Assembly: GCA_963762145.1 (NCBI GenBank) | Contig: CAVXJS010000021.1 | Coordinates: 512,001 to 576,000 of the forward strand | DNA length: 64,000 nucleotides | Direction of reading: 5' to 3' | Source: an uncultured Candidatus Rokubacteria bacterium | Lineage (GTDB): Bacteria > Methylomirabilota > Methylomirabilia > Rokubacteriales > CSP1-6 | Shown here: positions 1 to 64,000 of the stretch, piece after piece | Numbering within the stretch: position 1 is the first letter of the stretch | Layout: every line of letters starts with the position of its first letter | Notes under the pieces: generated by a model | Databases searched by the model: none | Told to the model about the DNA's origin: nothing | What the model saw: the letters and a program-made list of their open reading frames with translations, nothing else | Program-made: the position numbers and the translations under genes

Positions 1-534
1 GGCATGCGCGCCTCCGACACCGCGGAGCTGTCGCTGCAGGACTGCCCGGTGCCGGCCGAGAACCTGCTGGGCGAGGAAGGCCGCGGCTTCCACCAGCTCG
101 CGGCGGGACTGCAGCGCGAGCGCATCATGGCCGCGGTGCTCGCGCTCTCCGGCGCGGCGCAGGCCCTCGAGGACACGCTCGCGTACGTGCGCGAGCGGCA
201 CGCCTTCGGCGAGCCCCTCGCGGCCAGGCAGGCGCTGCGGCACCGGCTCGCCGACATGGCCACCGAGATCGAGGCCGCGCGCCATCTCGTCTACCACGCG
301 GCGTCGCTCTACACCGCGGGCCGCGACTGCGTCACCGAGGTGTCCATGGCGAAGCTCTTCGCCACCGAGGTGGCCAACCGGGTGGCCTACCAGGCGGTGC
401 AGCTGCACGGCGGCTACGGCTACATGAGCGAGTTCCCGGTCGAGCGCTTCTTCCGCGACGTGCGCCTGTGGACGATCGCCTCCGGCACCTCCGAGATCAT
501 GCGCGAGATCGTCGCGAAGCGACTGCTCTCGTGA
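1..534 (+). CDS. Acyl-CoA dehydrogenase, C-terminal part (5' truncated by window)
   Basis: ERHAFG, MAKLFATE, QLHGGYGY and RDVRLWTIASGTSEI motifs of the ACAD C-terminal domain. Confidence 0.93.
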   Translation, partial: GMRASDTAELSLQDCPVPAENLLGEEGRGFHQLAAGLQRERIMAAVLALSGAAQALEDTLAYVRERHAFGEPLAARQALRHRLADMATEIEAARHLVYHAASLYTAGRDCVTEVSMAKLFATEVANRVAYQAVQLHGGYGYMSEFPVERFFRDVRLWTIASGTSEIMREIVAKRLLS

Positions 535-1286
535 CCGACACTCCGGCCGCCGTCCTCACCGCGGAGGGCCCGGTGGCCCGGCTCACGCTCGAGCGCCCGC
601 AGGCCCGCAACGCTCTCAGCCGCGCGATGGCGGACGCGCTCGACGCGGCGCTGGCGCGTCTGGCGACCATGGACGCGGTCCGGGTCGTGGTGGTGGCCGG
701 CCGCGGGCGCTCCTTCTGCGCGGGCGCCGACATCGGCGAGATGCCCACGCTGTCGCCCGCGGAGGCGGAGACGCTCTCCGGTCGCTGGCAGCGCATCATG
801 GACGGCTTCGCGGCCCTGCCTCAGGTCACGATCGCGGCGGTGCAGGGCCACGCCCTCGGCGGCGGGCTCATGCTCGCGATCGCCCAGGACCTCCGGGTGG
901 CCGAGGTGTCCGCGCGCTTCGGGCTGCCCGAGGTCACGCTCGGCTTCAATCCCGGCTACGGCATCGCGCGGCTGCTCGACATCGCGGGCGGCGCCCACGC
1001 GCGCGATCTCATGCTCACCGCGCGCGTCGTGGACGCGGCGGAGGCGCACCGCATGGGTCTGGTCACGCGCGTGGTGGCCGACGGCGAGCTCGAAGCGGCC
1101 GCGCTCGAGCTGGCGCAGGAGGTTGCGCGCTCGCCGCGGGGCGGGCTGGCCGCCACCAAGGCCATCACCGCCGAAATCCGGGCGGGGCGGGCCGGCGCCG
1201 AGTCCCGCGCCTACGCCGCGCTCCGGGCCGCGCCCGACGCGCAGGCGCGGATCGCGGCCTTCCTGAATCGCCGCCGGGTCTCCTAG
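531..1286 (+). CDS. Enoyl-CoA hydratase/isomerase (crotonase) family protein
   Basis: GTGA overlap with upstream stop; RNAL, FCAGADI, GHALGGG and FGLPEVTLG motifs. Confidence 0.9.
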   Translation: MTDTPAAVLTAEGPVARLTLERPQARNALSRAMADALDAALARLATMDAVRVVVVAGRGRSFCAGADIGEMPTLSPAEAETLSGRWQRIMDGFAALPQVTIAAVQGHALGGGLMLAIAQDLRVAEVSARFGLPEVTLGFNPGYGIARLLDIAGGAHARDLMLTARVVDAAEAHRMGLVTRVVADGELEAAALELAQEVARSPRGGLAATKAITAEIRAGRAGAESRAYAALRAAPDAQARIAAFLNRRRVS

Positions 1287-1313
1287 AGAAGCCCCCGACC
1301 AGAAAGGACACGT

Positions 1314-2352
1314 ATGGCCGACGCCACGCTTCCACTCCTGTACACCCACGTGATGGGCAGCCACGGCTTCCCCTCGTGGTTCTGGACCGCGCTCGACAAG
1401 ATCAAGGCGGGCGAGTACGGCCAGACCGACGTGCGCGAGACCTTCGACGACGCCACCCAGCTCGCGATCCGCGACCAGGAGCGCGCGGGCATCGACGTGC
1501 TCTGCGACGGCGAGATGCGCCGCTACTTCTTCGTGCAGACATTCTACGGCCACATGGACGGGCTCGAGACGCTCGAGCCGCTGCGCAAGACCGGCCTCTA
1601 CGCCTACGACAGCGTGCCGCGCTACCGCGCGACGCGGAAGGTCACGGTGCCGAAGGGCCTCGGCACCGTGGACGAGTTCAAGTACCTGGTCACCCAGACC
1701 GACAGGCCGGTGAAGGCCACCTGCCCCGGGCCGGTGACGCTCTCGATCCACATCCAGACGCGGCCCGGCGACGCCTACGACGAACGACCGGCTCGCGCTC
1801 TGCTGGGACCTCGTGCCCGCGGTCAACGCCGAGCTGAAGGCGCTGGCCGCCGCCGGCGCCACCTGGATCCAGGTGGACGAGCCCTCCGCCGCCATCGTGC
1901 CCGGCCAGGCCGCCGAGTACGTGAAGATGTTCAACGCCTGCGTGGAGGGCGTGCAGGCCAAGATCGGCTACCACGTCTGCTTCGGAAATCTATTGTCGCG
2001 GCCGCGGGGCAAGCGGTCGTACCGGTGGATGTTCCCGATGCTGCTCGAGACCCGCTGCGACCAGTTCGTGTTCGAGTACGCCAACCGCGAGATGGCCGAG
2101 ATCGAGATGTGGAAGGAGATCGGGGTGGACCGCGACGTGGCGTGCGGGGTGGTTGACGTGAAGAGCTTCTACATGGAAACTCCCGAGGACATCGCGGAGC
2201 GGGTGGCCCTGTGCCTCCGATCCATCCCGGCGGAGCGGCTGTCCCTGCTGCCGGACTGCGGCTTCTTCCCGGTCCCGCGCTGGGTGGCGTTCGAGAAGCT
2301 CAAGCGCCTCACCGCCGGCGTGGCGCTGGCGCGCAAGCGGCTGCAGGGCTAG
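1314..2352 (+). CDS. Cobalamin-independent methionine synthase II (MetE C-terminal-like, Zn thiol-alkyltransferase) family; split by a frameshift near 1783
   Basis: DQERAGIDVLCDGEMRR in ORF 1314-2156; IQVDEP, HVCFGN, FEY and PDCG continue in ORF 1813-2352; RBS AAAGGA. Confidence 0.85.
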
Positions 2353-2381
2353 GACCAATCACTCTCACAGAGGAGAGCCTC

Positions 2382-3686
2382 ATGGCAACCGCAGAGGAGA
2401 GCCCCACGGCAACAACGAGACGCGAGTTCCTGACCATGGTGGGCGGCGCGGCCGCGGCGGGCGCGGTATCCGCGCCGGTGGTGGCGCGGGCGCAGGCGAA
2501 GAAGGGCGTGCCCACGGATCCGGTCAAGATCGGGGTGGTCGCCATCCGGGCCGGCATCGCGGCGCCGGTCGGGACCGCGGGGCTTCGCGGCACCGAGTGG
2601 TGGGCCGAGCGGGTCAACAAGGCGGGCGGCATCCTGGGCCGCAAGGTCGAGCTCGTGGTCGAGGAAGAATCCACCCCGAAGGACACCGTCGAGCGCTATC
2701 GCAAGCTCATCCTGCAGGACAAGTGCGAGGTCGTGCTGGGCGGCATCTCCACCGGCGTGACCCTGGCGCTGGCCCCGGTGGCCGAGGACCTGGCCACGCC
2801 GTGGCTCTCGTGGGACGGCACGACCCAGAAGGGCGTGGACGAGACCATGCCCAATCCGAAGTGGGCCTTCCGCAGCGTGGACAACGAGGTCGAGGCGATC
2901 GTGGCCGGGCAGCTCACCCCCAAGTACTTCAAGGGCATCAAGACGGTGGCCGGCATCGGCAACGACTACTCCTACGGCCACGACTGCTGGCAGACGTACC
3001 AGGCGGTGCTCAAGCGCTACATCCCGGACGTGAAGTTCGTGCTCGAGCTGTTCCCCAAGCTCGGGGTCACCGACTTCACCTCGCACATCGCGGCGATCCA
3101 GCAGTCGAAGGCGGATCTGCTGATGTGCTCGTTCTGGTCGGGCGACGCCACCATCATCATGAAGCAGGCGGCGGCGGTGGGCCTCTTCAAGACCATGAAG
3201 GGGGTGTTCACCACCGCGGGCGGCGTGCACGACTCGCTCAAGAAGGAGTTCACCCCCGAGGGGCTCCTGCTCGGCTACAACTCGATGTACTTCGACGATC
3301 CCAAGGGCAGCGCGCTGCTCAAGCAGTTCGTCCGCGAGTACAAGGCCAAGTACAACGAGTACCCGCCCTACGAGTGCGACCACGGCTACTTCTGCGCCGA
3401 GTCCTACAAGGGCGCGGTGGAGAAGGCCTACGCGGCGGCCGGGCAGTGGCCGTCCAAGGAGCAGGTGGTGAAGGCGCTCGAGGGCATCGAGGTGGAATCG
3501 CTCTCCGGCAAGCGGAGCTGGCGAGAGGACCACATCCAGATGTGCAGCTTCTACCAGGGCGTCACGACCCACAAGAACAGCTACGACTTCGTCACGATCG
3601 ACCCGATCGAGGTCGTCTCGACCAAGCAGGGCATGAAGCCGGCCGGCGCCAAGCTCATGGACTGGATCGCGAGCTGGAAGATCTGA
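2382..3686 (+). CDS. Branched-chain amino acid (Liv/HAAT) ABC substrate-binding protein with Tat signal
   Basis: RBS GAGGAG; TRREFL twin-arginine motif; VNKAGGILGRKVELVV and NDYSYG motifs. Confidence 0.88.
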   Translation: MATAEESPTATTRREFLTMVGGAAAAGAVSAPVVARAQAKKGVPTDPVKIGVVAIRAGIAAPVGTAGLRGTEWWAERVNKAGGILGRKVELVVEEESTPKDTVERYRKLILQDKCEVVLGGISTGVTLALAPVAEDLATPWLSWDGTTQKGVDETMPNPKWAFRSVDNEVEAIVAGQLTPKYFKGIKTVAGIGNDYSYGHDCWQTYQAVLKRYIPDVKFVLELFPKLGVTDFTSHIAAIQQSKADLLMCSFWSGDATIIMKQAAAVGLFKTMKGVFTTAGGVHDSLKKEFTPEGLLLGYNSMYFDDPKGSALLKQFVREYKAKYNEYPPYECDHGYFCAESYKGAVEKAYAAAGQWPSKEQVVKALEGIEVESLSGKRSWREDHIQMCSFYQGVTTHKNSYDFVTIDPIEVVSTKQGMKPAGAKLMDWIASWKI

Positions 3687-3696
3687 CCCCCGCCCA

Positions 3697-3781
3697 CCCC
3701 CTCACCCTGCCCTCTCCCCCTCACGGGGGAGAGGGTTCCCGTCCCCCCTCTCCCCACCGGGGAGAGGGCAGGGTGAGGGGG
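3697..3781. repeat. Head-to-head double copy of the CCCCTCACCCTGCCCTCTCCCC-loop-GGGGAGAGGG REP-like repeat
   Basis: CCCCCTCACCCTGCCCTCTCCCC at 3697 pairs with GGGGAGAGGGCAGGGTGAGGGGG ending 3781; two internal hairpins. Confidence 0.9.
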
Positions 3782-3788
3782 CCGTTCC

Positions 3789-4784
3789 ATGACTTCGATG
3801 CGCCGGCGCGCGTTCCTGGCCATCTTTGCCGCCGGCGTCACCCTGCCGCGCCTCGCGCCCGCGCAACCGGCGGGGCGCGTCTACCGCCTGGGCATCCTCG
3901 CGCCCACGGCCCCGCCGCCGCCGACCGATCGGAGCATTGCCGTGATCTTGATCCCGAAGGCCCTGGGCGAGATGGGCTATGCGCAGGGCCGTGATCTCGT
4001 GGTCGAGGTGCGCTATGCGGAGAACCAGATCGACCGGCTCCCCGATCTGGCGCGCGAGCTTGTCCGGCTCCGCATGGACGTCATCGTCGCGATCAGCGGG
4101 TCCTCCGTCCGGGCGGTGAAGGCGCTGACGTCCACGATCCCGATCGTCCTGTACGGGAATCTCGACCCGGTCGCGGCCGGGCTCGTAAAGAGCCTCGCCA
4201 AGCCCGAGGGCAACATCACCGGAGTCTTGATCGCACCCGCCGGAACCCTGGCGGCCAAGAAGCTCGAATTGCTCAAGGAAGCGGTCCCCGGGGCCACCCG
4301 CATCTCCTTCCTCGCGCCCGCGGATCCCGGCATCAAGCTCCAGGTGCAGGAGACGCGGCAGGCCGCGGCGACGCTCGGCATCAGGCTGACCGTCACCGAA
4401 GTCCAGGCCCGCGACTACGAGCGGGCCTTCGCCGCGCTGGCGGCCGATCGGCCGGAAGCGCTCTTCGTCGGCGCGCACACCTTCTTCTTCCGCGACCGCA
4501 AGCGGATCATCGCGCTCGCCGCGAAGTACCGCCTCCCCGCGATCTACGAGTGGCCCGAGCACGTGGAGGACGGCGGGATGATGTCCTACGGCAGCAGCCT
4601 CACCGGGACGACCCGCCGGGTCGCGGTCTACGTGGATCGCCTCTTCAAGGGCGCCCGGGTCGCCGACCTGCCGATCGAGCAGCCGGCCGAGTTCCAGCTC
4701 GTGATCAACCTCAAGACCGCCCGGGCCCTCGGGCTCACGCTCCCGCCGTCGCTCGTGGCCCGGGCCGACCGCGTCATCGAGTAG
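3789..4784 (+). CDS. ABC substrate-binding protein, putative Trp/Tyr-binding (PF04392-like) family
   Basis: MRRRAFL leader; DPVAAGLVKSLAKPEGNITG and ADLPIEQPAEFQLVINLKTARALGL signatures. Confidence 0.88.
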   Translation: MTSMRRRAFLAIFAAGVTLPRLAPAQPAGRVYRLGILAPTAPPPPTDRSIAVILIPKALGEMGYAQGRDLVVEVRYAENQIDRLPDLARELVRLRMDVIVAISGSSVRAVKALTSTIPIVLYGNLDPVAAGLVKSLAKPEGNITGVLIAPAGTLAAKKLELLKEAVPGATRISFLAPADPGIKLQVQETRQAAATLGIRLTVTEVQARDYERAFAALAADRPEALFVGAHTFFFRDRKRIIALAAKYRLPAIYEWPEHVEDGGMMSYGSSLTGTTRRVAVYVDRLFKGARVADLPIEQPAEFQLVINLKTARALGLTLPPSLVARADRVIE

Positions 4785-4799
4785 CCGGACGCTCCTCGC

Positions 4800-5687
4800 G
4801 TGACCGCGAACGTCGTCAACATCCTGATGAGCGGCATCTTCCACGCCGCCATCCTGTTCCTGGTCTCGGCGGGGCTGCAGCTCGTCTTCGGCGTGCAGAA
4901 GATCTTCAACCTCGCGTGCGGGTCCTTCTACGCCCTCGGCGCCTACGTCGGGGTCTCGGCCGTCTCGGCCTTCATCGGCGCGGGCGGCTCCCCCGTCCTC
5001 TTCATCCTCCCGCTGGCGGTGGCCGGCCTCGCGGTGGGCGCGGTGGGGCTCGTGGTGGAGCGCGGCCTGCTCCGCTTCGTCTACGACCGCGACGAGACCT
5101 TCCAGCTCCTGCTGACGTTCGCCCTCGTCCTCATGATGGAGGACGCGATCCGCCTCACCTGGGGGACCGCGCCCCAGTCCACGTCCGGCTACTACCTGCT
5201 CTACGGGCAGGCCCGGCTACTGGGCGCGGTGATCCCGGTCTACAACCTGATCGTCATCGCGGCCAGCGTGCTGATCGCGGCCGGCCTCGGCTACATGCTC
5301 ACCCGCACCGCCTTCGGCCGCATCATCCGGGCCGCCGCCGACAACCGCGAGATGGCCGAGGCGCTCGGAGTGGACATGCGCGGGGTCTACGCGCGGGTCT
5401 TCACCCTCGGCACCGCGCTCGGCACGCTCGGCGGCGCGCTCGTCATCCCGGCCACCGCGGCCATGAGCGAGATGGGCATCGAGCTGATCGTCGAGGCCTT
5501 CGCGGTGGTGGTGATCGGCGGGCTCGGCAGCATGCGGGGCGCGCTGGTGGGCGCCCTCGTGGTCGGCGTGCTCCGCTCCGTCGCGATCAGCGTGTATCCC
5601 GAGATCGAGATGCTCCTGATCTACCTGATCGTGATCGCGGTGCTGCTCCTGCGCCCCCGCGGGCTCTTCGGCGGAGCCGCCGCGTGA
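4800..5687 (+). CDS. livH: Branched-chain amino acid ABC permease LivH-like
   Basis: GLQLVFGV, FNLACG, GRIIRAAADNREMAEALGV and VVVIGGLGS motifs; hydrophobic. Confidence 0.88.
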   Translation: MTANVVNILMSGIFHAAILFLVSAGLQLVFGVQKIFNLACGSFYALGAYVGVSAVSAFIGAGGSPVLFILPLAVAGLAVGAVGLVVERGLLRFVYDRDETFQLLLTFALVLMMEDAIRLTWGTAPQSTSGYYLLYGQARLLGAVIPVYNLIVIAASVLIAAGLGYMLTRTAFGRIIRAAADNREMAEALGVDMRGVYARVFTLGTALGTLGGALVIPATAAMSEMGIELIVEAFAVVVIGGLGSMRGALVGALVVGVLRSVAISVYPEIEMLLIYLIVIAVLLLRPRGLFGGAAA

Positions 5688-6625
5688 GGGGACGCCTGAT
5701 CCTGGGCCTGGCCCTCGTGGGCCTGCTCGTCCTGCCCCTGCTGCTGAGTCCCTACCGGCTGCTCCTGATGCTGCCATTCATGGCCTACGGGGTGATCCTG
5801 CTCGGCCTGAACCTGCTCTTCGCCTACACCGGCCTGGTCTCGTTCGGCCACGCGCTCTTCGTGGGCATCGGCGCCTACACCGGCGCCTTCCTCGCCGCCC
5901 ACGCGGGCATCCGGTCGATCGAGGTGGTCGTGCTGGCCGCCGCGGTCCTCGGTGCCGTCGTGGCCGCCCTGGTCGGCCTGCTCTGCGTGCGCTACGTGAA
6001 GATCTACTTCGGCATGCTCACGCTCGCGTTCGGGATGGTCTTCTACACCTTCGTGCTCAAGTTCTACCGGATCACCGGCGGCGACGAGGGCATGCCGGTG
6101 CCGCGGCCCCTCCTCCTCGGGCTGAACCTGGACGCGATGCCCAAGACCGACTACCTGGTCGGCCCCTACTACTACTACTGCCTCGGGGTCCTGATCGTGG
6201 CCGCCGCGGTCATGTGGCGGATCGTGCACTCGCCCTTCGGGCTCTGCCTGCGCACGATCCGCGACAACCCGGCCAAGGCCGAGGCGCTCGGGGTGAGCGT
6301 GACGCGCTATCGCTGGTACGCGTTCGTGATCTCGGGGGTGTTCGCGGCGGTGGGCGGCGCGCTCCTGGGCCCGCCGATCGGCAACGTGGACCCCACGCTC
6401 GCCTACTGGACGCACTCGGGCAGCCTCGTGTTCATGGCGCTGCTGGGCGGCTTCGCCCACTTCTTCGGCCCGGTGCTGGGCGCCCTCGTCTTCATCCTGC
6501 TGCAGGACGCCGTGATGTCGGTGGTGCCGTACTGGCGGCTCGTGTTCGGCGCGATCCTCGCCGCCATCGTGATCTTCGCGCCCGGCGGGCTGATGGGCTT
6601 CCTGACGAGGCCGCGGCCGTCGTGA
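5684..6625 (+). CDS. livM: Branched-chain amino acid ABC permease LivM-like
   Basis: GTGA coupling; YTGLVSFGHA, YFGMLTLAF, TGGDEG and SPFGLCLRTIRDN motifs. Confidence 0.88.
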   Translation: MRGRLILGLALVGLLVLPLLLSPYRLLLMLPFMAYGVILLGLNLLFAYTGLVSFGHALFVGIGAYTGAFLAAHAGIRSIEVVVLAAAVLGAVVAALVGLLCVRYVKIYFGMLTLAFGMVFYTFVLKFYRITGGDEGMPVPRPLLLGLNLDAMPKTDYLVGPYYYYCLGVLIVAAAVMWRIVHSPFGLCLRTIRDNPAKAEALGVSVTRYRWYAFVISGVFAAVGGALLGPPIGNVDPTLAYWTHSGSLVFMALLGGFAHFFGPVLGALVFILLQDAVMSVVPYWRLVFGAILAAIVIFAPGGLMGFLTRPRPS

Positions 6626-7404
6626 GCGCGATCCTGGAAGCGCGGGACGTGCGGAAGCTCTACGGCAGCTTCGTCGCGCTCGACGGAGTGAGCCTCGCGG
6701 TGGGCGCCGGCGAGTTCGTCTCGATCATCGGCCCCAACGGGGCCGGCAAGTCCACCCTCATCAACCTGCTCACCGGCGTGCTGCGCCCCACCGCGGGGAC
6801 GGTGCGCTTCAAGGACCGCGACGTGGCCGGCATCGGCCCGGTGGCCCTGACCGGGCTCGGCCTCGCCCGGAGCTTCCAGCTCGTGCAGATCTTCCCCGAC
6901 CTCACCGTGCTCGAGACCCTGCTGGCCCCGGTCATCTCCCGGCTCGGCCGGGGCACGTCGCTCTTCCGCTCGCTGGCCGGGGATCGCGAGGTGCAGGACG
7001 GCGCGCTCGAGGTGGCCGAGCTCTTCGGGCTGGCCGACAAGCGCCACGTGCCCGCGCGCCAGCTCCCCCAGGGCGACAAGAAGCTCCTCGACGTGGCCTC
7101 CGCGTTCGCGCTCCGGCCCGAGGTCATCTTGCTGGACGAGCCCACCAGCGGCGTGAGCACCGCCGAGAAGTCGGCCATCATGGAGATCCTGGTCACCGCG
7201 TCCCGGCGCATGGGCCTCAAGGCGATCATCCAGGTCGAGCACGACATGGATATCGTCTTCGGTTACTCGGACCGCATCGTCGCGCTCCACCAGGGGAAGG
7301 TCCTCGCCGACGCGACGCCGGCCGCGATCCGCGCCGACGCCCGCGTGGTCGACATGGTTATCGGCCGTGCCCACCCTCTCCCCTCTCGCTCCGAGGGAGC
7401 CCGA
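6622..7404 (+). CDS. livG: ABC ATP-binding protein LivG-like; expected TGA at 7402-7404 reads CGA, so the ORF runs on to 7809
   Basis: Walker A GPNGAGKS, RSFQ, LLDEPTSG and VEHDMD; homology ends just before the livF ATG at 7404. Confidence 0.85.
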
Positions 7405-8111
7405 TGCTCACGGTTGAAGCGATCGACGTGTTCATTCAGTCGAGCCACATCCTGCGACGGATCTCCCTCGAGGTCCGCGACCGCGAGGTGGTCTGCCTGG
7501 TGGGCCGCAACGGCGCGGGCAAGACCACCACCCTCCGCGCGATCATGGGCTATCTCCGCCCGCGGGCCGGCCGCATCGTCTTCCAGGGCGAGGAGATCCA
7601 TCGCCGCCGCACCCACGAGATCGCCCAGCGCGGCCTCGGGTTCGCGCCCGAGGACGGCGGGATCTTCGCCGACCTCACGGTGGCGGAGAACATCGAGATC
7701 GCCACCTGGACGCGGCCGGGCGGCCGCCCCGCGGCGGAGCGCGTCGAGCGCGCCTACGAGGTGTTCCCGGTGCTGCGCGGCTACCGGCACCGCAAGGGGC
7801 CCGAGATGAGCGGCGGCGAGCGGAAGATGCTCTCGGTCGCGCGGGCGCTCGCGCTGGATCCCCACATGCTGGTGCTCGACGAGCCCTTCGAGGGCCTCTC
7901 GCCCGCGATCATCCCCGCGGTCAGTCGCGGCCTCGCCGAGATCACCCAGCGCGGGCACGCGATCCTGCTCGCGGAGTCCAATATCCACCACGTGCCCGAG
8001 TTCACCACGCGGCTCTACGTGATCGAGCGCGGCGAGATCATCTTCGCGGGCCACCCGGACGCGGTGCGCGGCGACGCGGCGACGATGAGAGTGATCGGCG
8101 GCACCGCGTGA
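7404..8111 (+). CDS. livF: ABC ATP-binding protein LivF-like
   Basis: GRNGAGKTT, MSGGERKML and LDEPFEGL motifs. Confidence 0.9.
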   Translation: MLTVEAIDVFIQSSHILRRISLEVRDREVVCLVGRNGAGKTTTLRAIMGYLRPRAGRIVFQGEEIHRRRTHEIAQRGLGFAPEDGGIFADLTVAENIEIATWTRPGGRPAAERVERAYEVFPVLRGYRHRKGPEMSGGERKMLSVARALALDPHMLVLDEPFEGLSPAIIPAVSRGLAEITQRGHAILLAESNIHHVPEFTTRLYVIERGEIIFAGHPDAVRGDAATMRVIGGTA

Positions 8112-8127
8112 CCGCGGGCCGCGACCG

Positions 8128-8988
8128 TCAGCGCGCGGCGGCGCGGATCTCGTCGAGGACGGGCAGGATGTAGCGGCGGAACTGCGCCGGATTCTCGGCC
8201 ATCGGGAAATGGCCGATCTCGGTCATGACCGTGAAGCGCGCGCCGGGGATCTTCTCGGCGGTGAGCCGCGTGTCCTCCGGCGTGCACGAGAAGTCGTACT
8301 CGCCGGTCAGCAGGTAGAGCGGGCAGCGCGCGGTGTCGATCTGACCGACGCGGTCGCGGAAGTCGCCGTCCACTCGGTAGAAGTGGAGATCGCCCTTGAA
8401 CACGCCCGGCCCGCCCTGCATGTAGCCCCAGAGCGTCTCCCAGCGCGTCTCGTCCGGGCTCTGCGGGGCGATGAGCCCCGACATGAGCGCGCCGCAGAGC
8501 TCGCCGCCGTGCACGTCGGGGCGATGGAGCCAGCCGGTATCGTCGTACCAGGGCGGCTGGTAGGCGGCGGACTCGAGCCCGATGAGGGCGCGAAAGCGCT
8601 CGGGGTGGGTCCGCGCCAGCTCGAGCACGATCTTGCCGCCGATCGAGCAGCCGAGCACCACCGGCCGCTCGAGGCCGAGCGCGTCGCAGAAGGCCAGGAT
8701 GAGCTCCACGTAGGCGCTCGTGGTGAGACGGTACTCCTCGTCCTGCCAGCCCGCCGGCGGCAGCGACTTGCCGTGCCACGGCATGTCGAAGGCGAGCACG
8801 CGGAAATGGCGGGTGATCGCCTCGTCGTTCAGCAGATGGCGGAACTGGCGGCCGTCGGCCCCCGCGGTGTGCAGGCACACGAGCGGGATCCCCTGCCCCG
8901 CTTCCTCGAAGTAGAGGCGGTGCGGGCGGCCGTCGAGAGACAGGCGCAGGTACGTCCCCTTGATCGGCTCGAAGATCGGCTCGGTCAT
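8128..8988 (-). CDS. Alpha/beta-fold hydrolase
   Basis: LHTAG oxyanion region, DMPWHGKS, nucleophile elbow GCSIGG, GEYD acid and GHFPM histidine. Confidence 0.85.
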   Translation of the reverse strand: MTEPIFEPIKGTYLRLSLDGRPHRLYFEEAGQGIPLVCLHTAGADGRQFRHLLNDEAITRHFRVLAFDMPWHGKSLPPAGWQDEEYRLTTSAYVELILAFCDALGLERPVVLGCSIGGKIVLELARTHPERFRALIGLESAAYQPPWYDDTGWLHRPDVHGGELCGALMSGLIAPQSPDETRWETLWGYMQGGPGVFKGDLHFYRVDGDFRDRVGQIDTARCPLYLLTGEYDFSCTPEDTRLTAEKIPGARFTVMTEIGHFPMAENPAQFRRYILPVLDEIRAAAR

Positions 8989-9378
8989 TCAGCGCCTCCG
9001 TCGGGGCGCGGCCACCACGTCCTTGACGTAGCGCAGATGGGCCATGAGCGGCACGAGGTCGCCCTCGATCCGGGCCACCCCGAGCTTCTTCATCGCGAAG
9101 AGGTCGTGGTACCCGGGCGCGGGTACCGGCTCCCAGAAGCGCTGCCAGGTCTCGGCCGAGGCGCGCAGCGCGAAGGTCCAGGAGCGCATGAGGAAGGGGC
9201 CGCGCTCGACCGCGGCCACCCGGCCCTCCACCACCCGCACCAGGAACTCGGCGTCGCCGGCCTCGACCAGGAAGGTGGCGGTCAGATGGCGCCCCCGGCG
9301 GACCAGCCCCGCATCGTGATTGACCAGATCCGGGAGAGAGAGGATGCTCGCATGGGTCTCGGCCGCGGCAACGCTCAT
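8989..9378 (-). CDS. Small hypothetical protein, SCP2/sterol-carrier-like
   Basis: Abuts the hydrolase start; C-terminal ARIEGDLVPLMAHL resembles SCP2-like tails; TATACT -10 box 8 nt before ATG. Confidence 0.6.
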   Translation of the reverse strand: MSVAAAETHASILSLPDLVNHDAGLVRRGRHLTATFLVEAGDAEFLVRVVEGRVAAVERGPFLMRSWTFALRASAETWQRFWEPVPAPGYHDLFAMKKLGVARIEGDLVPLMAHLRYVKDVVAAPRRRR

Positions 9379-9429
9379 GGCCGGACAGTATAATCGCACC
9401 GCCGGTCGAACGGTGGGCAAGGAGGCGCG

Positions 9430-10899
<1,470 letters not shown>

Positions 10900-10975
10900 C
10901 GCCGCGCCCACCGTCTCCGCGCGCGGCCGGCCGGGTTCGGCCGGCCGCGAGGAGACGGCGTGGGGAGCGTACGGC

Positions 10976-11866
10976 TCAGGTGCCGCGGCCCCAGAGCCCG
11001 CAATAGCGGCGCAGGACGAACTGGAGATTCTGCTGGTAGCCGGCCCAGCTCTCGTACTTCGGGAGCTTCACGTCCTTCTCGACCGCATCCCAGCACTTGC
11101 CGGCCTGGGCGGCGGTCTTCACCTCCGCGGAGGCGTCCCGCAGGAACGTGAGGAGATCCCGCACGTCCTGCTTGGTCCCGATTCGTCCGCCCGGGCCGGG
11201 GTGGCCGGGAATGACGCGGTCCCAGTCCATCGCGATCACCTGCTCCAGCGAGCTCTCCCATTCGAGCGGGTAGGAATCGATCATGCCCCGGCCGGGGATC
11301 GAGGCCACGGTGACGAAATCGACCGCGAACAGGATCCGCTGCTTCGGCAGCCGCATGACGATCGAGCTATCGGAATGGTTGAGACCGACGTAGGTCAGCT
11401 CGATGGTGGTGTCGCCGAGTGTGATGGTCCGGAACTGGTCCATCACCTCGTCGACCAGCACGGTGTGGGGATCCCGGAGCGCGGCGAGACGCTCCTGGAC
11501 CCGGCGGTGCGCGACGACGGTGGCGCCCGCGTCCTTGAACGGCTTGCCGCCCGCGATGTGATCGAAGTGGTGGTGGCTGTAGATCAGGTACTTGATGGGC
11601 TGATTCGTGACCTTCCTGATCTCGTCGACGTAGGTCGTCACCGCCTGCGGACGCCCGTAGCCGATGGGATCGGTGGCGATCACGCCCGCCGAGGTGACCA
11701 CGAACATCGACTGGTGACCTCCGTAGCGGAAGACGTACACGTTGTCGGTGCCGTCGACCTTGGTGGTCGCGAACGGCGGCGGGGTCGGCTGCTGCGCGTG
11801 GGCCGCCACGCCCAGACTCGCTGCGGTCAGCGCGACGGCTGCGATGGCATACCACAGTCGTGACAT
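10976..11866 (-). CDS. Secreted MBL-fold metallo-hydrolase
   Basis: Signal peptide (AHA-Q); SHHHFDHIAG, NHS, FAVD and IPGH motifs; RBS AGGAG. Confidence 0.88.
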   Translation of the reverse strand: MSRLWYAIAAVALTAASLGVAAHAQQPTPPPFATTKVDGTDNVYVFRYGGHQSMFVVTSAGVIATDPIGYGRPQAVTTYVDEIRKVTNQPIKYLIYSHHHFDHIAGGKPFKDAGATVVAHRRVQERLAALRDPHTVLVDEVMDQFRTITLGDTTIELTYVGLNHSDSSIVMRLPKQRILFAVDFVTVASIPGRGMIDSYPLEWESSLEQVIAMDWDRVIPGHPGPGGRIGTKQDVRDLLTFLRDASAEVKTAAQAGKCWDAVEKDVKLPKYESWAGYQQNLQFVLRRYCGLWGRGT

Positions 11867-12102
11867 GGGCCGCTCCTTCTCCTGGTGCTATGTGTGGAGG
11901 ACTCGCCGGCGGACCGCCTGCCGTCCCGGGTCCTTCCGCGGCATCCCGGACCGCGCGGCCGAGCGGATCATCGCGTCGGGGCCCGCCCACGTCAAGGGGC
12001 CGGGGCTCCGGGGGTCTCCGCGCGGCGCCTTGACCAGTCGCCGCAGAGATAGGATGCTCGCAGGGTCCGATCGCTCTCACCCCCCTTCAGGAGGACACGC
12101 TG

Positions 12103-13125
12103 ATGGCCGCTCTCCCGCTGATCCCGTCCACCGTCGTCGGCTCTCACGGCAAGGCCGGCTGGTGGTACACCGCCGTGAAGGCCTACGAGGCCGGGGACAT
12201 GGGCCCCGGGGACCTCGACGAGATGTTCGACGACGCGGCCGACACCGCGATCCGCGACATGGAGCGGGCCGGCCTCGACGTCATCACCGACGGTGAGGTG
12301 CGCCGCCTCGACGGCTACGTGGATTCGTACTACGCGATCATCAAGGGCATCGAGCCGCTGCCGGTGCGCCGCAAGGCCGGGCCCTGGGGCTACGACCAGC
12401 AGACGCGCTACGAAGCAACCGGGCGCATCGAGGCGCCCGCGGGCGGCCTCGGCATCATCAAGGAGTTCGAGTACCTCAAGGCCCACACCACCCGGGGCAT
12501 CAAGGCCACCTGCGCGGGGCCGCTGACCTTCGGCTCCCGCATCCATCCCGGCAAGCTGTACAAGGGCGTGGTCGACGTGGCCGAGCGCTTCGCCGAGGTG
12601 ATCAACGCCGAGCTGCGGGGACTGGTGGACGCGGGCGCCGACTTCATTCAGATCGACGAGCCGGCGCGCGGCAACGTGAGCGGCGAGGAGATGGCGCGCC
12701 TGTTCAACCTGGCCACCGAGGGCGTGAAGGCCAAGCTCGCCTTCCACATCTGCTTCGGCAACCGCTTCGGCCGCTCGCGGTTCGACCGATCCTACCGGCC
12801 GTACTTCCCGGGCGTGCTGAAAGCGCGCGCGGACCAGCTCGTGCTGGAGTTCGCGGGCCGGGAGCTCTCCGAGCTCGACCTCTGGAAGGAGTACGGCCAG
12901 GATCGCGAGCTGGGGGCCGGGGTCATCGACGTGAAGGGCTTCAATCCCGAGAGCCCGGAGGACGTGGCGGGCCGCATCCGGCGGGTGCTCACGGTCTGCC
13001 GCCCCGAGAAGCTCTACGTCAATCCCGACTGCGGCTTCGGGTGGTCTCCCCGCTACATGTGCAATCAGAAGGTCCGCGCGCTCGCGGCCGGCGCAGTGCT
13101 CGCTCGCAAGCAGCTGACCGGATGA
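12103..13125 (+). CDS. Second cobalamin-independent methionine synthase II (MetE C-terminal-like) family protein
   Basis: RBS AGGAGG; AGLDVITDGEVRR, IQIDEP, HICFGN, LEF and NPDCGFG Zn-ligand motifs. Confidence 0.88.
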   Translation: MAALPLIPSTVVGSHGKAGWWYTAVKAYEAGDMGPGDLDEMFDDAADTAIRDMERAGLDVITDGEVRRLDGYVDSYYAIIKGIEPLPVRRKAGPWGYDQQTRYEATGRIEAPAGGLGIIKEFEYLKAHTTRGIKATCAGPLTFGSRIHPGKLYKGVVDVAERFAEVINAELRGLVDAGADFIQIDEPARGNVSGEEMARLFNLATEGVKAKLAFHICFGNRFGRSRFDRSYRPYFPGVLKARADQLVLEFAGRELSELDLWKEYGQDRELGAGVIDVKGFNPESPEDVAGRIRRVLTVCRPEKLYVNPDCGFGWSPRYMCNQKVRALAAGAVLARKQLTG

Positions 13126-13155
13126 GACCAAGGTCCAATAGGAGAAACGGCCTTC

Positions 13156-13189
13156 TGAGCATGAACTGCACTTGAGCATGAACTGCACT
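13156..13189. repeat. Perfect 17-bp tandem repeat (TGAGCATGAACTGCACT x2)
   Basis: Read directly at 13156-13172 and 13173-13189. Confidence 0.85.
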
Positions 13190-13298
13190 CCGATCTCGTC
13201 CTCCCCGCTGCCATTTCTTGCGAGTGTCAGAGGGCTCGCGTCGATCTGCTGACACCATCCGCTCAGTGATTTCACTCGGTTGCGTCGAAGTGTCCGCG

Positions 13299-13314
13299 TG
13301 GCACTCGCTTTGCT
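13299..13314 (+). promoter_or_regulatory. Sigma54 (-24/-12) promoter
   Basis: TGGCAC-TCGCT-TTGCT with exact GG-N10-GC spacing, about 65 nt upstream of the FecR-domain gene. Confidence 0.75.
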
Positions 13315-13378
13315 CCCTCCAGGCGGACACTGGCTCGACGCAGCTACCGCGCGCCGGTGAGAGGGAGCAAGAACGATC

Positions 13379-14716
13379 ATGTCCGGAACGAAGATCTTCG
13401 CGATGGCCGCCGCCCTGCTCTGCGCGGGCCTGCCCGCCGTCGCCGCCGCCCAGTCCGAGGGAAGCGCCGGGATCGTCACCACCGTCAACGGTGACGCGAC
13501 CCTGATCCGCGCAGCGACCGCCGCTCGGCCGGTGTCGCTGCAGATGCGCGACGAGATCTTCGTGCGGGACCGCATCCACACCCAGCCGCACTCCCTGGTG
13601 CGCGTGCTGCTGGGCGGCAAGGCCCTCATCACGGTGCGCGAGCTCTCGATCCTCACCGTGACCGAGGAAGCCGGCCGTGTCACGGTCGATCTCCAGTCCG
13701 GAAAGATCGGCGTGGCGGTGGTCAAGGGCCGCATGCGCCCGGGCGAGGTGATCGAGATCCGCTCACCGAACGCGACGGCCGCGGTGCGGGGTACCGTGTT
13801 CGTGGTCGAGGTGGACCCGATCAAGGCGGGTGATGCAGCCGCCGCCACCACGACCCGCGTCCATCTCTTCCACGGTGCGCTCGACGTGAGCGCGCACCTC
13901 GATCCCTCGAAGCCCACGGTCCGGCTCGCGGAGCTGCAGAGCGTGGTGGTGGCGGGCAACGCGCTGGGGTCGGTACGCCCGATCTCCCGGGACGCGGTCG
14001 CCACCCTGACCGCGGATCTGAAGCCGAAGCAGATGCAGACAAAAGACGCTCCCGATGAGTTCAAGAGTCCCCTGATGGCCCGCGAGCAGGGCCGGGCGAT
14101 CCAGCTCGCCACCGCGCTGCTGCCACCCCTGCCCGGCGGACCGCCGAACCAGGCCGTGCTCCAGAACGTGAAGGGCACCGTGAACGGGACCGTGAAGGGC
14201 GTGACCGGTCTCGCGACCAACCTGACCGACGTCACGGCCGAGACCCTCGACCGCCTGATGGACACCCTCGGCCTGGGCGACACGCTGGTGGGCGGGCTGG
14301 TCGAGGGCGTCGGAGACACCCTGCAGGGCACCGTGGGCGCGCTCGGCAACACGCTGACGAACACGGTGGGCGGGGTCGGCAACACCCTCACGAACACGGT
14401 CGGCGGGCTGGGTGCCACCGTGGGCAGCACTGTCGGTGGCCTCGGCAACACCGTGGGCGGGCTCGGCGGGACTTCCGGTGGCCTCGGTGGCGCCGTCAGC
14501 GGGCTGGGCGGCACCTCGGGCGGGATCGGCGGCACGGTCGGTGGGATCGGCGGCACCGTCGGCGGGCTCGGCGGAACCGTCGGAGGGATTGGCGGTGGGA
14601 TCGGCGGCACGGTTGGCGGGATCGGCGGCACCGTCGGCGGGACCGTGGGCGGCGTCGGTGGAACGGTCGGCGGGGTACTGGGCGGCCTGGGCGGACTACT
14701 CGGCGGCGGCCGTTAA
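13379..14716 (+). CDS. Secreted FecR-domain protein with long C-terminal Gly/Thr/Val repeat tail
   Basis: Signal peptide; DRIHT, IRSPNATAAVRGTVFVVEV and HGALDV FecR motifs; TVGG[LIV]G[GN] repeats from about 14280. Confidence 0.8.
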   Translation: MSGTKIFAMAAALLCAGLPAVAAAQSEGSAGIVTTVNGDATLIRAATAARPVSLQMRDEIFVRDRIHTQPHSLVRVLLGGKALITVRELSILTVTEEAGRVTVDLQSGKIGVAVVKGRMRPGEVIEIRSPNATAAVRGTVFVVEVDPIKAGDAAAATTTRVHLFHGALDVSAHLDPSKPTVRLAELQSVVVAGNALGSVRPISRDAVATLTADLKPKQMQTKDAPDEFKSPLMAREQGRAIQLATALLPPLPGGPPNQAVLQNVKGTVNGTVKGVTGLATNLTDVTAETLDRLMDTLGLGDTLVGGLVEGVGDTLQGTVGALGNTLTNTVGGVGNTLTNTVGGLGATVGSTVGGLGNTVGGLGGTSGGLGGAVSGLGGTSGGIGGTVGGIGGTVGGLGGTVGGIGGGIGGTVGGIGGTVGGTVGGVGGTVGGVLGGLGGLLGGGR

Positions 14717-14741
14717 GCAACCCTCTCGAGGACCTCTGATC

Positions 14742-17354
14742 ATGAGCGACCGTCTCGATTCTGCACGTGAACGTGGAGTGGTCTGGTACCCCGCGGACTT
14801 CTCCCGCGGGGCCCTGGTGGCGGGCCTGCCCGATGACCTCGAGCCGCGATTGCTCGAGCCCGGGCAGCCCGCCACCTTCTCACCCGACGAGGCCGGCGTG
14901 CTGCTCCTCGACGGCCCGGTAGACGACCTCGACGCGAGCCTGCTCGAAGCGGCACGCCAGGCCCTCGTGCCCGCGGTCGTGCTCTCGGAATCCCCCGAGG
15001 CGGCGCCGATGGCGCGCGGCTTCGTCACGCTCACCCTGCCGGTGGGCCCGGCCACGCTGGCGAGCGTGCTGCGCGCGGCGTGCGAGCAGGCCCGCGTCAC
15101 GCGCGAGGCGAGGGAGAGCACCCGGCAGCTCGAGGAGCTGAACGCCATCGGCGTGCGGCTCTCGGGCGAGCGCGACACCAAGCTCCTGCTCGAGCTGATC
15201 CTGACCAAGGCCCGCTCCATCACCCGGAGCGACGCGGGCTCCATCTACCTGATCGAGACCGCGGGAGACGGCTCGCGTCACCTCCGCTTCGAGCTCGCCC
15301 AGAACGACAGCGTGCCGGTCGAGTTCAACGCGGTCGCGCTTCCGCTGAGCTCGGAGAGCCTGGCCGGCCACGTGGCGCTCACCGGCGAGATCCTCGACGT
15401 GGCGGACGCCTACGCGCTGCCCGCCGACCGCCCGTACCACTTCAACCCGGAGGTGGACACGCTCGCCGGCTACCGCACCAAGTCCCTGCTCGTCCTGCCG
15501 ATGCAGACGCCGGGCGGCGAGGTCATCGGCGTGCTCGCTCTGATCAACTGCAAGCGGGAGAGCGGACGCCCCTTCGCCACGATGGCGGCCATCGAGCGCG
15601 AGGCGCTCCCCTACTCCAAGGCCTTCCGCAATCTCGCCGCGTCGCTCGCCTCCCAGGCCGCGGTGGCCCTGGCCAACAGCAATCTCTTCCGTGAGCTGAC
15701 CCGCCGGCAGGGCCGGCTGGAAGCGCTCGTGGACGTGAGCCAGCGCGCGACGCGCCTCTGGCCGCCCGCGACGGTGCAGCGGCGCATCGCCGATCTCTAC
15801 GCCGGGCTCCTGCAGGCGGACGCGATGGCCTTCCACCTGGTGGACGACGCCCATCTCGTGCGCGTGGAAGTGCGCGGCGAGGGCGCGGACTCGGTCCTCC
15901 CCGAGAAGGTCGCGATGGGCGAGGGGCCGATCGGGCGGGTCGCCGCGACCGGCGAGCCGCTCGCCATCATGGATCTGGCCGCCCGCGGGTGGCTCGATCC
16001 CGAGGGGCGCGCGAGCGCCGCCCGCCTCGGCATGCGCGCAGGCCTCGCGGTCCCGGTGCGCGCCGGCGATCGGCTGGTGGGCGTGCTCACCGCCTTGACC
16101 GGCCAGGTCGCCGCGTTCTCCGAGGACGACGTGGCGGTGGCCAGCACGTTCGCGGCGCAGGCCGGCATCGCGGTGGAGAACTCGCGCCTCTACGCGGAGC
16201 TCGAGCGCGCGCTCGAGGGCGTGCAGAAGTCCCAGGACCAGCTCGTGCAGGTGGAGCGGCTCCGGGCCCTCGGCGAGATGGCCGCGGGCGTCGCCCACGA
16301 CTTCAACAACCTCCTGGCCGTCGTCATGCTGCGCACCGAGCTGCTGCTGGCCCGAGGACAGGCTCCCGCGGTGGCGGAGAGCCTGACCATGATCCGCCAG
16401 GCCGCGCAGGACGGCGCGCAGACGGTGCGGCGGATCCAGGAGTTCACTCGCACGCGCAGCACGCGGCCCTTCGGCCAGGTCGACATGCACAAGGTCCTGC
16501 GCGAGGTCGTGGAGCTGGCCCGCCCCCGGTGGCGCGATCAGGCGCAGAGCCGCGGCGTCTCCTACGACGTGCGCGTGGAGGGCGGGAAGGTGCCGCTGGT
16601 GGCGGGCACCGCCGAGGAGCTGCGCGAGGCACTGCTCAACCTCCTGAACAATGGCCTCGAGGCGATGCCGGCGGGCGGGACATTCACGTTCAGGGCGGAC
16701 ACCGAGGGCGACCGGGTGGTGATCCGGGCGGCCGACAAGGGCTGCGGGATGTCCGAGGAGACACGGCGGCGCGTGTTCGAGCCCTTCTTCACGACCAAGG
16801 GGGCTCAGGGGAACGGGCTGGGTCTGGCGGTGGTCTGGGGCATCATGGCCCGGCACGGCGGGGAGATCGCCGTGGACAGCGCGCTGGGCCAGGGCACCAC
16901 GTTCACGATCCGCCTGCCCATTCCGGCGGTCCTGCCGGTGGACCCGGGAGCCGACAATGGGTCGCGGCTCCCCCGGGGCAAGCGGATCCTCATCGTGGAG
17001 GACAACGTCGAGATCCTGCGGTCCCTCGCCGACCTGCTCCGGGACCACGAGAGCCATGTCGTCGAGGCCCCGAACGGGATGACCGCGCTGGCGCGGCTCG
17101 AGGTCGAGGCCTTCGACCTGGTCCTGACGGATCTGGCCATGCCGGGGGTGTCGGGCTGGCAGGTCGCCGCGGCTTGCAAGGAGCGTTACCCGGACACGCC
17201 GGTCGGCCTGATCACGGGATTCGGTGATCAGCTCGAGCCGGAGAAGCTCGAGCGCCACGGCATCGGGTTCGTGGTCGCCAAACCCTTCTCGTCCGAGGAT
17301 CTGCTGCAGGTGGTCGCGACCACGCTCCGGGGGACAGAGCCCGCCCGAGCCTAG
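14742..17354 (+). CDS. Cytoplasmic hybrid histidine kinase (GAF-GAF-HisKA-HATPase-REC)
   Basis: Two GAF domains; H-box GVAHDFNNLL; NLLNNG, DKGCGM, FEPFFTTK, GNGLGL; receiver VEDN/TDLAMP/KPF. Confidence 0.9.
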   Translation: MSDRLDSARERGVVWYPADFSRGALVAGLPDDLEPRLLEPGQPATFSPDEAGVLLLDGPVDDLDASLLEAARQALVPAVVLSESPEAAPMARGFVTLTLPVGPATLASVLRAACEQARVTREARESTRQLEELNAIGVRLSGERDTKLLLELILTKARSITRSDAGSIYLIETAGDGSRHLRFELAQNDSVPVEFNAVALPLSSESLAGHVALTGEILDVADAYALPADRPYHFNPEVDTLAGYRTKSLLVLPMQTPGGEVIGVLALINCKRESGRPFATMAAIEREALPYSKAFRNLAASLASQAAVALANSNLFRELTRRQGRLEALVDVSQRATRLWPPATVQRRIADLYAGLLQADAMAFHLVDDAHLVRVEVRGEGADSVLPEKVAMGEGPIGRVAATGEPLAIMDLAARGWLDPEGRASAARLGMRAGLAVPVRAGDRLVGVLTALTGQVAAFSEDDVAVASTFAAQAGIAVENSRLYAELERALEGVQKSQDQLVQVERLRALGEMAAGVAHDFNNLLAVVMLRTELLLARGQAPAVAESLTMIRQAAQDGAQTVRRIQEFTRTRSTRPFGQVDMHKVLREVVELARPRWRDQAQSRGVSYDVRVEGGKVPLVAGTAEELREALLNLLNNGLEAMPAGGTFTFRADTEGDRVVIRAADKGCGMSEETRRRVFEPFFTTKGAQGNGLGLAVVWGIMARHGGEIAVDSALGQGTTFTIRLPIPAVLPVDPGADNGSRLPRGKRILIVEDNVEILRSLADLLRDHESHVVEAPNGMTALARLEVEAFDLVLTDLAMPGVSGWQVAAACKERYPDTPVGLITGFGDQLEPEKLERHGIGFVVAKPFSSEDLLQVVATTLRGTEPARA

Positions 17355-17360
17355 CTCGCG

Positions 17361-17972
17361 CTAGCGGGTGCCCTTGCGGCGCTCGTAGTGGCGCCGGCCC
17401 TTCGCCCGGTTCCCGCAGCTCGCCATGTCGCACCAGCGACGGCTGCGGTTCTTGGTCCCGTCCATGAAGAGCCGGCCGCAGTCGTAACCGGCGCACTCGC
17501 GGACGCCCGTCAGATCCTTCGACGTGAGTAGCTCGGACGCGGACCGCGCCACCCACCAGGCCACCCGATCCAGGCCGAGCGGGGCATCGGGCCAGATCCA
17601 CTCGAATCCGCCCGAGACGGAAGGACTCAGCCCGGCTCTGGTCATCGCCTTGCCGATCGCCTTGTTGATGGTGCGAAGGTCGGAGTCCGGAGCGGGCAGG
17701 CCGGCGGCCCGTGCCGAGAAGACGCCATAGAGGGCCTCACGGAGCAGGAGGGTCTGCGACAGCGCGTCCGCGGCCGCCCGGGGCTGCTCGCGCGCCGTCT
17801 CCCCCAAGGCGGCCGCCTCCGCCGGGGTCAGGATGGTGGCCTGGCGAGCCCAGGCCAGCAGATCTCCATAGCTGCCGATCAGGTCGATCTTCTCGCTGAG
17901 CGGACGCGCTCGAACCGTGTTGGTGAGATCCAGGCACAGCCGGCCGGCGTTGAGCTCGAACGCAAGATCCAT
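17361..17972 (-). CDS. ABATE/CGNR zinc-finger domain protein
   Basis: CLDLTNT N-terminus; CAGYDC-(x)-RRWCDMASCGNRAK. Confidence 0.92.
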   Translation of the reverse strand: MDLAFELNAGRLCLDLTNTVRARPLSEKIDLIGSYGDLLAWARQATILTPAEAAALGETAREQPRAAADALSQTLLLREALYGVFSARAAGLPAPDSDLRTINKAIGKAMTRAGLSPSVSGGFEWIWPDAPLGLDRVAWWVARSASELLTSKDLTGVRECAGYDCGRLFMDGTKNRSRRWCDMASCGNRAKGRRHYERRKGTR

Positions 17973-18014
17973 GGCGCCCGACTATATAACCTTCTAATCC
18001 GTTTTTTAAAGGGT

Positions 18015-20293
18015 CTACTGGCGCCGCTTCTGGTAGACCAGGCTGACCAGGAGCAGGACCACGCCCAGGACCAGGAACGAGAGGATCCGGTAGGCGGTCT
18101 TAACAGCGCCGAGATCCACCACGAACACCTTGAGCACGGTCAAGCCGAACAGGGCCAGGGCCGCGTAGCGCAGGACCCGATTGGAGCGGAGGAAGCCCCA
18201 GGCCAGCGCTGCCGCCGCGTAGAGCGTCCAGAGCAGGGAGAGCCCGACCTGGGTCCGCCACCGCAGCTCGCCGACGAGCTGGGCGCGCCCCGCCGTACGG
18301 GCCGCCGCCACCCGCATCTCTTGATAGCGGGTCCAGTTCACGCTCAGGACGAAGAGCAGGGCCAGGCCCGCCAGCCCCGAGAGCGCCCGGCCGATCGAGG
18401 CGGCCCGGGGCGTGGTCGTGGATCGGGCCAGCGCCCCGCCGGCCAGGCCGATGGCCACGCAGGCGGCCACCCGGACCACCAGGGGCACGCTCACCAGGGC
18501 GCCGGCCGCGCGCCGGGCCAGGTCGTCGTCGACGCCGAGCACCCGGACGAGGACGACGCCGGCCATCAGAGGGGTGGCGATCACGAAGGCGGGCGACGAG
18601 GACGCGCGGGCCAGGAAGCCGACGACGACCAGCTCGGCGATCAGCAGGACGGCCGGCCACTGCCCGGACGGCTCCCGCCAGAGCTGGACGGCCAGCGTCG
18701 CCACCGCGGCCACCCAGAGGGTGGCCCGCAGGGGCCTGGGCGTCCACCCGGCCAGGGCCCGGCCGCCCAGCCAGCCCCCGACGGCCAGGGCAACCACGAC
18801 CAGGAGGTGAACCAGGAAGGCTCGGTTCCAGACCGGCCTGATGTCCACCCACCAGTAGGCGTCGAGCCCGACCGCGCGGGCCGCCGCCAGCAGGAGCACC
18901 GCCAGTCCCCCCAGGCCGCCACGGGCGCCGGGGACCGCGAGGCCAGCCAGAGCAGCATCACGCCCTGCACCGCCCAGGCGAGCGTGACCCACTGGCCATC
19001 GAGCGCCAGGGGCATGACGATGGTGAGGAAGGTCCAGGACACCCCCTCGTGCAGGTCCACGGTCACCCGGTCGCCGGGGACCCGGGAGGCGTAGTCGGCC
19101 GACACGAGGCGGTAGAGCACGGCCAGGCCGAGGGCGTACGGGGCCTCCCACGAGGGACGCCAGGCTTCGAGCGTGACGTAGACCGCCCAGAAGTAGGCCG
19201 CCGCGTTGGCGACGACAAGGACCAGGTCGATCCGCTCGGCCCGCCAGCCCTCCACGCGTTCACGGAAGAGCGGTACCACCAGGAAGATCAGGAACAGCGC
19301 GGAGAGCAGCAGGAGACGCGTGAGCGGACGCGGGGCCTCGGGCTCGCGCAGGAGGGTCGGCAGCACGAGCAGCGCGCTGCCGAGCCACGCGAGCCGGTTG
19401 AGCGCGGGCCAGCTGCGGAAGCGCGCCACGAGCAGCACGAGCGCGTCGAGCACCAGCAGGTACGCGAGCAGGTTGCGCTCGTCCGGCCGCTCCACCTGCA
19501 ACAGCACGGGCGTGAGGAGCCCGCCGAGCACCGCGAGCACGGCGGTGATCAACCGGCTGCTCGCCACCGCGACGGCGGTGCCCAGCAGCGTGACCGCGAA
19601 CAGCGCGACGAACGCGGCGGTCGGCCCCACGAGGCCGTAGAGCGCGTGGGCGGCGAAGAGCGAGAGGTACAGCACGCCCAGGCCGCCGCCGGCCAGCCCT
19701 TCGCTGAGATACGGCACGTCCCGCCGGCGATGCAGGAGCACTCCGCCGCCCAGCATGACGAGGCCCGCGACCAGGCCGAGGGTCACGCGCGCGCCGGGCC
19801 CGAGGAAGGCGTTGTCGAAGGCCCACTTCAGGAAGAGCGCGACCCCGACGAGGATCGCGACGATGCCGACCCAGGTCGCCCAGCGCGCGCCGATGCGCTG
19901 CTCGAGGTCGAGCCCGCGGGGCCTCGGCGGGGATGGCGCCGGGGTCGGCGAATCGACAGGCGGCACGTCGAGGGGCGGCGCTTCGAGGACGGACCCCGCC
20001 GAGAGCGGCGCGATCTCGACCGGAGACGGCCCGGGCGGCGGCGGCGCGGGCGTGGGCTCGACGCTCGGCGCGACGTCCGGCGCGGCCGGGCTCTCCCGCG
20101 GCGTGGCGGCGCCCGGTCCGCCCTCGAGCTTCCACACGCGATAGACGAGCCCGCGCACGCGCTCTTCCAGCGCGGCCACGCGCTCGTCCGCGTCCGCGGG
20201 CCGTCGCGCGCGCGCCACGCTCAGGGCGACGAACGCCATGACGAGCGCGAGCACGGACAGGCTCAGACCGACGACGAGTCCCGCGGCGAACAT
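18015..20293 (-). CDS. DUF2339-family multi-pass membrane protein; frameshift in a G run at about 18907-18912
   Basis: LEQRIGARWATWVG, GGLLTPVLL, TLAWAVQG and KVFVVDL...YRILSF motifs across two frames; G6 where WGG needs G7. Confidence 0.8.
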
Positions 20294-20381
20294 GATCTGG
20301 CGCGAGCCTACACCAGCGCGTTCACGGCCCGGTTGGATTTGTGCCGTCCGGCGTCTCGGCGGATGGGCGATACTAGGCCCC

Positions 20382-20957
20382 GTGCTGCGACCTTTTCGGG
20401 CCGGGCGCTTCATCGTGACCGCGCTCGTCGTGGCCGCGCTCGTCCGGCCGCACCCCGTCGAGGGGCAGCCGGTTCGCTTTCGCATCCAGTCCGAGGCCAG
20501 CGAGATCACGTTCCGCGCGACGTCACGGATGATGAACGCCGAGGGGCACTTCTCCCGCTTCAGCGGCGACGTGATGGTGGATCCCGCCGCGCTCACCACC
20601 GGGCGCATCACGCTCACCATCGACGCGGCCTCGCTCGACACCGGCATCGAGATGCGCGACAACCACCTGCGCAGCTCCGACTTCTTCGACGTGGCGCGCT
20701 TTCCGACCGTGGCCTTCCAGAGCGTGCGGGTCGAGGCGGCGGGGCGCCGGGCGACCGTGGTGGGCCGGCTGACCCTGCACGGCGTGACCCGGGAGATCAC
20801 GGTGCCCATCGACGTGCAGATCACCAACACCGCGCTGGTGGCGAGCGGCGAGTTCATCGTCAACCGCGGCGAGTACGCGATCAACTACAACTCGTTCGTC
20901 AACCCGATCGGCAACGAGGTCCGCGTGGCGTTCACCTTCCGCGCCCGCGTACCCTGA
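20382..20957 (+). CDS. yceI: YceI-like polyisoprenoid-binding protein
   Basis: IDAASLDTGIEMRDNHLRSSDFFDVARFP and GRLTLHGVTREI motifs; start codon uncertain. Confidence 0.85.
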   Translation: MLRPFRAGRFIVTALVVAALVRPHPVEGQPVRFRIQSEASEITFRATSRMMNAEGHFSRFSGDVMVDPAALTTGRITLTIDAASLDTGIEMRDNHLRSSDFFDVARFPTVAFQSVRVEAAGRRATVVGRLTLHGVTREITVPIDVQITNTALVASGEFIVNRGEYAINYNSFVNPIGNEVRVAFTFRARVP

Positions 20958-20968
20958 GGGGACACTCC

Positions 20969-21670
20969 ATGGACGCACGGACCGCAGGACGCCGCATGAC
21001 CGAGCTCTTGACCCTCACCACCCCGCCGGTGGCGGTGACGTTCACCGCGAGCGCGCCCGCCGGCGTCCCGCGCGTCGCCAAGGCCGGGCCCGCGGGCTGC
21101 GCCTACTGGAAGCAGGCCGCGGAAGGCGCAGTGTTCTACACCGAGGCCGCCGATCACTACAATTGCCCGGTCGGCTCGTTCACCCACGGCATCGCGCTGC
21201 CCGCCGAGCGGGCCAGGGAGCTCGAGGACGTGGTCGGCACGATGGTGGGGCTGCAGTACATCCGGATGGAGGAGGTGGGCGCGCTGCCGCGCCGGACCGT
21301 GCCGTTCCAGGTGGCGGTCTACGCCCCGCTGGCCGAGACGCCGGTGCCGCCCGACGTGGTGCTGGTGCGCGGCCGGGCGCGACAGATCATGCTGGTGGCC
21401 GAGGCCGCGCGCGCGGCCGGGATCGCGGGCGACGGCGCCGCCATGGGCCGGCCCGCCTGCGCGATGATCCCCGCGGTCCTCGGCGGGCCTACCGGCGTCA
21501 CCAGCCTCGGCTGCATCGGCAACCGCGTCTACACCGGCCTGGGCGACGACGAGCTGTACTTCACGATCCCGGGCCCGAAGGTCGGCGAGGTGGTCGAGCG
21601 GCTCGCGACGGTGATGGACGCCAACCGGGCGCTCGAGGCGTACCACGAGGGGCGGCGGGTGGGCGTCTAG
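20969..21670 (+). CDS. DUF169-family protein
   Basis: PPVAV, GC, NCPVG, PPDVVLV, RPAC and SLGCIGNRVYTGLGDDEL motifs; RBS GAGGGG. Confidence 0.75.
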   Translation: MDARTAGRRMTELLTLTTPPVAVTFTASAPAGVPRVAKAGPAGCAYWKQAAEGAVFYTEAADHYNCPVGSFTHGIALPAERARELEDVVGTMVGLQYIRMEEVGALPRRTVPFQVAVYAPLAETPVPPDVVLVRGRARQIMLVAEAARAAGIAGDGAAMGRPACAMIPAVLGGPTGVTSLGCIGNRVYTGLGDDELYFTIPGPKVGEVVERLATVMDANRALEAYHEGRRVGV

Positions 21671-21708
21671 CCCCCTCACCCTGCCCTCTCCCCCATCGGG
21701 GGAGAGGG
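21671..21708 (+). repeat. REP-like repeat copy
   Basis: CCCCCTCACCCTGCCCTCTCCCCCATCGGGGGAGAGGG. Confidence 0.88.
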
Positions 21709-21739
21709 TGGCTGGTGATCGGGCTATAATCAGTCCCCC

Positions 21740-22933
21740 ATGAACACGCCCCTCGCCGGCCTCCTCGTCGCCGATCTCACCCAGAACGTGGCGGGCCCGT
21801 ACTGCACCCAGATCCTGGGCGACCTCGGGGCGGAGATCGTGAAGGTGGAGCGCCTCGGCAAGGGCGACGACGCGCGCGCGTGGGGGCCGCCCTTCTGGGG
21901 GCAGGAGAGCGCCACCTTCATGAGCGTCAACCGCAACAAGCGCAGCTTGTCGGTCGATCTCAAGGCCGACGAGGGGCGTGCAGTCGTCGAGCGGCTGCTC
22001 GGCCGCGCCGACGTGTTCGTGCAGTCGCTGCGGGCCGGCGCCGCGGAGGAGCTGGGGCTGGGCTACGCGCGCGTCGCCGGGCTCAACCCGCGCCTGGTGT
22101 ACTGCTCGGTCACCGCCTTCGGCACCGAGGGCCCGCTGAAGGACCGGCCCGGCTACGACCCGCTGATGCAGGCCTACGGCGGCATCATGTCCATCAATGG
22201 CCATCCCGATCAGCCGCCCGCGCGCGTGCCGGTCTCGGTGGTGGACATGGGCACCGGCATGTGGGCGGTGATGGGCATCCTCGCCGCCCTCCGCGAGCGC
22301 GACCGCACCGGCCGCGGCGCCGAGGTCACGACGGCCCTGTTCGACACCGCGCTCGCCTGGTCGGTCTTCCAGATGAGCCACTACCTCGCCACCGGCGAGG
22401 TCCCGCGGCCGCAGGGCTCGGGCACCGCCATGATCGCGCCCTACGAGGCTTTCCCGGTCGTGGACGGCTGGGTCATGATCGCGGCCGGCTCCGACGCGCT
22501 CTTCGTGAAAGCCACCACCGCGCTCGCGGTGCCGGAGCTGGCCCGTGATCCGCGCTTCGTGGACAACCCGCGGCGCGTCGAGCATCGCGTGGCGCTGCAG
22601 GAGACCCTCGCCCGGGTCACGCGGACCATGACCGCGGACGAGCTCCTGGCGCGCCTGCAGCGCGCGGGCGTGCCGTCGGCGCGAGTATCGACCCTGGACC
22701 AGGTCGCCACCGAGCCGCAGACCGAGGCGAGCGGCATGCTGCCGGCGGTCAAGCATCCTCGCCTGCCCGACTACCGCGCGGTGGCGCTGCCGATCAAGTG
22801 GGACGGCGAGCGCCCGCCCGCCACGCGCGTGCCGCCGCTGCTCGGGGAGCACTCGGCCGAGGTACTGGCCGAGCTGGGCTACGACGACGCGGCCATCCGG
22901 GGGCTCGTGGAGCGCCATGTCATCCAGCTTTAA
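21740..22933 (+). CDS. CaiB/BaiF (family III) CoA-transferase
   Basis: AGPYCTQILGDLGAEIVKVE, NRNKRS, RPGYD and PPLLGEHS; TATAAT 9 nt upstream (leaderless). Confidence 0.93.
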   Translation: MNTPLAGLLVADLTQNVAGPYCTQILGDLGAEIVKVERLGKGDDARAWGPPFWGQESATFMSVNRNKRSLSVDLKADEGRAVVERLLGRADVFVQSLRAGAAEELGLGYARVAGLNPRLVYCSVTAFGTEGPLKDRPGYDPLMQAYGGIMSINGHPDQPPARVPVSVVDMGTGMWAVMGILAALRERDRTGRGAEVTTALFDTALAWSVFQMSHYLATGEVPRPQGSGTAMIAPYEAFPVVDGWVMIAAGSDALFVKATTALAVPELARDPRFVDNPRRVEHRVALQETLARVTRTMTADELLARLQRAGVPSARVSTLDQVATEPQTEASGMLPAVKHPRLPDYRAVALPIKWDGERPPATRVPPLLGEHSAEVLAELGYDDAAIRGLVERHVIQL

Positions 22934-23711
22934 GACGCTGAACGTCGTGACCTCCGCCGAGGGCCACGTGGTCACGGTGGAGCTGAACCGCCCCGAGGCG
23001 CTCAACGCGATGAACACCGCGATGGGCGAGGACCTGCTGCGGTGCTTCGAGGACCTCCACCGCGACCGGATCGTCCGCGCGGTGGTGTTCACCGGGGCGG
23101 GGACGAAGGCCTTCTGCGTGGGCGGCGACCTGAAGGAGCGCGAGGGCATGACCGACGAGACGTGGCGCGCGCAGCACGTGATCTTCGAGACGGCAGCCGC
23201 GCGCGTGCTCCATTGCCCGGTGCCGGTGATCGCCGCGGTCGAGGGCTTCGCGATGGGCGGCGGCTGCGAGCTGGCCGTGCTCTCCGACTTCGTGGTCTGC
23301 GGCGAGACCGCGGTGTTCGCGGTCCCCGAGGTCACGCGCGGCATCTTCCCGGGCATCGGCGGCACCCAGCTCCTGCCCCGCATCCTGGGCGCGCCGATGG
23401 CCAAGGAGATGATCTTCACCGGCCGCCGGGTGGACGCGCGCGAGGCCAAGGCCATCGGGCTCGTCAACCACGTGGTGCCGGCGGGCCAGGCGCGGGCCCG
23501 CGCGCTCGAGATCGCGGCGACCATCGCGGACAACGGCCCCTTCGCGGTGCGGCAGGCCAAGAAGGCGATCGGCTGGGGCGGCGAGACCGACCTCGAGACG
23601 GGCATGATCCTGGCGATCGAGGCCTACAACAACACGGTCACCACCGACGACCGCCTCGAAGGCGTCCGCGCATTCAACGAAAAACGCAAACCGCGATTCA
23701 CCGGAAAATAG
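22917..23711 (+). CDS. Enoyl-CoA hydratase/isomerase family protein
   Basis: LNRPEALNAM, FCVGGDLKE, GGGCEL, PEVTRG and EGVRAFNEKRKP motifs. Confidence 0.92.
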   Translation: MSSSFKTLNVVTSAEGHVVTVELNRPEALNAMNTAMGEDLLRCFEDLHRDRIVRAVVFTGAGTKAFCVGGDLKEREGMTDETWRAQHVIFETAAARVLHCPVPVIAAVEGFAMGGGCELAVLSDFVVCGETAVFAVPEVTRGIFPGIGGTQLLPRILGAPMAKEMIFTGRRVDAREAKAIGLVNHVVPAGQARARALEIAATIADNGPFAVRQAKKAIGWGGETDLETGMILAIEAYNNTVTTDDRLEGVRAFNEKRKPRFTGK

Positions 23712-23719
23712 CAACTACA

Positions 23720-23754
23720 CCCTCTCCCCTCCGGGGAGAGGGAAGGGTGAGGGG
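23720..23754 (-). repeat. REP-like repeat copy (reverse orientation)
   Basis: CCCTCTCCCC-TCC-GGGGAGAGGGAAGGGTGAGGGG. Confidence 0.85.
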
Positions 23755-23757
23755 CAT

Positions 23758-24932
23758 ATGGCAGACATGACGTTCACGCTGAGCGACGAGCAGAAGGCTC
23801 TGAAGGCCGCGGTCTACGACCTCTGCAAGCAGTACCCGGCCGAGTACTGGCGCGAGCTCGACGCCAAGCGCGAGTACCCGGAGGCCTTCGTCGGCGAGCT
23901 GACCAAGGCCGGCTACCTCGCGGTGCTCATCCCCGAGGAGTACGGCGGCGGCGGGCTCGGCATCATGGAGGCCGCCCTCATCCTCGAGGAGATCGGGCGG
24001 GCGGGCGGCAACCCGGCGGCCTGCCACGCCCAGATGTACATCATGGGCACCGTCCTGCGGCACGGCACCGAGGCGCAGAAGCGGGAGTACCTGCCGAAGA
24101 TCGCGGCGGGCGAGCTGCGCCTGCAGGCCTTCGGGGTGACCGAGCCCAACGCGGGGTCGGACACCACCAAGCTGCAGACCACGGCGGTCAAGAAAGGGCT
24201 GACAAGTACGTGGTGAACGGCCAGAAGATGTTCATCTCGCGCGTGCTGCAGTCGGACCTCATGCTGCTGCTCGCCCGCACCACCCCGGTGGACCAGGTCA
24301 AGAAGAAGACGGACGGGCTCAGCGTCTTCCTCATCGACATCCGCGAGCTCAAGGGCAAGGGGCTCGACGTGCGCCCGCTCAAGATGATGATGAACCACTC
24401 CACCAACGCCCTCTTCTTCGACAACATGGAGATCCCGGCCTCGAGCCTCATCGGCCAGGAGGGCAAGGGCTTCTCCTACATCCTCGACGGCATGAACGCG
24501 GAGCGGATCCTGGTCGCCTCCGACTCCCTCGGCGACGCGCGGTGGTTCACCGAGAAGGCGGTCGCGTACGCGGGGCAGCGCGTGATCTTCGGCCGGCCGA
24601 TCGGGGCGAACCAGGGTGTGCAGTTCCCGATCGCGAAGGCGCACGTGAGCATCGAGGCGGCCGATCTCATGCGCACCAAGGCCGCGCGGATGTTCGACGC
24701 GGGCATCCCCTGCGGCCCGGAGGCCAACATGGCCAAGTACCTCGCGTCGGAGGCGGCCATCGAGGCGGGCAACGCCTGCATCGACTGCCACGGCGGCTAC
24801 GGCTTCGCGGAGGAGTACGACATCGAGCGCAAGTTCCGCGAGTCGCGCCTCTACCGCGCCGCCCCGATCAACAACAACCTGGTCATCGCCTACGTCGGGG
24901 AGCACGTCCTCGGCATGCCCCGGTCATATTGA
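23758..24932 (+). CDS. Acyl-CoA dehydrogenase; frameshift near 24197
   Basis: IPEEYGGGG, GVTEPNAGSDT, then VNGQK, NAERI and HGGYGFAEEYDIERKFRE in the next frame; one G missing in GGG(G)CT. Confidence 0.88.
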
Positions 24933-24953
24933 GGGCAGTCCCCACCTCATTCC

Positions 24954-24988
24954 CCTTCTCCCCTCAGGGGAGAGGGCAGGGTGAGGGG
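24954..24988 (-). repeat. REP-like repeat copy (reverse orientation)
   Basis: CCTTCTCCCC-TCA-GGGGAGAGGGCAGGGTGAGGGG. Confidence 0.85.
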
Positions 24989-25007
24989 TGGTCTGACGAG
25001 AGGAGCG

Positions 25008-25562
25008 ATGTTAGGTCCGATCCTCGAAGGTGAGCGCGTCCGGCTCGAGCCGCCGCGGGTGGAGTTCTTCCCGGCCTACGAGCGGTGGTTCGCCGACATG
25101 GAGGTCACGCGCTACCTGCTCTACCGCTTCCCCTTCACCCCGAAGGCGGAGGCGGAGTGGCTCGAGCAGGTGGGCAAGGACCCGCACCAGGTCATCTGGG
25201 CGATCGTGATCAAGCACAACGGCCGTCTCATCGGCAGCGCGGGGCTCGAGCACATCGACTGGCGCAATCGCCGTGCGGAGAGCGGCATTCTGATCGGCGA
25301 GAAGGACGAGTGGGGCAAGGGCTACGCGGGTGAGGCGATGCGCCTGCGCACCGGCTACGCCTTCCGCGAGCTGGGGCTCGAGACCGTGACCACCCGGGTC
25401 GTGCTCGCCAACCAGGCGAGCCGCCGCGGGCTCGAGCGCGCCGGCTACCGCCAGGCCGGGGTGCTGCGGCACCACTACTTCGTCGACGGCCGCTGGCACG
25501 ACGCCTGGGTGGGTGAGATCCTGAAGGACGAGTGGGAAGCGACACAGGAGACCAACCGATGA
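25008..25562 (+). CDS. GNAT N-acetyltransferase, RimJ/RimL family
   Basis: RBS AGGAG; IGEKDEWGKGYAGEA, NQASRR and DGRWHD motifs. Confidence 0.88.
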   Translation: MLGPILEGERVRLEPPRVEFFPAYERWFADMEVTRYLLYRFPFTPKAEAEWLEQVGKDPHQVIWAIVIKHNGRLIGSAGLEHIDWRNRRAESGILIGEKDEWGKGYAGEAMRLRTGYAFRELGLETVTTRVVLANQASRRGLERAGYRQAGVLRHHYFVDGRWHDAWVGEILKDEWEATQETNR

Positions 25563-26509
25563 AGATGCCCGAGCGCGTGACGATCTGCGAGGTAGGGACG
25601 CGGGACGGATTCCAGATCGAGCCCGAGTTCATCTCGACCGCGGACAAGATCGACGTGGTGAACCGGCTATCCACGGCCGGCCTCCCCCGCATAGAAGTGA
25701 CCTCGTTCGTGTCGCCCAAGGCGATCCCCCAGCTCCGGGACGCGGCCGAGGTCATGGCCGCCATCACGCGGCGGCCGGGCACGATCTACTCGGCGCTGGT
25801 GCCCAACGACAAGGGCGCGGTGCGGGCGGTGGACGCGCGGGTGGACGAGATCCACACCGTGGTCTCGGCCAGCGAGAGCCACAACCTGGCCAACGTGAAC
25901 ATGACCATCGCGGAGTCGCTCGCCAAGCTCGGCGCGGTGGCGGAGGTGGCCCGCCGCGCGGGCGTGCCGGTCGTCTCCGGCATCTCCTGCTCGTTCGGCT
26001 GCCCCTTCGAGGGCGACGTGCCGGTCGCCCATCTCGAGTCGGTGGTCGCGCGCCTGGTGGACCTGGGCGCCCGCGGCATCGGCCTGGCCGACACCACCGG
26101 CATGGCCAATCCCGCGCAGGTCGGCCGCGTCCTCGAGCGCCTGGTCCCGCGCTTCCCCGGCGTCGAGTGGACGCTCCACACCCACGACACGCGGGCGATG
26201 GCGATCCCGAACATCCTGGCCGCGATGGAGCACGGGGTGACCCACTTCGACGCCTCCATCGGCGGGCTCGGCGGCTGCCCCTTCGCGCCCGGCGCCTCCG
26301 GCAACGTGTGCACCGAGGATCTGATCCACTGCCTGCACGCGATGGGGGTGGCGACCGGCGTGGATCTCGACGCGCTGATCGAGACCTCGAAGCGCGTGCA
26401 GCAGATCGTCGGGCGCGGCCTCCCCGGCCAGCTCGTGAAAGCGGGCAAGTGGGACCGCCGCTATCCGCTCCCGGACGGGGTGCGCGAGCGCATCCCCGCG
26501 CGCGCATGA
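25559..26509 (+). CDS. Hydroxymethylglutaryl-CoA lyase family protein (DRE-TIM)
   Basis: ATGA coupling; EVGTRDGFQ, LADTTG, HTHDT and GLGGCPFAPGASGN. Confidence 0.92.
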   Translation: MKMPERVTICEVGTRDGFQIEPEFISTADKIDVVNRLSTAGLPRIEVTSFVSPKAIPQLRDAAEVMAAITRRPGTIYSALVPNDKGAVRAVDARVDEIHTVVSASESHNLANVNMTIAESLAKLGAVAEVARRAGVPVVSGISCSFGCPFEGDVPVAHLESVVARLVDLGARGIGLADTTGMANPAQVGRVLERLVPRFPGVEWTLHTHDTRAMAIPNILAAMEHGVTHFDASIGGLGGCPFAPGASGNVCTEDLIHCLHAMGVATGVDLDALIETSKRVQQIVGRGLPGQLVKAGKWDRRYPLPDGVRERIPARA

Positions 26510-27063
26510 CCAAGACCGCTCAGCGGATGCTGCGGTTGATGGATAAAGCCGTCACCGAGTGGACCCTCCCGGTGATCGGCCGCGAGAAGGGGCGCGTGCT
26601 GCGCCGCCTGCTGCTCAAGCACAAGCCGCGCCGGGGCATCGAGGTGGGCTCGCTGTTCGGCTACTCCGCGATCCTCGTGGCCGGCCACCTGGCCCGCGGC
26701 GGTCGGCTCACCTGCGTGGAGCAGAATCCCTACCTCGCCAAGTTCGTCGAGTACAACGCGAAGGCCGCCGGCCTCGGCTCCCGCGTGAAGGTCGTGGCGG
26801 GCGACGCGCTGCGCGTGCTGCCGCTGCTACGCGGCCCGGTGGACTTCTTCCTGATCGACGCCAAGAAGGAGGACTACCTCGACTACCTGCGCGCGGTGGA
26901 GCCGCGCCTGCGCCGGGGCGCCCTGGTCGTGGCCGACAATACCGGCATGTTCCGCCGCGACGTGAAGCCCTACCTCGAGCACGTGCGCGCGGGCGGCCGC
27001 TACGAGAGCCGCGAGCACGACTTCGGCTTCGACTGCATGGAAGCTTCCGTGTTCCGCGGATAG
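26506..27063 (+). CDS. Class I SAM-dependent O-methyltransferase (COMT/CCoAOMT-like)
   Basis: IEVGSLFGYSA, GDAL, FLIDAKKEDY and VVADN motifs. Confidence 0.85.
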   Translation: MTKTAQRMLRLMDKAVTEWTLPVIGREKGRVLRRLLLKHKPRRGIEVGSLFGYSAILVAGHLARGGRLTCVEQNPYLAKFVEYNAKAAGLGSRVKVVAGDALRVLPLLRGPVDFFLIDAKKEDYLDYLRAVEPRLRRGALVVADNTGMFRRDVKPYLEHVRAGGRYESREHDFGFDCMEASVFRG

Positions 27064-27072
27064 CGCCCCCTC

Positions 27073-27576
27073 ATGTTCGGCGAGCAGCACGACCCGGAGT
27101 TCCTCAAGCATCTCTTCGAGACCACCGAGATCCTGCGCAAGCCGGTGGCCGGGATCATCGCGGGCTACCACGTGCTGCCCTATATCCTGGTGGGCCCGCA
27201 GGAGGCGAAGCCCGCCTCGTCGGTCGAGATCCGCGGCAAGATCAAGGTCTCCCCGCGCCTGGTGCTGGCCCCCGGGCGCGCGGGCCAGACCTACGGCGAT
27301 CTCTTCAAGGAGAGCGAGCTGATGGACGAGGCCCTGATCGCGCGGGTCTTCTCCTTCGCCTACTCGAATCGCCACCAGGTGACGCTCGAGAGCGAGGACC
27401 TCAAGATCCAGCGCTGGGACCGCAACCCGCAGGCGCAGGTCGAGCGGGCGCTCGACGAGCTCGCGCAGCGGGAGGTCATCAATACCGGCGTGATCCTCGC
27501 CCCCAACGTCAGGTTCTACCCGGTCTCGCTCGACCGGTTCATCACCGAGATCCTCGACCAGGAGTTCAAGCCGTAG
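27073..27576 (+). CDS. Hypothetical protein
   Basis: 167 aa, strong GC3 codon bias, lies inside the operon; no recognised motif. Confidence 0.75.
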   Translation: MFGEQHDPEFLKHLFETTEILRKPVAGIIAGYHVLPYILVGPQEAKPASSVEIRGKIKVSPRLVLAPGRAGQTYGDLFKESELMDEALIARVFSFAYSNRHQVTLESEDLKIQRWDRNPQAQVERALDELAQREVINTGVILAPNVRFYPVSLDRFITEILDQEFKP

Positions 27577-27596
27577 GCTCACGCCCGGCGACCGTC

Positions 27597-28148
27597 ATGC
27601 CGACCATGGAGGAGTACCTCACCCGGCCCGTCGGCGATCGGCTCGCGCGGCTCCGGAGCACGCCCGCCGAGGTGGCCAGCTTGCTAGACGGCAAGGACGA
27701 TCGAGCCCTGTCGCGCCGCGCGGAGCCGCGGAGCTGGGCCCCGAAAGAAATCGTGTGTCATCTTCGGGATGTCGAGGAGCTCTTCCTGGTCCGCTTCCAG
27801 ACCATCCTCGCGGTGGAGGATCCGCCGATCCTGACGCTCAGCGCGACCCCGGACGCGCTGGCCCGCTGGGGCATCGGCGGCGCGATCGGCCATCCGCTCG
27901 ATCCGGACCGATGGGCGGAGGAGCGCCAGTACGCGCGCTGCGACGGCCCCGCGGCGCTCGAGGCGTTTCGCCGGCGGCGGAGCGAGGTGATCGACCTGCT
28001 CGGCGCCCTCGAGCCCCGGCAATGGCGGCGCGCCGGCATCCACCTGGCGCGGGGGCGCATGGAGCTCGCCGAATGGGTGGCGAGCCTGGCCGGCCACGAC
28101 GACAATCATCTGGAGCAGCTCCGGCGCGCGGTCGATGGCCGGCCCTGA
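27597..28148 (+). CDS. DinB-family protein
   Basis: WAPKEIVCHLRDVE and GHDDNHLEQL metal-ligand motifs. Confidence 0.85.
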   Translation: MPTMEEYLTRPVGDRLARLRSTPAEVASLLDGKDDRALSRRAEPRSWAPKEIVCHLRDVEELFLVRFQTILAVEDPPILTLSATPDALARWGIGGAIGHPLDPDRWAEERQYARCDGPAALEAFRRRRSEVIDLLGALEPRQWRRAGIHLARGRMELAEWVASLAGHDDNHLEQLRRAVDGRP

Positions 28149-28181
28149 GCCCCACGACCGCCATCGCCCCTGGAGAACGCC

Positions 28182-28976
28182 ATGACCACCGAGACTTACG
28201 ACTGGGACGCCATCGTCAACGGCCTCAACCAGTACCTGCGCCTGCGCACGATCCCCATCGGCATGAAGCTCTTCGAGACCGTCGAGGAGATGGAGGCCAT
28301 CCCCAAGATCCGCCGGCCCAAGAGCAAGCACACCACCGACCAGATCGTGGCCCAGGCGCGCCAGCTCGGCTGGACGGTCGGCATCACGATGGCCGACCTC
28401 GTCGGCGCGCAGTGCGGCGCGGTGATCGGGCTCCATCCCCAGGACGAGGAGTGGCTCTCCGGCAAGCGCATGGCCGGCGTGTGGTTCAAGACCCAGGAGG
28501 ACGCGAGCCTCCACCAGCACGCGATGGACTGCGTGCCACACGGACGCTACCGCGCGATGGCGGTGGCCCCCCTCACCTCCGGGCGCCTCGACCCGCCCGA
28601 CATCTGCCTGATCTACGGCACGCCGGGTCAGATGATCTTCTTCATCAACGGGTTGCAGTGGATCGGCTACAAGAAGATGGCGTTCACGTCGGTGGGCGAG
28701 TCGGCCTGCGCGGATTCCTGGGGCAAGGCCCTCAAGACCGGCGAGCCCGCGCTGACCATTCCCTGCTACGCGGAGCGCCGTTACGGCGGCGTGGCCGACG
28801 ACGAGCTCCTGATGGCGATCCCGCCGCGCTTCCTGCCCAAGGTGGTGGAGGGCCTGGCCGCGCTCAGCAAGAACGGCCTGCGCTACCCGATTCCGCCCTA
28901 CGGCATCCAGAGCGACGCGGGGGCGGGCCTCTCGGTCAGCTACCCGGGCGCGCCGGCGGCCTCGAGCGGACGCTGA
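28182..28976 (+). CDS. DUF169-family protein
   Basis: PIGMK, QC, PDICLIYGTPGQM, GESACADS and PCYAERRYGGVADDEL; RBS GGAG. Confidence 0.82.
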   Translation: MTTETYDWDAIVNGLNQYLRLRTIPIGMKLFETVEEMEAIPKIRRPKSKHTTDQIVAQARQLGWTVGITMADLVGAQCGAVIGLHPQDEEWLSGKRMAGVWFKTQEDASLHQHAMDCVPHGRYRAMAVAPLTSGRLDPPDICLIYGTPGQMIFFINGLQWIGYKKMAFTSVGESACADSWGKALKTGEPALTIPCYAERRYGGVADDELLMAIPPRFLPKVVEGLAALSKNGLRYPIPPYGIQSDAGAGLSVSYPGAPAASSGR

Positions 28977-28980
28977 CGGC

Positions 28981-30375
28981 TCAGAGCCCGAGCGCCTCGG
29001 CCACCAGCCGGGCCAGCTCGCGGCGCAGCGCGTCCCGCTCGGGCGCGCGCGCCGGCTCGTCGTGGAGGTTGCGCAGCTCGTAGGGATCGGCGACGAGGTC
29101 GTACAGCTCGTCCACCCCGTCGCGGTTGACCCAGTGGATGAGCTTGGCCCGCTCGGTGCGCACCGCCTTGTAGCTCATCCCCACCAGCCAGGGCATCGCG
29201 TTCTCGCTCCAGTACTCGACGAGGAACGAGGTGCGCCAGTCGGCCGGGCGCCGGCCCCCGAGCAGCGGAACCAGCGAGCGCCCCTGCACCTGCGGGCCCG
29301 GCGTCCCGCCCGCGAGCTCGAGCATGGTGGGCGCGATGTCGAGCGCGAGCACGAGCGCGTCGGGCCGGCTGCCCGCGCGCACCAGCGGCGGGTAGCGCAC
29401 CAGGAAGGGCGACCGGATCCCTTCCTCGTAGGCGAAGCGCCGCTCCGGCCCGAGCGCGTGCTCGCCGAAGAAGTAGCCGTTGTCGCCGAGGAAGACGATG
29501 CAGGTGCGGTCGAGCTGCCCGGTGCGCTCGAGCGCGTCGAGGAGCATCCCGATGCCCTCGTCGACCGACGCCATCATGCACGCGCGCAGGCGAATCTCCT
29601 CCTGCGTCCCCGCGTGGATCGCGGCCAGCACCGCCTGGGCGCGCTCCGTCGCCTTGAGCCGGAAGGCCTCCGCCCAGGCCGGCTTCTCCCGCACGACCTC
29701 CTCGGGCGGCAGCACGTTCGGCCGCGGGGGAAACACGCGGCCCCGGTAGAGATCCTGGTGGCGCACCGCGGGCTTGTAGCCGCCGTGGCGCGTGAGGTCG
29801 AGCGTGCCGTCGGCGGCCTGGTGCGCGTCCGGGTGCACCGCCTTGTGGGCGAAGAAGAGGCTCCACGGCTTCGGGCGCGGGCGCTCGACGAATGCCAGGG
29901 CCTCCGCGTTCAGCACGTCGGTCACGTAGCCCGGCGCCGCGCGACGCTCGCCGTCCACGTTCAGCTCCGGATCGAAGAGCTTGCCGTGCCCGTCGAAGCT
30001 CACCCAGCGGTCGTAGCCGGGGCGCGGGGAGCCGTCGTTGCCCATGTGCCACTTGCCCACGTGCGCGGTCTCGTAGCCCAGGCGCTGCAGCTCCAGGTGG
30101 TAGTTCGGCAGCCGGTGGCTCGCCGCGTCGCGCGCCACGTTGTCGATGATGCCGTGGCGGCTCGCGTACTGGCCGGTCGCGATGCACGCCCGGTTGGGCG
30201 AGCACAGTGGCGTGGTGTGAAACGCATTGGGGCACATCGCGCCCTCGCGGGCGAGGCGGTCCACGTGGGGCGTCAGCATGTACGGATGCCCGCCCGCGCC
30301 GAACTCGTCGAAGCGGAGGTCGTCGATCAGGATCACGAGCAGGTTGGGGCGCGTGGTCGCGGGCGGCGAAGGCAC
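28981..30375 (-). CDS. Cys-type sulfatase (N-acetylglucosamine-6-sulfatase-like), no signal peptide
   Basis: RPNLLVILIDD, CSPNR (CxPxR), GKWHMG, GDNG and ELYDLVADPYELRNL. Confidence 0.92.
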   Translation of the reverse strand: MPSPPATTRPNLLVILIDDLRFDEFGAGGHPYMLTPHVDRLAREGAMCPNAFHTTPLCSPNRACIATGQYASRHGIIDNVARDAASHRLPNYHLELQRLGYETAHVGKWHMGNDGSPRPGYDRWVSFDGHGKLFDPELNVDGERRAAPGYVTDVLNAEALAFVERPRPKPWSLFFAHKAVHPDAHQAADGTLDLTRHGGYKPAVRHQDLYRGRVFPPRPNVLPPEEVVREKPAWAEAFRLKATERAQAVLAAIHAGTQEEIRLRACMMASVDEGIGMLLDALERTGQLDRTCIVFLGDNGYFFGEHALGPERRFAYEEGIRSPFLVRYPPLVRAGSRPDALVLALDIAPTMLELAGGTPGPQVQGRSLVPLLGGRRPADWRTSFLVEYWSENAMPWLVGMSYKAVRTERAKLIHWVNRDGVDELYDLVADPYELRNLHDEPARAPERDALRRELARLVAEALGL

Positions 30376-30402
30376 CCCGGCAGCCTAGCACGGCCGGGGC
30401 GA

Positions 30403-31851
30403 TCACTTGCTGATGGTGATCGGGACCCCCACCTGGGATACGTCCGTGACCGTCATGTGGAATCCCTGATACAGGATCCGGAAGGCGGTCCGGTCCCACA
30501 CGGTGCTCGTACCGGAGCCGCAGCGTCGCGTGCAGCCAGATCCGATCCCGCTTGGCGAAGTTCTCGATGTGCAGCGACGCGAACCGCCGTTCGGGATGGA
30601 GACCACCGTCCGGTCCAGCGTGCGGACTTGCGTCGATCGGAGCTCGATCCGCTCGACGGTGCCGAGCTGCTCGCCGAACCGGCAGAAGTCGCCCACCTGC
30701 ACCGGCTGGTCGGCGACCAGCGAGGCGCCCCCAAGAGGTGCTCGACGGTCTTCTGCGCGGCGAGCGCGAGAGCGATGCCGCCCACCCCGAGCCCCGCGAT
30801 GAGCGCGCTGACGTGCACGCCCATCGCCTCGAGCAGCGAGAAGAACCCGAGCAGGAGCACCAGGAGCTTCAGCGCCCGCTGGGCCAGACCGGCCACCGCG
30901 ATCTTCGCCTCGTGGCTCTGCCCTTCCACGAGCTTGTCGCCGCCCACGTCGACCAGGCGCAGGAGGAGCCACGTCACCCCGACGACCACGACCACCTCCT
31001 CGACCGTCACGAAGGCGTGATGCACGGCCACCGCGAGGCCGAGCAGGCGGCGCGTCACGTGGAACAGGGCCACCGCGATCAGCAGACGGATCGGAGCGCG
31101 CGCCGCCTCCAGGTCTGCAAGACGCCCGCCGGCTGACCGCGGGTGGAAAGCGCGCGGAAGAGCCACATGATCGGCATGACGAGGAGCGAGGCCACGAGGA
31201 GTGAGACGGGCACGAGACACAGCAGCGCGATCCACTGCCACAGCGCGATCTCGAGGAACGCGCACCTCGACGAACATCGGCGGGAGGCGATCTCCCACCG
31301 GCCCGTAGCCGATCTCCGCGTACAGCGCCGGGATCCGGGCCGAGGTTCCGGGGCCGATCTTCCAGATCGGCACGCCGTCCTCGCCCGGGACGCGGTCGAG
31401 GAAGAGGGTCACGCCGCCTCTCTTCGTCTCGATCCGGCCGATCACCTCGCGGCTGGGCGGCTGGCCGTCGTGGAGGAGGCCGTCCGGCTCATCGGAGAGC
31501 TCGGCGGGATCCACCGGCAAGGCCTGGTCCAGAACCACGCGCAGGTGGCGCGCCAGGATCGGTCCCTGCCTCGCCGCCTCGTCGGCCGGAAAGCGGCTCA
31601 GGTCGAGATACGCCGCCGCGCGCTCGTAGTCGCGGCGATCCGTGGCGGTGAGGAAGCCCCGGACGGTGCCGCGCGGGGTCGTGCGGCCGAACTCGTCCGG
31701 AGGCAGGATCCCGGGGCGCCTTCGGCGGCGCCGCGGCGACGGGGCCCGCGGGCCCCGGGGCACCCGGGGCCTGCGCGTGACCTCCGCCCGCCGCCGACAT
31801 CAGGATCCCGGCGGCCAGCAAGAGGATCCCCCACCGCCCTCGCGGTGACAT
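30403..31851 (-). pseudogene. mscS: MscS-family mechanosensitive channel, multiply frameshifted and C-terminally truncated
   Basis: Signal peptide and TPRGTVRGFL periplasmic domain; AGLGVGGIALALAAQ, DQPVQVGDFC, GTVERIELRST and IPNG in shifting frames (about 5 breaks). Confidence 0.8.
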
Positions 31852-31986
31852 CGGCGCCGAGACGCGTGATGCGACCAACCATCGGCAATTCCCCCAGGCG
31901 TCCTCGTGACCGCGGCCGAGGCGCGCTACCGTGAGGCGGTCGGAAACAGGTAGGCTCTTCGAGACTCCGCCCACCATACCGTCCGG

Positions 31987-32752
31987 TCATCCGGGCTGCA
32001 GGTCCTACAAGAGGCGGCAGGAGACTGCCGATGGAGCCGCGCAGGACGGCATCCGCCAGCGGGTCCATGTCGGTCGGCTCGGCATTGATGATGACGACGC
32101 GCGCGCCCGCGTGCCTGGCGACCGGGACCACCCCCGCGATCGGAAACACGGACAGCTTGGTGCCCACCGCGAGCATCAGGTCGCAGCGCGCGGCGGCCTG
32201 CTGGGCGCGCTCGAGGTCCTCGGCCACGAGCCCCTGACCGAAGGAGATCGTCGCGGACTTGAGGACGCCGCCGCACGATCGGCAGGGCGGATCGTCCTCC
32301 CCCGCGCGCACCCGGGCGAGCGCTCGCTCCATGGGCGCGCGCTCGCCGCAGTCCAGGCACACCACCTCGCGCATGGTCCCGTGGATCTCGACCACCCGGT
32401 CGGGCGAGGAGCCGGCGGCCTGATGGAGCCCGTCCACGTTCTGGGTGATGAGCGTGTCGAGCTTGCCCCGCCGCTCGAGCTCGACGAAGGCCCGGTGTCC
32501 CGCATTGGGCTCGGCCTTCCACACCGGTGAGTCGAGGCGGCTGCGCCAGGAGCGCTTGCGCACCTCGGAATCGGCCAGGTAGTTCTGCAGCGTGGCGAGC
32601 TTCTCCGCGCCGGGATCCCGGGTCCAGACGCCCTGCGGGCCGCGGAAGTCGGGGATGCCGGAGTCGGTGGAGATGCCGGCGCCGGTCAGGGCCACGATGC
32701 GCTCGGCCTCGTCGATCCAGGCCCGGACGTCGCGAGGAGTCGGCTCTGGCAT
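31987..32752 (-). CDS. cobB: Sir2/CobB NAD-dependent protein deacylase (ORF formally runs on to 31598; homology ends near 32010)
   Basis: GAGISTDSGIPDFRG, TQNVDGLHQ, HG, CxxC...CxxC and INAEPT; leaderless TGcTAGGCT box. Confidence 0.9.
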
Positions 32753-32788
32753 CCCGGGAGCCTAGCACGGCCCGGGCGGCGGACCGAG

Positions 32789-32837
32789 GCTCTGGATTTC
32801 AAAGTACTTGACACAATGAATCGAGCCACGCTATACG
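32789..32837 (+). promoter_or_regulatory. Sigma70-type promoter (TTGACA at 32808) with adjacent candidate operator GCTCTG-N5-CAAAGT
   Basis: TTGACA 32808-32813, TATACG 32832-32837, ATG at 32845; CAAAGTACTT shared with 33883-33892. Confidence 0.65.
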
Positions 32838-32844
32838 TGAATCG

Positions 32845-33450
32845 ATGACGTCTTCGAACCAGCCCCTCTCCGAATCCCCCGCGCTCCACGCCCGCGCGAT
32901 GGCCGATCTTCGCTTCATCCGGGAGACCATGGAGAACGTCTCCTCGTTCTCGGCGTTCTCCGGCTGGGGCTTGATCCTGATCGGCGTCATCGCGACCGCC
33001 TCCGGGATCCTGGCGGCGCGACAACCCACCCACCTGGGCTGGCTGACGGCGTGGGTGGCGGCCGCCGCCGTCTCGGCGCTGATCGGCGCGTTCTCCACCG
33101 CGCGGAAGACGCACGCCGCTCGTCAGCCGCTGATCCCGGGGCCGGCCAGCAAGTTCGCCCTGAGTCTCGCCCCCGCGGTCATCTCGGGGGCCCTTCTGAC
33201 GGGAGCCCTCGCGCGGGCCGAGCGCTTCGATCTCCTGCCGGGGACGTGGCTCCTGCTCTACGGAGCCGGGCTCGTCGCGGCCGGCGCCTGGTCGGTGCGG
33301 GTCGTCCCGATCATCGGCATCACGTTCATGAGTCTGGGCGCGGTGGGGTTGCTGCTGCCCCTCCCGTGGAGCAACTGGCTCCTGGTCGGCGGCTTCGGCG
33401 GTCTGCACGTCGCCTTCGGCGTGATCGTGGGGAGGAAGCACGGTGGCTGA
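32845..33450 (+). CDS. Integral membrane protein (about 6 TM) preceding a wHTH regulator
   Basis: ADLRFIRETME amphipathic start, WLLLYG and GFGGLHVAFG; 8-nt overlap with the regulator gene. Confidence 0.8.
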   Translation: MTSSNQPLSESPALHARAMADLRFIRETMENVSSFSAFSGWGLILIGVIATASGILAARQPTHLGWLTAWVAAAAVSALIGAFSTARKTHAARQPLIPGPASKFALSLAPAVISGALLTGALARAERFDLLPGTWLLLYGAGLVAAGAWSVRVVPIIGITFMSLGAVGLLLPLPWSNWLLVGGFGGLHVAFGVIVGRKHGG

Positions 33451-33844
33451 TTCGAGCGCGGCGCGACGGCAGCGATCGGAGGCTTCGGCGGGGCGGGCCT
33501 CGTCGCCGCGGGCCGCCGGCGGGCGCGGCACGCCGCGAGGGTCGGGGAGCCTCGACAACCTCGTCCATCACCGCATCCGTCTCGGCATCGTGAGCGCCCT
33601 CGCCGCCGCCGAATCGCTCACGTTCAACGAGATCAAGGCGCTCCTGGAGACGACGGACGGCAACCTGAGCGTGCACGCCCGCAAGCTCGAGGAAGCGGAG
33701 TACGTCACCTGCACCAAGACCTTCGACGGTCGGCGGCCGCGGACCGAGTACCGCCTCACCCCGGTCGGCCGCCGCGAGCTCACCCGGTACCTGACCCACA
33801 TGGAAGCGCTGATCCGGGCGACGCGGGACACGCTCAAGCGCTGA
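33443..33844 (+). CDS. Winged-helix transcriptional regulator (HTH_34/MarR-ArsR-like)
   Basis: HHRIRLGIVSAL, TDGNLSVHARKLEEAEYV and PRTEYRLTPVGR. Confidence 0.9.
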   Translation: MADSSAARRQRSEASAGRASSPRAAGGRGTPRGSGSLDNLVHHRIRLGIVSALAAAESLTFNEIKALLETTDGNLSVHARKLEEAEYVTCTKTFDGRRPRTEYRLTPVGRRELTRYLTHMEALIRATRDTLKR

Positions 33845-33871
33845 CGCGGAACCAAATTTTTTTGCCAGGAG

Positions 33872-33888
33872 ACTTTGACATGCAAAGT
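33872..33888. promoter_or_regulatory. Palindromic operator ACTTTG-ACATG-CAAAGT centred on the uppS start codon
   Basis: Perfect 6-bp inverted arms; AT-rich in a GC-rich genome; related copy at 32789. Confidence 0.7.
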
Positions 33889-34599
33889 ACTTCGCACCCT
33901 CGACACCCGGGACTCCACGTGGCCGTCATCATGGACGGCAACGGACGGTGGGCCCTCGACCGCGGGCTCCCGCGCGCGGCCGGACACCATGCGGGGGTCG
34001 ACGCGATCCGGCGGGTCGTCGAGGCCGCGCCCGGCGTCGGGATCGGCACCCTGACCCTGTTCGCCTTCTCCTCCGACAACTGGGCCCGGCCGGTGGAGGA
34101 GGTGCAGATCCTGATGGGGCTGTTCGAGCGGTTCCTGCGAGACGAAGCGGCACCGCTGCTCGCCCACGACGTGCGACTGTCCGTGATCGGGCGCCGGGAC
34201 CGGCTGCCCTCCAGGGTGGTCTCGGCGATCTCGGCCGCCGAGACGATCACGGCGCGAGCGAATCGCCTGCACCTCCGGGTCGCCGTCGACTACTCCTCGC
34301 GCGACGCGATCCTCGAGGCGGCCCGTCTCGGCCGGCTCGACCACCTGACGCGCGAGAGCTTCGCGCATCGACTCGGAGAGGCCCACGGCGCGCCCGCGCC
34401 CGACGTGGAGCTGCTGATCCGCACCGGCGGCGAGCAGCGCCTGAGCGACTTTCTCCTGTGGGAAAGCGCGTACGCCGAGTTCTTCTTCACGGCTCGCATG
34501 TGGCCCGACTTCCACGGGGACGACCTCGCGGCGGCCGTCGCCGAGTTCCGGACGCGGGACCGCCGCTTCGGCGCCCTGTCGGAATCGGGGAAGCGGTGA
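33880..34599 (+). CDS. uppS: cis-prenyltransferase (undecaprenyl diphosphate synthase paralogue)
   Basis: RBS AGGAG; HVAVIMDGNGRWA, GHHAG, FSSDNWARP, IRTGGEQRLSDFLLW, WPDF and RRFG. Confidence 0.92.
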   Translation: MQSTSHPRHPGLHVAVIMDGNGRWALDRGLPRAAGHHAGVDAIRRVVEAAPGVGIGTLTLFAFSSDNWARPVEEVQILMGLFERFLRDEAAPLLAHDVRLSVIGRRDRLPSRVVSAISAAETITARANRLHLRVAVDYSSRDAILEAARLGRLDHLTRESFAHRLGEAHGAPAPDVELLIRTGGEQRLSDFLLWESAYAEFFFTARMWPDFHGDDLAAAVAEFRTRDRRFGALSESGKR

Positions 34600-36086
34600 G
34601 CCTCATGGCACGCCCGCTCCTGCTGTGGTCCGTCGCGCTCGCGCTGGGAGGGCTCGGCACCGGCGTCCTGTTCGACGCGGCCCCCGGACTCAACTGGGGC
34701 GCGTGGACACTGGCCGTCGTCAGCGGCATCCTGCTCTGCGCCCGGGTGGCGCCCTCGCCGATGCGGGCCTCCCTCCTGCCGCTCGCCCTCGCGGTGGCCT
34801 TCGCGGCGGCGGCGGCCATCACCGTCGCGCCGGCCGCTCATGCCGTCATCGTCGGCGCGGTGGCCGTGCTCCTGGCGATCGCGGTGCTCCTGGCCGGCGA
34901 CTTGGGGTGGAAGCGGCTGACCGCGCCCTTCATGCTGTGGGCGCCCGCGGCGGCACCCCTCCTGGTGCTCGCGGAGGCGATCCGACGCGCCCACGAGATG
35001 ATCGGGCTCGTCGCGACGCCTCGCTACCGGCCGCTCTGCCGGGGCGCGCTCCTGGCGCTTCCGGTGGTGGGCCTGTTCACGCTGATCCTCGCCAACGCCG
35101 ATCCCGTGCTCGCCACCCTGCGCGATGGCCTGACCGAGGCGCTGGCCCGCCTGGAATTCGTGCCCCGGCTCATGTTCTGGGGCGCCCTCTTCGCCCTTGC
35201 CCTGGGAGGCGGCGGGATCGTCATGCGCCGGGCGAGCGTCCCGGCTCCGGCGTTCGTGGAGCCGGCTCCGGCCCCGCGCCTCGCCGACACCGAGCGCCTC
35301 GTCGTGCTCGGCGCGGTCGGCACCCTCTTCGCCGCGTTCCTCCTCCTGCAGCTGAGCTACCTGTTCGGCAACGCCCCGGTCGTCGCGGGATCGGGCGTGA
35401 CGTTCTCGGAATACGCCCGCCGGGGATTCGCCGAGCTGAGCACGGTGGCGACCCTCTGCACGATTTTGCTGGTGACCCTCGAGCACTGGGCCGCGCGCGG
35501 CCCGCGCGAGCGGTGGGCGCGCCTCCTGGCCATCGCGGTCGTCGTCGAGGTCGAGATCCTCCTGATCTCGGCGCTCCGCCGCCTCTGGCTCTACGAGTCC
35601 GCCTACGGGTTCACGACCGCGCGGCTCTACGCCCACGTCTACATGGTCGGGGTCGCGCTCTTCCTCGGGCTGCTCGGCTGGCGGCTGTCCCGCGGCTTGA
35701 AGGCGGGGTGGCTCGCGCGGCGCGCGGCCGCGATCGCCGCCGTCGCGATGATCGTGCTGATCTACTGGAACCACGAAGCGTGGATCGTCCGTCAGAACGC
35801 GGGACGCTTCCTCCGGACCGGACAGCTCGACACCGCGTATCTGGTCTGGGGGCTCTCGCCGAACGCGGCGCCGGCCCTGGTCCGGACGATGCCTCAGCTA
35901 TCGCCCGCCCAGGCCGACGCGGTGCGCGTCGGGCTTCGGCAGCGCTACGGACAGGTCGCCCGCGGCGCTTCGTGCCGCTGGTTCGAGTGGAATCGCGGCC
36001 GGAGCCGCGCGGTGGCCGCGCTCCGGGCGGCGGGGATCGTGGAAGGAGACGTCCAGCTCCATCCTCGCGATTGCGTCGCGCGGTGA
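34596..36086 (+). CDS. DUF4153/DUF4173-family multi-pass membrane protein
   Basis: GTGA coupling to uppS; LANADPV, QLSYLFG, FSEYARRGFAEL and RRLWLYESAYGFTTARL. Confidence 0.8.
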   Translation: MSLMARPLLLWSVALALGGLGTGVLFDAAPGLNWGAWTLAVVSGILLCARVAPSPMRASLLPLALAVAFAAAAAITVAPAAHAVIVGAVAVLLAIAVLLAGDLGWKRLTAPFMLWAPAAAPLLVLAEAIRRAHEMIGLVATPRYRPLCRGALLALPVVGLFTLILANADPVLATLRDGLTEALARLEFVPRLMFWGALFALALGGGGIVMRRASVPAPAFVEPAPAPRLADTERLVVLGAVGTLFAAFLLLQLSYLFGNAPVVAGSGVTFSEYARRGFAELSTVATLCTILLVTLEHWAARGPRERWARLLAIAVVVEVEILLISALRRLWLYESAYGFTTARLYAHVYMVGVALFLGLLGWRLSRGLKAGWLARRAAAIAAVAMIVLIYWNHEAWIVRQNAGRFLRTGQLDTAYLVWGLSPNAAPALVRTMPQLSPAQADAVRVGLRQRYGQVARGASCRWFEWNRGRSRAVAALRAAGIVEGDVQLHPRDCVAR

Positions 36087-36092
36087 CGGGGC

Positions 36093-37520
36093 CTAGCGCC
36101 CGCCGCCCAGGACCTTGACCAGGCGGTACAGGAACTCGTGGCCGCCGTACAGCGACTGCACCGGCATCCGCTCGTTGAGCCCGTGCGACCGCGCGTCGTC
36201 GGGACCCAGGAAGAGGCCGGACACGCCGTAGGCGGGAATGCCCGCGTTGCGGAGGAAGCGCGAATCGGTCGCGCCGGTGCTCATGGTGGGGATCACCGGA
36301 ATGCCCGGCCACAGCGCGGTGGTCGTGGCCTCGACCGCCTGCATCAGGTCGGGACGCAGCGACGACGGCTGGCTCAGCTCCGGCTCGGTCATCTGGGTCA
36401 CCGTGATGCCCGGATCGCCCAGGGCCTTCACGATCTCCTCCCGTACGCGGTCGATCGGCTCCCCCGGGAGGACGCGGCAGTTCACGACCGCGCGCGCGGT
36501 CTGGGGCAGCGCGTTGCTCGCGTGGCCGCCCTCGAGGCGCGTGGCCACGCAGGTCGTCCGCATGATCGAGTTGTAGAACGCGTGGACGGCCGAGAGGCGG
36601 GCGGCGGCCTGCGGGTCGGGCGCGCCGTCCTTCGCGACCGCGCGCATGTCGTCGGCCACCGCGCCGGCGTGGAGCGGCGCGCTCCGCTGGAAATAGCCGC
36701 GGGTGATCTCGTTCAGCCTGGCCGGGAACTCGTGGCGCGCGAAGCGCGCGAGCCCTTCCGCGAGCTGATAGATCGCGTTGTCCTTGCGTGGCATCGAGCT
36801 GTGGCCGCCCGGGTTCTTGCTCTCGAGACGGAAGCTCACGGTCACCTTCTCGGCCGCCTGCACGCGGAGCAGCACCGGGCGCCCATCGCGCGTCATCTCG
36901 GCGCCGCCGCCCTCGTTGAGCGCGAGCTCCGCCTCGATCAGGGGGCGGTGGTGCTTGAGGAGCCAGCTCACCCCGTTCCACGGCGAGCGGAGCTCCTCGT
37001 CCGCGGTCAGGGCCAGGATCAGGTCGCGCTCCGGCGCGTAGCCTTCCTTCTTGTAGCGGATCAGGTTGGCCACGAAGATCGCGGCCATCGCCTTGTCGTC
37101 CACCGAGCCGCGCGCGTAGAAGTACCCGTCTTCCTCGACCAGCTTGAACGGATCGCGCTCCCAGTCCTCGCGCCTGGCCTCGACCACGTCGAGATGGGCG
37201 AGCAGGAGCAGCGGTTTCTTCGCCCCGGTCCCCTTGAGCCGCGCCACCAGGTTGCCCTTCCGCGGCGCGCCGGGCGGAACGATGATCTGCAGCTCGGCAT
37301 CTGAAAAGCCACCGGCCTTGAGCCGGGCCGCCATCGCCCGGGCGGCGGCCGTGTTGTCGCCCACCGAGTCGGTGGTGTTGATCTCCACCAGCTCCTTGTA
37401 GATCTCGCGCAGGCGTGTCTGGTCCGGCGTGGGGGGGCCGGGGGGCGGCAGCTGCGCGTGAGCCGTCGCCGGCCACGCGGACAAGAGCAGCGCCAGGACC
37501 AGACCGGAGCCGGGTCTCAT
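36093..37520 (-). CDS. Secreted M20/M25/M40 metallopeptidase
   Basis: Signal peptide; LAHLDVV, RGSVDDK, ADEE, NEGG, GGHSS, GATD and SHGLNE. Confidence 0.92.
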   Translation of the reverse strand: MRPGSGLVLALLLSAWPATAHAQLPPPGPPTPDQTRLREIYKELVEINTTDSVGDNTAAARAMAARLKAGGFSDAELQIIVPPGAPRKGNLVARLKGTGAKKPLLLLAHLDVVEARREDWERDPFKLVEEDGYFYARGSVDDKAMAAIFVANLIRYKKEGYAPERDLILALTADEELRSPWNGVSWLLKHHRPLIEAELALNEGGGAEMTRDGRPVLLRVQAAEKVTVSFRLESKNPGGHSSMPRKDNAIYQLAEGLARFARHEFPARLNEITRGYFQRSAPLHAGAVADDMRAVAKDGAPDPQAAARLSAVHAFYNSIMRTTCVATRLEGGHASNALPQTARAVVNCRVLPGEPIDRVREEIVKALGDPGITVTQMTEPELSQPSSLRPDLMQAVEATTTALWPGIPVIPTMSTGATDSRFLRNAGIPAYGVSGLFLGPDDARSHGLNERMPVQSLYGGHEFLYRLVKVLGGGR

Positions 37521-37595
37521 CGCGAGTGGTACAGTACCGAACTGCGCCCCGGCCTGTCCATGGATCCCGGCCGCGACGCCTGGAAGGAGCGCGCC

Positions 37596-38684
37596 ATGCA
37601 CTGCTGCGGTCACGGGAGCACGCGGCTCACCTCCACCTCCGCGATGTTCGCCGGGCACGCGGGGACCCGGTCCGACGCGCCGGCGGCGGCCGCGGAGCCG
37701 TACGCCGCCGCGCGGCGCCTGCTCCGCGAGCACGTCTCGATCGACGTGCACACCCACGCGGGCCCGAATGGCATCACCTCCCGCACCGCGCGCCCGAGCG
37801 ACGATCTCGCCCGCGGCATGCGCGCGGGCGGGATCGCGGTGCTCTGCCTGGCCGACGTGCCCGACGGGCCGATCCTCGGGCGCGACGCCGGCAACGTGCT
37901 CCGGGCGCTGCGCGAGCCCGAGCCCGGCTTCCTCTACCAGTACCACCAGGAGCGCCTCGACTGGCTCGATACGCTGACCGCCAAGCACGGCATTCGCCGC
38001 GTCCTCACGGTGGCGGACCTCGAGGCGGCCCACAAGGCCGGCGCCCCCGCGATCATCCTGGACATCGAGGGCCTGGACTTCCTCGAGCGCAAGCTCGAGC
38101 GGCTCGAGGAATCGTACCGGCGCGGGGTCCGCACCATGCAGCTCGTCCACTACACCCCGAACGACATCGGCGATTTCCAGACCGGCCGCGTCACGCACGG
38201 CGGCCTCACCCCCTTCGGGGCCGACGTCATCCGCGCGTGCCACCGGCTCGGCGTCGTCGTGGATGTGGCGCACGCGACCGCCGACACCGTCGAGCAGGCC
38301 GCGAAGGTCGGGAGCAAGCCGCTGCTCCTCTCGCACACCGCGCTGCGGGACTCCCGGGCCCAGGGCGAGACCCCGCTCGTGGAGCGGCAGATCACGCCGG
38401 ATCACGCCCGGACCGTAGCCGGCACGGGCGGCTCCATCGGGATCTGGCACTTCTTCGCGACGCCCGAGCTCTACGTGGACGGGCTGAAGGAGATGGCGGA
38501 CGTGGTCGGCGTGGACCACGTGAGCATCGGCACCGATGCCGCCTCCGGCCCCGGTCTCTTCCCGACCTACGACCGCTTCACGATCCTGGTCGACGCGATG
38601 CTCCGCGGCGGCTTCACTCCCGCCGACACCGCCAAGATCATCGGGGGGAACTATCGGCGGATCTTCGCGGCTTCGGTGCGCTGA
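37596..38684 (+). CDS. Membrane dipeptidase (peptidase M19) family
   Basis: DVHTH, IEG, GGLTPFG, VVDVAH, SHT and GVDHVSIGTD; RBS AAGGAG. Confidence 0.88.
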   Translation: MHCCGHGSTRLTSTSAMFAGHAGTRSDAPAAAAEPYAAARRLLREHVSIDVHTHAGPNGITSRTARPSDDLARGMRAGGIAVLCLADVPDGPILGRDAGNVLRALREPEPGFLYQYHQERLDWLDTLTAKHGIRRVLTVADLEAAHKAGAPAIILDIEGLDFLERKLERLEESYRRGVRTMQLVHYTPNDIGDFQTGRVTHGGLTPFGADVIRACHRLGVVVDVAHATADTVEQAAKVGSKPLLLSHTALRDSRAQGETPLVERQITPDHARTVAGTGGSIGIWHFFATPELYVDGLKEMADVVGVDHVSIGTDAASGPGLFPTYDRFTILVDAMLRGGFTPADTAKIIGGNYRRIFAASVR

Positions 38685-38697
38685 GTCTCGCCGAGCC

Positions 38698-38958
38698 TCA
38701 GTGGACGTCGAGCATCGTCAGGAGCTCGCGCGTCAGGCTGACCCGCACCACGTAGTGCGTCTCGGTCGCGAGCACCCTCCACGCCCGCTCGATCTCGCCG
38801 AGCGGGACGTGTCCGGCGCGGAACACGTCGGTCAGCGCGTCCAGCCCTCTCACGCTGCCGAGACTGAGCGCGATCTCGGTGCTGCGTCCCGAGCCGAAGG
38901 TCAGCAGATATTCCGCGCTGACCGGGTCGACGGCCGGCCGCAATCGCGTGATGTACAT
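38698..38958 (-). CDS. Small hypothetical protein
   Basis: 86-aa ORF filling the gap with plausible composition; no motif. Confidence 0.45.
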   Translation of the reverse strand: MYITRLRPAVDPVSAEYLLTFGSGRSTEIALSLGSVRGLDALTDVFRAGHVPLGEIERAWRVLATETHYVVRVSLTRELLTMLDVH

Positions 38959-39077
38959 TCGACCAGCGCCGCCACGCCGAGCCATCTGAAGCAGGATACA
39001 GATCGAACCGCTGAAGACCGCTTGATGATCGCGTGCGGCCTCGAGCCGACTCGGTAGTTTCTTCCTGACATTCCGCG

Positions 39078-39629
39078 TCAGGATTCACCCTTGTACGCGA
39101 TCGGCTCGGCGAGCGGCGTCCGATCCGGATGGACGTGGCCGCAGCCGCCGCACGTGCGCAGCGCGAGGCTGGCGTCGAAGCGCTCGATGGCGGCCTTCAG
39201 CTCCCCCTCGATGTCGGCCACGTGCATCGTCACCTCGTGGAGGCGCCGATCGCACCGCTCGCAGAACCACAGGAGGGACTCGGTCTGCTCGGGCCGCCGC
39301 TTCACCTCGACCACCAGGCCCCAGGTGTCGGCCGGGCGGTGCGGGGAATGCGGCACGAGCGCCGGCAGCAGGCACAGCTCGCCCTCCCGGATGATCTGCT
39401 CGTGCCGCCGGCCGGCCTCCATGTACTCGAGCCGCATCGCGCCGCGCAGCATGTAGAAGATCTCGTCGGAGGGATCCACGTGGAAGTCGCGGCGGGCATT
39501 CGGCCCGCGGACCACCATCGCGGTGAACTGCGAATCCTCCCAGATCACCTTGTTGCCGACCGGCGGCTCGAAGGTGGCCCGGTTCTGGTCGATCCACTGC
39601 CATAGGTTGAAGGCGACGAGGCCGCGCAT
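39078..39629 (-). CDS. nbaC: 3-hydroxyanthranilate 3,4-dioxygenase
   Basis: PPVGNK, GPNARRDFH, EIFY, PHSPHR, plus rubredoxin-like CERC/CGGC; RBS GGAGG. Confidence 0.92.
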   Translation of the reverse strand: MRGLVAFNLWQWIDQNRATFEPPVGNKVIWEDSQFTAMVVRGPNARRDFHVDPSDEIFYMLRGAMRLEYMEAGRRHEQIIREGELCLLPALVPHSPHRPADTWGLVVEVKRRPEQTESLLWFCERCDRRLHEVTMHVADIEGELKAAIERFDASLALRTCGGCGHVHPDRTPLAEPIAYKGES

Positions 39630-39631
39630 GG

Positions 39632-40069
39632 TCACCTCCGCAGGTAGATCACCAGCGAGACGAGGCTCATCACCACCTCCCCCTGCTGGTTCATGATCCG
39701 GCTCTCGATCTTCACGGTGCCCCGGTCGGGCCGGCTCCGCGACGCGATCTTCTCGCGAATCTCCGACTCCACCGAGAGCACGTCGCCCGGCCGCACCGGC
39801 CGGATCCACTTGAGATCGTCGAACCCGATGGCCCCGGAGGTGGCGTGCACGGGGGTCATGTGCTCGACCACCATGCGGATGAACATGGCCCCGGTGTGCC
39901 AGCCGCTCGCGATGAGCCCGCCGAACATGCTGGCCTTCGCCGCGTCCTCGTCCAGGTGGAAGGGCTGCGGGTCGAACTGCCGTGCGTACTCGACGATCTC
40001 GTCCCGGGTGACCTCGTAGCGTCCGAAGCGCATGACGTCGCCGACCTGCACGTCGTCGAAGTACTTCAT
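39632..40069 (-). CDS. MaoC-family dehydratase
   Basis: YFDD, FDPQPFHLD, FGGLIASGWHT and PVRPGDVL. Confidence 0.9.
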   Translation of the reverse strand: MKYFDDVQVGDVMRFGRYEVTRDEIVEYARQFDPQPFHLDEDAAKASMFGGLIASGWHTGAMFIRMVVEHMTPVHATSGAIGFDDLKWIRPVRPGDVLSVESEIREKIASRSRPDRGTVKIESRIMNQQGEVVMSLVSLVIYLRR

Positions 40070-40512
40070 GCCGCCGGCCGCCGCCGGTACATGGTGATCC
40101 CCACCACCGACACCACCACCTCGCCGTGCTGGTTGACCAGCTCGTTGCGGCGCCGGATGAAGCCGATCGGCTTGCTCCGCGAGGGCCAGGTCTCGAGGAC
40201 CTCGGTGCGTCCGGTCAGCACGTCGCCCGGCCGCACCGGCTTGGGCCAGCGGCAGGAGTCGAGGCCGGGCGAGCCGGTGGCGGCCGCCTCTTCCCGGCGG
40301 TTCGCGTCCACCGAGAGGCGCATCAGGAGGGCGCAGGTGTGCCAGCCGCTCGCGATGAGCCCGCCGAAGATGGTCCCCCGCGCCGCCTCCGGGTCGGTGT
40401 GAAACGGCTGCGGATCGTACTTGCGCGCGAAGGCGAGCACCTCGGCCTCCGTGATCGAGCACGAGCCGAGCTCGATGACCTCCCCCACCACGAAGTCTTC
40501 CCAGTACTTCAC
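40066..40512 (-). CDS. MaoC-family dehydratase (paralogue)
   Basis: YWEDF, YDPQPFHTD, FGGLIASGWHT and PVRPGDVL; 4-nt overlaps on both sides. Confidence 0.9.
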   Translation of the reverse strand: MKYWEDFVVGEVIELGSCSITEAEVLAFARKYDPQPFHTDPEAARGTIFGGLIASGWHTCALLMRLSVDANRREEAAATGSPGLDSCRWPKPVRPGDVLTGRTEVLETWPSRSKPIGFIRRRNELVNQHGEVVVSVVGITMYRRRPAA

Positions 40513-41060
40513 CCGACCGTCCTTTCCCGCGCCCCCGCGCGACGCAACCCGAACAGGATAAGGCCGATCGCCAGGGCCGGCGGCCAGATCCATCGCAGCT
40601 CCGAGCCCAGCACGGTCAGTCCCCGCGCCGAGAGAAACCGGGCCACCGAGATCGGCGAGGCCTCGACCACCCGCAGGGCGTCGGGCGCCCAGAAGCGCTC
40701 GCCCGACCAGGGCCAGAGGAATGCCACCCCGAGCCCGCCGTTGGTGAAGGCGTCCAGCACGCCGTGGGAGGCGGTGGCCGCGAACAGGAAGAGAAAGGCC
40801 CGCGCGACGCCGGCGCCGAGGAGGCGGTGGCCGGCGGCGCCGGCGAGCCCTACCAGGGCCGCGAAGAACAGGGAGTGGCTGAAGCCGCGATGGCCCAGGT
40901 CGGCGGAGTACGGGATCCCGAGCTGAAACGTGACGACGTCCAGATCGGGAACTACCGCGGCGACCACGCCGGCCACCAGCAGCCGTCGCGGGATGGTCGC
41001 CCGCCCGAGGCCCAGCCCGAGCGCCAGCGGGACCGCCGCGTGGGAGAAGACGGTCGGCAT
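40509..41060 (-). CDS. Membrane-bound metal-dependent hydrolase (YbcI/YdjM family)
   Basis: SH, PDLD, HRGFSHS and SHGVLDAFTNGGLGV. Confidence 0.88.
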   Translation of the reverse strand: MPTVFSHAAVPLALGLGLGRATIPRRLLVAGVVAAVVPDLDVVTFQLGIPYSADLGHRGFSHSLFFAALVGLAGAAGHRLLGAGVARAFLFLFAATASHGVLDAFTNGGLGVAFLWPWSGERFWAPDALRVVEASPISVARFLSARGLTVLGSELRWIWPPALAIGLILFGLRRAGARERTVG

Positions 41061-41065
41061 CCCGG

Positions 41066-41827
41066 CTAGCGCAGCTCGAACTCGAAGGTACTGACCACCC
41101 GGATGCGCTTCATCGGAGTGCTGGTCGGGCTGAACGGGCCCGACTCGTCGTTGCCGGTCGTCCCGAAGATCTGGATCGAGCCCTGGTTGGCGGAGCGGAT
41201 CACGCCCACCTGCGCCCCCGAGTCGGCCGCGAACTGCTGGGCGGTCGCGCGGGCATTCTTGGTGGCATCGGCCAGGAGCTGGGGCCGCAGGTCGTTGAAC
41301 TTGGAGACCACGTAGCGCGGATTGGCCGCGCCCTCGCGCTCGCCGTCCAGGATGACACCGGCCTTGAGCAGCTCCTCGGTGGCGCCGAGGGCGGTCCCCA
41401 CCAGGTCCACGTTGGCGGTCTTCACCACCACCGAGGTCGTCACCACGTAGCGGAACCGGTCGGCGGCCTGCGGCTGGCCGTACTCCCGGGCGAGCTTGTC
41501 CACCGTGCGGGTGGGCTGCCGCTCGATCTCGGTCTCGGCGAAGCCCTGCTTGCGCAGGAAGGCCACCGCCGCGTCACGGTCCGCGCTGATGCGGGTGTGC
41601 GCGTCCTGCAGGCTCTCGCTGGCCCGGCGCAGGCCGAGCGTCCAGACCGCCTGGTCTGCCTTGACCTCCCGCTCCACCAGTCCTTTCACCGTGACGACAC
41701 GGCTGTCGGACCGGAACCGCATCGCCCCCTTGCCGACGAAGTAGCCGCCGAGCGCCAATCCCACCACGAGGCAGAGCCCCACGATGACCGCGGGCAGCAC
41801 CGCCGACCGATTCTCACTGGATGCCAT
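41066..41827 (-). CDS. SIMPL (DUF541) domain protein
   Basis: N-terminal TM; VTVKGLVEREVKAD, AQQFAADSG, ANQG and KRIRVVST. Confidence 0.88.
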   Translation of the reverse strand: MASSENRSAVLPAVIVGLCLVVGLALGGYFVGKGAMRFRSDSRVVTVKGLVEREVKADQAVWTLGLRRASESLQDAHTRISADRDAAVAFLRKQGFAETEIERQPTRTVDKLAREYGQPQAADRFRYVVTTSVVVKTANVDLVGTALGATEELLKAGVILDGEREGAANPRYVVSKFNDLRPQLLADATKNARATAQQFAADSGAQVGVIRSANQGSIQIFGTTGNDESGPFSPTSTPMKRIRVVSTFEFELR

Positions 41828-41846
41828 GGATTCCTCCCGGGTCGAG

Positions 41847-43019
41847 CTAGCCGCGACGGCTGCCCGCCCGCAATGTCAGTAGGGTCACGACCCCCGCCAC
41901 CAGTCCCCAGAATGCGGAGCCGACGCCCGAGAGGGTCACCCCGGACGCGGTCACCAGGAACGTGACGAGCGCCGGCTCGCGTTGATTCTCGTCGCGGAGC
42001 GCCGCGGCCAGCCCGTTGCCGATGGTGGCGAAGAGGGCCAGCCCCGCGATGGCCGCGACGAGCTCGCGCGGGAAGGCCGCGAAGAGGCCGACCACCGTGG
42101 CTCCGAGCAGGCCCACCGCCACGTAGAAGGCCCCGGCGGCCATGGCCGCCACGTAGCGGCGCCGCGGATCCTCGTGCGCCTCGCGGCCCATGCAGATGGC
42201 GGCCGTGATGGCGGCCAGGTTCAGCGCGAAGGCCCCGAAGGGGGCCAGCGCGAGATTGGCCAGGCCCGTCCAGCCGATGATCGGCGAGACCGGCACCGCG
42301 TAGCCGGACGCGCGGATCACCGCCACGCCCGGCACGTTCTGGGACGCCATGGTGACGACGAAGAGCGGCAGGGCCACCCCGATCAGGGCGCCGACGGTGA
42401 AGCGCGGCGTCACCCAGACCGGCGCCGCCAGCGCCAGCCGCGCCTCGTCCAGCCGCAGCAGGCCCTGGCCGGCGGCCACCGCCACGCCCGCGACCAGGGC
42501 CGCGATCACCGCGTAGCGCGGGGTCAGCCGCCGCGCGACCAGGTAGACCGCGAACATGCCGAAGGCGAGCGCGAAGCGGGTTCGCATGGCCAGGAACACG
42601 TCGAGCCCGAAGCGCAGCAGCACGCCCGCGAGCATGCCGGAGGCGATCGCCACCGGGATGCGGTCCATCGCCCGCTCGAACCAGCCGGAGAAGCCGGCGA
42701 TCGTGATCAGGGCGGCCGATACCAGGAAGGCGCCCGTGGCCTCCTCGATGGTGAGCCCGGCGGCGCTGGTCACGAGCAGGGCCGCCCCGGGAGTGGACCA
42801 GGCCGTGACCACCGGCGCCCGGTAGCGGAGCGAGAGCAGGATGCAGGTCAGCCCCATCCCGAGGCCGAGCGCGAGCATCCACGAGCTCACCTGGGCCGGG
42901 GTCGCGCCGACCGCGCCGGCGGCCTGGAGCACGATCACCGCCGAGCTGGCGAACCCCACCAGCACGGTCACGAAGCCGGCGGTCACCGCCGATACGGACA
43001 GGTCCCGGGCCACAGACAC
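41847..43019 (-). CDS. benE: Benzoate/H+ symporter BenE family
   Basis: AWSTPGAALL, TMASQNVPG, NLAAITAAIC and SAFWGL. Confidence 0.92.
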   Translation of the reverse strand: MSVARDLSVSAVTAGFVTVLVGFASSAVIVLQAAGAVGATPAQVSSWMLALGLGMGLTCILLSLRYRAPVVTAWSTPGAALLVTSAAGLTIEEATGAFLVSAALITIAGFSGWFERAMDRIPVAIASGMLAGVLLRFGLDVFLAMRTRFALAFGMFAVYLVARRLTPRYAVIAALVAGVAVAAGQGLLRLDEARLALAAPVWVTPRFTVGALIGVALPLFVVTMASQNVPGVAVIRASGYAVPVSPIIGWTGLANLALAPFGAFALNLAAITAAICMGREAHEDPRRRYVAAMAAGAFYVAVGLLGATVVGLFAAFPRELVAAIAGLALFATIGNGLAAALRDENQREPALVTFLVTASGVTLSGVGSAFWGLVAGVVTLLTLRAGSRRG

Positions 43020-43025
43020 CCGGCC

Positions 43026-43035
43026 ACTATATACT
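43026..43035. promoter_or_regulatory. Overlapping divergent -10 boxes (TATAGT on -, TATACT on +) for two leaderless genes
   Basis: ACTATATACT lies in a 22-bp gap; each hexamer is 6 nt from a GTG start. Confidence 0.65.
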
Positions 43036-43041
43036 CCCGGC

Positions 43042-43971
43042 GTGCGCGCCTACCTCCTGTCCCGGCTCGGACAGACCGTACTCGTCGTCTTCCTCTCGCT
43101 GACCGCCGTCTTCTTCCTCATGCGCCTCGGCGGGGACCCGGTCTTGTTATTCCTGCCCATGGACATCCAGGCCAAGGACCTCACCGAGTTCCGCGAGCGC
43201 CTGGGCTTCAACGATCCGGTGGCGGTGCAGTACGGCCGCTTCGTCGGGCGCGCGATGCACGGCGACTTCGGCGAGTCGCTGCGCTACAAGCAGGACGCTC
43301 TCGGTCTCGTCCTGGAGCGGCTGCCCGCCACCCTCTACCTGGCGCTCGCCGCGCTCGGGCTCACCTTCCTGATCGCGGTGCCGGTCGGCGTGCTCTCGGC
43401 GGTGCGCCGCGGCTCGCTCTTCGACTTCTTCGGCATGGGCGCCGCGGTGCTGGGCCAGGCCATCCCCGGCTTCTGGCTCGGCCTCATGCTGATCTACCTC
43501 TTCTCGGTCAAGCTCGGCTGGCTGCCCACCGGGGGCACCGGCGGCGTGCGCCACTTCGTGATGCCGTGCGTGGTGCTGGCCTCGTTCTACGCCGCCCGGA
43601 TGGCGCGGCTCACCCGCTCCTCGGTGCTCGACACGCTCAACGAGGAGTTCGTGCTCACCGCGCGGGCCAAGGGCCTCGCGGAGTGGGTCGTCATCGCCAA
43701 GCACGCGCTCAAGAACTCGGCGATCCCGATCGTGACCCTCGCCGGCCTCGACACCGGCCAGCTCCTGGGCGGCGCGGTCATCACCGAGACCATCTTCGCC
43801 TGGCCCGGGCTCGGCCGGCTCACGGTGCAGGCGCTGCTCAATCGCGACTTCCCGGTGGTGCTCGCCGCGGTGTTCATCTTCTCGGTCACCTACACCCTGA
43901 TCAATCTCGTGGTGGATCTGCTCTACGGCTGGCTCGATCCCCGCACCCGGACGCGGGCGGCCCGCGCGTGA
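43042..43971 (+). CDS. Peptide/nickel ABC permease (DppB/OppB-like)
   Basis: GDFGESL, ERLPAT, PGFWLG, TARAKGL, ETIFAWPGLG and LDPR. Confidence 0.9.
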   Translation: MRAYLLSRLGQTVLVVFLSLTAVFFLMRLGGDPVLLFLPMDIQAKDLTEFRERLGFNDPVAVQYGRFVGRAMHGDFGESLRYKQDALGLVLERLPATLYLALAALGLTFLIAVPVGVLSAVRRGSLFDFFGMGAAVLGQAIPGFWLGLMLIYLFSVKLGWLPTGGTGGVRHFVMPCVVLASFYAARMARLTRSSVLDTLNEEFVLTARAKGLAEWVVIAKHALKNSAIPIVTLAGLDTGQLLGGAVITETIFAWPGLGRLTVQALLNRDFPVVLAAVFIFSVTYTLINLVVDLLYGWLDPRTRTRAARA

Positions 43972-44792
43972 AGACCTTCCTCCGGCGGCACGGGCGCGGC
44001 GTCCTCGGGCTCATCATCGCGGGGCTGGTGGTGGTGGCCGCGGTCGCCGCGCCGCTGCTGGTCGGCCAGGATCCGCTGCGGAGCGACTTCGCGGTGGGCC
44101 TCCAGCCGCCCGGCACCCCGGGCCACCCGCTCGGCACCGACCAGCTCGGCCGCGATCTCCTCGCCCGTGTGCTCTACGGCGCGCGGGTGGCGCTCTTCAT
44201 CGGGCTCTGCTGCGTGCTGCTGACCGCGGTGGTGGGCGGGCTCGCCGGCCTCCTCGCCGGCTACTACGAGGGGTGGCTCGGCGCGGTGGTCATGCGGGTG
44301 GCCGACGTGCAGCTCTCGTTTCCGTTCATCCTGCTCGCGCTCACCATCAACGCGATCGTGGGGCTCGGATTGCGCAACATCATCGTGAGTTTGTCAGTCG
44401 CGGGCTGGGTCGTGTATGCTCGCGTCGTCCGTGGGGAGGTCCTGTCGGTGAAGGAGCGCGAGTTCGTGCACGCGGCCCAGGCCCTGGGACTCGGCCGGGC
44501 GCGGCTGCTCTTCCGGCACATCCTGCCCAACGTGGCGCCGTCCATCGTGATCGTGGCCAGTCTCCAGTTCGCCCAGTTCATCGTGGCCGAGGCCGCCATC
44601 TCGTTCCTCGGCTTCGGGGTGCAGCCGCCGACGCCGGCGTGGGGCAGCATGCTCTCGGAGAGCCGCGACTATCTCTACGTGGCCTGGTGGCTCGCCGCGT
44701 TCCCGGGCGCCGCGCTCGCGGTGACCGCGCTCGGCATCAATCTGGTGGGCGACTGGCTGCGCGACGTGCTGGACCCGAAGTTCCGCGTCTGA
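43968..44792 (+). CDS. Peptide/nickel ABC permease (DppC/OppC-like)
   Basis: HPLGTDQLGRD, HILPN, SFLGFG, PTPAWG and GDWLRDVLDP. Confidence 0.9.
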   Translation: MKTFLRRHGRGVLGLIIAGLVVVAAVAAPLLVGQDPLRSDFAVGLQPPGTPGHPLGTDQLGRDLLARVLYGARVALFIGLCCVLLTAVVGGLAGLLAGYYEGWLGAVVMRVADVQLSFPFILLALTINAIVGLGLRNIIVSLSVAGWVVYARVVRGEVLSVKEREFVHAAQALGLGRARLLFRHILPNVAPSIVIVASLQFAQFIVAEAAISFLGFGVQPPTPAWGSMLSESRDYLYVAWWLAAFPGAALAVTALGINLVGDWLRDVLDPKFRV

Positions 44793-44817
44793 ACATCGAA
44801 CCAACGAGGAGGCTTTC

Positions 44818-46344
44818 ATGAGGCGCTTCACGACGCTACTGACCGCGCTCGCCGTGCTGCTCGGCCTCGCGGCGTCCGCCCCCGCCCAGGATCGGGTCCG
44901 GGCCAAGGAGGTCGTGGTGGCCTTCGCGGCCGAGCCGCGCACGCTCCTGCCCAACACGATCGTGGACTGGACCACCAACAACATGGTCGAGCACATGTAC
45001 GACCGCCTGGTGGACCGCGATCCCAAGACCTACAAGCCGTCGCCGATGCTGGCCACCGGCTGGAAGGTGGTCAACGACACCACGTGGGAGTTCACGCTGC
45101 GCCGCAACGTGAAGTTCCACAACGGGGAGGTCTTCGACGCCCAGAGCGTGAAGGCCACCATGGACTACATCAAGGACCCCGCGAACAAGACCCACTACAT
45201 GCCGCGCTGGGCCCTGGTGAAGGAGGTCCAGATCGTCAACGACTACACCGTCCGCTTCGTCACCGAGAAGCCGTGGCCCGGCCTCATCGACCGCATCGCG
45301 GGCAGCGACTTCCTCCCGATGCCGCCCAAGGCCCTCAAGGACCAGGGCGTGCAGGCGCTCGCGACCAAGCCGATCGGCACCGGGGCCTTCCGCTTCGTGC
45401 AGTGGGCCCGCGACGAGAAGCTCGTGGTCGAGCGCAACCCGGACTACTGGCAGACTCCGGCCGAGGCGAACCGGGTGACCTTCCGCTTCATCCCCGAGTT
45501 CAGCGCCCGGCTCGCCGCGCTCCTGGCGGGCGAGATCGACATCATGAAGGACGTGCCGCCCCAGAACGTGGAGATGCTCGAGAAGAGCGGCAAGGCCCGG
45601 CTGCGCGCCACCGTCTCCTCCCGCATCAACTACCTGGCGCTGGTGAACCTCAAGCCGGGGCCGATGCAGGACATCCGGGTGCGCAAGGCGATCCACGCCT
45701 CGGTGAACGTGGACGAGCTGATCCAGCAGGTGCTCAAGGGCCGGGCCACCAAGATGTGCGGCTCGCTCTCCCCGATCAACGTGGACTACTCGCCGAAGCC
45801 CCAGTGCTGGAAGTACGATCCCGCGCAGGCCCAGGCCCTCTTCAAGGAAGCGGGCGTGGACCCGACCAAGCTGCAGCTCACGCTCGACACCCCGTCCGGG
45901 CGCTACCCGCTCGACAAGGACATCTCGCTCGCCATCGCGGCCCAGCTCCAGCGGGTCGGCATCAAGACCAACGTGGTGGTGAACGAGTGGGGCACGCATC
46001 TGGACAAGATCAAGAACCGCACCACCGGGGACATGTTCTTCCTGGGCTGGGGGCCCGCGCTGGACGCGCAGAACACCATCGAGCAGCTCTTCATCGGCAA
46101 GCAGACCTATTCGTCCTACGGCAACAACGAGGCCCTCGAGGCCAAGATCAACCAGGCGGTCACCGTGGTGGATCCCAAGAAGCGGCTCGAGGCGTGGGCC
46201 GAGATCCAGCAGCAGGTGCGGGACGAGGCGCCGTGGGTCTTCCTCTGGCAGCAGCACGACCTCTACGGGGTCGCCAACTGGATCGAGTGGACGCCGCGGG
46301 CGGATGAGCGCATCTGGATGTACGAGGCGAAGCTCGCGCGGTAG
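44818..46344 (+). CDS. Peptide/nickel ABC substrate-binding protein (family 5)
   Basis: RBS GAGGAGG; signal peptide; LRRNVKFHNG, PIGTGAF, RNPDYW and DIRVRKAI. Confidence 0.92.
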   Translation: MRRFTTLLTALAVLLGLAASAPAQDRVRAKEVVVAFAAEPRTLLPNTIVDWTTNNMVEHMYDRLVDRDPKTYKPSPMLATGWKVVNDTTWEFTLRRNVKFHNGEVFDAQSVKATMDYIKDPANKTHYMPRWALVKEVQIVNDYTVRFVTEKPWPGLIDRIAGSDFLPMPPKALKDQGVQALATKPIGTGAFRFVQWARDEKLVVERNPDYWQTPAEANRVTFRFIPEFSARLAALLAGEIDIMKDVPPQNVEMLEKSGKARLRATVSSRINYLALVNLKPGPMQDIRVRKAIHASVNVDELIQQVLKGRATKMCGSLSPINVDYSPKPQCWKYDPAQAQALFKEAGVDPTKLQLTLDTPSGRYPLDKDISLAIAAQLQRVGIKTNVVVNEWGTHLDKIKNRTTGDMFFLGWGPALDAQNTIEQLFIGKQTYSSYGNNEALEAKINQAVTVVDPKKRLEAWAEIQQQVRDEAPWVFLWQQHDLYGVANWIEWTPRADERIWMYEAKLAR

Positions 46345-46467
46345 GGCGCTGAAAAAGGCCCATCTGCTTCGTTGGCGCCCTCGTCCGCACGCTCGACGTA
46401 CAGAGAGTACGCCTCGCGTGCGGCCGTCGGGCGCCGCCTCGCATCTGGACCTTTTTGAGCGCCCTAC
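46341..46467. mobile_element. MITE-like/REP-like palindromic element with terminal inverted repeats
   Basis: GTAGGGCGCTGAAAAAGGCCCA pairs with TGGACCTTTTTGAGCGCCCTAC; internal GGCGCCC/GGGCGCC and CCGCACGC/GCGTGCGG arms; no genuine ORF. Confidence 0.7.
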
Positions 46468-46737
46468 TTACTTCTTGTCCATCTTGTCCTTGTCCATCAT
46501 CTTGCCGTCCTTCTTCATCTTGTCGTCTTTCATCATCTTGTCCTGTTTCATCTTGTCGTCCATCTTCATCTTGTCGTCCTTCATCTTCTCGTCCATCTTC
46601 ATCTTGTCGTCCTTCATCTTCTCGTCCATCTTCATCTTGTCGTCCTTCATCTTGTCGCCGCTCGGGGTCTGCGCGTACCCGACCGCGGGCATCGCCGCCA
46701 CGAGCATCACCGCCGCCACCTGGATCCAGCGCCGCAT
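46468..46737 (-). CDS. Secreted Met/Lys/Asp-rich pentapeptide (MXKDX-type) repeat protein
   Basis: RBS GGAGG; signal peptide GYA-Q; DKMKDDKMKM repeats with a 33-bp DNA unit repeated about 3 times. Confidence 0.85.
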   Translation of the reverse strand: MRRWIQVAAVMLVAAMPAVGYAQTPSGDKMKDDKMKMDEKMKDDKMKMDEKMKDDKMKMDDKMKQDKMMKDDKMKKDGKMMDKDKMDKK

Positions 46738-46824
46738 GAGAAGCCTCCCTCGCCAAGGATGGTGCTGCTGGCTCGAGGGTAGTTCGCGGCGCGGACGGGG
46801 TGTCACACGCCCGTGAACTTCTCG

Positions 46825-46980
46825 TCAATTCGAGCGGAGCGCCGGCGGCGGAGCCTCCGGCAGCTCTTCGTCCTCGGGCATCGGCTCCGGCAACGCCTGT
46901 TCTGCCTCCGCCAGGATCTCCTTGGCGGGGTCGGTCAGGTCCGACAGCTCGCGGATCGCCAGGTCGTACCAGTTGTCCAT
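46825..46980 (-). CDS. Small acidic protein (about 51 aa)
   Basis: RBS GAGGTGA at 46991-46997; MDNWYDLAIRELSDL...; sigma54-like promoter upstream. Confidence 0.5.
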   Translation of the reverse strand: MDNWYDLAIRELSDLTDPAKEILAEAEQALPEPMPEDEELPEAPPPALRSN

Positions 46981-47047
46981 CGGCACGGTGTCACCTCGCT
47001 CGGCGCGCTCGGCCGCGCGCCTTTCGTTTGATGTCTCGAGGGGGAGA

Positions 47048-47063
47048 AGCACGCCCAATGCCA
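47048..47063 (-). promoter_or_regulatory. Candidate sigma54 promoter
   Basis: Minus strand TGGCAT-TGGGC-GTGCT (GG-N10-GC), AT-rich tract upstream. Confidence 0.5.
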
Positions 47064-47225
47064 GGCCATTTCAGCCATATTTTCAGGTACTTGCCGGCCT
47101 GGGCGCCGGCCGGCCCGAGGGCAGAATGCCCACCGCGCGGACAGGTCTCCTGACCCGCCGCGTCACGGGAAAGCCTGCTAGAATTCGGCCGCTGACCCCT
47201 CAACCCCGAGTCCCGGAGGCGCCCC

Positions 47226-48461
47226 ATGGCGATCACGGTCTTCACCAACGCGTTCCTGATCGACTGCACGGGCAAGGACCCCATGGAGGGCGCCGCAGTC
47301 GTGGTGGAGGGCGAGCGCATCAAGGACGTGATCGCCTCCGGCAAGGTCGGGCCGCTCCCCGGCAAGGTGGACACGGTGGATCTCAAGGGCCGCACGCTCA
47401 TGCCGGGCCTCACCGACGCGCACGTGCACGTGTGCGCGGTGGAGGGCAACATCCCCGAGCAGCATCGCCACAACCCCCCGAGCCTCATCGCGGCGAAGGC
47501 CCTCCGTCGCATGGAGCAGTGCCTGATGCAGGGCTTCACCACCGTGCGCGACGCGGGCGGCGCCGACTACGGCTTCCGCGAGGCCGCCGAGTCCGGTCTC
47601 TACCCGGGGCCGCGCATGCTGGTCTCGGGGCGGCCGCTCTCGCAGACCGGCGGGCACGCCGACAAGCGCCGCCGCTCGGAGTGGATCGAGCCGGTGGACT
47701 GCTGCGTGGGCATGGCGGGGATGATCGCCGATGGGGCCGACGAGGTGCGGAAGGCCGCGCGCGAGAACCTCCGCCACGACGTGGACCAGATCAAGATCAT
47801 GGCCTCGGGCGGCGCGATGTCCCCCGGCGACGAGCTCGACACGACGCAGTACACGGTGGACGAGATGCGGGCGGCGGTGGAGGAGGCGCGCGCGGTCGGC
47901 AAGTACGTGCTGGCCCACGCCTACTCCGGCTCCGCGATCCGGAACGCGATCCAGGCCGGCGTGCGCTGCATCGAGCACGGCAACCTGCTGGACGAGGCGG
48001 GCGCGCAGGCCATCAAGAAGGCGGGCGCCTACCTCGTGCCGACCATGGTGACCTACGAAGCCATCTCGCGCGAGGGCAAGAACTACGGCATCGGCGACCA
48101 CCAGATCCAGAAGATCAACCTGGCGCTCGAGAAGAGCCTGGAAGGCCTCACCCACGCCTACCGCGCGGGATGCAAGATCGGCTCGGGCTCGGACCTGCTC
48201 GGCGACATGCAGTCGCAGCGCGCGATGGAGTTCGAGCTGAAGGGCCAGGTGATGAAGCCGATGGAGGTGCTGGTCTCGGCCACCATGGTCAACGCGGAAA
48301 TTTTCAGAATGGCTGACCGAATCGGCTCGGTCGAGCCGGGCAAGTACGCCGACCTGCTCGTGGTGGACGGCGATCCGCTCAAGAACCTGCGCGTCTTCCA
48401 GAACACCGGGCACATCCACGCCATCGTAAAGGGCGGCGTGTTCGTCAAGCGCGCGCTGTAG
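47226..48461 (+). CDS. Amidohydrolase family protein (Xaa-Pro dipeptidase-like)
   Basis: MPGLTDAHVH, GFTTVRDAGG, IKIMASGG, AHAY, IEHG, GSD and GKYADLLVVDGDPL. Confidence 0.92.
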   Translation: MAITVFTNAFLIDCTGKDPMEGAAVVVEGERIKDVIASGKVGPLPGKVDTVDLKGRTLMPGLTDAHVHVCAVEGNIPEQHRHNPPSLIAAKALRRMEQCLMQGFTTVRDAGGADYGFREAAESGLYPGPRMLVSGRPLSQTGGHADKRRRSEWIEPVDCCVGMAGMIADGADEVRKAARENLRHDVDQIKIMASGGAMSPGDELDTTQYTVDEMRAAVEEARAVGKYVLAHAYSGSAIRNAIQAGVRCIEHGNLLDEAGAQAIKKAGAYLVPTMVTYEAISREGKNYGIGDHQIQKINLALEKSLEGLTHAYRAGCKIGSGSDLLGDMQSQRAMEFELKGQVMKPMEVLVSATMVNAEIFRMADRIGSVEPGKYADLLVVDGDPLKNLRVFQNTGHIHAIVKGGVFVKRAL

Positions 48462-48683
48462 CCGCGCGGATCGAGAAGCGGCCATCGACGGCATCCCGGC
48501 GGAACGCCGCCGGGTCTTCATGTCTCCTGTTCCCCATTGGGCACGGCGCGCGCGCTGGTCAAGGACCTTCGCGCCCCCCGACTCTGCCGCCGACCGAGTC
48601 TCGAGTCAATCTGCCGCCCGCCGCTCGTTCTGATACAATCCGCCGCGGCCCCGATCGGGAGGGGCGACCGAAAGGAGCCGCGA

Positions 48684-49061
48684 GTGCGTCAAGTAGTCCG
48701 GACCGGCCTGGCCCCGGAGCCGGCACCGTTCTCCCATGCGGTGGTGGCGAATGGCATGCTCTTCACCGCGCACCTGCCCATCCGGCCCGACGGATCGGCG
48801 GAGACCGGGAGCGCCGCCGCGCAGGCGGAGCTGGCGCTGGGCAACCTGCAGCGCGCCGTCGAGGCCGCGGGCGCCACCATGAACGATGTGGCCCAGGTGA
48901 TCCTCTACATCACCCGCATCGAGGACAAGGCGGCGATCGACGAGGTCTACGCTCGCTACTTCCGGCCGCCGTATCCGTCCCGGGCGTGCGTGGTGGTGGC
49001 GGGCCTGGTCGTTCCCGGCACCCGGCTCGAAGTGCTCGCCTACGCCGCGATGCCGGCCTAG
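48684..49061 (+). CDS. RidA/YjgF family protein
   Basis: RBS AAAGGAG; PFSHAV, YFRPPYPSRACV (conserved Arg) and LEV; TGaTACAAT extended -10 at 48631. Confidence 0.88.
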   Translation: MRQVVRTGLAPEPAPFSHAVVANGMLFTAHLPIRPDGSAETGSAAAQAELALGNLQRAVEAAGATMNDVAQVILYITRIEDKAAIDEVYARYFRPPYPSRACVVVAGLVVPGTRLEVLAYAAMPA

Positions 49062-49102
49062 CGACGATGCGGTCTCATTCACCCCAACGCGGGAGGCTCC
49101 CC

Positions 49103-50191
49103 ATGCAGCGACGAAGGTTCCTCGTGAAGGCCGGCGGAGTGCTCGTGGCCGCCGGCACGGCGGCCGTGATCGATGCTCCCAACGTGATCGCCCAGCCACG
49201 GGTCCAGTGGCGAATGCCCACCATGTGGCCGCCGGCGCTCGACATCCTGCAAGGCAATGCGCAGAAGTTCGCCAAGATCGTCGACGATCTGACCGGCGGC
49301 CGTCTCAAGATCCAGGTATTCGCGGGCGGAGAGCTGATGCCCGCCAGCGGCGTCTTCGACGCGTGCCTGCAGGGTACCGTCGAGGCGTTCAACGGAGCCG
49401 CGTACTACTGGGCGGGTAAGGAGAACGCCCTGCAGTGGTTCACGTCCGTGCCGTTCGGGCTCAACACGCAGGGATACACCGCGTGGTACCAGCACGGTGA
49501 CGGGCTCGCGCTCTGGGAGGAGGCCTACGCGCCCTTCGGGGTGGTGCCGCGGCCCGGGCAGTCGACCAATCCCCAGATGGGCGGATGGTTCCGGAAGAAG
49601 ATCAACACCATCGACGACCTGAAGGGCCTCAAGATCCGTATTCCCGGCCTCGCGGGTAAGGTGTACGCGAAGGCGGGTGCGGCGGTGGTGCTCCTGCCGC
49701 CGGGCGAGATCTACACCGCGCTGGAGCGCGGGACCATCGACGCGGCCGAGTTCATCGGGCCGCACGACGACCTCAAGCTGGGCTTCCAGAACGCGGCTCG
49801 GTACTACTATTACCCGGGCTGGCAGGAGGCCACTTCCATCGCGGAGTTCAGCTTCAACAAGAAGCACTACGACGGCCTGCCGGTCGATTCCCGCCGGGCC
49901 CTCGATTACGCCGCCGCGGTGATCCTCGCGAGCTCCGACGCGGAGTACTTCGTCAAGAATGCGACCGGGCTCCAGCGTCTCAACACCGAGTTCAAGACCA
50001 AGGTGGAGCTGATCAAGTTCCCCGATGCCCTGCTCGACGGGGCACGGAAGGTGGCCGCCCAGGTCATGCAGGAGGAAGCCGACAAGAGCCCCTTGGCCAA
50101 GAAGGTGGCCGCCGCATACACGAAGTTCGTGGCCACCACTGCCGACTGGGCCAAGGTCGAGGGCGCGTACTACAGCACCCTGAGCAACTAG
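49103..50191 (+). CDS. dctP: TRAP substrate-binding protein DctP (TakP-like), Tat signal
   Basis: RRRFL, APNVIAQ, YYWAGK, QMGGWFRK, GLKIRIPG and YYYYPGW. Confidence 0.92.
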   Translation: MQRRRFLVKAGGVLVAAGTAAVIDAPNVIAQPRVQWRMPTMWPPALDILQGNAQKFAKIVDDLTGGRLKIQVFAGGELMPASGVFDACLQGTVEAFNGAAYYWAGKENALQWFTSVPFGLNTQGYTAWYQHGDGLALWEEAYAPFGVVPRPGQSTNPQMGGWFRKKINTIDDLKGLKIRIPGLAGKVYAKAGAAVVLLPPGEIYTALERGTIDAAEFIGPHDDLKLGFQNAARYYYYPGWQEATSIAEFSFNKKHYDGLPVDSRRALDYAAAVILASSDAEYFVKNATGLQRLNTEFKTKVELIKFPDALLDGARKVAAQVMQEEADKSPLAKKVAAAYTKFVATTADWAKVEGAYYSTLSN

Positions 50192-50207
50192 CTCGATCCA
50201 ATCGCAC

Positions 50208-50236
50208 GGGCGGCCGACCTCACGGGTCGGCCGTCC
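50208..50236 (+). other. Intercistronic stem-loop after dctP (mRNA stabiliser or partial terminator)
   Basis: GGGCGGCCGACC-TCACG-GGTCGGCCGTCC; no strong U tract. Confidence 0.6.
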
Positions 50237-50256
50237 TGTGTTGAGGGAGGAGGTGC

Positions 50257-50790
50257 GTGATGCGTGAGCTGGCCCGGAGGATAGACCGCTTCCAGGAGCG
50301 GTTCGGGCGCGGCGTCTCGTGGCTATCGCTGGGAATGGTTCTCGTCGTGTTCGGCGACGTCATCTGCCGCTATGTGTTCCGAATCACGTCCGGGGCCACG
50401 CAAGAGCTCGAGTGGTACCTCTTCGGCACGCTCTACCTCCTCGCCGCCGGCTACACCCTCCTGCACGACGAGCACGTCCGCGTCGACATCGTGTACTCGA
50501 AGCTCTCGCCCCGGCGGCGGGCGTTGCTCGACTTCGTCCTGTTCTGGCTATTCTTCTTCCCGTCCTGCGCGGTCGTCATCTACTCCGCCTGGCCTTTCGT
50601 GTGGACAGCATGGTCGGTGTGGGAGGGCTCCCCCGACCCGGGAGGGCTCCCGCTCCGCTGGCTGCTCAAATCCATGATCATAGTGGGCTTCCTGCTCCTG
50701 TTCCTCCAGGGTGTTTCACAGACTATCAAGTCGTTCTACTGGGCGATGGGCTGGGAGGCGCCCACGCCCGGGCGGGTGGAGGCCAGCTGA
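50257..50790 (+). CDS. dctQ: TRAP small permease DctQ
   Basis: QELEWYL, HVRVDIVY and EGSPDPGGLP; 4 TM. Confidence 0.9.
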   Translation: MMRELARRIDRFQERFGRGVSWLSLGMVLVVFGDVICRYVFRITSGATQELEWYLFGTLYLLAAGYTLLHDEHVRVDIVYSKLSPRRRALLDFVLFWLFFFPSCAVVIYSAWPFVWTAWSVWEGSPDPGGLPLRWLLKSMIIVGFLLLFLQGVSQTIKSFYWAMGWEAPTPGRVEAS

Positions 50791-50794
50791 GGCG

Positions 50795-52144
50795 ATGGAT
50801 GGCCTGCCGCTCGACCAGATTCTCGCCGCGTTCATGTTCGCGGGGATGATCGCCTTCCTCTTCCTCGGCTTCCCCGTCGCCTTCAGCCTCACGTTCACCG
50901 GGCTCCTCTTCGGCGGGCTCGGCGTCGCCTTCGGCCTCCTCCGGCCCGACTTCATCAACATCCTGCCCATCCGGATCTGGGGCACGATGACGAACTTCAC
51001 GCTGCTCGCGGTGCCGCTGTTCGTGTTCATGGGCGTCGCCCTCGAGAAATCCGGCATCGCGGAGGAACTGCTCGAGACCATGGCCCTGCTCTTCGGGCAT
51101 CTCCGCGGCGGCATTGCCATCTCGGTGGTGGTGGTCGGGGCGATCCTCGCGGCGTCCACCGGCATCGTCGGCGCGAGCGTCATCACGATGGGAATGATCT
51201 CGCTTCCCACCATGCTCCGCCGGGGCTACGACAAGCGGCTCATCTGCGGGACGATCTGCGCCTCCGGCACCCTCGGGCAGATCATCCCGCCCAGCATCAT
51301 CCTCATCTTGATGGGCGACATCATGGGTGTATCGGTAGGGGACCTCTACATCGGCGCCGTCCTGCCGGGTCTCATCCTCGTGGTCCTGTATGTCCTCTAC
51401 CTCGCCGCCATCTCGTGGTGGAATCCGGGGCTCGCCCCCGCCATCGCGGCCGGCGAGATCGCGGCCTTCCGCGCCGACGCGGCGAAGCGCGTCGGGCTCG
51501 CCCTCCTGCCCGCCTTCGGGCTGGTGGTCGGGGTGCTGGGGTCGATCTTCGCGGGTGTCGCCTCGCCGACAGAGGCGGCCTCCGTGGGGGCCGTCGGCGG
51601 GCTCGTCCTGACCGTGCTCAAGGGGCGCTTCTCCATGGATATGCTCCGGAACGTCATGCGCGTCACCACGCGCATCACGAGCCTCGGCTTCATCATCCTG
51701 GTGGGCGCCAACTGCTTCGGTCTCGTGTTTCGCGGGCTGAACGGCGACCACCTCGTCCAGGATTTCCTGAAGTCTCTCCCGCTCGGACCCTACGGCGTGC
51801 TCGCCCTCGTCATGTTCGTGATCTTCCTGCTCGGTTTCTTCATCGACTACTACGAAATCTGCTTCATCCACGTGCCGATACTGGTGCCCGTGCTCGTGGA
51901 CCACTTCGGCTTCAGTGCCCTGTGGCTCGCCATCGTCATCAGCGTGAATCTCCAGACGTCCTTCCTCACGCCCCCCTTCGGCTTCTCTCTCTTCTTCCTC
52001 CGGGGCGTCGCCCCGCCCGAGGTGGCGACCGTCGACATCTACCGCGGCGCGATTCCGTTCGTCATGCTCCAGCTGATCGGCCTCGCCCTCACGATCGCGT
52101 TCCCCATCCTGGTCTTCGGCCCGCTCGCGTTCTTCCGGGGCTGA
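50795..52144 (+). CDS. dctM: TRAP large permease DctM
   Basis: AVPLFVFMG, STGIVGAS, GTLGQIIPPS and NLQTSFLTPPFG. Confidence 0.92.
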   Translation: MDGLPLDQILAAFMFAGMIAFLFLGFPVAFSLTFTGLLFGGLGVAFGLLRPDFINILPIRIWGTMTNFTLLAVPLFVFMGVALEKSGIAEELLETMALLFGHLRGGIAISVVVVGAILAASTGIVGASVITMGMISLPTMLRRGYDKRLICGTICASGTLGQIIPPSIILILMGDIMGVSVGDLYIGAVLPGLILVVLYVLYLAAISWWNPGLAPAIAAGEIAAFRADAAKRVGLALLPAFGLVVGVLGSIFAGVASPTEAASVGAVGGLVLTVLKGRFSMDMLRNVMRVTTRITSLGFIILVGANCFGLVFRGLNGDHLVQDFLKSLPLGPYGVLALVMFVIFLLGFFIDYYEICFIHVPILVPVLVDHFGFSALWLAIVISVNLQTSFLTPPFGFSLFFLRGVAPPEVATVDIYRGAIPFVMLQLIGLALTIAFPILVFGPLAFFRG

Positions 52145-52172
52145 GCGGCGCCCTCCGAGGAGGACCCCCGCC

Positions 52173-53054
52173 ATGCTGCGTGATCACGGACGCTTCGCGT
52201 ACTCGGCGATCGTGGATCGCCCGGACTGGAGCTGGCCGGGCGGGCGCCGCCTCGCCGTGTACCTGGCGCTCAACCTGGAGCACTTCGCCTACGGGGAAGG
52301 CCTCGGCCTCTCCTACTCTCCCGGGATCCCCCATCCCAACACCTACAACTGGGCCTGGCGAGAGTACGGCAACCGCGTGGGGGTGTGGCGCCTTCTCGAT
52401 CTGTTCAAGCGGCTCGAGCTGCCCGTCTCCCTGCTTCTCAACTCCGAGGTGTACCAGCACTGCCCGGAGGTGGTGGCGGCGTTTCGCGCCCGCGGCGACG
52501 AGGTACTCGGCCACGGGCGCAGCAACTCCGAACACCAGAACGACTTCGACGAGGCCGGGGAGACCGCACTCATCCGCGACGTCACCGAGGCCATCACCCG
52601 ATTCGAGGGGCAGGCCCCGCGCGGGTGGCTGAGCCCGGGGGTGAACCCGAGCGCGGTGACGCCCGATCTCCTGCAGGAGGCGGGATACACCTACCTCCTC
52701 GACTGGCCGATGGACGACCAGCCCGTGTGGATGAGGACGCGCCGGGGCAACATCCTGAGCGTGCCGTATCCGCATGAGGTGAACGACATCCCGATGATCG
52801 CGATCCACCACGGCACCGCCCCCGCATTCGCCCAGATGATCGTGGATACCTTCGAGGAGATGCTGGAGCAGTCCCGGCACCAGCCACTGGTCTTCGGCAT
52901 CGCACTGCACGCCTTCCTCGTCGGTCAGCCCTTCCGCCTGCACCACCTGCGGCAGGCCTTCGAGCACATGGTGCGCCGCCGCGCCGAAATCTGGCTCGCC
53001 ACCACCGGCGCGATCGCGCGGCACTTCGCCGAGCGCGTGCCCCCGATCCCCTGA
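52173..53054 (+). CDS. Polysaccharide deacetylase family protein (PuuE-like)
   Basis: WPGGRRLAV, EYGNRVGVWR, GHG, GWLSP, DDQP and ALHAFLVGQP. Confidence 0.88.
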   Translation: MLRDHGRFAYSAIVDRPDWSWPGGRRLAVYLALNLEHFAYGEGLGLSYSPGIPHPNTYNWAWREYGNRVGVWRLLDLFKRLELPVSLLLNSEVYQHCPEVVAAFRARGDEVLGHGRSNSEHQNDFDEAGETALIRDVTEAITRFEGQAPRGWLSPGVNPSAVTPDLLQEAGYTYLLDWPMDDQPVWMRTRRGNILSVPYPHEVNDIPMIAIHHGTAPAFAQMIVDTFEEMLEQSRHQPLVFGIALHAFLVGQPFRLHHLRQAFEHMVRRRAEIWLATTGAIARHFAERVPPIP

Positions 53055-53077
53055 GCCGCTCAAGCGCGCGCTCTAGC

Positions 53078-55036
53078 TCAGGGGCCGAGACGCCAGACCG
53101 CCGCCGCGGCGTCCCGGTGAAGCAGGCGCGCGTCGCCGATCGTCTCGAGGGCGGCGTGCTGAGTCGGCAGCTCCGCGGACCGGCCGGGGTGCGCCAGGCG
53201 CACCGCCACGACCACGCTGACCCCGGAGGCGGCCAGGTTCGCCCGCAGCGTCGCCGGATCGACCGTGAGATCGCCGGGCTCCATCGCGTCGCCGATCGGG
53301 CGCGTGGAAACGCGACCGTCACCGTCCACCCGCACCGGCTGGAGGTGATTGCGGTCGCCGAAGGCCGGATAGATCCATTGATCGCCGAACACGGCGACGC
53401 GCGCCCCGGCCGGCTGGCGATCCAGCACCGCCACCACGGCCCCGAACAGCGGCTCGCCATGGATCAACGCCGTCGTCGCCGCGACCTTCGTGCCGTGCGA
53501 CCCGACCACACCCGCGGCCGCGCCGAGCGCAAGCGCGCCCAGCACCAGTAGCCGCCCGCGCGTCGTCATGCGCGACGGCACGGCGGCGGCCGCCGACCCG
53601 CGTGGCCGGCGCGCGATGGCGTCGAGGAGAAATCCGAGCGCGACCCAGCCGAGGATGGGGATGAGCGCGACGAACCGCATGCTGTCCCAGTGGATGAAGC
53701 CCGCGCGGAAGGTCAACGCGTTGCCGGCGGAGTACGGAGCGAACGGCAGCAGGAGCAGGATCGCGGCCATCATGGCGAGCCCCCCGCCCGCGAAGTAGCG
53801 TTGAGCGCGGGTCAGGAGCCGTCGATGCCATGCCAGCCAGCCGGCCAGGCCGAGCAGTCCCAGGGCCGCGAGCAGCGCATGCGAGCGCGGCCAGTCCGCG
53901 TACACGACGAGGGCGTCGGCGATCATCCTCCCCGCGCCGTACCGGTGCGCGTACTCGAGCAGCGTCGTCTCGGGAAACGTGGTGCCCGGCCAGATCAGGA
54001 GCTTCGCCGGGTACACGGGGTTGCCGGTGTGCACGACGTTGCGCACGTACCAGTAGCCGCTTGTCGCCGCCCACGACGCCGCCACGACGAGCGTGACCGC
54101 AACGGCTCCACGCCAGCGCCCCCGCGTCCACCCGCGTCGCGCGACCATGCTCAGGACGAGGAGCGCCAGCGGGGCGGCGCTGACCTTCACCCCCAGGGCG
54201 ATGCCGCTGAGCAGTCCCGCGTACGCGGCGTCGGCGCCGACGTCGCGCGCGGCCTCGTCCGGCCCGCGGGGCACCGCGAACACCAGGCTCCCGAACAGGG
54301 CGGCGGCCAGGGCCAGGTCGGCGTCCGAGAAGCTGGACGCCATGACGCCGATCCTCGGCGAGGTCGAGAAGAGGACGACCGGCACCGCCCACGCGCCCGG
54401 CCGACACCCCACCCGCGCGAGCAGCGTGGCGGCGCCGCCCGCGACGATACCGGCATAGAGCGGGCCGGTGAGGCTGACCCAGGCCAGCGCCTCACCGCGG
54501 GATCCCTGCAACGGGGTCATGAACCACGTGGCGACGACGTCCGCCGACAGCGGATACCACGCCTGCATCGTGAAGGCCTGCGGTGGGCTCGGCGCGGCGA
54601 GCGCGTGCTGCCGCAGCCAGAGCGCCGGGTAGACCATGTGGTAGGTGTAGTCGTCCCAGATCCACAGCCCGGTCGCCTGGACGACGTGGGGCCACGCCCA
54701 CACGCCGAGCACGCCGGCGGCGGCGACGGACACGAGCAGCGCGGTGGGCGAGAGCGAGCCGGCGCCGCCCGGACCCCCGTCATGAGGCGCGGCGCGCCGG
54801 ACGAGCCACAGCCCCGTGGCGACCGCTCCCGAGAGGAGCAGTCCGAGGCCGGCCGGCGTGAGCTCCCCCAGCAGTCCGGCGGCGAGGACGAGCGAGTGGA
54901 CGAGCACGAGGTACCCGCTCAGCGTGGCGAAGACCAGGTGGCCCGGACGAGCGGCATACCCGGCCGTGACCGCGAAGGCGCCGGCGACGAAGACGGCCCC
55001 GCCGTTGAGGACGAGCCAGACGATCAACGCACGCAC
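53078..55036 (-). CDS. Multi-pass membrane protein, GT-C-fold glycosyltransferase-like
   Basis: More than 12 hydrophobic segments; WDDYTYH loop, ALGVK and WYVRNVVHTGNPVYP. Confidence 0.65.
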   Translation of the reverse strand: MRALIVWLVLNGGAVFVAGAFAVTAGYAARPGHLVFATLSGYLVLVHSLVLAAGLLGELTPAGLGLLLSGAVATGLWLVRRAAPHDGGPGGAGSLSPTALLVSVAAAGVLGVWAWPHVVQATGLWIWDDYTYHMVYPALWLRQHALAAPSPPQAFTMQAWYPLSADVVATWFMTPLQGSRGEALAWVSLTGPLYAGIVAGGAATLLARVGCRPGAWAVPVVLFSTSPRIGVMASSFSDADLALAAALFGSLVFAVPRGPDEAARDVGADAAYAGLLSGIALGVKVSAAPLALLVLSMVARRGWTRGRWRGAVAVTLVVAASWAATSGYWYVRNVVHTGNPVYPAKLLIWPGTTFPETTLLEYAHRYGAGRMIADALVVYADWPRSHALLAALGLLGLAGWLAWHRRLLTRAQRYFAGGGLAMMAAILLLLPFAPYSAGNALTFRAGFIHWDSMRFVALIPILGWVALGFLLDAIARRPRGSAAAAVPSRMTTRGRLLVLGALALGAAAGVVGSHGTKVAATTALIHGEPLFGAVVAVLDRQPAGARVAVFGDQWIYPAFGDRNHLQPVRVDGDGRVSTRPIGDAMEPGDLTVDPATLRANLAASGVSVVVAVRLAHPGRSAELPTQHAALETIGDARLLHRDAAAAVWRLGP

Positions 55037-55171
55037 GTCATGGCGGCCGCGAGCTCTCCGCCAGCATAGGCCGGCCGCGCGCGGAATGCACGACCGCCCT
55101 CTTCGCAAACACCACCGGCGAGCCCTCTGCTATCCTTGGCCTGCTCCAGCTGGAGGGGAGATCAAGCCACC

Positions 55172-57641
55172 ATGCCGAGTGCGGCCGACTTCGAGAAGCT
55201 GGGCGTTTTCTACCTGGGCCGGCCTTACGACTGGCAGCAGAAGAAGGCGCAGGACGGGGTGATCCTCTACGACTCGAAGGACCTGGTCACCCACGCGGTC
55301 TGCGTCGGGATGACCGGCAGCGGCAAGACCGGCCTCTGCCTGGCCCTGATCGAGGAAGCGGCCATCGACGGCATCCCGGCCATCCTCATCGACCCCAAGG
55401 GCGATCTGGCCAACCTCCTGCTCACCTTCCCCGAGCTCAAGCCCGAAGACTTCCGCCCCTGGGTCAACGAGGACGACGCGCGCCGCAAGAGCCTCTCGGT
55501 GGACGACTACGCGCGCCAGCAGGCCGAGCTCTGGCAGAAGGGGCTCGCGTCCTGGGGCGAGGACGGCGCCCGCATCCAGCGCCTGCGCGACGCGGCCGAC
55601 TTCGCGGTCTACACCCCCGGGAGCAATGCGGGCATCCCGCTGTCCATCCTCAAGTCCTTCGCGGCTCCGCCCCCGGCGATTCGCGAGGACGAGGAGCTGC
55701 TGCGCGAGCGGATCGGCACCACCGCCACCAGCCTGCTCGGCCTCCTCGGCATCGACGCCGACCCGATCAAGAGCCGGGAGCACATCCTGATCGCGACGAT
55801 CCTCGATGCCGCGTGGCGCCAGGGACAGGAGGTCGACCTCCCGGGCCTCATCCAGCAGATCCAGACGCCGCCGGTGAAGCGCGTCGGCGTCCTCGAGCTG
55901 GACGCGTTCTTCCCCTCCAAGGACCGGTTCGCCCTCGCGATGTCGCTCAACAACCTGCTGGCCGCCCCCGGCTTCGGGGCCTGGATGGAGGGCGAGCCGC
56001 TCGACGTGGGCAACCTGCTGCACACGCCCGAGGGCAAGCCGCGCGTGGCCATCGTCTCGATCGCGCATCTCAACGACGCCGAGCGCATGTTCTTCGTCTC
56101 GCTCCTGCTCAACCAGGTGGTGGGCTGGATGCGCACGCAGTCCGGCACCACCAGCCTGCGCGCGCTGCTCTACATGGACGAGATCTTCGGCTTCTTCCCG
56201 CCGGTGGCGAACCCGCCGTCGAAGACGCCGCTGCTCACGCTGCTCAAGCAGGCCCGCGCCTTCGGTGTGGGCGTGGTGCTCGCCACCCAGAATCCGGTGG
56301 ACCTCGACTACAAGGGGCTCTCCAACACCGGGACCTGGTTCATCGGCCGGCTGCAGACCGAGCGGGACAAGGCGCGCCTGCTCGACGGCCTCGAGGGCGC
56401 GGCCGGCGGCGCCGGGAAGGGGTTCGACCGCTCGGAGCTCGAGCGCATCCTCTCGGGGCTCTCGAGCCGCGTCTTCCTGATGAACAACGTGCACGAGGAC
56501 CGCGCCGTGGTGTTCGAGAGCCGCTGGGCCATGTCCTATCTGCGCGGGCCGCTGACGCGCGCCCAGATCAAGACGCTGATGGATCCGCGGCGCGCTGCCG
56601 CCGCGCCCGGCGCCTCGAGCGCGGCCGCTCCCGCCAGGGGCGGTCGCGCGGCCACCGCCACGCCGGCCTCGGCCCCGAGCGGAGGGAGCGAGCGGCCGCT
56701 CCTGCCGCCCGACGTCCCTCAGCATTTCGTCCCGGTGCGTGGCACCGCGCCCGCGGGATCGACGCTCCTCTACCGGCCCATGCTCTTCGGATCGGCCCAG
56801 GTCCGGGTGGCCGACGCCAAGAGCAAGGTGGACCTGAGCCGCGACCTGGCCTTCCTCGCTCCGATCACCGGCGAAGCGGTGCCGGTGAGCTGGGAGCAGG
56901 CCGCTCCGGCCACCATCACCTCCTCCGACCTGGCGCCGGCCGCCGAGGGCGAGGCGGCTGTTCGCCGAGCTGCCCGCGGCGGCGGGCCGGAAGAAGAGCT
57001 ACGACGGCTGGACCAAGGACTTCGCGGGCTGGCTACTCTCGTCGCAGCGGGTCGAGCTGCTGCGCAGCCCGTCGCTCAAGGCGGTGTCCCGGCCGGAAGA
57101 GTCCGAGCGCGACTTCCGGGTGCGGCTGCAGGAGTCCACGCGCGAGACGCGAGACCAGGCCAAGGAGAAGCTGCGCCAGAAGTACGCGCCGAAGATCGCG
57201 GCGCTGGAAGAGCGCAAGCGCCGGGCCGAGCAGGCGGTGGCGCGCGAGAACGAGCAGGTCAAGCAGCAGGGCCTGCAGACCGCGATCTCGGTGGGCGCGA
57301 CGATCCTGGGGGCCTTCCTCGGCCGCAAGTCCGTCTCGGTCGGCAGCATCGGCCGCGCCACGACCGCCGCCCGCAGCGCGGGCCGCGTCCTGAAGGAGAC
57401 GCAGGATGTGGGTCGCGCCCGGGAGTCGGTGGCGGCGGTGGACGAGGCGCTCGCCCGCCTCGACGAGCAGTTCAAGGCCGACGCGGAGGCCGCCGGCGCG
57501 GCGACCGATCCGCTGACCGAGGAGCTCGAGACGCTGGCGCTCAAGCCCACGCGGCAGAACATCTCGGTCCGGCTGGTCACGCTGGCCTGGGCCCCGCACT
57601 GGCGCGACCGCGCCGGCGCCCTCTCCCCGGCCTGGGAGTAG
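55172..57641 (+). CDS. HerA/FtsK-superfamily (DUF87-like) ATPase with helical C-terminal domain; frameshift near 56958
   Basis: [20 protein letters not shown] and [12 protein letters not shown]; C-terminus continues in ORF 57084-57641. Confidence 0.85.
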
Positions 57642-57731
57642 GCCAAAGAGGGTCAGTAAGGCTTACCCGGTCTCTTGGATCCTGCAGGGGATTGAGTCGC
57701 GTTTCCCCTTGATTCTCCCCAGTTTTCGGCC

Positions 57732-57747
57732 CGGCACGCCCCTTGCG
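57732..57747 (+). promoter_or_regulatory. Candidate sigma54 promoter
   Basis: CGGCACG-CCCC-TTGCG (GG-N10-GC) about 30 nt before the ATG at 57777. Confidence 0.6.
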
Positions 57748-57776
57748 ATGCTCCACTATCACAAGGAGGATCAGCC

Positions 57777-57974
57777 ATGGTTGAGACCGGAACGATCCTG
57801 TTGGCCTTCGGCGTGGTACTGGTCGCTATCGTTTTAGCCTTCGGCCTGGACTGGCTTGCCGTCGCGATTCCTCTCCTGTTTGCCACTGGAGGGGCCTACG
57901 TGCTCTTCACGCTGATCCGGCTTTGGTCGCGGCGCGGGCGGCGCAAGAAGACGCACGACCGGATGGCGGCTTAG
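57777..57974 (+). CDS. Small two-TM membrane protein
   Basis: RBS AAGGAGG; two hydrophobic helices followed by a basic tail. Confidence 0.7.
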   Translation: MVETGTILLAFGVVLVAIVLAFGLDWLAVAIPLLFATGGAYVLFTLIRLWSRRGRRKKTHDRMAA

Positions 57975-58010
57975 TCCCATAGGAGCCGGGGCCGGGCGCA
58001 ACGTCCCCGC

Positions 58011-58367
58011 TCATCTGCGCCGGGCCTCATAACATCCGAGATGGGCGTCCCCCTCGGGCTCGCGGTAGCGCGGTTCGCCGGGTCGAATCGGCTTCCGGCA
58101 GTGTCGACACGTCGGCTCCACCGGCATGCCACTCGACTCCTCGCGCCAGATCGTGTAGCACGCGTCGTGCGCCACCAGGACCACACCGGGTCCGTCGACC
58201 TGACACTCGACTTCGGCTGGGCCGATTTCACGACGACATACAAGGCAGGGTCGGCCGGTGCCGCGATGGGGATTGTACGCCCCACGGACAGACGGTAGAC
58301 GCCCTTGCGCCAACCGGATTCGTACCTGCTGCCGCAGCTGCTCCTCGGGGAGTGATGAGGTCGTCAT
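58011..58367 (-). CDS. Small protein with two CxxC...HxxC zinc-finger-like motifs
   Basis: RBS GGAG; CLVC...HDAC and CRHC...HLGC. Confidence 0.65.
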   Translation of the reverse strand: MTTSSLPEEQLRQQVRIRLAQGRLPSVRGAYNPHRGTGRPCLVCRREIGPAEVECQVDGPGVVLVAHDACYTIWREESSGMPVEPTCRHCRKPIRPGEPRYREPEGDAHLGCYEARRR

Positions 58368-58504
58368 GGCGACTCCGGTATGACTGGCTCGTGTGACAAG
58401 GAGGTTGTAGCGGAGCCAGATGCCACGGGGTGGGACGCCACGGCGCGTCAACCAGCGAGCCCGATGGAAGGCAAACGAAGCCTACACCCTATAGGTGAAC
58501 CGAA

Positions 58505-59206
58505 CTAGAGAGAGGAAAGCATCGTTACACCGAGTATCGGCGGGCCGACTGGCCTGCTCGGATCGATGTCTACCCTGGCCATGACGGGTCGGAGGTTTTT
58601 CCCCTCCACCAGTATCTCGGCGGCACATGCATCGCGGAGCGCCCCGCTCGACGTGTTCACCGCCCACGTATAGGGGCCTCTTACCGACCCAAACAGTAAG
58701 TGGAAGTGGTGGTGTCCCGACTGGATTGACGTATTGATCCGACGACCAACCGCACCCTCCCCATACCAAAACAATTCCAGCTTGCCAATGGTCGGCCCGG
58801 GTGTAACGGACGCCAGGTAGACATGGACATCTTCAGCGGTCTGGCCTCTGTTCCAGACACCAAGGCACACCTGCGTGCCCGACTCGTCGTAACAGCCCTC
58901 ACATCGAGGATTGAAAGCTACTTCCAGGTTTGGCTCCGAGGCGGTCCGATGGGCCATGGCGCGGTCTCTGCGGTGGATTGCATCGTCTCTATCGCGGATC
59001 GATCGGTATGACCCTTCAAGCACGGCCGCGACGAAGAGTACCAGCCAGCCGATCACCCACTGCCACCACTCGAGTGCTGGAAGAATGTTCGGCAGACGCC
59101 ATTCATCCTTGAAGGATTGATAGAGCTGCAGGAGGACATACACGGTCGTCAGCGTCCAGACCCATGGACGCCAGACCACTTCCTTCCAAGCGCGTAAGCG
59201 GCCCAC
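58505..59206 (-). CDS. Hypothetical membrane-anchored protein (start uncertain)
   Basis: Two N-terminal hydrophobic segments, short coil, beta-rich C-terminus; atypical codon usage. Confidence 0.45.
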   Translation of the reverse strand: MGRLRAWKEVVWRPWVWTLTTVYVLLQLYQSFKDEWRLPNILPALEWWQWVIGWLVLFVAAVLEGSYRSIRDRDDAIHRRDRAMAHRTASEPNLEVAFNPRCEGCYDESGTQVCLGVWNRGQTAEDVHVYLASVTPGPTIGKLELFWYGEGAVGRRINTSIQSGHHHFHLLFGSVRGPYTWAVNTSSGALRDACAAEILVEGKNLRPVMARVDIDPSRPVGPPILGVTMLSSL

Positions 59207-59709
59207 GATGCTTGCCCTGGTCCTGCCATAGCCTAGCGCTTCTTTCGGCGGGCAGTAAACCGTCGTTTCGGCGTGTCCACGCCCGGCGCGAGGGGGCCAC
59301 TCTGGCCTCACGAGAAATGGAGGGTCTCGTGTATCGTGGTTGGTCCACGACGCCCCTCGACACACCGAAAGATGCAGGTTCTGATCCTGCAAAGGACGGC
59401 AAGACGTAGCATCGCGTACCGCGCATCCGCAAGCCCCGCGCAACCGACGCGGATGAGCTGAAACGGCCGAATCCGGTTGCCGGGGCCCCCTTCCCGGGTC
59501 CCATCGGGAGCTTGGCCCTGCCCGTGGCCGCGTGCGCGTCTCGCGTGGCCAAATCGACAAATCGGGCTGCACGCAGTTCCTGAGCCTGCGAATTGAGAGC
59601 TGCAAATCTAACAACCCCTCCGGGGTCAATCCCGGGATGCGGTGCGGTTCGCTGTCGTCAGCTTGACCTGCCCACGGCTGACTTCTAGCCTCGTCCTAGG
59701 AGGTATGCG

Positions 59710-59994
59710 ATGAAGGAGAGCCGGATTCTTGCCATGGGTATGGCGCTGCTTTTCGCTGGCTGTGCATCTTCGTCACCGGATGCTGCCAAAGTCCGCGTCG
59801 TGAATGACGCGAAGCTCGTTAGCACCTGTCAGGTGCTCGGCACGGTGGCCGACAACGAGTTCGAGGACCTGCAAAAGAAGGCGGCTCGCCTGGGCGGGGA
59901 TGTTGCCCTCATGACACCAGAGCGCAAGGCGAAGGGCGGCTACTTCGGGCTCCAAGACTACATGACCGCTGACGTGTACAGGTGCCGTCGGTGA
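59710..59994 (+). CDS. Small lipoprotein (DUF4156/RcsF-like fold)
   Basis: RBS AGGAGG; lipobox LFAGC; CQVLGTV, KAARLGGD and ADVYRC. Confidence 0.75.
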   Translation: MKESRILAMGMALLFAGCASSSPDAAKVRVVNDAKLVSTCQVLGTVADNEFEDLQKKAARLGGDVALMTPERKAKGGYFGLQDYMTADVYRCRR

Positions 59995-60065
59995 TCTTCT
60001 CCCGATAGTCTGACACCAAGGGCGGTGAAGGAGTGCTGTCCCTCACCGCCCGAGGCGGCTGGGAG

Positions 60066-60353
60066 CTAGCGCCGCTGGTACGGGTTCGTGCCGAGAGTGT
60101 TCGGCTGCGTCCCGTAGAGCCCGGAACTTCTCGGCGACCGCGTTCCCGGCTGTCCCGTGTAGGGGTTCACGTTCCCCTGCGTGGACCAGTTGTTGAGGCG
60201 GTTGCCGTCTGTCGTGGAGCGCATGTGAGGCTGGACGTAGGTGCCATCTTGCCGCGTGTAGCCCCGGACGCGCGTGTCTCCCGCGATAGCGGTTCCGACG
60301 AGCGGCGCGAGGGTCAAAACGGCCAGAAGTGAAGCGAGGACAAGTCGCAGCAT
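60066..60353 (-). CDS. Small secreted protein of the VRGYTRxDGTYVxPH family
   Basis: Signal peptide AIA-G; VRGYTRQDGTYVQPHMRS...NNWSTQGNVNPYTGQPGT. Confidence 0.8.
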   Translation of the reverse strand: MLRLVLASLLAVLTLAPLVGTAIAGDTRVRGYTRQDGTYVQPHMRSTTDGNRLNNWSTQGNVNPYTGQPGTRSPRSSGLYGTQPNTLGTNPYQRR

Positions 60354-60569
60354 CTTTGCTGGACCTTCTGTCGGGTACTCGCACAGGACGATGGGGCTCT
60401 ACCCGTGGCGTCAGACTAGCAGGTCTAGGAGCAACGAATCGGCAAATCAGCCGTAGGCACGCTGTCTCCGAGGGTGCTCACTTGACGAGCCGCCCGGCTC
60501 GCCCTACGCTGCCGCCGATGCCGAACACGCCGCCCGTGCCTGTTCTCGCTCCCGCCGAGCAGACTTGAC

Positions 60570-60713
60570 ATGCCGGAACTGCTCGCCGCCCTCGACGCAT
60601 TCCTGCAGGAGCCCGCGGGCCGCATCACAATCGACGCGATCGTGACGATGCTGACGTGGCACGACGACAACCACCTGGACCAGTTGCGCCGGGCGCTGGA
60701 AGGGAAGGCCTGA
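60570..60713 (+). pseudogene. DinB C-terminal fragment in a 47-aa ORF
   Basis: GRITIDAIVTMLTWHDDNHLDQLRRALEGKA* aligns with GRMELAEWVASLAGHDDNHLEQLRRAVDGRP* of 27597-28148. Confidence 0.7.
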
Positions 60714-61167
60714 GAGCGTAGGAAACACTAGCACCCTCCGGCGGCGGTCGCCCCGTCCGTGGCCCCCGGCCCCGTGACGTAACCTCCCAGACTCGGACGC
60801 TGGCCGCCCCAGGAGCCGCTGCCACAGCCGGAATGTTCCTCGCCATTCCGATCATCACGGTAGTCAAAGTGCTAGTGGCGAGCAGCGCGAAAAACCTCAA
60901 AGCGTACAGGCTGGTCTGAAGAGATCACGCCTCAGGTTTCGACCAGAGCTACCGCGTAATGGTCGCTACGTCCAAGCATCGGATGGTGGAGGACAGTTAC
61001 ATTTAGGTGACAGGGCGCCGCTGCTGAGACCGCAAGCTTTAGTGGCCGAGGGTCGCTGCTGCTGCAAGACGCGCGGCATTTGCGTCCACTCCGAGCAGCG
61101 CGTTCGCCAGGGCCAGAGCGGTTGTATCGTCGCTTCTCGACGGAGCTGAGGTTTGCATGCGTGCCAA

Positions 61168-62571
61168 TCACCGCCTCGGCACCCGCCAGAAAGACCCCGC
61201 GATTTGTTCGAGGGGCCGGCCGGGCTCGTTAGGCCGCAGACCGTATCGCAGCATCGCAATGATGTCGGCGCTAACCTGCGGATTGGAAATGAAGTAGGAG
61301 TGGCCGAAGAAGTCTGTTGTCCCGCGGACCTGGATGATGTCGACTGCGCGCAACAAGGCGATCGCTTCGATCTGGTCAGCGCTGAACATCGTCGCGTCGA
61401 TCCGCCCGAGCCGGGCGATGCTGCCGAACAGCCAGCTCGCCGTCGCGAGCGCCGTGTCGTCGGGCGAAACGTAGAGGGTGACCCTGAGGCCAGGTGAAGG
61501 GGGGATGACGGCGCCCGGGTCCGCTTTCCCGCCGAACGGCAAGTCAGGGTCGGAGAAGACTTTGAAGATCTTGGTCAGCGCGACGTCGCCATCGAGGTCG
61601 GGAGCGACGAGGACAACATTGCCGATGCGAAACTCGCGATCCGGTGAGCTCTGGAGTGTGTAGGCTTCGGCGCTGAGCGAGGCCAGCGCCGATGCGAGAG
61701 TGTCCGTGCCGCGGCTATGCGCGATGAGGTGGATACGCTCCACGCCCGGCGTCCGGCCGACGATCCGGATCGCCTTCAACAGGTCCTCGACCGCGTATTC
61801 GGCCGACTCCCTGTCGACGACGTAACCGAAGAGTATGCCGCGCTGTCCGCCGGCGGGCCACGTGAAGATGCCGCACACGAAGTCCCGTCCCAGGAAATGG
61901 CACAGCTCGCCCATCGTCAGCGCTGCATCTTGAAGCTGCTGTGGTAGCCGTGCACGAACAGCACGACTTCCTTGCGGCGCGCGATGGCGAGCCGCCTCGC
62001 AATCTCGGCTTGCAGCTGCTGCTTCGCTTTTTCGTACGCCTCGACGACGGCGGGCACACGTCTTATGCCATCCGGAGCGACAGTGACTTCATACGGTATG
62101 GCCGGAAAGCGACCGAGCTCCGTGGTCGGCCCGAGCTTGAGCTGCAGTGGATTGACGCGTGGCGTTGCAGTGCTTTCCTTAACCAGCACGTCCCAGGAGA
62201 CGTCTTCGCCGAACTCGATCATCGCCGATCCGAACCCCATCGAACGCGATCGGCCCGCGGTGTACCGCAAGTCATCGGCTTGCTCTGCCGGTGCGCGATC
62301 GGTGATAAACAGCAGATCGAGAGACGGCCGGCGACTGTCGATCGACAACTCGGCGAAGAGCGGCCTCGCATTCTCCCCTGTGTAGAGCACCGGGGTCGGC
62401 ATCATCGTGTAGGTTCGTCGCGCAACCTGTCAGGACGAATGCGATGGCGGCGATGACGATGGCTGATCGCGCTCCGGGCGCAGGATAGTCGACATCAAGG
62501 CCGTCCCGCGGCGATCGCCTCGCCGGTGGGACGCCCCAGGCAGCCGTAGGAGCCACCGCCACAGCGTACAT
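61168..62571 (-). CDS. DUF900-type alpha/beta hydrolase lipoprotein; two frameshifts (about 62415 and 61930)
   Basis: Lipobox VLTGC; LLFITDR, LFVHGY, FTWPA, IAHSRG, VAPDLD and GHSYF over three frames. Confidence 0.75.
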
Positions 62572-62919
62572 TAGCAGCCTCCTCGCGCGCGCCGACCACG
62601 CCCGCCTGGCTGAGCGGCATCCTATGCCGGCACACTGCCGCCGTCAACCGGCAGGTGGCCCGGCCAGCTCAGCGCGGATGTCACCTCGCCGCGCAGGCAC
62701 GACGGCGTCCATCGCGCCCTCGAAGTGCCGATCAGGACTCGGGTGGCGCGGGGCCGGCCGCGCTCGTCGAGCCAGGTGGGGCGGGTTCATGGTCGGTGCC
62801 GGAGGCTACCACCGAGCAAGCACATGGCGCTACGCTGCCCCTACCCGGGTGCTACGGCCGCGCCCGGCCATCGCCCGAAGGGGATGAGCCGTGCTCTTGA
62901 GGCTGTCCCTTCGGCTCTT

Positions 62920-63555
62920 CTACGGCCCGTCTTGCTTCCGCTTCCGCTGCCTCCAGCGAGCCAGTCCCAAGCCTGCCGCCGCTGTGCCGAAGAGGAGAAG
63001 AGTGGCAGGCTCTGGGACGGCCGTGGGTGAATGCTCTCCGTGAAGAGTAAATTCCACGGGACCATCTAGTCCGGGGTTCCTATACGCGAGTGTGTAGTTG
63101 TCGAAGTGCGGCATATGAGGAACTGACGTTCCGAAGATCGGAGTCACCGCGTTATTCACGAGCAGTTGGTTTACCGCAAGGTTTGGGAACTCCGGCTCGC
63201 CGGATTGAGGGCTCACCATGTTGAAGCTTCCCTTGAACTGTGTCCCCTTGTCCAAGGTGTCCTGCTGGTCCCCCTTTACGAGATGCTGCCCTATGAAGTT
63301 GAAGAGAAACTGCGTGTGTTCTTGATTGAGAGGTCGGACCTGAACGCTGGAATCCCACTTAGGATGCTCAACACTTGGCCCGGTAAACGCTGGTTGGATC
63401 ACACGCTCCCAACTGAATTTCCATGTGAACTCCGTATCGCTCTCTGTGTAAGCAAGCGTGTTGATCGGAGCGGCGTGGGTGGGAGGAGTGCTGAGAGGAC
63501 CGAGTAGGACACTCAACACGGCAGTCAAGAGAATGTAACTGAGATGCATGCCCAT
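62920..63555 (-). CDS. PEP-CTERM sorting domain protein
   Basis: RBS AGGAGG; signal peptide; VPEPATLLLFGTAAAGLGLARWRQRKRK. Confidence 0.92.
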   Translation of the reverse strand: MGMHLSYILLTAVLSVLLGPLSTPPTHAAPINTLAYTESDTEFTWKFSWERVIQPAFTGPSVEHPKWDSSVQVRPLNQEHTQFLFNFIGQHLVKGDQQDTLDKGTQFKGSFNMVSPQSGEPEFPNLAVNQLLVNNAVTPIFGTSVPHMPHFDNYTLAYRNPGLDGPVEFTLHGEHSPTAVPEPATLLLFGTAAAGLGLARWRQRKRKQDGP

Positions 63556-63711
63556 ACCTCCTACCGTCCTTAGGACGCAAGACTCTCGGACCCGGGTTGT
63601 CGCAGACGGTGCTCAGGGGGCGACACACTGGCTGAACTCTATGCCCGCGCCGGATTTGGAAGTCAAGCAAGTCCGAACTCTAGCAGCCTGACCGTCGCTG
63701 TCCTCCGCGTG

Positions 63712-63952
63712 CTACTTCGCCTCGCCTTCCACCACGATCAGCCGCCATCGGCCGTCACGGCCCGGCACCGGGATTCCTTCGACCGGTGCCCGCACCACTC
63801 CACCGTTGCTCCACACCCTGAACGGCTCCCACTTGTACCACTTGAGCAGCTCAGGCGGGATGTGCGAATACCGGAATCTCCCGCCCACATGTCGGACATG
63901 GACGCTTGGCGTGAGGCTGGCCGCGCTCGTCAAGCCATGTGGGCGGGTTCAT
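63712..63952 (-). pseudogene. Frameshifted small Cys-containing protein
   Basis: MNPPTWLDERGQPHAKRPCPTCGREIPVF, then ELLKWYKWEPF, EWCGH and GIPVPGRDGRWRLIVV in shifting frames. Confidence 0.45.
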
Positions 63953-64000
63953 GGGCCATGGTAGCGGTCTCGACACACTCTCGTCTACACTCCCCCGCGA

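Follow-up and report, generated by a model that had tools for sequence, protein, structure and literature searches.

A conserved membrane protein and winged-helix regulator pair with two predicted operators precedes a second cis-prenyltransferase gene in a Rokubacteria genome

UppS makes the undecaprenyl lipid carrier for the cell wall, and the size of the undecaprenyl-phosphate pool limits the synthesis of cell wall, teichoic acid, O-antigen and capsule. How is this pool controlled? The answer is poorly understood, and to our knowledge no dedicated transcriptional regulator of uppS is known; a literature search returned none, nor anything functional on DUF4153 or HTH_34. In the BlaI/BlaR1 and MecI/MecR1 systems a winged-helix (wHTH) repressor is paired with a membrane sensor and a palindromic operator overlaps the promoter, and stress in the lipid II cycle is answered by sigma-M/bcrC, LiaFSR and BceRS. 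We know of none among these systems that controls uppS itself. In Bacillus subtilis, the membrane protein SdpI sequesters the ArsR-type autorepressor SdpR (PMC2910880).

The window analyzed here is a stretch of 64,000 nucleotides from an uncultured Candidatus Rokubacteria bacterium, and it carries a four-gene operon that is read, with a probability of about 0.55, as a regulatory cassette, complete in itself, that controls a conditional second undecaprenyl-type diphosphate synthase. As in SdpR/SdpI (PMC2910880), a small ArsR-type wHTH protein is encoded beside a ~200-aa protein with six transmembrane (TM) helices in what would be one autoregulated operon. Unlike SdpR/SdpI, the operon starts with the membrane-protein gene, includes additional cargo genes and a second operator and has no toxin partner, and the membrane protein, termed MEMB, does not belong to the SdpI family by sequence (0 of 86 members). 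The proposed logic of a membrane-located sensor adjusting envelope genes is shared with the Bla/Mec and lipid II stress systems, but MEMB has no protease, kinase or sigma-factor domain. The features are as follows.

32789-32813, + strand: putative operator O1, GCTCTG-N5-CAAAGT-AC running into the -35 box TTGACA
32832-32847, + strand: -10-like TATACG and the MEMB ATG
32845-33450, + strand: MEMB, 201-aa membrane protein, first gene of four
33443-33844, + strand: HTH_34 winged-helix protein, 133 aa (PF13601, E 4.6e-27)
33857-33892, + strand: putative operator O2, T7 run, AGGAG and ACTTTG-ACATG-CAAAGT-ACTT over the uppS2 ATG
33880-34599, + strand: UppS2, cis-prenyltransferase of the NF011412 clade (PF01255, E 1e-69)
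34605-36086, + strand: DUF4153 polytopic membrane protein, 493 aa (PF13687, E 1e-53)

The four co-oriented genes, both boxes and the FSSDNW and DYSSR motifs of UppS2, which are visible directly in the sequence, all lie where the initial annotation had placed them. Transcription from the TTGACA promoter would proceed through MEMB, HTH_34, UppS2 and DUF4153 as one operon. The GTG start of the HTH_34 gene overlaps the MEMB stop by 8 nt, and the uppS2 stop is in turn overlapped by a possible earlier DUF4153 start, GTG at 34596. The flanking genes encode SIR2 (divergent) and an M20 peptidase (convergent). The operon does not occupy the housekeeping uppS position between frr and cdsA; gene calls agree with the earlier remark that frr, cdsA and dxr neighbors are missing.

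UppS2 scores 234.9 bits against PF01255 (cut-off 27), 352.9 bits against NF011412 (cut-off 334) and 219.8 bits against TIGR00055, uppS (cut-off 109.55). It shares the PF01255 fold family with the housekeeping UppS/IspU, represented by E. coli UPPS (PDB 1jp3/5cqb), is of about equal length and matches that enzyme at 183 bits. The residues that we take to be catalytic or substrate-binding in E. coli UPPS (D26, R30, H43, S71, N74, W75, R77, R194, E198, R200 and S202) are all identical in UppS2, F70 and the tunnel-floor residue L137 are also retained, and E73 is replaced by D. In the tree, the UppS2 clade (NF011412) separates from 27 housekeeping copies with a 100/100 split and is distinguished by the changes E73D, N144D, G146S, N203D and Q208E. 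Comparison with housekeeping UppS bears out the SDNW and DYS motifs as clade-defining, since UppS2 has FS[SA]DNW and DYS[SA]R where housekeeping enzymes have FS[ST]ENW and NYGGR. Unlike housekeeping uppS, the UppS2 gene is never found in the frr-cdsA cluster and has a dedicated regulator cassette ahead of it. Judged from its sequence, UppS2 looks like an intact and active enzyme of a distinct clade. The five clade-specific substitutions may or may not alter the product.

Is UppS2 a backup for a housekeeping enzyme? In the window genome a canonical uppS (FSSENW/NYGGR) is present on contig C11 in the cluster rpsB-tsf-frr-uppS-cdsA-dxr-rseP-proS, such that UppS2 is not the only uppS. This canonical copy is split by a frameshift in the assembly, and because adjacent essential genes show the same kind of break, the split points to assembly indels; a real pseudogene is possible. 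The backup role proposed in the initial annotation holds for the window genome only, as at least 10 Gemmatimonadota genomes have no PF01255 match other than UppS2 (G191, G202, G207, G221 and G232, and those of loci L046, L068, L089, L110 and L099). All five of the former carry the MEMB, HTH_34, UppS2 arrangement, and in G191 and G202 cdsA directly follows frr with no uppS in between. The retained L137 and these sole-copy genomes are indirect evidence that the product may be a C55 (or C50) di-trans,poly-cis polyprenyl diphosphate.

At least 575 related MEMB loci were confirmed in species genomes. Of 80 loci from Acidobacteriota, Gemmatimonadota and Methylomirabilota, 79 have MEMB and HTH_34 side by side, and their genes usually overlap. 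Within the window's phylum, 11 of 151 genomes have MEMB, among them all 8 with UppS2, and the order MEMB, wHTH, UppS recurs in the 7/7 other UppS2-bearing genomes of the phylum as well as in other phyla, in line with the synteny that had been anticipated. The cargo behind the cassette is more variable: UppS2 follows at 32/80 loci and DUF4153 at 15/80, and where the cargo is not UppS2 it consists of other envelope or isoprenoid-type genes; such alternative cargo includes a protein best matching the geranylgeranyl-reductase family TIGR02032 (132.8 bits, under the cut-off of 158.8) and B12 radical-SAM proteins. The conserved unit is thus smaller than the four-gene undecaprenyl-phosphate module first proposed and consists of the MEMB/wHTH cassette with its two operators. 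Moreover, as UppS is the cargo at 32 of 80 loci and not at all of them, the signal may have nothing to do with the lipid carrier. The initial interpretation is in this way partly supported, and none of the computable findings that it had named against itself emerged. At the level of sequence, the UppS2 clade is always located behind one conserved regulator pair and operator over three abundant soil phyla. We know of no characterization of a MEMB/wHTH/UppS/DUF4153 module, and the regulator pair and boxes, common to several soil phyla, are without earlier description.

The DUF4153 protein covers profile positions 2-372 of 373 in PF13687 (183.3 bits, cut-off 27) and is encoded by a single-copy gene in the window genome. 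Its AF2 model is all-helical (pLDDT 81.7), and a fold search with that model gave no informative match. One alternative hypothesis is that UppS2 and DUF4153 form a specialized pathway, in which a polyprenyl diphosphate of another length or use would serve a glycan or lipid processed by DUF4153. Such a pathway would be consistent with the five clade-specific substitutions, which fall within conserved motifs, with the recurrence of DUF4153 beside UppS2 over the wider locus set, and with the TIGR02032-like and B12 radical-SAM proteins in alternative cargo. However, DUF4153 follows UppS2 at only 3 of 7 phylum loci and is absent from the other 4, UppS2 agrees with E. coli UPPS at L137 and at the remaining tunnel and catalytic positions, and in 10 genomes UppS2 must supply the general carrier because no other cis-prenyltransferase was found there. 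We consider a specialized pathway improbable. Under the preferred reading of a conditional second synthase, induction would add carrier-lipid synthesis beyond that of the housekeeping uppS, and DUF4153 would be a co-induced membrane protein that probably uses or handles the UppS2 product.

At the promoter, the O1 box GCTCTG-N5-CAAAGT (32789-32805) leads into TTGACA at 32808-32813, TATACG follows at 32832-32837 after an 18-nt spacer, and the MEMB ATG lies 7 nt further on. Since this ATG is only 7 nt past the -10-like element, a leaderless or near-leaderless MEMB mRNA is implied. The hexamer of the TTGACA promoter suggested initially is in place, but a strict sigma-70 scan calls no promoter, because the -10 box has no T at position 6. 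Across loci, O1 takes the form CTTTG-N5-CAAAGTAC set directly against the TTGACA -35 box with a leaderless start; its consensus is g.CTTTgc.t..cAAAGTACTTGACa, and the composite motif (≤2 mismatches) is found 5' of the MEMB gene in 84 of 86 testable loci. The -35 hexamer is the near-invariant consensus TTGACA, and 69 of the 71 loci with AAAGTACTTGAC (≤1 mismatch) have an in-frame start codon 28-45 nt past the first -35 base, with a mode of 35-37 nt (47 of those 69 loci). The center of the h1-h2 palindrome is ~46 nt upstream of the predicted start, a distance that suits an activator as well. In the window, CAAAGTACTT with ≤1 mismatch has 5 matches against 0.17 expected, the two exact ones being O1 and O2, and the exact 10-mer CAAAGTACTT has only these 2 copies in the whole 6,261,721-base genome. 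The 17-mer palindrome alone (≤3 mismatches) is not enriched, with 4 matches against 3.6 expected. The multi-locus comparison bears out the conservation of the boxes across phyla; both sites of the initial annotation stand, but each is better read as CTTTG-N5-CAAAG with CTT(T)G as a third element after it, and O2 has a T tract in addition.

We infer that the palindrome/-35 element is a repressor operator at its own promoter, where an HTH_34 dimer would bind O1 and repress its own operon. The same palindrome and CTT(T)G recur at O2, after the T7 tract, over the uppS2 ribosome-binding site and start. A competing hypothesis is that HTH_34 is an activator that recruits RNA polymerase at the -35 box, with O2 and its T tract forming an activator-dependent internal promoter for the cargo. 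The h1-h2 palindrome does lie upstream of the -35 box and not over the -10 or the start, the T tract could serve as an UP-like element, and units of T run and palindrome travel with cargo genes. Nevertheless, a near-invariant TTGACA is typical of repressed and not of activator-dependent promoters, the third element, CTT(T)G, shares bases with the -35 box, the T run and the ribosome-binding site at O2 are too close together to accommodate -35 and -10 boxes, and O2 is missing precisely where uppS2 must be expressed, namely in the sole-copy genomes described below. For these reasons activation is judged quite improbable.

The second box, ACTTTG-N5-CAAAGT at 33872-33888, straddles the uppS2 ATG (33880) and is preceded by the T7 run at 33857-33863 and by the AGGAG ribosome-binding site at 33867-33871, 8 nt before the ATG. 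O2 is found in 8/8 loci of the window's phylum, in which the register of the ATG moves and the DNA motif stays put. In the wider set, 70 of 84 testable loci have O2 (T tract and palindrome before the cargo), as do 31 of 38 UppS2 loci; where UppS2 is absent, O2 sits tens of bases 5' of the cargo's ribosome-binding site. A T run of ≥5 is seen in 66/84 loci, only 21 of which have a hairpin immediately ahead of the run, and the window T run has no terminator hairpin. Could O2 act as RNA, with the palindrome and a GGAG/CUUC pairing hiding the uppS2 Shine-Dalgarno and AUG for translational control without the wHTH? The minimum-energy fold does pair GGAGACUUUG with CAAAGUaCUUC and leaves the AUG in the loop, but the fold at the window O2 does not exceed shuffled sequence in stability (z -0.36; an equal or better fold in 72 of 200 shuffles), the same motif occurs at O1 upstream of the promoter, where it would not be transcribed, and the distance of O2 from the ribosome-binding site at loci without UppS2 does not suit such a role. 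Control by RNA is very improbable.

Within the repressor reading, the occurrence of O2 follows uppS copy number: O2 and the T run are present in 19/19 genomes holding a second PF01255 match and O2 is missing in 10/10 genomes where UppS2 is the sole match, a link that does not amount to a statistical test, since these are related genomes of unstated completeness. At two loci (L112 and L116) O2 is absent despite another cis-prenyltransferase in the genome. This pattern suggests that O2 behaves as a repressive gate on a second uppS, such that HTH_34 bound there would be a second gate keeping a non-essential uppS2 and DUF4153 off. Such a gate may be a roadblock at which RNA polymerase halts while its active site is in the U tract, or may operate by looping to O1.

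The HTH_34 protein matches PF13601 over profile positions 1-80 of 80 (94.4 bits, cut-off 27) and is ArsR/SmtB-like by its HTH_5 match (E 1.7e-6). Membership of the ArsR/SmtB metalloregulators (NF033788) was rejected at 26 bits, under the cut-off of 55. Its nearest solved relative is PH1061 of Pyrococcus horikoshii (1ub9, E 3.2e-9, profile positions 37-122), for which we know of no function or operator and which, unlike the window protein, does not have an Arg-rich N-terminal tail of ~35 residues. Four His/Cys positions, H42, H78, C90 and H119, are near-invariant.

MEMB has an N-terminal amphipathic helix and six TM helices and matches no Pfam or NCBIfam family. Among the 86 members, none convincingly matches SdpI or any other Pfam family, and for SdpI there is no match even at E≤1. 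Its AF2 model (pLDDT 88.9, pTM 0.79) retrieved nothing from the PDB with Foldseek at E≤0.001, and on these comparisons MEMB is a membrane protein of a new family. The most conserved stretch is the cytoplasmic N-terminal helix, with L14, H15, R17, A18, D21-R26 and T28-E30 invariant in the 8 phylum loci. By analogy with SdpI sequestering SdpR, co-translated MEMB would set the level of free repressor, and we propose that it physically holds the repressor; the membrane signal to which it would respond may be envelope damage or the status of the polyprenyl-phosphate carrier pool. A rather unlikely alternative makes MEMB the first effector, for example in immunity or transport, and lets HTH_34 sense the signal directly in the manner of ArsR metal or redox sensors. 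The near-invariant His/Cys residues and the ArsR-family similarity would accommodate direct sensing, and MEMB resembles no known sensor, which leaves room for an effector role. What argues for a sensor is that MEMB and HTH_34 are inseparable while the cargo varies, that the overlap of their genes is the rule, and that conservation peaks in the cytoplasmic helix of MEMB.

A wider hypothesis, which we regard as doubtful, is that MEMB/HTH_34 is a polyprenyl-phosphate homeostat common to several phyla, controlling the sole uppS in many Gemmatimonadota and acting in the window's organism and its relatives through a hairpin-less gate on a second uppS. MEMB would then gauge free carrier lipid (or envelope damage) and titrate the repressor, and a portable T-tract/operator gate with bound repressor would end transcription, leaving the second uppS silent until needed. 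The locus offers an entry point to such questions, with a defined operator, a small candidate repressor, a membrane partner belonging to no described family and natural variants with and without O2. If the signal is unrelated to the carrier, the cassette would be a widespread but ordinary autoregulated envelope operon.

The strict pattern CTTT-N7-AAAG has 128 matches in 834,804 nt, 120 of them at O1/O2 positions. Three of the other 8 are further elements of T run and palindrome before downstream genes, and one such element covers the start of a uppS2 gene whose regulator is 3.5 kb away.

The conserved unit at this locus is a regulator cassette of two genes, which encode the membrane protein MEMB, with six transmembrane segments, and the winged-helix protein HTH_34; the genes behind it (its cargo) vary. 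In the window the cargo is a cis-prenyltransferase (UppS2) and a DUF4153 protein, and the four genes lie head to tail at 32845-36086, co-oriented and closely packed as the initial annotation had described them. Two related boxes were likewise found where that annotation had placed them, O1 at the -35 box before MEMB and O2 at the start of uppS2.

Features of the locus in the window
32789-32805, + strand: O1 box, GCTCTG-N5-CAAAGT, leading into TTGACA at 32808-32813
32845-33450, + strand: MEMB, 201 aa, no Pfam or NCBIfam family
33443-33844, + strand: HTH_34 protein, 133 aa, PF13601 (E 4.6e-27), GTG start, 8-nt overlap with the MEMB stop
33857-33863, + strand: T7 run, ahead of the O2 box
33872-33888, + strand: O2 box, ACTTTG-N5-CAAAGT, centred on the uppS2 ATG
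33880-34599, + strand: cis-prenyltransferase UppS2, 239 aa, PF01255 (E 1e-69)
34605-36086, + strand: DUF4153 protein, 493 aa, PF13687 (E 1e-53)

The uppS2 ATG has AGGAG 8 nt ahead of it, and the DUF4153 gene starts either 5 nt past the uppS2 stop or at a GTG (34596) that overlaps that stop. The flanking genes are a divergent SIR2 gene upstream and a convergent M20 peptidase gene downstream. The SIR2 ORF (31598-32752, - strand, 384 aa) carries its SIR2 domain in residues 24-204 only, and the other 180 residues, rich in Arg, Pro and Gly, may represent read-through or a frame error. Beyond it, an overlapping ORF pair (30403-31763, - strand) resembles a single gene interrupted near 30950 by a frameshift and named a small-conductance mechanosensitive channel from reading the translation by eye. 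Parts of the window are contained in 20 public soil and rhizosphere runs from 11 studies, of which the RNA-labelled ones provide contigs only, chiefly of relatives that are 90-95% identical. In RNA library X20 a contig of 244 nt crosses the uppS2/DUF4153 junction with zero differences, and in RNA-labelled run X17 another contig covers the end of HTH_34, O2 and the start of uppS2; both are too weak as evidence of co-transcription, and stretches without coverage carry no meaning.

The 10-mer common to both boxes, CAAAGTACTT, is not a product of chance, since it has 5 matches in the window with at most one mismatch against 0.17 expected, and since its only 2 exact copies in the entire 6.26 Mb, 70% G+C genome are both at this locus. 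Taken alone, the 17-mer palindrome shows no enrichment when as many as 3 mismatches are allowed (4 in the window against 3.6 expected). TATACG follows TTGACA by 18 nt and the MEMB ATG lies another 7 nt on. A strict scan of window positions 32400-36400 for sigma-70 promoters and terminators returned no match, and a search by eye at O2 found no convincing internal sigma-70 promoter.

How widely is this arrangement shared? Within the phylum of the window, Methylomirabilota, 7 of 151 sampled genomes passed the cut-off of NF011412, the NCBIfam equivalog to which UppS2 belongs, and one more reached 332 bits; a MEMB profile matched 11 of the 151, namely the same 8 and three fragmentary cases. The unpublished genomes G101, G058, G029 and G047 are counted in both tallies, and no claim made here depends on any of these or on the unpublished G212 alone. 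The 8 UppS2 genomes belong to several genera of a single family, and in the window's own genus the other 7 genomes yielded no UppS2. The order MEMB, HTH_34, UppS2 that had been proposed for the module recurs in all 7 other genomes of the phylum that carry UppS2, but DUF4153 comes next in only 3 of them.

A MEMB alignment search of species genomes gave at least 599 pattern matches, and at least 575 of these were confirmed as loci. Of those 575 or more, the best 80 are mainly from Acidobacteriota (Pyrinomonadaceae, Blastocatellia and Bryobacterales), Gemmatimonadota and Methylomirabilota. HTH_34 lies directly after MEMB in 79 of these best 80, the remaining locus ending at a contig edge, whereas UppS2 follows the cassette in 32 and DUF4153 is found in 15, one of which is without UppS2; the conserved part of the four-gene undecaprenyl phosphate module first suggested is thus its regulatory half. 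The first cargo gene in Pyrinomonadaceae encodes a protein of 228 aa that is anchored in the membrane, matches no Pfam or NCBIfam family and carries EKHFCEIDCHLAYS and GHENS motifs. This protein is found at L048:7050-7736, L060:7031-7717 and 12 more loci (alignment A3), with EKHFCE.DCHLAYS and GHENS invariant. Behind it come an FAD enzyme, which within NCBIfam scores highest against TIGR02032, the geranylgeranyl-reductase family, though at 132.8 bits it stays under the cut-off of 158.8, and a CreD-like protein; MacB/FtsX permeases also occur. Other recurring cargo includes B12 radical-SAM proteins and YjbQ/UPF0047. These lists are incomplete because Pfam was run on operon-strand ORFs only, and in several high-GC loci antisense ORFs were chosen downstream of UppS2.

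The boxes accompany the cassette across phyla. With at most 2 mismatches, the O1 composite motif is present in 84 of 86 testable loci (consensus g.CTTTgc.t..cAAAGTACTTGACa) and the O2 composite motif in 70 of 84 (among UppS2 loci, in 31 of 38; consensus TTTTTTTGc-N6-aCTTTgcga.gCAAAG.gCTTtg). In all 8 loci of the phylum, O1 reads (A/G)C(T/C)(T/C)T(G/C)-N5-(C/T)AAAG(T/C)(A/T)(C/A)TTGAC(A/G) ahead of MEMB, and O2 consists of T7-8, a ribosome-binding site and ACTT(T/C)-N7-(A/C)AAG(T/C) over the uppS2 start. The register of the uppS2 ATG differs between these loci while the position of the DNA motif is fixed, and therefore selection acts on the nucleotides and not on the peptide. The strict form CTTT-N7-AAAG occurs 128 times in the 834,804 nt around the best 80 of at least 575 loci, and 120 of these matches fall at O1 or O2 positions. 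Three of the 8 off-position matches are extra T-run and palindrome units before downstream genes, which suggests small local regulons. These units (L045:10510-10540, L047:10950-11000 and L118:8300-8350) are found at a distance of 3.5-4 kb downstream from the cassette; the one in L045 sits on the start of uppS2, a gene 3.5 kb from its own regulator. The two palindrome half-sites, h1 and h2, are 10 bp apart from centre to centre, a spacing that would fit a winged-helix dimer on one face of the DNA. Counted from the first -35 base, the distance to an in-frame MEMB start is 28-45 nt in 69 of 71 loci and most often 35-37 nt; since transcription is expected to begin at this codon, the mRNA is predicted to be leaderless.

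UppS2 is accompanied in the window's genome by another copy, as the initial annotation had supposed. The canonical PF01255 gene, with FSSENW and NYGGR, lies on contig C11 in the order argJ-rpsB-tsf-frr-uppS-cdsA-dxr-rseP-proS-nusA. In the assembly this housekeeping uppS is split by a frameshift at about L005:7620 (L005 is C11:465000-481000), and a real pseudogene is possible. However, its essential neighbours are also broken, with ORFs that cover the EF-Ts and RRF domains only in part, one ORF that joins CdsA to Dxr domains and one that joins Dxr to RseP domains; for this reason the breaks are most likely assembly indels of this metagenome-assembled genome.

UppS2 itself scores 352.9 bits against NF011412 (cut-off 334). 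Aligned with E. coli UPPS, with residue numbers counted on the printed alignment, it keeps D26, R30, H43, F70, S71, N74, W75, R77, L137, R194, E198, R200, S202 and the C-terminal RRFG, residues that include the catalytic and substrate-binding positions. The SDNW/DYS motifs proved to define a clade. In a comparison whose two groups were set by the DYS motif itself, DYS[ASG]R is found in 38 of 38 UppS2 sequences (a non-redundant set of the window, own-phylum and other-phyla loci) and FS[SA]DNW in nearly all of them, whereas FS[ST]ENW is found in 27 of 27 housekeeping copies and NYGGR in most. E73D, N144D, G146S, N203D and Q208E are fixed differently between the groups, with UppS2 also unlike E. 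coli. A maximum-likelihood tree of 64 rows, leaving out one truncated sequence and the duplicates L006-L013, parts 37 module-linked from 27 housekeeping copies by a 100/100 branch, and the Methylomirabilota UppS2 copies form a supported subclade within it (95/90). A short variant of 204-217 aa, without about 30 residues at roughly Pfam positions 130-160, occurs in Gemmatimonadales (L064, L087, L089, L096, L109, L110, L119 and L121), and is the sole cis-prenyltransferase found in the genomes of L089 and L110.

A backup role, proposed for UppS2 at first, fits the second copy in the window's genome but not ten other genomes in which it is the sole cis-prenyltransferase found. Among 81 sampled Gemmatimonadota genomes, 31 (the unpublished G212 included) contain a UppS2-type match that is full-length and reaches 284 bits or more, and 12 further ones a shorter or split gene; 15 exceed the family cut-off, 13 of those 31 and 2 with short or split copies by summed pieces. 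No second match at E<=1e-60 was found in 14 of the 31. Five of these 14 were re-tested with PF01255 at E<=0.001 and gave one cis-prenyltransferase each, in the order MEMB, HTH_34, UppS2 and with FS[AS]DNW and DYSAR motifs. In G191 and G202, cdsA begins 3 nt past the stop of frr in a tsf-pyrH-frr cluster, with no uppS separating the two, and two other sole-copy frr loci that were examined are less clear. UppS2 is the sole PF01255 match in five further genomes (with loci L046, L068, L089, L110 and L099).

All 10 sole-copy loci keep O1 and are without the T run and O2, whereas a second PF01255 match is present in 19 of 19 genomes whose uppS2 has both (8 Methylomirabilota; L087, L093, L100; L064, L096, L119, L121, L071; L103, L107, L115), a link drawn among related genomes of unreported completeness and from a grouping made after the data were seen. 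Two exceptions run the other way, L112 and L116, which are without O2 yet have another copy; L105, also with another copy, has a degenerate O2 and no T run. Sole-copy loci are scattered over at least three parts of the UppS2 tree; as one example, L110 and L089, which are without O2, have L119, with O2, as their sister. Because it is the sole such enzyme present in several genomes, the UppS2 clade would be a genuine carrier-lipid synthase, one that by its gene neighbourhoods appears always tied to the MEMB/HTH_34 cassette.

These features point to control that would operate by repression, since a near-consensus -35 box is both abutted and overlapped by the operator in an autoregulatory layout and since O2 is lost exactly where the enzyme must be made. 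How would a protein bound at O2 act on uppS2? A classical terminator at the T run was rejected as a general explanation, as a rough search for hairpins detected a stem directly ahead of the run in only 21 of 66 loci and in the window none. O2 sits 8-9 nt downstream of the conserved T tract. An alternative is looping between O1 and O2 in place of a roadblock. We propose instead that the protein at O2 would halt the polymerase with its active site at about the T tract and that the transcript would be released in the U tract with the help of this roadblock.

The signal input to the cassette would be MEMB, by analogy with SdpI/SdpR as described in PMC2910880, because regulator and MEMB do not part company, their genes are translationally coupled and the cytoplasmic N-terminal helix of MEMB, residues 12-32, is highly conserved. 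Unlike SdpI, MEMB is not in the SdpI family. With cargo this varied, the case for a general membrane or envelope cue is at least as good as that for carrier status. A predicted complex of MEMB (A4) and HTH_34 (A5), run without controls, scored 0.29 and 0.26, where the mark is 0.32, and speaks neither for nor against contact between the two. Foldseek against the PDB found nothing at E<=0.001 for the MEMB fold, and the ESM Atlas returned unnamed membrane-protein clusters only. For DUF4153, searched as one chain, Foldseek likewise found nothing at E<=0.001, and the best wide VIA-align hits were designed helical bundles (Z 7.5), within noise for helical models. This protein combines a TM core with a C-terminal part that bears Cys, at residues about 440-493. 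Residues 1-36 of HTH_34 (33443-33550) form an Arg-rich, poorly conserved tail that opens with a conserved MA(E/D)...ARR; that it serves as a minor-groove arm for the T tract, or contacts MEMB, is pure speculation.

UppS, an ArsR-like winged helix and a membrane partner are known kinds of protein, whereas no description seems to exist of the cassette, its operator, the linked UppS clade or the conditional second gate. A full-text literature search, outside which most subscription journals lie, found no dedicated uppS repressor or operator and no account of this paralog; it returned no paper on HTH_34 as a family and, for DUF4153, mentions in two papers and no functional work.

A variant first operator, (A/C)AAGTACTTGTCA, with a second CTTGTCA-type repeat further upstream, precedes MEMB in L047, L051, L058, L088 and L118, and goes with YjbQ/UPF0047 and MacB/FtsX cargo, not with UppS2. 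The cassette also occurs on metagenome-assembled contigs with labels from beyond the three main phyla, namely Thermoleophilaceae (L044), Gammaproteobacteria (L106) and Heliomicrobium (L051 and L058). The proteins of L044 are 76-84% identical to those of the window, which suggests mis-binning rather than gene transfer.
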